Source of the DNA: Vermamoeba vermiformis
Lineage: Eukaryota
Reading direction: 5' to 3'
Assembly (NCBI GenBank): GCA_045837725.1
Contig: JBEWZL010000135.1
Span: forward strand, 62,001-82,832
DNA: 20,832 nt
Positions 1 through 20,832 of this stretch are shown here, piece by piece. Numbering within the stretch: position 1 is the first letter of the stretch; every line of letters begins with the position of its first letter. The position numbers and the translations under genes are program-made. The notes under the pieces were generated by a model. It saw only the letters and a program-made list of their open reading frames with translations. It searched no databases and was not told the origin of the DNA.

Positions 1-834
1 AAGGTAGGAACATTTTCGCGTTTTGACATTTATTACCATATTTGGCTAATTATACCATATTTGTAGTTCTATCATGTACACGGTTAATCCGTTGAACTCG
101 ATGATTAAGAAGGCACAAGACGATGAGTCGCAATTTCCTTTTATGGAAAGTTCATCGGAGCCGTTTTTCTTGACACTCGCTGCGGCTAGTGCGATTGCCA
201 AAAATGGAAAAGATATGACTGAACTGATTGGCCAGCACAAGGGCGATAAATTGTACGTTTGATCGCTTCAGTTATTATTTAGTACTAATGTCTTTATGCA
301 CTAGGGGTTATTATTCGGTCACTATTATTGACGTCATTTCGCTGCGTGAAAAATTCGATGCGACTGCAAAGAATGTGGTGTTGTTGCTTGAAAAGGCAAA
401 GGATCAGATCGAAACGTAAGAAATATTTGCAAACAATCATGGAGATATTTTTTTAATTGTAATCACATTGTATTTAACAGCGAAGATATTACGCAAAAGT
501 TAATCGCGAACAAATTGTACGTGAATGACGGCGTGGCAGTGAATGACAATGTGCGACAGCAATCAATGCTCGAAAAGAATTCACTGAACGGCTTGTTCGA
601 TCACGAGAAATTTGCTACAGGCGCTAAAGTACGTATTATTCGTTGATTTAATGATCATCACAAATGAGTGCTCATTATTTATTTGTTATATAGAATGCGT
701 ATACTTTATCTGGCCTAGCGTTAGCGACGAAATCTAGTTTCAATCAAGAGCTGATCCAATCGGCGGTCGAAGGAAAGAACATGTTTGGTGTAGAGTTAGA
801 TTATATTGAAGAGGGCTTGACTACACGACTGTAA
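1..834 (+). CDS. Hypothetical protein, 5'-partial, at least 4 introns; ends ...GVELDYIEEGLTTRL*
   Basis: Hand-spliced GT-AG introns (~4-66, 254-304, 416-480, 630-693) join exons into one frame: ...SIMYTVNPLNSM...KGDKL|GYYSVTIIDV...KDQIET|EDITQKL...ATGAK|NAYTLSG...TTRL, TAA at 832-834. No family recognised. Confidence 0.7.
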
Positions 835-1057
835 ATAATACTAAAGTTCCTCAGATAATTTACTATATTTGTTGGTGGTGCGACAAACTGTTACTATTGG
901 TCTCACGTCATTAGTGCTGGCAGTAGAGTTCTATAATCTAAAGCTTAGCAATTTTGAAAATCTGTCGTTTGTTGAAAATTTCATCAGATCCGTTACTAAA
1001 TTTAGTAGTCTGAATAACTGGTACCAACATAAAGAGGTTTTTACGAATGTTTACTTA

Positions 1058-2578
1058 TTAATTATCGTGCAAATACCAATCAAACATCTCGTGCACCAAC
1101 GCATTAAAATTAAATGCACCTGCGACAATGCAAAGGTGCCAGATCTGATGACTCGTTGGCTAAAAATACATTAATAAACCATTGTGATATGCATACAGTT
1201 ATTTACTTACAAATATACTTAATCTTCCGTCAGGGAAGGCTCGTTCAGGAAATCTCGTTATAAAAAAAGCTAATCCGACGCCATAGCATAGGTATGTCAA
1301 CGCGTAGCGCTTGAGGACGAACCAAGTCTACATATAATCGATTACTAATTAATATTATTGATTATAATAGTAATCGGAGTTTTGCAATGAATCAATTTGC
1401 GCTTGGTGAATCTGGATCGACTATTTTTTGGCCAAATAGCTTACTTGATTCATGATGGATATCTTCGCGACTAATATTATTCCGAATATAAACATAAATA
1501 ATAGCATTTTCATCCTATAACAACGTAAATTAGAACTGTCTTAAACTTGAATTTTTGTACTGGATCTTGCCTTCTAGCCTCGTCTTTGATTAAATCGCAA
1601 GTCAATAAGAAAGATATGACTAAGTACGATAAATATACGAGTACTATTAAATACAAGCATGCTTGCGTCGGATGTTTGTGGAATCCGTAAAAAGTGACGT
1701 AGAGCTCTGAAAAAATGAACGCTGAAAGAATTCCAACGTGATCGATTCTTTCCCTAATAAGGAAATAAATTAATTTAATAAAATTGATGTGATAATTCGG
1801 GTTTGTTTTAGCTACTTGCCAGCAATGACATGCGGATTCGGAATGACAAGAAAATAAATGATACAAGGCACTTGAGCCCAAGCACAATATTACTCCAGTA
1901 TAGTACATTAATAATAATGCCCTAGCGAAAGGAAATATTAGCGATTAAATTGATTGGCTCCAGATCCAAAAATATGATTAGTTGGCGTTACCCATGTATT
2001 GGTCCGTATTTGTGTTCAAATTCGTTGCCGCGTATTAAATCGACAGATAAATATATATAATACATCAGAGGTATTAAATGAGTCCAAATATTGCCTGCCA
2101 GAATTAGATCGAATTCTAGATCGTTTTTGGATCCGATTATATTCTTACCAGTTTGATTATGAATAGAAAATAACGTCTTTATGCATTCCAAATATGAGTT
2201 TTTCTCGTTTCTATAGCCATACGTGATCCATTCAAGGTGCATCCAGCGAGGAACTTTCGAGATGGGCAAAGCTTCGGACATTATTGTTTTTGAGCTATAA
2301 AAATTGCATTAATATTTTTAAAAATACGTGAATACTGTCATATTATCATTTTCGTTGTTATTAATAATTGCTAATGTAAAAAAATATCTTTACCGGCCAG
2401 ATCTTGGTCCCATTTCTTGGCTCTTATCGTAATGACCGTTCATAATATGATTTCCATTACAATTTTCATTGTGTGAATGGCCATTTTGGTCTGAACTGAG
2501 GCTGAACTCAGATTTGGTGCCGTTAAGCAACGAGTCTGCACTAGATCTCCTTGCCTTTCTTCGTAGTGATATTGCCAT
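1058..2578 (-). CDS. PAQR / adiponectin-receptor (haemolysin III family) 7-TM protein
   Basis: Spliced product contains the PAQR motifs 'GYR...FSIHNQTGNIWTH', 'SSALYHLFSCHSE...ERIDHVGI' and 'TRFPERAFPDG...TSHQIWH' (Zn-binding His residues). ATG at 2578 (MAISLRRK), TAA at 1058. 7 introns, two of them GC-AG. Confidence 0.92.
1515..1570 (-). other. GC-AG intron in PAQR gene
   Basis: Donor AG|GCAAGA and acceptor TTATAG|G join 'KDEARR' to the hydrophobic 'MKMLLFMFIFGIILV'. The nearby GTACAA donor gives a non-hydrophobic frame. Confidence 0.7.
1754..1819 (-). other. GC-AG intron in PAQR gene (66 nt, in frame, stop-free)
   Basis: Donor TG|GCAAGT and acceptor ATTAG|G give 'CHSESACHCWERIDHVGI', which has the same spacing as AdipoR 'CHSEKVSRTFSKLDYSGI'. 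Confidence 0.8.
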
Positions 2579-2875
2579 TAATATAATATACATAGAAATA
2601 ATATAAAAATAATATTTGAAGTTGTTTGGTGTTCTCAAACCTAAACAGAATAAACAAAAACTATTGCACTTATTTGAAATGGCGTTGGACTAACAAAGCG
2701 AAAAGTAACATTACTATAAAAAGTTAACTGTTATAAACTATGTGATTTCATAACAAACTTTCGACAATCTAGTCAGGCGTACCAGCCTATTCAAATTGAA
2801 ATTTCGTACGTTTGGGTGGATCGACGTCGATAGTTAAGCTTGGTTTGCCCCGAAACAACATAACAACAGGTTTAT

Positions 2876-4439
2876 TTAGTTTTTGATAAAGTTGTAAATC
2901 TTTTCATTGACCTCTTGCGGCATATCATGCTGCACCAAATGAGAGGCGTTGTCAAGAATTTCGTACTTGCCATTCTCGCAGAACTTAACGCTTTCATAAG
3001 CGCATTCTTCGACTAAAGCGCGGTCCTTCTTGCCCCATAGGATCAAGGTAGGCGCTTGAATCTTATTTTCTGGGTATTTAGCGCTGAAAATATAAAATTA
3101 AGTTTTCGATCTCGGGATCAGATCTTTCATAAATTCCTCGGTTCGTACCCTATATTAGCCTTATAATACTTCAACATAGAGGATAGAGCATTAGGTGCAG
3201 ACCACATCTTATGCGCTTGTTGAATATCATAGGCTGAGTACGATTTTTCATTGGCGCTCAATAAAGCTCCAGTTAACCATCCAAAATTATCCCTATAATA
3301 AGAAAATTAACATATATATTCATATATAACTATAATAGTAATTTTAACGTAATTTTAACGACTTACTTGGCAAGTTTATATTCGACCATAGAATAGGGGA
3401 AGAAGTTGAAAAAAGCCATGTAATATAATCGCACTATTTGCATCGGATTAGCTTTAACGACGTTCTTAATTGCAGGAGGATAAGGAGCGTTTAATATAAT
3501 CAGTTTGTGGAGTCGATCTGAATGTCTGACGGCTACATTCCAAGACACCATTGCTCCCCAATCATGGCCAACGAGCTAAAATCATCGTTAATACTAATAT
3601 TTGAGTAATGATATGATGCTGTAATATTCTACTTAAGTATATTTTTTAAGGCTAAAATGAGCGCTGATCCGATCGAACAGAAATTTCAAATGCCGGGTAT
3701 ATTTTTACTAATTCTATTGTTTTCTAATATCATTTCTTACGTAGGCTTTGCCGGTCTTGCCAGCAAAAGTATCGATGACGCTGATAATGTCGGTAACTAA
3801 GATTTCAAGTTGGTACGCGGATTCGGCTTTATCAAACAATTGTTAGAAACTTCCTAACTACTTATATAATACGAATAATATTATATAGATCTACATTGTA
3901 CTTACCTTCAGGTTTATCTGAAGTGTTGTAGCCTCGCATATCGGGTAAAATGACGTAATAACCTTTATCAACAAAATATTTGACTTGGGCCTTCCAACTT
4001 AACAAGCTAATATTAAATAAAATTAGTATTGTGGATGGCTCTATATATAAAGCTTCAGTCTTACCCACTCTCCGGAAATCCGTGCAAGAAAATCAAAATA
4101 TTATTTGGATCTGCCTTTCCACCAGTCCAAACGTGCAAATTAATGCCGCTGCTCGTTTTAACATATTGCTAATATATATAATAATTAGTTTCACGAGTAA
4201 TTTACTCCAAATAATTTCAATTTAGTTCGGATACCGAAACCATAGTCCAATTAACTTACTTCAGATAATAAAGACAAAGCTTCTAAATCGGTCTTTGATG
4301 GCTCTGTGTTGGGACTAAGTCTTCCCAAGGGAAGATCATCGGCTACGTACATCCAAGTCGCGAAGAAATAGCCAAAGAACGCGAATCCAATCAACCAAAG
4401 GTACAATATGGTTTTAAATATAAATTTTATAGCACCCAT
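2876..4439 (-). CDS. Alpha/beta-fold epoxide hydrolase (EPHX3/EPHX4-like) with N-terminal membrane anchor
   Basis: Motifs FLHGFPES, PDMRGYNTSDKP, LVGHDWGA (nucleophile Asp), cap Tyr residues (YYMAFF, KYYKAN), ILWGKKD (acid) and NASHLVQHD (His). Hydrophobic N-terminus. 6 GT-AG introns, stop TAA at 2876. Confidence 0.92.
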
Positions 4440-4574
4440 GATGTGGATAGTGGTGTCTAATGTACTCGTGGCATAAAACTGAATTTTACCTCCTGTTCAA
4501 TTTTTTTGGTTTGCCGCCAGATCCCATTCAATTTTTCACAAGTGACCGATAGGACACATTAAATAATCAATTAA

Positions 4575-5195
4575 TGCTATGTCAAAGATCGCTATAGCCA
4601 CCGCATCAAGTAGACATCCTATGCCTTGAATGCAGTCAACAACATTATTGTTGAATGGTGTACTTCATGGCAACCATTGTGCTTCTTTGATTTCAACACA
4701 AACTGGCTTTTTAAATTCTATAATCCCATTCGGTAACCCAAAAAATACGCGCCAGCTGTAAAAGCTAGCCTTCTTTAGGGCCAAGGCCTTGATTGCAACC
4801 TACCGCTTAACTGAAAATTCGTTCTCCTGTATTATTACCTATAATATCTAATAGCTTGACGACATACATAGATTTATTTTTTTTAAATAATTTTCAAGCC
4901 TTGCACCGTCGAAAAATTCTGATCTAAAATTGCGGTAAATCCTCCGCTGCGATAACCTCTGTTTAGCGAAGCAAGTTGTATTCAGTACTCACCGAAGTAG
5001 AGAGGCCGAACAATAATGTCCACCAGGTACAGGTGGGTTTGTCCGCCGAAATGTTACAGGTAAATTCTTCTCTTTGGATTCGGTTCGAAAGAAATATTTG
5101 TATGCAAAGATCTTGTTTGATTATAGGGTTCATTAACTACTAAAAAATTATCCCGAGAGGTAACAATCACTGAAGTCAACTGTAAGCCCAGATAA
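4575..5195 (+). pseudogene. Possible decayed spliced gene fragment of unknown family
   Basis: Exon-like blocks flanked by GT/AG (TSYALNAVNNIIVEWCTSWQPLCFFDFNTNWLFKFYNPIR; RSKLYSVLTEVERPNNNVHQVQVGLSAEMLQ at 4967-5059; GSLTTKKLSREV... from 5127). There is an in-frame TAG at 4611 and no consistent start. Confidence 0.25.
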
Positions 5196-5391
5196 ACGGG
5201 AAATACAAACAAGTTTACTGCCGATAAACCCCAGTCCAAATATGGTAAGTCGGAAACTTAAACTCTGACAGGCGATCATGCCATAAAGTTCGAAAACTAT
5301 TTTGTGGTCTATTTTTAACCGAACAGAAACTATAAAAAGTACAGCAGTGCAAAATCATAAATATTTATAATCTTTCTCAACGTTGAACAAC

Positions 5392-6256
5392 ATGAAAGTA
5401 GCACTTCTTGTATTCATTATCACTTTGCTCGCTGCTGGCTGCTACGCTGGTCGTTATCTGGAGATCTACTCCGATAGCAACTGTGTAGATCTTGTTGCTG
5501 TTGATTGGGTAAGAATGCTTGACCATAAAAGATATATATCTAACCGTTATGCAGTGTTCTGAGTGCGGTACTGGAACCGATGTCGTTTGCAGTGCTACTG
5601 GCGGTGGATCTTCCAACTACTACTCGTTATCTTACGACTACGCTTTTGCTTATGCAGATGATATTCCCTCCGACTTTGCCCGCATTGCGTATAAAAAAGC
5701 TGGTGATTGCGCTACCATGGATGCCACAAACGTAGACTTTACTGCGGGTAAGCATCCGAAACTGTAAATTCGGTTCACAAACGAAAATTGTGTTCTAAAT
5801 TTGGTTCTGTTAGTCAACGCCTCGCAACTGGGAGAGTGTCTTGGCTACTACGAAGGAAGCCAAAGTGCAATCCGAATTAGCGGATGCGACGGAACGAACC
5901 CGATCACATTCCAATACTACGATATCAGTTCTACTTGCAGTTATAACTCACCTCCTGGTACCTTTTCGAGCACTTGTGGTGAGATTGGCTCAACGGGCGT
6001 TTTTGGTCTCGGAGCTTGTCCAAACGAGCAACTTTTCGGAATTCCAGCTACACCGACTAGCCCTCCTGTTGACGCACCCGTCAGCGCTCCTATTGATAGC
6101 ACTCCAAGCGCCAGTCCTACTGCTAGCAATTCTCCATCTGGTTCAAACAGTCCTTCGTCAAACAGCCCGACTAAATCGACCACTCCCGTCAAATCTTCTG
6201 ACGCCGCAAAAATAACTATGGAAATACTCGCTGTTATTGCTTTGTTCCTTTTTTAA
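5392..6256 (+). CDS. Secreted Cys-rich, Ser/Thr/Pro-stalk, probably GPI-anchored cell-surface protein
   Basis: Signal peptide MKVALLVFIITLLAAGCYA, a Cys-rich ectodomain and a PTSPPVDAPVSAPIDSTPSASPTASNSPSG stalk. C-terminus KSSDAAKITMEILAVIALFLF* has small residues followed by a hydrophobic tail. 2 GT-AG introns. Confidence 0.85.
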
Positions 6257-6502
6257 AATAATAAACATACCTTTTTGTCTCTTTCGCTAACCGCCGATTT
6301 TTTTGAAATTGAAATCGATTCTTTGGCGTTGGAAATCATCATTGGTCGCGTCGGTCAGAAACATAAATACTTGACCGTTAACAACGAAACTCTTCGTAGT
6401 AATTGCGGTACTATTAGGCCCACTAGTTTCTGCCCAATTTCTCAAATGCAGGAGGGTTGAGATCTGGTTCGAGAAAGCGTTTATTCCTCCCACTCCTTCG
6501 AA

Positions 6503-7055
6503 ATGAACACATTCAGTAGTTGGCGATGCTATTTGCGAACTCGAAAATTTCGAATAAATCCATTATTAGACAGAAATCAGTTGGTAAGACAAGATCCAAA
6601 TTTGATTTAATTCGTAAAATAGATAAAATTGTAAATATTAATATGAATTATCAGATATTTGATGTAATCCATCCTGGCAAAAAATCAATCTCGAAAAAAG
6701 AAGTCCAAGAACAAATTGCATTGACATACTTCGCCGATCCGAATTTGATTGTCGTATTTGGCCTTAAGATCAAGCTATGGAGGCTATGGATCATCCGGAT
6801 TTGCATTAATTTATCATAATTTACGAGCTATGCAATCCTTTGAGCCAAAGCACCGCCAAAAAAAGTACTCTGTAAGCAAATCTGACATTTGTCTTAAATG
6901 AACGATTAAATTAATGTTAATTACAGAATCGATCTGGCACTCCACGATTTGCTCGTAAAATTAGGAAAAATCACGTTAAAATACAACGAGCAAGAAGGAA
7001 AAAAATTGCTCGAACCCGCAAAATCAATTATTATGATCTCAGAGGAAGCTGGTAA
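6503..7055 (+). pseudogene. RPS24: Divergent 40S ribosomal protein eS24 (RPS24) paralogue with a +1 frameshift (pseudogene, recoded gene or sequence error)
   Basis: Exons 6503-6583, 6655-6871 and 6927-7055 encode LRTRKFRINPLLDRNQL|IFDVIHPGKKSISKKEV...VVFGL[+1]RSSYGGYGSSGFALIY...FEPKHR, matching eS24 motifs (IRTRKF..N.LL.R.Q, DVLHPG, FG...FGGG..GF..IY, EPKHR). One extra base near 6763-6767. Confidence 0.85.
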
Positions 7056-7231
7056 AGAAAATTGTAGGAAAATGTATCATAATTAAACGCGTACATACCA
7101 AATGAAAGGTTCACTATAGCCTCGACTTCTTCCCCGACTAGATTCACTTAAGCGGATGCCGCACTTACGTTCTACTGCAACTAATTAATTCGCAATTATT
7201 TATGTACATGTGTATATCACTCATTGTGTTG

Positions 7232-10200
7232 TTATAGCGTAGCGCCATATTCTTCCAACAACTTATCTTGTTCATGCTGATCCAGTTGTTCGTAACCAGT
7301 GAATTCCATCGTAAATGACGCATTGCCCTTAGTAATGCTTCGTAAATCAGTTGAATAGCCGAGTAGTCCAGTGAGCGGCACCGTGCAGTAGATCATGCGC
7401 TTGCCTTCTGCACTTTGATCCATATTTTGAATGTCACTACCACGCTTGCTCAGATCTGCTAACACTCCGCCCAGGAACTGCAAGAATAAACATTATAAGG
7501 TATAATAATAATATGAATATTATGCACGATCGAGTATAGTATAATATAATATGAAGATGCTGATGGTTTTGGATCTGACATACCTCCTCGCTGACTGAAA
7601 TTTCAACTTTCATGATTGGCTGCAATAACACTGGTGCTGCTTCTCGGGCAATTTCTTCCACGGCCTATAAGAATAATATTAGCTTCGTACACTGAGTATA
7701 TACTTATTTGCCAAATAAGGCAATTTTCGGTATCAACGTACCTGCACAGCAGCAATCTTAAAAGTATGTGGCAATGCACCAGTGTGCTGCACTTCAACTA
7801 GGGCAATGTTTGTATCGACCAATGGGAAGCCAGACGGCACGCCAGATCTGAATGCGTCTCGAACACCTTCTTCGATCGCTGAATAGACTTCGTTGCGTTG
7901 TTTGGATGTAGCGCCTAATGCGTCCTTATTGAACATCGGATCCAACTAAAAAATGAAATTTCGTTAAATTTTGTTGCCGAGTAATTACGTTGTAATTGGG
8001 TCATTTGCATACCTCGAAGTTGTTTCCTTTGCCTGGAGCTAACGGAGAAATTCGGAGTTTTAACGTGATCGAATCTTGTTTGCCACCAATCGTGTACAGG
8101 CGCGTGAATTCTCCTTCGTGTTCTTGCGTCACTGTAGCTCTGAAAAAAATAATGTAAATTTGTTGTAGCAATAATTTAAACGATTTTGATAGAGCTAATA
8201 AACCGTGGAAAGCACGCACTTAAATTTCTAACATAATAAAATTATAGTGTAATTGGCAGTATTATTTGCTCTTAGTTAAAAATTTTTTTAATAATACGTA
8301 CTTGTAGGCAATGTAAATACGGCCAGTTTGCGCATTGACCTTATAATGATTTAAAATTCTGTCGACAATCGTCTCTAAATGCAATTCACCCATGCCACTG
8401 ATCAGCGTCTGATTGGTATCGCTATAAAAGGAAATGTTAGCCAAATATGGTAACCGCAACGCTTTGCAAAGATTACGTACGGATTAACGCTCCATCGGAA
8501 GCTCGGATCTTCTAATTGCAAAGTCTGCAAAGCATTCTTGAGCGGTTCTTCTTGCGAATTCGATTCTGGGAATATTGAACAGAAAAACACGGGCTCGGGA
8601 ACTTTCATTCCTTTCAAGACCATTCTGTCTTCTTTGCCACCTGTCAAAGTGTCACCTGTACTAGTGTGCTTAAGTCCAATCGCTGCTCCGATATCACCGG
8701 CTTGAATTTCCTTTTACGGAAAGTCAGATTCAGATCCACAATTTTTCAACGCAACTAAATAAACTTACTTTAACGTCTTCAAATGCATCAGCCGATACTC
8801 TCACTAATCTCATTGTTCGCTCGTCTTTATCTTTTGTTGAATTCAAAATTCTTTCGCCTGCCTTGAACGTGCCCGAATAAACTCTGAAATACACGATCAA
8901 ACCTCGTTGAAGATGATGAACGACCTAACAAAATAAAATTAATAAAAGTTATTGCGTGTGTGAATAATATAATACGTACTTTGAAAGCTAATGCGCACAA
9001 AGGTCCTTTCGGATCTGGACTCAATTGCACAACTTTGTCTTTGTTGTCAGGCATAACTGCTTCAACTAACGGTCTCTCTTCGGGCGATGGTAAATAATCA
9101 ATAACGGCATCTAATAGTAATTGCACTCCCTAGGAAGATAGGAATTAGACAAAATAAGTATCGATCAAAGTGTCTTTGCAACAATTTTCTTGCCTTGTTC
9201 TTCAACGAAGATCCGCAAAGAACGACAATGCCTCGATTGGCCAATACTAGTCTTCGCAAGGCAGCCGATAATTCCGCTTTTGGCACTTTCGTGTTAATGT
9301 TCTCTAATCATCAAAAGTACCGTTAGAATAACTGCAAAGATTAATCACGTGCAAATGAACGGTAATTACCATCCAAAAACATTTCCATCACTTTTTCATC
9401 TTGTTCGGCGACTTTCTCCACCAATTCATTTCGTGCATCAATGGCCCGTTCATACGAATCGTGGGATTCGTCAATGGGCGTCCTAATTAGGAATTATAAT
9501 TCATTAGCATCAATACAACTACGTCGCCAAGCCTATTGTTCCTCATGTAGAACGTAGTGGACAACTTCTTTTAGCTTTAAAACGTACTTTGTATAAGTAA
9601 TTCCCATATCGTCCTCTTTCCACACAACTTCTTCCATTGATACCAAGTCGATCACACCGCGGAAGTTTTTGGCTGTGGACAGGTATTAGTATTAAATACC
9701 AAATAGTTTGTTTAGTACGTACTCGTTCCTAGTGGCAGCTGTGTAACAAATGTCTGCGCATTGAGTCTCTTGTTAATCATTTCCACTGACCGATGCAGTG
9801 AGGCGCCTTCACGGTCCATTTTATTCAAAAATGCAATGCGTGGCACTCCGTACCGATTGGCTTGATGCCACACGGTTTCAGATTGCGCTTGTACGCCCTA
9901 TCATTTACTTTCAATATTTTCATATAGTAGGCGATGGCTATAACAAAAGCATACCTGTACCGCATCAAAAATTGCAATTGCACCATCAAGAACTCGAACG
10001 GATCTCTCAACCTCAACCGTAAAATCAACGTGGCCAGGAGTATCAATCAAGTTGAACGTGTGATCTCGCCATCTATTTAAATCATTAGTATACATTAATA
10101 ATGTATATGAATCAATATTACTTGAATGTAATAGCTGCTGAAGTAATTGTAATGCCTCGTTCTCGCTCCATTTTTAGATAATCCAATACCGTGTCTCCGC

Positions 10201-10676
10201 GATCAACATCTAATTTACATGAATTAATCATATTGTATGTATTAAGCATTATAATAAGGTTTCTTACCGCCCATATATTTAACGAAGCCAGAATAAAATA
10301 ACATTCGTTCTGCTGTCGTAGTTTTTCCAGCGTCAACGTGAGCAATAATACCAATATTTCTGACTGTCCTCAGCTTTGAGCCTAATAATAATGTTATTAA
10401 AATTTTAATTAACAAATGTCACGAGGCAGTGAGTTAACAATGGATCTGCTTCTTAAAATTGGCCAATAATTACTAGTCTTTTTTATACTGGGTGCTGCCG
10501 GTGTAGAATAACATGAGAATAAACTGCCGGATTTTGTTCTAATTTTTAAAATTAGTTGGGGGCACGAGACATTTATCAAGATCTATAAATATTTACCTGG
10601 AGCCAGAAAACAAAGAGGAAGCAGCACTTTCCTTTTTTGTGGCACTTAAAAGGGTATTTTTAATTAATCGGAACAT
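7232..10676 (-). CDS. GFM2: Mitochondrial elongation factor G2 / ribosome-releasing factor 2
   Basis: N-terminal mitochondrial-type presequence ([15 protein letters not shown]...). G-motifs [28 protein letters not shown]. '[12 protein letters not shown]' and 'PEPVFFCSI' are typical of EF-G2mt. Also LEDPSF...[10 protein letters not shown] and [12 protein letters not shown]. About 16 introns. Confidence 0.88.
9130..9193 (-). other. GC-AG intron in EF-G2 gene
   Basis: Donor AAG|GCAAGA and acceptor CCTAG|GGA restore the conserved EF-G motif '[23 protein letters not shown]'. Confidence 0.9.
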
Positions 10677-10836
10677 TGAAAGTTAGGGCTCCTGTTGTCA
10701 TACGATGGATCTGCTAGCAAATCTGACAAAAACAATCAACAGTTGATTGAACCTCATTGACTGCTTTATATTTTTAAAAAGTACACATATTTGTCAATAT
10801 GGCTTTCAGATAATTATCAAGCGACAATCATTTCGC

Positions 10837-12766
10837 TTAAATGAACTTGACCTGGATGCTGACACCAACTCCGGGCAAAGAAGGATCAGTAACGTCCAAA
10901 TAGGCACCGTCCTATACACTAACAAATATTAACACTACTAAAACAAAATTAACGCCATTAAACAGGTACTTACGGGGAACAATTCCTTGCACTGCTTCTC
11001 CAAGTTGGGTCTGGTGGCCTTTTCTAAGGGAGCAGGCTGTTGCATGTACAATGAAATAGTCTTGGCACCCTCGGGAGTGTAACGAATGCTAGGTTTCTTC
11101 AACATACTAATGATAAAAGACGTTAGTCCGGTCACATCTAGATCGAGATCACGAGTGGATCAGCGTAGCTCCATTGAACTTACAATTTGCTGTTGTTGCC
11201 CAACTCTTCCTTCAAGTCGTTGAGAGTGGCCTCGCCGCTGAATTCCAATGACAAAGGCTCACCACCGCAGACAGGGCAGTGCTTCTTCTTTTCAAAGTTG
11301 AAGGTGTACGTGTAGACGGATTGTTGGCCGTTGTACATCATGTAGTTGTTCAAGTACTTGCTGGACTTGGTGGCAATCTTGAAGGCCTCGTTGGCGCAAG
11401 CAGCAGCAATGATGGCGTTAGTGGCGGCAATAGCGGGAATGATGCGCTTGACGACACCTTGGGTCAATCTGTAGGTCACGCCGTTGATGTTGAATTGCTT
11501 GGCACGTTCAGCAGCCTTTTCGAAGATCCAGGTCATGTGTTCCGGACTGTCCTTGTCGAGCTTGACGTCGGGGAAGGCGTCAGGGAACATGACAGTCATG
11601 GCGTACTCAATGCAGTGCTCGGGTTGACGAGGAGTGTGCGCCAAAGTGCACATAGGGAAGTTCATCGGGTCCTTAGGGAACATCTCCAACGAGCACTCGA
11701 AGCACGAGGTGACGCGCGGCAAGATAACTCTTGCTTGGCCCTTGAAACCTTCAGTACCACCGTCGACCAAAGGAATGACAGTGTCGGGATCGGGCTTGCC
11801 GTCGTCATCGTATTGGACCAAGTTGGCCAATGTAGTGTTGATCCAGCGACGAGCTTCAACGGAGTCCAAACCAGCAATGATCAAAGTGAATTGGCAGTAA
11901 AAGTCATCGTCCTTGTCTTGGATCTTGCAGAAATGACTGGTGAGGTTAGTTAAGGAAAAATAATAATGAATGTATGGTAATAATTTAAGTTCTTATGTTA
12001 GGGTTGAATAAGGATACGGAACGACGTTAGCGCCAGGAACACGCTTGTTAATGAAAGCAGCGGCACATTCAGCCTTAGCCTTGCCAACATCACCAGCTCT
12101 ATACGAACAACATTAATATTATGCACATTTGCACGCAAAAGTGCGAGAATAAAATACAAAATAATATTACTAAGAACGACTGAGTGATTGAAATAAATGT
12201 GGAATCTGATCTGCATGGAGCCGCTATTTGTGGCGGTTATGCTCATAATATAACTATATTTATGTAATAAATACCTGAATAAAAATTGTCTGTTCAAGTT
12301 GGAAATGTCGATCGTATCCATATCAATAACATCAATATTGCGGAAACCAACGAGAACCAAGTCCTTAAGAAGCTCGCAGCCCAAACCACCAGCACCAATA
12401 ACCAAAATTCTAGAATCTTCCAACAAAAATTGCTTGTTCTGTCGAGAAAGAAGTCAGATTGACCAGCAAATAATTACATTGTTTAATTTTATTACAAAAT
12501 TATCAAAACTCGGTATTTATGGTCCATAATTACGCTAATTTTTTGAAGTAATATATTTTCCATTTTAACACGTCGTAGAGTATCTCTAGCGAGTTATGGT
12601 CTTTAAAATTAAATTTGTGGGTATTACTTAAATTTAATAGATTCTCATCAATACTTACAGCTCCATTATCAGGAGTATCAGGTTCGAAGCCAACAGCCGC
12701 GGAAGGTCCGCTTCGGCTCAACAATTTGTCGATGTCGGCCCAACGTTCAGCAATATCAAGAGACAT
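10837..12766 (-). CDS. UBA3: NEDD8-activating enzyme E1 catalytic subunit
   Basis: [66 protein letters not shown], catalytic [41 protein letters not shown] and a C-terminal E2-binding domain ending ...VSIQVKFI*. 5 coding introns plus a probable 5'UTR intron (~12769-12831). Confidence 0.96.
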
Positions 12767-13109
12767 GACTAATACGCTATTATATTAATATCCACACGTG
12801 TAATTGAGCCTAATAAGTTGATTATAGGTACCTTAGTGTTCTTTGGTGCTTAGTAAATGGTTGAAATAATTTGGTCTATTTTTCCTCCGTGCTTGCACAG
12901 GAACACACGTGCAATCGTTGAGACCATCACTCATTATTTAGAACATTCCATAATATTTCGTTGAGCTCACTACCACCGGTACGTTTCCTGGAAATTATCG
13001 ATCTGCTCTATTTATTTGATCGTTGGATGAAAATCTTTTTTCATTTGTTTTAATTTGCCCAAGCACCATACGGCATCAGTTAATATTTGTTGCGTATAAT
13101 ATTGGTATA
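12767..13109. promoter_or_regulatory. Probable bidirectional promoter region between UBA3 and the AlkD-like gene
   Basis: The two genes are divergent with starts ~340 nt apart. Two copies of CACACGTG (E-box core CACGTG) at 12793-12800 and 12904-12911. Confidence 0.4.
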
Positions 13110-14291
13110 ATGAGTGCCTCGACTGTTACTTCCGTTGTGACGTCCATCCGCAACACGCTGCAACAAAATGCCAACAAAGCAGACAGTCAAATGATACAAA
13201 AATATTTTAAAAATGTCCTCGAATTTCATGGCATTCGTGCCCCGAAGCTCAACGCCCTGTTCAAAGAGCTGTACTCGAGCCAGATTAGCGAGCTGGATAC
13301 AGACGAGCAACTGAAGGTGGCTTACAGCTTGTTTGACTCTAAACTAGGCGAAGAGAAGTCTATAGGATGCAGGATCCTAACTAAGAACACGAAGAAGCTC
13401 GGCGTTCAACATCTGCCTCGTCTGGAGGAGTTAATCGACAATCACATTTACGACTGGTAAGTTGAAGTAGCCACACCTGGTGAAGATATCTAGTTATTAA
13501 TGTTGCTAAAAGGGGCACCGCAGACAAGTTTAGTGGCCAAGTCATGCACTTCCTGATCACGAAGGACAAAAAAGTTCCATCGTTGATTGCCAAATGGTAC
13601 GATTATTGAAACCTTGTAGGCACGCTCAATATAATATCTTTACTAAGTCTGGAATAGGAAAGACGCGGAGAACGTTTGGCGAAAGAGAGTCAGTTGCGTG
13701 TCGTTTGTCAAACTCGCGCGACACGGCAAGTATAACGATATTATATACGACATCTGTGAAACTACTGTCAAGTGCAACGAGCGCTTCGTCCAGTTGGGGG
13801 CAGGGTAAGTGGACTACAATAGTTTTTATTCCTATACGATTGCTTATAATGTGCCCTAGATGGGTTCTTCGAGAGCTCTCACTAGCGGATCTCGGTGCCG
13901 TTGTTAGCGCCGTAGCAGCGATCAAAGGATTCTTGCCCGTCGTCAAAGAAGTCCTCAACATTATTCAAAAAGGCGTCCAAACAGCGCAGCAAGTTTTAAA
14001 TACTGTTGATGAAAAATTAAAAGGCCTTCCGCTCGCCGATAATCAGAAGAAAGCTTTACGAGAGTAAGAATTAAGTTCTAATGATATTAACAATGTTAAT
14101 TGTCACGCAGACTCGCAGCTTGCGCTCCCTCGAAGCTCATTGATGGCACAAATATACCAAAGTCTACATTACAAGAGGTCGGAAAGAGATTCGGCGAAGC
14201 GTTCGAGGTGGATGTGACCAACTTCGCCGATCAATTTACGAACGCATTGAATGAAGTCACTACTATTGATCCTAGAATCCACACTAATTAA
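13110..14291 (+). CDS. AlkD-family (HEAT-like repeat) DNA alkylation-repair glycosylase with an unrelated C-terminal extension
   Basis: Exons 13110-13456, 13513-13596, 13658-13804, 13860-14063 and 14111-14291. AlkD signatures: KYFKN..FHGIRAP, YDWGTAD (W..D), ENVWRKR, ERFVQLGSGWVLRELS. After 'LADLGAVVS' the sequence is no longer AlkD-like. Confidence 0.82.
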
Positions 14292-14387
14292 TACTATACA
14301 CAATCCTGTATTAAAGCAAATACCAGTAAACGGATCTCAAAAGATTGATTTATTGCCAGATGCGAAGAGGCCTCTTCAGGCATCATT

Positions 14388-17300
14388 TTACTTCTTAATT
14401 ACAAGTATACTATTCTCGCCGTCATATCCGAGAATCAGCTGGTTGTTGGAGTTTGATTCGGCAATGTTCATCGGATCTTCGTTCAGAATCCACAAACAAA
14501 TGTCAGTACTAAGAATCTGCGCCACGTTATACATATGCAAATGCAATCCTCCTCTGTGGACGAAGAATTCTTCGTCTAACGTGATATAATCACCGACTTT
14601 GCCGTTTTGCAAGAACGTCGTAAGGAGATCCAAAGACGTCAATTTCTCTTTTGCTAGCAACTGAAATTCCTCTAGTATTAAATATTTGAATAAGATATTA
14701 GCAAAAAAGTCCTCTGTGCTTACGGATTGAAGTCGGTAAAACCAGATCCGTATTGTCAAAGCTTTTCGCGTGTGCTTTCAACTGCAACCAGATATCGTTA
14801 TCAATGTATGTCTTAGTATTACCTTGCTCAAACAGCAATCTCTTGTCAGTAATTATTCTCGGAATTTTTGCGCCTGCGGCAATAATAATACTGGTGAAGT
14901 GCGATCGTAGCAAAGAGACGGTTTCAAGCTTCGGAAACTTGGTCAAATCGAGTGTCGTCGTTGTTCGGCGCAGCGAGCCAAAGTAAGCACCATCGTTGAG
15001 TGAAATTGAGCGCAAGTTAACGAAGTTGGTGTGTGCGATTGTTTCATCGAGGTGTTCGATTGAATAGGAGCCACCGCTCAGATCCAAGTGGGTCAATTTG
15101 GACAATAACGAGAGCTTATTGAGAGAGTACTTTTTGTGCTCATTGACGATCATCTTCACTCGCTTCAGATCCGGTAATTTGCCTTGTACAAAAAAAATTA
15201 GTGCTTTTGACTAGAAAACTTTCAAACTAATTTTTTTTCAGATTGCGCTGAGATTTCTGGCATTTCAGAACTTAATCGGTTAAACGAACTTACTTTTCAT
15301 TTCTCGATAGATTTTCTCCTCGAGGTTGCTTTTCTCCGTCATATTTTTCGTCAACACTAATCCGATAGCTTTGTGGTGCGTTGGTTCTACAAAAACATCA
15401 TTAAATTATTAACGCTATAAATTTTCAAAGTACCAGCAATTAAGCCCCATCCAAGTCTATTCTTCAAAGCTTGTTCGGTTAATTTGTCTTCGACCACTAA
15501 GATTATGTGCGGGAGTTCTTGCGGCTGATTAAAATTGATCTTTTTCTGCACAAAGTACAAGATGGCATTCCAAATCTTAGGGTACAATGGTCTGAAGTCC
15601 GTGGATATCGATGACGTGTTCGAAATTGACGCAGATCTAGAGCAACGAGGTTATTAGTTGCTGCATATAATGGCCACAAAAAACCACAAATTTGATGACT
15701 TACGTTGCCGATGTATGAGAATTCGAGGAATTAACCGTTGATTCTGAGACTTTGTTGAAGGCTTCAAGTACCGCAGCAGAAAGTTCTTTTGTAATGCTCG
15801 TCTCGATTTGCTTTCGTTTTTGTTCTGAGACCTGAAGTTCGTTCAATCGCGTGCTTCTGGAGCTGAATTCTTTTTGAAGCTGAGTTGAGATCGATGACTC
15901 GACAGCCCGACTAATCTGTGTCATTTCTTCTTTCAATTTGTTGCCTTCGTAATTCGAATTTTCAGTCGTCGTAAAAGTTTGGTGTACGCGACGGCTGTTT
16001 GACTCCGTGATCGAGTTACTTTGTTCTTCTTGAATGGTATGCGATAAATTCATCGTTTTTGCATAATTACTCGATTTCCTAGAAAAAATTGTTAGCAAGT
16101 GCAGCATGATGCAGCTGTCTTTACGTACGAGGTTGCAGCACGATCTGACTGATTATTTTCTCTTCTTAACTCATTGCGAATGGTGAAAGCAGTCGTTTGA
16201 TCTGCTTTGTTTATCGATTCATTCGTGGAAGCCGAACTGATTTTAGAGGACGTACTAATGCTGATCTAAATAGCAAAGCGTTAGTTTTGTACAAAATAGC
16301 ATGAATTTGCGAATTTGAAAAAATTACCGTAGAGCTGCTACCGATGAGTTCATCAACAAATATGACAATAGCTGTGCGACCACCTGAGTGTTTGCACTCT
16401 TCAAATCGCTGCTTCATGTAGCCTTCGAACTCGTTTTCATCTTTCAAATCGAACGACTCGCGATTGACCACTTGAATCAGTGAAAAATTGTAGTACGTGA
16501 AGAGCGGAAGAAGCAAGTTGTAGACGATACTAGGGCTGTGCCTGCTTTCATCAAACAGGCCGCAAATGTCTGACAGTAACGGCGCGAAATGAAATCCACG
16601 GCACAATTCCATTTCTAACTGCGGAGTGCCCGTCAAATTCACGATGAACCTGCCAGTCAACGAGCCAGTAGACTTTGGGTAGTGTTCTTGAATAAACAGT
16701 TTCCGTCCAACTAATCCATCGTAATCGGAAAACGCTGATCGGTCTTGATTGGACTAAACAGTTATAATTAGAGATGCAATGAATTGATGTGAAGGAGTGC
16801 TGCACTTACGAGACTGAGGTAGTTCCATTGCAAATTTGGCTTGTCTCTTTTTCTCAAGTACTTTTCAATCGCTTTCACGAACAATTTTGCAGTCAAAGTC
16901 GCATTTGCGTCTCGTCTTCGCTTCTTCAGAATTTTGTTGGCCACGTGATTTTTGATTGTTGCGATTTGAGCCACCGTGAAATTGGTCAATTTCGATTCTA
17001 AATACCCCTAGAATATCGGAAGAATTAGCTTTACTATTGCGTATTCGATATTAATTTTCTTACTTTGAAAACAGGGTTTGCGACTAGCTTATCGAACGTG
17101 GCTGTCCAATCAGGAAATTTCGTGCTCTTTTCCCACCCAGCGCGAATCATCTTAATAGTGCTACTAACGATCATAGGCCCAATGAAGATATGATAGCCAA
17201 CTCTGCCATCGCGAATAACAGCAGCGTCGAGCTTTTCTTTGAAATTAGTCGCAAGAATGACGAACAAGTTGTGGTACTCTTTGGAGCCAACAATAGCGAT

Positions 17301-18314
17301 AAACTGGTTCAAAAAGTCGCTTTTGTAACCTTGTTTCTAAGAATTATCGGTTAATCTTGTATTCATGAACCACTATGAAAAGATCAGTTCTTACATCCGC
17401 AGATCGATCACCTCCGATGGAGTCAAATTCATCCACAAACATGCAATAGGACTCATTAGGGTTTTGTTTGCATTTATCTGCTTCTTCTCGAATTCTCTTT
17501 TCAGTCTCGCCGACTTCCTTGGTGACGAATCTAGCTGCACTTCCTCGACCGGTTATATTTGCTCCGCGAAAGAACATCATTATGAAATCTGCAAGATTCG
17601 TCTTGCCAGTACCTTAGTAACAGTTTAGTCTAGCTAAGCGACAAGTTATAGACCACATCCGTAGTCTTACCTGGCGGACCGTACAGCAAGACTCCTGCCG
17701 GCCTTCCAAACCATTCTTCGCTCGCTAACGGATACAAAATGTCGTTTCTCAATTTCTTAAGCAGTAAATCATCGTAAAATCGGCCCCTAAAAGAATAAAG
17801 AATTAAAATTTTTCTGGATGTTGCAAGGTCAACTTACTGCGCAGCCTCAGCTTGCTTCCACTCATTAATACGATCATCAATATTAGAAATATCCAGAGGT
17901 ACGAATGGTTTGTTCGACGAGCCAGGCTGCTGAGAACCACTGACAGTCACAAGACTTTTGGCCTCGCGATCTAACTCCATTGTAAGTATTTTCATTAATT
18001 AATTCTAGGAACTTACTTTGTATTGCCGTTATAAATCTGCACTCGAGATAAAATCCGCCATTTTCTTGTTTGACATCCGTAAGCTTGATCCTTCGTCTTG
18101 CAGCAGTGATGGTAATTCCAAAATAACCTACTGCTGTAGGATCGTGACTCAGTACTTGTAGAAGGGATTCAGCTGCATTAATAAAACCACTGCCAACGAC
18201 GCAATCGCGGATGTCGTTGTAGGTTGCTTCATCCGTCCACAGAAGTTTGACTGAATGCTTTACGCTGGGCGCAGTATCGAAACTAAAATGAATGATTAAT
18301 GTACGACCTTCCAT
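14388..18314 (-). CDS. Large AAA+ ATPase: N-domain, active AAA (D1), degenerate AAA (D2) with Ser/Thr-rich/coiled-coil insert, LRR-like C-terminus
   Basis: 12 hand-spliced GT-AG introns give one ORF from ATG 18314 to TAA 14388. Walker A GVLLYGPPGTGKT, pore loop TKEVGETEKRIRE, Walker B CMFVDEFDSI, sensor-1/SRH VILATNFKEKLDAAVIRDGRV, second Walker-B-like AIVIFVDELIG. LRR-like segments LTHLDLSG, LRSISLND, LDLTKFPKLETVSL. AATAAA lies just downstream. Confidence 0.8.
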
Positions 18315-18584
18315 AGGTGACGGTATTAACAAATAAAGTGAAGGATTCGCAAAAACCGAATTTTGTAAACAGATCTAAATAATTCACACTCAATTCTTTC
18401 ACTTTTTGAAAGAATAACTTGTTAACGCAAGCAATAGGACCGAAAATCATACGACTTTTAAGGAATATGTAATCTTACCTGATCAGCCGATCCAAGTTGA
18501 AGATCTCACGACCAAAGAATTGAAAAGGTATAAATAACGGTTTGTTCGACCATTTTCAATTTTCTGCGCAACAATCACAACACA

Positions 18585-19296
18585 ATGCAAGGCACTCCTA
18601 TGTATAAGAAAACTTTCAGCAAACAAGACGGCGATAATAGCTACTTCGGCTCTGTTACCTTCACGGAACCAGCGTCAGAGGAGCAAGACGGCCAATTCTT
18701 TTGCGAAGCGATCAACTCGTCATCTCTTCGTTACTACACGTTTCAGACGAACGTGACGCTCTTGCAAAGCTTGCAGTACCAACAAATCTTCAATATACTT
18801 GGACACAACGCCAACAGGTACACGTTGGTCGGGCACCAACTTCGCATTGACTCGCAGACTACTCCTGGCGTGCAAGTGATTGGTGCATCAGCAATTTGAC
18901 AACACTGACGACCGCTTGACAACACTTGCAAAGCTGACACAAAAGCAATTAGACTACGTGAACAGCCAGCTGGTGCAACTCCATACCTTGCAGCAGGAAG
19001 TTACTACGCTAAAGGGACACGTCGTCAATCCAAATCGAATCATCTTGAGAGTTACGAAGAGATATTGCCGGGATTACAAGTTCTGCTTCACTGAAATAAT
19101 TGCCTTGACGAGAGAACCCAGCGGGTGGGTTTGGAAGAGCCAAAGTGCCACTGACGATAAATGGATCACTGACGTCAAGTCGCCGGATGGCAGGACAGTG
19201 AATATGAATCTGTGGGGCCAAAGAATCAGCTACACGACGCCTGCAGCTGAGTGGCGCCAAATTTCGAGCCACGATGTTTTGATTGAAACTGTATAA
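18585..19296 (+). CDS. Intronless hypothetical protein (N-domain, coiled coil, Trp/beta-rich C-domain) split by a +1 frameshift
   Basis: ORFs 18585-18899 and 18880-19296 overlap by 20 nt in the +1 frame. Both look protein-like. Heptad region LTTLAKLTQKQLDYVNSQLVQLHTLQQEVTTLKG. AATAAA near 19326. Confidence 0.6.
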
Positions 19297-19797
19297 TATC
19301 CGTGGTAAGCTTGGTTGAGCTTATAAATAAACTTGACGTACATTGGCTTTGAAATCAAGAGTCATTTGGCCGATTAGTTTCTGGTTTTTCATTAATAATT
19401 TAAATAAATTTGTAATAATATTATTATTATCCTTGTCAACAGTGTAACCAAAAGTAAAAGTCAATATTTGCGATAGAAATAATTAATAATATTCATATCC
19501 CTTTGATCCCGGCGCACGAAAAAAAATTTATAAATATTGAAGGGACAATTATTTTAGCGGGTTATTAGCAACATTGATTTTTTGGTAGGGTATTTTAATT
19601 ATTCTAAGCTTACAGTAATTTATGGCGAAGGGTGGTGCGGAGATCGGGTGAGGATCACTAAATCTGCCGTTGTAAGATGGTGTTTTCCATAATTTGGCAT
19701 ACGCAACGTTGAATTATTTATACCCATCGTTGTGTGTATGAGTAAAATCTTGTAGACAAAAATACAGTCCCGAATTTTTCCATTTATCTGTTTCTGG

Positions 19798-20832
19798 ATG
19801 GAGGCGACAACACATGTGCACACTAGAGTTGTGGAATGCGGACCGGACAATTCTGTTGACCGGTCTAGCGTCCGCCATGACTATAGGGTGGTTAGCTTGT
19901 CCGCCACCAGCCAAAACAAGATCGTTGGTGCAGCCTTTCGGCGTTTATTCAAAATTGATCCAGAAAATAAGAAAAATATTCCTCTAAGGTACGTATTTAT
20001 TTCTTATTAGTTTTGGGAATTTGTTGCGTAAATTAAAATTTTAATTAATTAAATTAACTTAATTAGTAACGGCTAGTTTTTAGGGCGGTAATCTCGACCC
20101 TTTTAGCAGAGGAGCCCAATATTACAATGCCCTACGGCAAGCTTGAGGAGTTCGTAAAGCAGATAATTGCTGGCGATTTGAAGGTGAAAAATTCAGATGG
20201 CGTTTTAGAGCGGTTCTACTCTTTAACTTGGAACTGCAGCCTGATTTGTACAAAACCAATTGAAATTGGTAAGTATTTATCGATAAATAGTATTGAGCAA
20301 TTAAATCTAATGTCACAATTTTAGATTCACCGATCTACGACACCCTTAATGATACCGCCTTTATTGACTCCGAGCCTATTACTTGCTTTGAACAATTGAT
20401 TGAGGAGAGTACGCATACTGAATTACCTGCGTAAGTAAGATTACCGTCAGTGGGGTTAATTATAATGATCTCGTGACACAGGGCTACGGAAATGGTCTCA
20501 GCTTTCGGCGTTGATATTCTGGTCTATCACCAGTTTTTTGACGAGTCTGAATACTCATCCTTTAAATCCTCGCTGTTCCAAGACATTTTGTTCTCACCAG
20601 AGGGCAAGATCAATGAACGGTTGACTGCAGTTACCAAACGGCTGTATGCAGTGTACGGAAATACAGGCACCGGTATCTCCTATAAGTATGATTCAATATA
20701 TCAATTTTATTTATTCTAACAACTACTATGAAGCAATTTCTACCGTGATTCTACGAATCAAACACCCGAGTGCATCCAGCTACTATTCCGAAAACTACGC
20801 GACTTTGGCTACTTTTGCAGTCACTCAACTTG
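19798..20832 (+). CDS. Hypothetical protein, 3'-partial (start uncertain)
   Basis: GT-AG introns join MEATTHV...KNIPLR|AVISTLLAEEPNITMPYGKLEE...PIEI|DSPIYDTLND...ELPA|ATEMVSAFG...GNTGT|AISTVILRIKHP... in one frame running off the window end. No family recognised. Confidence 0.65.

Follow-up and report, generated by a model that had tools for sequence, protein, structure and literature searches.

A gene on the minus strand of the window (the whole stretch of Vermamoeba vermiformis DNA analysed here, 20,832 nucleotides) encodes a 1070-residue protein that we take, with somewhat better than even confidence, to be a lineage-restricted type II (tandem) classical AAA ATPase with an active first module (D1), a nucleotide-dead second module (D2) and partner-binding ends. 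The gene is real and expressed, and its product belongs to an uncharacterised family found mostly in chytrid fungi.

Gene model and transcription

The gene model is as follows, with exons given from high to low coordinates.

14388..18314, minus strand: whole coding region, 13 exons, 1070 codons plus stop, open frame after splicing
18314-18017, 17970-17838, 17786-17671, 17612-17395, minus strand: exons 1-4
17336-17064, 17007-16810, 16753-16328, 16265-16129, minus strand: exons 5-8
16078-15704, 15636-15434, 15386-15294, minus strand: exons 9-11
15182-14724, 14671-14388, minus strand: exons 12-13
18283..18478, minus strand: optional 5' intron, canonical GT..AG, removed in one X1 contig (joint 18281->18479)

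Positions 14388 and 18314 are the exact limits, from stop codon to first ATG, of the spliced minus-strand frame. All 12 introns have GT..AG ends and are 46-111 nt in length; nine are matched by joints in spliced contigs from public runs X1 and X16, a tenth fits the loose end of a contig, and introns 1 and 2 are based on frame continuity and GT..AG ends only. Transcript evidence consisted of the contigs of X1 and X16, as the raw RNA runs X17 and X18 returned 0 reads and so gave no test of expression.

The initial annotation raised the question of whether the leucine-rich repeat (LRR)-like exons (<15185) belong to a separate gene, in which case the model would fuse two adjacent genes, one for the AAA portion and one for the LRR portion. 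After testing, nothing was found in favour of such a fusion, the sole oddity being the long 111-nt intron 11 that precedes exon 12. Against it, a spliced X1 contig of 1147 nt extends from exon 12 by way of exons 11, 10 and 9 to exon 8, the same joints are seen in X16, the exon 12-exon 13 junction is carried on another spliced contig, and the frame is open throughout. Because spliced contigs connect the LRR-like exons with the AAA exons, these are one gene, transcribed as one unit, and the layout described in that annotation, from classical AAA through degenerate AAA to an LRR-like C-terminus, holds for a single transcript. We regard a fusion of two genes as extremely improbable.

At the 5' end, a splice in X1 connects an upstream non-coding exon (18479 to at least 18700) to 18282, deleting the ATG at 18314, and an X16 contig is unspliced across 18085 to 18312. 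By reading of the sequence, the upstream exon has no in-frame ATG downstream of a TGA at 18558..18556. Since splicing removes the start codon from one X1 isoform, the true N-terminus is provisional.

Codon differences were counted within the 40 differences listed of 77, giving 22 synonymous and 10 non-synonymous for X1 and 10 synonymous and 5 non-synonymous for X16. Differences in both are thus mostly synonymous, which indicates purifying selection on the frame. A 72-nt gap over the arginine-finger region was also observed in X1.

N-terminal region and first AAA module

The N-terminal part of the protein and D1 contain the following features.

17783..18314, minus strand: N-terminal region, aa 1-145 (exons 1 and 2 and the start of exon 3)
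17064..17770, minus strand: D1, classical AAA module, aa ~150-346 (PF00004 on exons 4 and 5)
17680..17599, minus strand: D1 Walker A, GPPGTGKT, split by intron 3
within 17523..17506, minus strand: D1 pore loop 1, K-E-V-G
within 17442..17422, minus strand: D1 Walker B, (M)FVDEFD
17255..17202, minus strand: D1 sensor 1 and second region of homology, ATN...LDAAVIRDGR, with two arginines
16810..17007, minus strand: helical region after D1, aa 347-412, with family motifs NFT.AQ and PNL.(W/F)N (family alignment)

The N-terminal region has no Pfam match and no BLAST similarity to relatives, and exon 1 gave no usable Atlas match. PF00004 was matched by two of the 13 exon translations scanned, exon 4 (E 1.6e-6, 29.0 bits, profile 9-73) and exon 5 (E 2.2e-4, 22.1 bits, profile 80-130), at a cut-off of 21.2 bits; the two exons cover consecutive parts of the profile. 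The Walker A, Walker B, sensor-1 asparagine and arginine fingers of D1 line up with their counterparts in VAT and AFG2. Sequence matches to D1 in the PDB were VAT, Cdc48, p97, AFG2 and BCS1, and the best solved relatives are VAT, Cdc48, p97, AFG2, NSF, NVL and Rix7. Judged by its sequence, D1 is a complete classical AAA module nearest to the Cdc48/p97/VAT/AFG2 type, in agreement with the intact CDC48/NSF-type module originally proposed from GPPGTGKT, FVDEFD and ATN...LDAAVIRDGR. It would be expected to bind and hydrolyse ATP because Walker A, Walker B, sensor 1 and both second-region-of-homology arginines are intact.

Pore loop 1 has no aromatic residue in the window protein, where K-E-V-G stands at the aligned position, which argues against a standard threading unfoldase. 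The aromatic is also absent from relatives P0008 and P0019 (both PLVG), P0014 (SKVG), P0011 (GKVG), P0091 (GIQG) and P0021 (GLVG), and is retained in P0025 (SFVG), P0030 (PYSG), P0041 and P0033 (both KYVG) and P0089 (KYFG). The helical region after D1 has BLAST similarity to P0008, P0091 and P0004.

Second module and polar insert

D2 is divided into two halves by a long insert.

16337..16684, minus strand: D2 first half, aa ~436-551
16657..16619, minus strand: D2 pseudo Walker A, TGRFIVNLTGTPQ, no GK[ST]
16369..16340, minus strand: D2 Walker-B-like strand, IVIFVDELIG
15600..16336, minus strand: D2 polar low-complexity insert (by composition), aa 552-737, 186 aa
15364..15599, minus strand: D2 second half, aa 738-800, comprising a helix, strand PHIILVVED (15512..15486), a helix and GWG (15452..15444)

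Alignment of D2 with D1 by hhalign was weak (P 0.012, probability 3.7%) and in the correct register. The second half of D2 has BLAST similarity to P0097, P0005, P0014 and P0008. Among 251 stored proteins, HMMs built from D2 of the family matched none but the members on which they were trained and so give no independent support, and a word-indexed protein search with exon 7, covering longer proteins only, found nothing. The sequence case for an AAA-like D2 is weak, and the structural case comes from the model of relative P0008 rather than of the window protein. That model has a mean pLDDT of 57, with 70-94 within D1 and D2; the equivalent of the D2 first half (pLDDT 80-94) aligns to D2 of p97, AFG2 and NSF, and the D2 second half is modelled as H784-800, E811-816 and H819-828 at pLDDT 76-91. 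Residues 122..832 of the model align over 334-372 residues, at Z 19-20 and rmsd 9-12 A, to D1+D2 of Drg1/AFG2, p97, NVL, NSF and Yta7; D1-only matches cover 235-254 residues. P0008, the closest full-length relative, is therefore predicted from its model to have a second AAA-like domain in tandem. The degenerate second module that had been read from the window sequence is thus present, lacks a P-loop, and appears AAA-like by the weak hhalign match and the P0008 model.

The insert is composed of 23% S, 13% T, 10% E and 9% N, and its second half is helical or coiled-coil in appearance. Longer S/T/N/G/Q-rich inserts occur at the same site in relatives, and in the P0008 model the insert sits between the Walker-B strand and the next helix.

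LRR-like C-terminus

The region that follows D2 includes the LRR-like units.

14848..15180, minus strand: LRR-like region, about 4 units, aa ~825-935 (exon 12)
15168..15151, 15096..15070, 15015..14989 and 14928..14902, minus strand: LRR-like motif cores
14391..14847, minus strand: C-terminal 135 aa (end of exon 12 and exon 13)
14642..14616, minus strand: further LxxLxL match within the C-terminal 135 aa

The pattern LxxLxLxx(N/C/S/T/G/D)x-hydrophobic was found 4 times in aa 781-1070, at aa 853, 880 and 909 (spacing 27 and 29) and at aa 987, against 1.22 +/- 1.07 expected from 2000 shuffles, 3% of which attain 4 matches. Pfam LRR families fell below cut-off on these sequences (LRR_14 14.9 bits against 40, E 0.011; LRR_4 12.3 against 27), and exon 13 had no Pfam match. 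For exon 12, the best ten named Atlas clusters were all LRR families, and phmmer against the PDB gave one match (E 0.088) with LRR-type motifs in the alignment. Single-sequence AF2 modelling of exon 12 gave one of five models at pLDDT 50 and the rest at 31-35; in that model the predicted strands coincide with the motif cores. In a structure search of 48,161 chains, this low-confidence model matched LRIM1 at Z 9.3 (2.7 A, 99 residues; the tool's background is 7-8), both matches with Z>=8 were LRIM1 LRR entries, and most of the 50 rows listed carry an LRR domain by title, the best covering ~100 residues at 2.5-3 A. Foldseek found nothing at E<=0.001 (best E 0.12), and the rows that it listed were mostly LRR proteins by title. 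The best matches of the model are short LRR modules, namely LRIM1, SDS22, ANP32/LANP and F-box LRRs (TIR1, FBXL17, Rad7), at Z 6.4-9.3, but with 9-27% identity across the rows listed and no Pfam LRR family at cut-off.

The repeats could be chance matches within another fold, with the family and the tandem AAA core being real. The observed motif count is reached by some shuffles, Pfam scores are under cut-off, model pLDDT is low, and a search of 5.8 billion clusters with exon 12 found a single relative, P0248, which is 100% identical to it. With no diverged relative of exon 12, there is no alignment from which to build a better LRR model and no support from conservation; the C-terminus of P0008 is modelled below pLDDT 50. 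On the other side, four kinds of readout (among them the named Atlas clusters, the PDB sequence match and the structural rows, with strands on the motif cores) indicate LRR and none indicates anything else, although these lines are not independent, all reading the same short motif, and each is weak alone. We judge a chance resemblance to be unlikely, and the LRR assignment of aa ~825-935, drawn from sequence and a model, to be weak but consistent. Of the several LxxLxLxx repeats proposed initially, an excess of matches over expectation stands, and they are short and unrecognised by Pfam; whether the C-terminus fails to fold as a solenoid was also asked, and the pLDDT 50 model resembling LRIM1 speaks, at low confidence, against such a failure.

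Relatives and phylogeny

A search with exon 5 returned 128 proteins at E<=1e-3. About a dozen relatives have D1, D2 and the insert in common with the window protein, but not its ends. P0008 was aligned to aa 134-857 (E 1.7e-65), and alignment past D1 was also obtained for P0014, P0011, P0091, P0005, P0030 and P0097. The named relatives are chytrids and one amoeba, and their public labels conflict (FTSH 4, SEC18, peroxisomal assembly protein, hypothetical). Among 252 AAA domains, D1 fell outside the Cdc48-type rows in a clade of 14 rows with SH-like support of 99, in a tree that contains no labelled NSF, PEX, ATAD2 or NVL references. Apart from P0008, itself part of the query, a search with A1, a nine-sequence family alignment, found only Cdc48-type double-AAA proteins, in which both modules score against D1, and no new member. 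The D2-plus-insert architecture is specific to the family.

LRR is not claimed as a family trait. The motif had 0 matches in the C-termini of six of the eight relatives tested; P0030 had 1 against 0.81 expected, and P0005, the only enriched one, had 7 against 2.04. Pfam LRR families were not found at E<=0.01 in the eight family members scanned. An FPxLxxLxLxG-like motif had been seen by eye in the C-termini of several relatives, which the formal motif count does not support. As the motif is not enriched in six of eight relatives, LRR is not family-defining, unlike in NLRs. In the literature listings and passages covered, no publication dealt with this family, and none paired a classical AAA with a leucine-rich repeat.

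Comparison with known systems and alternative readings

The window protein resembles the type II classical AAA proteins Cdc48/p97/VAT, AFG2/Drg1 and NVL/Rix7 in the full motif set of D1, which gives its best scores, and in the tandem D1-D2 of P0008, which superposes on theirs. It differs from them in lacking a Cdc48-type N-domain (CDC48_N and CDC48_2 were absent from the window exons and eight family members), in a D2 that has no P-loop and carries the 186-aa polar insert, in the pore loop, in the LRR-like C-terminus and in the separate clade of D1. In NSF and ATAD2/Yta7, only one ring of the tandem AAA is the motor, and in Yta7/ATAD2 the first module is active and the second degenerate. The window protein would be like these in having tandem AAA modules with one motor ring, and NSF 6mdp_C and Yta7 7uqj_F (both Z 18.9) were among the D1+D2 structural matches of the P0008 model, but no NSF N-domain or bromodomain was found, the ends differ and the D2 insert is family-specific.

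These likenesses bear on a reading in which the protein is orthologous to a housekeeping type II AAA whose D1 is active and whose D2 is degenerate, but has diverged strongly from it, its C-terminus only resembling LRR; ATAD2/Yta7-like proteins, or a derivative of NSF, AFG2 or NVL, are the candidates. The top structural and sequence matches are AFG2/Drg1, p97, NVL, NSF and Yta7, the last with ATAD2 sharing the active-plus-degenerate arrangement, and relatives are publicly annotated as housekeeping AAAs. Those annotations, however, contradict one another, no bromodomain, CDC48_N, NSF or peroxin N-domain was found by Pfam in the 13 window exons or eight family members, and D1 lies in its own supported clade, though in a tree without the labelled references named above. 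Orthology to a known housekeeping AAA, raised initially as a possible outcome, is unsupported given that clade and the family-specific D2-plus-insert, and we consider it improbable.

Equally doubtful is the idea that a classical AAA here forms the basis of an NLR-like sensor for immunity or conflict, in which the C-terminal LRR would sense a non-self ligand, the AAA ring would switch and the variable N-terminus would signal or execute. The layout is tripartite as in NLR/STAND proteins, with variable ends flanking a conserved NTPase core and an LRR-like C-terminus. Passages of one survey describe chytrids as lacking canonical NLRs and fungi as lacking NLRs that bear LRRs (PMC4986451), and passages of a later one as few as one NLR in chytrid species (PMC12258605), a scarcity that, as far as these passages go, leaves space for another receptor type. 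The NTPase, however, is of the classical AAA type (PF00004), has a second region of homology and is not a STAND domain, and no NACHT or NB-ARC was found by Pfam on the 13 exon translations at E<=1. There are about four LRR units and not a long sensor array, most relatives have no LRR motif enrichment, and no effector domain was recognisable in the N-terminus by Pfam or Atlas. PADLOC returned generic AAA similarity only (IetA and TRIP13 match the AAA module alone, best E 1.8e-10), most strain differences are synonymous and this small sample gives no hint of diversifying selection, no paralogue lies within the window, and the neighbours are housekeeping genes, among them the following three.

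11180..12453: ThiF/UBA3-like E1
13020..13460: DNA alkylation repair protein
1510..1944: HlyIII-family protein

These neighbours can be named, contrary to the block of unnameable genes described initially. The proposed sensor or unfoldase defending against bacteria or giant viruses is unsupported, given the generic PADLOC matches and the K-E-V-G pore loop. An immune role is a guess with no direct support at present. A bolder form of it, which we think slightly less probable still, is an intracellular receptor class of the chytrids' own, in which exchangeable modules at the N- and C-termini of a classical AAA ring (in this protein an LRR arc) would sense non-self or damaged proteins and the polar insert in the dead D2 ring would serve as a plug or tether under regulation. 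NTPase-plus-repeat receptor logic would in that case have been invented independently on a non-STAND ATPase. Were the immune reading true, it would be important.

Proposed mechanism and significance

The gene model, its single transcription unit, the D1 motifs, purifying selection and the family are shown by the data above; ring assembly, a scaffold role of D2, binding by the LRR and any cellular role are inferred. As a lineage-restricted tandem AAA ATPase, the protein probably forms a ring, as its structural relatives do, with D1 as the putative ATPase and D2 as a nucleotide-dead scaffold domain. The loop behind the D2 Walker-B strand would have expanded into the long polar insert, which is probably disordered, and the variable N-terminal region and short C-terminal LRR-like arc would be the likeliest binders of partners or clients. 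Overall, the protein may act as an ATP-driven remodeller or switch on a bound protein and not as a canonical threading unfoldase.

Few protein machines have been studied as closely as the classical AAA ATPases, whose families are regarded as largely catalogued. In the family described here, D1 would be active, D2 would be dead and interrupted by a polar insert that ranges from a hundred to several hundred residues, and the ends would be interchangeable; D1 is the only part that any Pfam model covers. For annotators, it illustrates concretely how proteins of early-diverging fungi are systematically mislabelled, in this case as FtsH, SEC18 or a peroxin. For the AAA field, a pore loop without the aromatic and an insert that directly follows the D2 Walker-B strand pose a question: what role does such a ring have if it does not thread its substrates?

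Gene structure and transcript evidence

The window DNA is eukaryotic, with a G+C content of about 40%. On the minus strand at 18314..14388, sequence reading identified short open frames interrupted by GT...AG stretches of 46-111 nt, many of these introns carrying a CTAAC-like branch site as judged by eye. Splicing of the 13 exons yields a single frame of 1070 codons, which stays open with GTACGT as the donor of intron 8, and the coordinates proposed in the initial annotation (14388..18314) are the exact ends of this model.

Searching public sequencing runs with the window sequence returned 19 runs, none sharing at least half of the stretch's sampled words. Of four runs compared with the window, the raw RNA runs X17 and X18 yielded 0 reads and have no bearing on expression, and X1 and X16 supplied 5 and 15 contigs, respectively. 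These contigs were 90-99% alike to the window, with gaps falling exactly at modelled introns, and therefore come from spliced transcripts of closely related organisms or strains. Contig joints agreed with introns 4 to 12 (9 of 12 introns), the joint at intron 12 having two unmatched letters in X1 and a lower side displaced by 11 nt in X16. At 17614, an X16 contig has an overhang of 20 letters that matches the end of exon 3, in support of intron 3; introns 1 and 2, outside the stretch that the contigs cover, were placed by the open frame and their GT...AG ends. Exons 7, 6, 5 and 4 were joined on a 1005-nt X1 contig, exons 8 and 7 in X16, exons 12, 11, 10, 9 and 8 on a single 1147-nt X1 contig, and exons 13 and 12 on another X1 contig. 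Because the contigs chain exons 4-13, the LRR-like and AAA exons form one gene, which answers the earlier concern that the LRR exons might be a separate gene. Among the differences listed (40 of 77 in total), synonymous and non-synonymous codons numbered 22 and 10 in X1, and 10 and 5, respectively, in X16, the pattern expected under purifying selection on this frame. The AAA/LRR-like gene is real and expressed.

At the 5' end, an X1 contig joint from 18281 to 18479 corresponds to a canonical minus-strand intron (18478..18283), the splicing of which deletes the ATG at 18314. Within the upstream exon (18479 to at least 18700), the joining frame is closed by a TGA at 18558..18556 and is not reopened by an ATG beyond it, so the full protein is not encodable from this sequence in the 5'-spliced X1 isoform. 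An X16 contig spanning 18085 to 18312 was unspliced and fits a messenger retaining the ATG at 18314. Inside exon 5, an X1 contig was found without 72 nt (24 codons, 17195-17266), the gap having non-canonical ends and removing sensor-1 and the arginine-finger motif; replacement by other letters is possible. This stretch is intact in P0001, a 99% identical ORF from another assembly.

Neighbouring genes

The neighbours of the gene are ordinary (ThiF/UBA3-like, DNA alkylation repair and HlyIII), and no paralogue of the AAA gene was found within the window. Other features included the following.

5768-6256, plus strand: ORF of 162 aa; N-terminal half containing Cys, tail rich in Ser, Pro and Thr, hydrophobic end
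11180-12453, minus strand: ThiF-family E1 enzyme in two exons, UBA3/NEDD8-activating-like (PF00899, E = 1e-21 and 1.6e-19)
18534-19296, plus strand: a pair of ORFs (121 and 138 aa) that overlap in different frames

G+C content in the window peaks at the E1 gene (0.49). The 162-aa ORF, which had no Pfam match, has the look of a cell-surface protein, either secreted or anchored. Neither overlapping plus-strand ORF had a Pfam match above cut-off; the second has a coiled-coil-like start, and the two could together represent a single gene interrupted by a frameshift or tiny intron near 18880-18899. The upstream X1 exon lies antisense over the start of the plus-strand ORF at 18534..18899 (ATG 18585), and X1 insertions of 3, 3 and 1 nt (at 18538, 18582 and 18584) fall only upstream of this ATG.

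The D1 module and its family

PF00004 scored above cut-off in two of the 13 exon translations, which matched consecutive parts of the profile. D1, the first AAA module, has Walker A, Walker B, the sensor-1 asparagine and both arginines of the second region of homology, and the intact AAA module read initially is thereby confirmed. Searches of solved structures by exon placed VAT, Cdc48/p97 D2, AFG2 D2 and BCS1 at the top (E = 2e-7 to 1e-4), and the family profile matched VAT, Cdc48, AFG2, p97, NSF, NVL and Rix7. Pore loop 1 departs from a textbook AAA D1: in the family alignment it reads K-E-V-G, without an aromatic residue, in the window protein. The aromatic is also absent from P0008, P0019, P0014, P0011, P0091 and P0021 and is kept in five aligned sequences (F in P0025; Y in P0030, P0041, P0089 and P0033). 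The aromatic-free loop argues against ordinary substrate threading.

Exhaustive HMMER searching with exon 5 as the query retrieved 128 proteins (E<=1e-3), of which pairwise BLAST against the spliced model aligned only a subset far past D1. P0008, the closest full-length relative, matched aa 134-857 (E = 1.7e-65), and P0014, P0011, P0091, P0005, P0030 and P0097 aligned through the post-D1 region and second module. In the shared core, D1 is followed by a helical region that carries the motifs NFT.AQ and PNL.(W/F)N. Next come a TGRFI-type strand, which lacks a P-loop, and a Walker-B-like strand; a long S/T/N/G/Q-rich insert then separates these from a helix-strand-helix with WG at its end. Since the first 145 and last 247 residues had no significant BLAST similarity to any of the relatives compared, the protein ends are variable. 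Named relatives come from the chytrids Rhizoclosmatium, Phlyctochytrium, Rhizophlyctis and Obelidium and, in one case, from an amoebozoan (Echinamoeba transcriptome); their public names conflict (FTSH 4, SEC18, peroxisomal assembly protein, hypothetical). Pfam found a single AAA domain in each of eight family members, and no LRR at E<=0.01 in any of them. P0002, P0003, P0006 and P0007, exon 5 matches of 1236-1398 aa, contain four or five tandem complete PF00004 modules and do not belong to the family.

A FastTree phylogeny of 252 AAA domains was built from exon 5 matches and 14 Cdc48-type or other proteins, without labelled NSF, PEX, NVL or ATAD2 references. The family D1 formed a 14-row clade (SH-like support 99), with P0008 nearest to the window (49% identity) and both within a 6-row group (support 94) alongside four named chytrid-fungus sequences. 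Taken with the intron style, these neighbours in the tree would suggest a chytrid-like fungus as the source of the window. The gene is a member of a subfamily of tandem classical AAA ATPases that has gone unrecognised and is mislabelled in public records.

The second module and its insert

Comparison of the family D2 and D1 profiles gave the right register, at P = 0.012 only, over helix 1, strand 2, helix 2 and the Walker B strand, a weak sequence indication that D2 may be AAA-like. Exons 7 and 10 each encode part of the window D2, and P0008 was therefore folded in its place from a 23-row alignment including seven window exons. Mean pLDDT was 57, with 70-91 in D1 (130-375), up to 94 in the D2 elements (429-540, 784-830) and <50 at both ends and in the insert. 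Among the realigned Foldseek top 1000 chains, Drg1/AFG2, p97, NVL, NSF and Yta7 matched at Z 19-20. Two-domain matches spanned residues 122..832 with 334-372 aligned, against 235-254 for D1-only matches; their rmsd of 9-12 A indicates agreement in the fold of each domain but not in how the two are oriented to each other.

In this model the insert follows the Walker-B strand and precedes the next helix. The site after the Walker-B strand in classical AAA modules is pore loop 2, and the insert would occupy that position. It has 186 residues in the window protein (S 23%, T 13%). Far longer inserts (200-400 residues), in which a loose repeat pattern abounds in Ser, Thr, Gly and Asn, were seen in P0005, P0019, P0021, P0030 and P0041, and the insert is almost absent from P0097.

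The LRR-like tail

The C-terminal LRR repeats described initially probably form a short LRR-like arc, with about four units at aa ~825-935. Four of the five LRR motif matches of the whole protein fall in aa 781-1070, where 1.22 were expected and 3% of 2000 shuffles reached four; the ten best named Atlas clusters were all LRR families (scores 0.92-0.96); and the sole PDB sequence match (E = 0.088) has LRR-type motifs in its alignment. Pfam matches stayed under cut-off (LRR_14, E = 0.011; LRR_4, E = 0.21). In a single-sequence AF2 model of exon 12, short strands coincide with the motif cores, at a pLDDT of 50 (31-35 in the other four models). By title, LRR proteins made up most of the Foldseek matches listed for this model (best E = 0.12), and an LRR domain was present in most of the 50 matches listed in the structure search. 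Against 48,161 representative chains, in a search where background commonly gives best Z scores of 7-8, only two matches reached Z>=8. Both are LRIM1 LRR entries, one at Z 9.3 with 99 residues aligned at 2.7 A and the other at Z 9.2. These lines of evidence are not independent, since all rest on the same short motif.

No relatives of exon 12 besides an identical copy were found among 5.8 billion clusters, motif enrichment was absent from the C-termini of six of eight relatives, and the P0008 C-terminus was modelled without confidence. The arc belongs to the window protein, and perhaps also to P0005, rather than to the whole family.

Functional implications

The initial annotation, which saw an NLR-like layout and suggested a sensor or unfoldase for defence, was largely right in what it observed; the NLR analogy is architectural only. 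In PADLOC, the matches to IetA and TRIP13 reflected generic AAA similarity and nothing more, and a search of literature listings and passages found no paper on this AAA family. Passages of one NLR survey report fungal NLRs without LRRs and no matches in chytrids (PMC4986451); those of another give chytrids as few as one NLR (PMC12258605). These surveys leave room for the immune idea and do not support it. With its motifs intact, the trans-acting arginines among them, D1 is suggestive of an oligomeric ATPase. The dead D2 is similar to scaffold rings in other tandem AAAs, and the variable ends are the obvious candidate binding modules.

Follow-up and report, generated by a model that had tools for sequence, protein, structure and literature searches.

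The minus strand of the window, by which we mean the whole 20,832-nucleotide stretch of Vermamoeba vermiformis DNA analysed here, carries a gene for a tandem AAA ATPase in which the second Walker B motif is followed directly by a long stretch rich in serine and threonine. What would an AAA protein do with an insert of this size at this place? The original prediction was that six such inserts could form hairpins that meet as a barrel or stalk along the axis of the AAA ring. We examined the gene model, the relatives of the protein and the residue pattern of the inserts, and compared the resulting picture with known AAA machines and pore formers.

Gene model and domain architecture

Using a three-frame reading together with GT-AG sites, we modelled the gene from an ATG at 18314 to 14388 on the minus strand, the strand of all gene features given below. 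The model has 13 exons encoding 1070 aa and 12 introns, all GT-AG, in an intron-rich host assembly (43 Mb, 309 contigs). Nine of the 12 introns were matched by joints in Logan contigs from runs X1, X2 and X14, whose RNA nature is a guess. These nine include all three introns within the insert, namely intron 7 (16266..16327, 62 nt; joint in X2 and X14), intron 8 (16079..16128, 50 nt; joint in X1, X2 and X14) and intron 9 (15637..15703, 67 nt; joint in X1, X2 and X14). Also among the nine is the 111-nt intron through which the C-terminal module is joined to the rest. A fourth run, X15, contributed no reads. The last intron (14723-14672) lies within the C-terminal module, near the 3' end of the gene.

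The N-terminal region (aa 1-144; 17786..18314; exons 1-2) had no Pfam match and, from its pattern by eye, may be beta-grasp-like. The following D1 domain (aa 145-412; 16810..17785) matched Pfam PF00004 on two exons, above the cut-off. Its Walker A motif, GPPGTGKT, is split by an intron (17680-17599), while Walker B (FVDEFD, 17439-17422), sensor 1 (17252-17241) and the arginine fingers (RDGR, within 17216-17202) were assigned by motif position. Pore loop 1, placed by motif position and by an alignment of three family members, reads KEVG and has no aromatic residue (17520-17509). Judged by these motifs, D1 is a classic AAA ATPase domain with all catalytic motifs kept. The first half of D2 (aa 413-550; 16340..16753) is degenerate; its Walker A is lost, from which we take D2 to be catalytically dead, and a Walker B-like strand, IVIFVDELIG (16369-16340), is retained immediately before the insert. 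Beyond the insert the AAA fold resumes, as had been proposed, with LYPKIW at 15587 and PHIILVVED at 15512. This second half of D2, with the small domain (aa 742-823; 15295..15587), comprises a helix, INFNQ, the beta-strand PHIILVVED and a WG motif; it aligns with the relative P0008 and is 27% identical to its counterpart in the relative L027, both introduced below.

The assignment of D2 as a second AAA domain is statistically weak. With hhalign, the first half matched a Cdc48 alignment at an E value of 0.004 and a probability of only 8%, and the second half gave no match to Cdc48. When a three-member D2 profile without the insert was searched, the top-listed HMM matches were AAA pieces, but with E values of at least 0.16. 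When matched to ordinary AAA domains, this insert-free profile runs through the insertion point uninterrupted, with the Walker B-like strand, its flanking helices and beta-4 in alignment. The C-terminal module (aa 824-1070; 14388..15294) has a weak LRR-like stretch (LRR_14, E 0.013, under the Pfam cut-off) followed by a further domain. An OTU-like C-terminus was also considered and was dropped, as some of the stretch proved to be intron and Pfam gave no match there.

The ATPase gene and both flanking genes lie in a 5.4-kb duplicated segment (13894..19322) that is 96% identical on contig C126. Between the two genome copies pN/pS was lowest in the first half of D2 (0.04), followed by D1 (0.10) and the insert (0.25, from 6 non-synonymous and 7 synonymous changes); the value for the insert, from small counts, fits coding constraint. 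The C126 copy has a stop at codon 833. In runs X1 and X2, which belong to one study, codon 591 has lost 1 base and 72 bases are skipped in D1, across the stretch with sensor 1 and the arginine fingers. Broken copies are common, and some strains can dispense with the gene.

The insert and the family that carries it

A Ser/Thr-rich insert of about 190 residues had been predicted directly after the second Walker B, and the joint-matched introns bear this out with an insert of 191 aa (aa 551-741; 16339-15588). Its combined Ser and Thr content is 35%, versus 13% elsewhere in the protein, with Ser at 22.5% and Thr at 12.6% as against 6.6% and 6.2% in the remainder of a 946-aa model. The best 100-aa window of the protein holds 35 Ser and Thr residues, where the median over 123 proteins is 16 and the top value outside the family is 24. 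Neither a DNA tandem repeat nor self-similarity at the 12-nt or 4-residue level was found in the insert. Its outgoing arm (aa 551-644; 15946..16339) takes in the tail of exon 7, exon 8 and part of exon 9. The predicted hairpin tip, YEGNK (aa 643-647; 15937..15951), contains the insert's single Gly (residue 95 of 191), and the helix-prone returning arm (aa 646-741; 15588..15942) is encoded by exon 9 and the start of exon 10.

Both pore loops of AAA proteins line the central channel (PMC6355894, in excerpt). Pore loop 2 is placed at residues 191-192, after the Walker B residue Asp186, in PMC9569914 (in excerpt), and measures 2-8 residues in the Lon proteins described there. The insert of the window protein occupies this position, in place of the short loop that connects Walker B to the following helix.

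A search with the D2 exon against 1.84 billion representatives returned five matches. One (P0004) is the genome's own second copy, and another (P0005) is a 113-aa fragment with 50% identity that ends just past Walker B, so that its insert site is unreadable. P0006, a repeat, and P0007 were dropped as chance matches. The fifth, P0008, is a full-length protein of 964 aa with 25% identity over 809 columns (E 1e-69). A metagenome scan yielded 8 loci from 200 candidates, five of them ordinary AAA genes and the other three, L027-L029, one sequence on three near-identical contigs. L027 has introns in D1 at the same places as the window gene, and its insert spans four introns. The splice model of L027, built here without RNA support, is itself supported by the parity pattern described below, since this pattern holds in every exon.

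All three members that can be read at the D2 site (3/3) carry an insert there, of 191 aa in the window protein, 246 aa in P0008 and 153 aa in L027. The comparison of insert length and composition proposed for relatives thus gave a range of 153-246 aa and a Ser plus Thr content of 29-36%. Ser, Thr, Gly and Asn together make up 45-56% of two inserts and 39% of the third, and prolines number at most two per insert, located at the edges. The outcome held to count against the original prediction was a disordered insert unconserved among homologues. We found instead a site kept in all three members and a phase pattern common to them, though the insert sequences themselves could not be aligned with one another (p 0.11-0.33).

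In a tree of 45 rows and 153 columns, with an unresolved backbone and a single NSF row, the D1 domains of the three members formed one clade (support 100/99) on a long branch, outside the Cdc48, NSF, proteasome and FtsH rows. The best D1 sequence matches are to VAT (E 5e-28), Cdc48, Afg2 and p97, and the N-D1-D2 layout, the D1 Walker A and B motifs, sensor 1 and the R-x-G-R motif are likewise those of the type II AAA ATPases Cdc48, p97 and VAT. In contrast to these proteins, the family has a D1 that groups with neither Cdc48 D1 nor Cdc48 D2, a dead D2, a giant insert and an additional C-terminal module, and it has no Pfam CDC48_N match; by the tree and the dead D2, the family is outside Cdc48/VAT. 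An active D1 paired with an inactive D2 is the arrangement of NSF, and the same division of labour is seen here. The two NSF-like D2 pieces of the genome ranked 2 and 4 of 588 against the insert-free D2 profile, with non-significant E values of 0.25 and 0.63. Unlike in NSF/Sec18, the D2 Walker A is gone; the family D1 did not group with the NSF row of the tree, and the host has an NSF of its own (L050).

Beyond these members, a search with the D1 of P0008 gave 236 matches among 2488 candidates. Among the best 120 of the 236, none of the 119 proteins other than P0008 had D2 similarity, and the named ones are of Cdc48, VAT or FtsH type. The D2 exon matched none of 238 candidates among longer proteins, and D2 plus insert of P0008 found itself alone among 6864 candidates. 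No family member was recovered on viral contigs (0 of 8, 0 of 14 and 0 of 135 candidates) or in prokaryote genomes (0 of 97 candidates); as these scans need exact short words, they do not establish absence from the scanned sets. The ESM Atlas gave no usable match, and PDB sequence searches with the insert and D2 pieces gave nothing significant. A PADLOC match of the core exon to HerA (E 0.0099, with no passing stretch) was treated as compositional, and the other PADLOC matches were generic AAA. A search of titles and abstracts, with subscription journals mostly outside it, found no description of an AAA family of this kind. The three proteins apparently represent a small AAA family that is so far undescribed.

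The two-faced pattern of the inserts and its alternatives

The 36 hydrophobic residues of the window insert are distributed 30 to 6 by parity, with odd positions favoured, and 24/4/6/2 modulo 4, counts that were each reached by 0/5000 shuffles. Spectral power was 19.4 at period 2 and 11.2 at period 4, compared with maxima of 8.3 and 7.5 in a background of 2106 non-independent AAA windows. The pattern survived block shuffles (0/10000 at each of 4 block sizes), and its register holds separately in exons 8, 9 and 10. In the L027 insert all 18 Gly fall on one parity, and the opposite parity holds 28 of the 31 hydrophobic residues and 22 of the 23 charged ones; 70 of the 77 residues on its small face are Ser, Thr, Gly, Ala or Asn, and a Gly recurs every 4-8 residues. 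The P0008 insert has no global register as it stands (p=0.38) and acquires one with a single phase flip at residue 121 of 246 (p=0.0002, against shuffles in which the flip was likewise optimised). One long hairpin whose tip is a two-residue turn gives just such a single flip. All three inserts have one large face (V/I/L/F/Y with K/R) and one small polar face (S/G/T/N), the latter with D/E as well in two members (14 acidic residues in the window insert and 18 in P0008). The small face of the window insert is not clean, as 23 of its 95 residues are charged, and all of these pattern tests were devised after the pattern had been seen.

The original prediction had described partly alternating patterns in the flanks of the insert, and strand-type alternation proved significant in the window, P0008 and L027 inserts. 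It had also described a coiled-coil-like core; in the window insert heptad periodicity is missing, with a power of 0.0 at period 3.5 and flat modulo-7 counts, although single-sequence AlphaFold gives a helix. The shared two-faced pattern argues for one long beta-hairpin, rather than a coiled coil or a disordered loop. As no central phase flip is present in the window and L027 inserts, their turns are placed by symmetry and, in the window, also by the single Gly; antiparallel self-similarity fixed no turn position. We put the probability of a double-ring AAA protein whose hairpins form an axial tube on the ring at about one half, with the tube predicted from the residue pattern and the hexamer assumed. 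The axial barrel or stalk of the original prediction therefore stands in part: the loop after Walker B, the insert in 3/3 members and the significant alternation in all of them favour it, whereas a barrel appears in no structure prediction that we obtained.

The alternative that survives best, and which we nonetheless regard as unlikely, is an ATP-triggered membrane pore in which D1 is the trigger and the hairpins insert into the bilayer as a beta-barrel, in the manner of the aerolysin family or gasdermins. With aerolysin, ETX and lysenin the family would share a long S/T-rich hairpin, two-faced alternation and a polar inner face. The hydrophobic residues belong to the large face of the inserts, the small face being polar, and the helix-prone window arms, with a dual strand and helix signature that recalls the switch hairpins of MACPF/CDC proteins or gasdermins, would suit a helix-to-strand switch, which is the MACPF/CDC mechanism. 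The Ser plus Thr content of the inserts also falls within the 23-44% range of aerolysin-family barrel segments, but those segments measure 75 ± 8 residues (PMC4823867, in excerpt), and the family inserts are 2-3 times longer. The family inserts are mounted on an ATPase, within an AAA fold, have no fold or sequence in common with these toxins, and matched no pore former in Pfam or the PDB. While the membrane segment of lysenin is hydrophobic and ringed with aromatics (PMC4823867, in excerpt), the tips here have neither a hydrophobic membrane belt nor aromatic rings, and membership of the aerolysin/ETX pore formers did not hold up. The central large face carries 3-5 K/R in all three members, no outward run of five is all hydrophobic, and the best such run, 4 hydrophobic of 5, occurs on one arm only and away from the tip. 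By eye, no signal peptide was seen in the window protein. Since the tips are basic and the hydrophobic belt is absent, a lipid-spanning pore is unsupported.

We consider less likely still an alpha-helical stalk, in which a helical hairpin flanked by disordered S/T-rich segments would tether partners or hold them apart. Single-sequence AlphaFold folded the core exon of the window insert (124 aa) as one 117-residue helix with a mean pLDDT of 89.9, and 14-residue windows of the insert show a periodicity of 100 degrees (p=0.007). Overcalling of helices is frequent in single-sequence models. An unbroken helix of 117 residues could not form a loop that returns to the AAA core, the missing heptad speaks against a coiled coil, and the 18 strictly alternating Gly of L027 misfit a helix. 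The strict period-4 register over about 185 residues also beats an ideal-helix control, in which the highest modulo-4 count was 18 (n=5000) as compared with the observed 24. The window arms are truly helix-prone, and a stored-helix state of these arms, or a drift of the window member away from the beta form, is possible. AlphaFold without an alignment gave P0008 a pLDDT of 36, and a Foldseek search from this model was uninformative. A complex prediction with four copies of the P0008 insert scored 0.00 with an uncertain fold, and weighs neither way. An alignment based on Cdc48 was left out of folding, as it set the insert against the second half of the D2 of Cdc48.

Slightly further down we place the view that the protein is a Cdc48-like paralogue, either evolving fast or in decay, whose insert is a low-complexity loop without order that may be phosphorylated or glycosylated. 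Such a loop would fit the S/T/G/N content, the differing lengths and failed alignment of the inserts, the broken copies and a pN/pS that is higher in the insert than in D1. It does not fit a long-range phase that crosses exon borders in the window and L027 inserts and flips once, centrally, in P0008, nor can the pattern be a repeat artefact. The near absence of Pro is unusual in disordered linkers. Packing of the strands small face to small face instead of into an open tube, as a hexamer-assembled zipper or cross-beta nucleus for scaffolding or amyloid-type signalling, is suggested by the almost pure S/G/T/A/N small face of L027 and its regular Gly, a pattern that resembles tight sheet-to-sheet packing, and is equally doubtful, as the acidic small-face residues of the window and P0008 inserts better fit a water-filled lumen and no partner with a matching motif was seen by eye in the flanking genes.

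Proposed working and comparison with known machines

On the axial-tube reading, the protein would be a cytosolic double-ring AAA ATPase with an active D1, a dead D2 and an expanded pore loop 2, each insert being a single antiparallel beta-hairpin that turns about halfway along and has 76-123 residues per arm. If it forms a hexamer, as assumed from other classic AAA proteins and the conserved arginine fingers, six hairpins would come together along the axis in a tube of 12 strands. At 3.3 Å per residue and an assumed 40-degree tilt, this tube would be about 190-310 Å long, with the small polar face inside, and would extend the channel beyond D2. D2 would then be a dead scaffold that holds the tube, and D1, by hydrolysing ATP, would drive its assembly or deployment and might also load it with cargo. 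The arms of the window member may be helical at rest and become extended strands during assembly.

The nearest structural precedent for such a predicted barrel is the LonBA protease of Bacillus subtilis, in which six inserted hairpins of 14 residues form a 12-stranded antiparallel axial barrel that is mostly polar and opens to about 11 Å (PMC9569914, in excerpt). The LonBA hairpins are in the protease domain, whereas the 153-246 residues of the present family lie in an AAA domain of a protein with no protease. AAA unfoldases are defined by an aromatic-hydrophobic-Gly motif in the pore loop 1 of an active ring (PMC6355894, in excerpt). In this family the loop reads KEVG, PLVG and GLVG in the three members; the aromatic is absent in all, which weakens the case for cargo threading, although the D1 of Rix7 grips substrate without the aromatic motif (PMC6355894, in excerpt).

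As for the role of such a tube, we propose that the machine may serve cell-autonomous defence, with the variable C-terminal repeat module selecting the target. These modules differ between members, being weakly LRR-like in the window protein and helical by eye in L027. NLR/STAND-like receptors have a small N-terminal domain, a central NTPase and variable C-terminal repeats. The family has a comparable three-part layout, but its NTPase is a tandem of classic AAA domains and it has no STAND domain. The evidence for a defence role is circumstantial; we propose it because of the rarity of the family, the duplication, the several broken copies and the differing C-terminal modules, while the housekeeping genes to the left of the window gene (HlyIII, S24e, EF-G, ThiF, AlkD-like) count against it. 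With its basic tips, the tube may dock on an anionic surface and act there as a conduit or spike, rather than as a classic lipid-spanning pore. In a more specific and speculative form, to which we would give only modest odds, the C-terminal repeats would sense a target (a pathogen vacuole, a bacterium or the cell's own membrane), and ATP hydrolysis by D1 would snap the six hairpins into a beta-barrel needle of 20-30 nm that pierces or docks on a membrane and passes cargo or ions, so that a single polypeptide would supply an ATP-driven injector or pore.

Pore loop 2, normally a few residues in contact with substrate, has thus become a segment of 153-246 residues with a conserved two-faced strand code, at a conserved site in an AAA family. 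We regard the protein as most likely a motor ring that carries its own tube, with a probable use in defence. If six such hairpins do form an axial tube, the motor would have a built-in conduit with 2-3 times the length of the barrels in known beta-pore formers, would represent a new eukaryotic way to couple ATP to piercing or delivery, and would be a candidate for cell-autonomous immunity in protists.

Disrupted reading frames in the ATPase gene

The second genomic copy of the tandem AAA ATPase gene, on contig C126 (L005), carries a stop codon at codon 833, just past the intron preceding the LRR-like tail. Judged from the sequence, this copy would encode the ATPase and its insert without the LRR-like tail, or the tail may constitute a separate gene. 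Transcript-like contigs from sequencing runs X1 and X2, which belong to a single study, contain a frameshifting 1-base deletion within the insert at window position 16156, as well as a 72-base non-splice skip in D1 (window 17194-17267). The 1-base deletion was absent from a third run, X14.

Relatives and unrelated genes

The metagenome family member, L027, is flanked by an NHL-repeat ORF (L027:1070-1417, minus strand), an ORF predicted to form a long hydrophobic helical hairpin (L027:4422-5027, minus strand) and a P-loop GTPase (L027:11622-12479, plus strand). By eye we take this GTPase to resemble the very large inducible GTPases; it had no Pfam match above the cut-off. Residues 1–105 of the full-length family protein P0008 likewise had no Pfam match, and by eye they resemble a ubiquitin-like fold with a LisH-like helix pair after it. 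Two NSF-like genes were observed in the V. vermiformis genome, on contigs C276 (L046) and C13 (L050), one canonical-looking and the other divergent.

Within the window, a plus-strand gene (5519-6256) encodes a Cys-rich protein whose stalk is rich in Ser, Pro and Thr and whose C-terminus is hydrophobic; the protein had no Pfam match, and by its appearance may be surface-anchored. A ribosomal protein S24e-like ORF (6520-6819, plus strand) matches profile positions 18–56 of 95 only, and the loss of similarity beyond position 56 could reflect either an intron or a pseudogene.

Neighbours and left edge of the duplicated segment

Near the C126 copy we found an OTU-like ORF (L005:124-714; E = 0.09), a VWD/RGM-like ORF (L005:3267-3818), a single-exon ORF of 1515 aa that matches Lipase_3 weakly (L006:738-5282, minus strand; E = 3e-4) and, at L006:5512-5871 on the minus strand, an ORF in which a deaminase-like HxH motif was recognized by eye. 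The divergent neighbour of the ATPase gene is split into two frames in the window (18585-19296, plus strand), whereas its C126 counterpart (L005:8442-9329) is a single open frame; a family search with this gene returned nothing above the cut-off.

At the left edge, an AlkD-like gene for DNA alkylation repair (PF08713) is joined in frame to a small amphipathic-helix gene (window 13092-14290, plus strand), and their junction coincides with the start of the 5.4-kb duplicated segment at 13894. On C126 the small gene has a separate start of its own, MGAVVS, an N-terminus that we take to be myristoylation-like. The fusion in the window looks like a chimera created by insertion, or else a mis-join.
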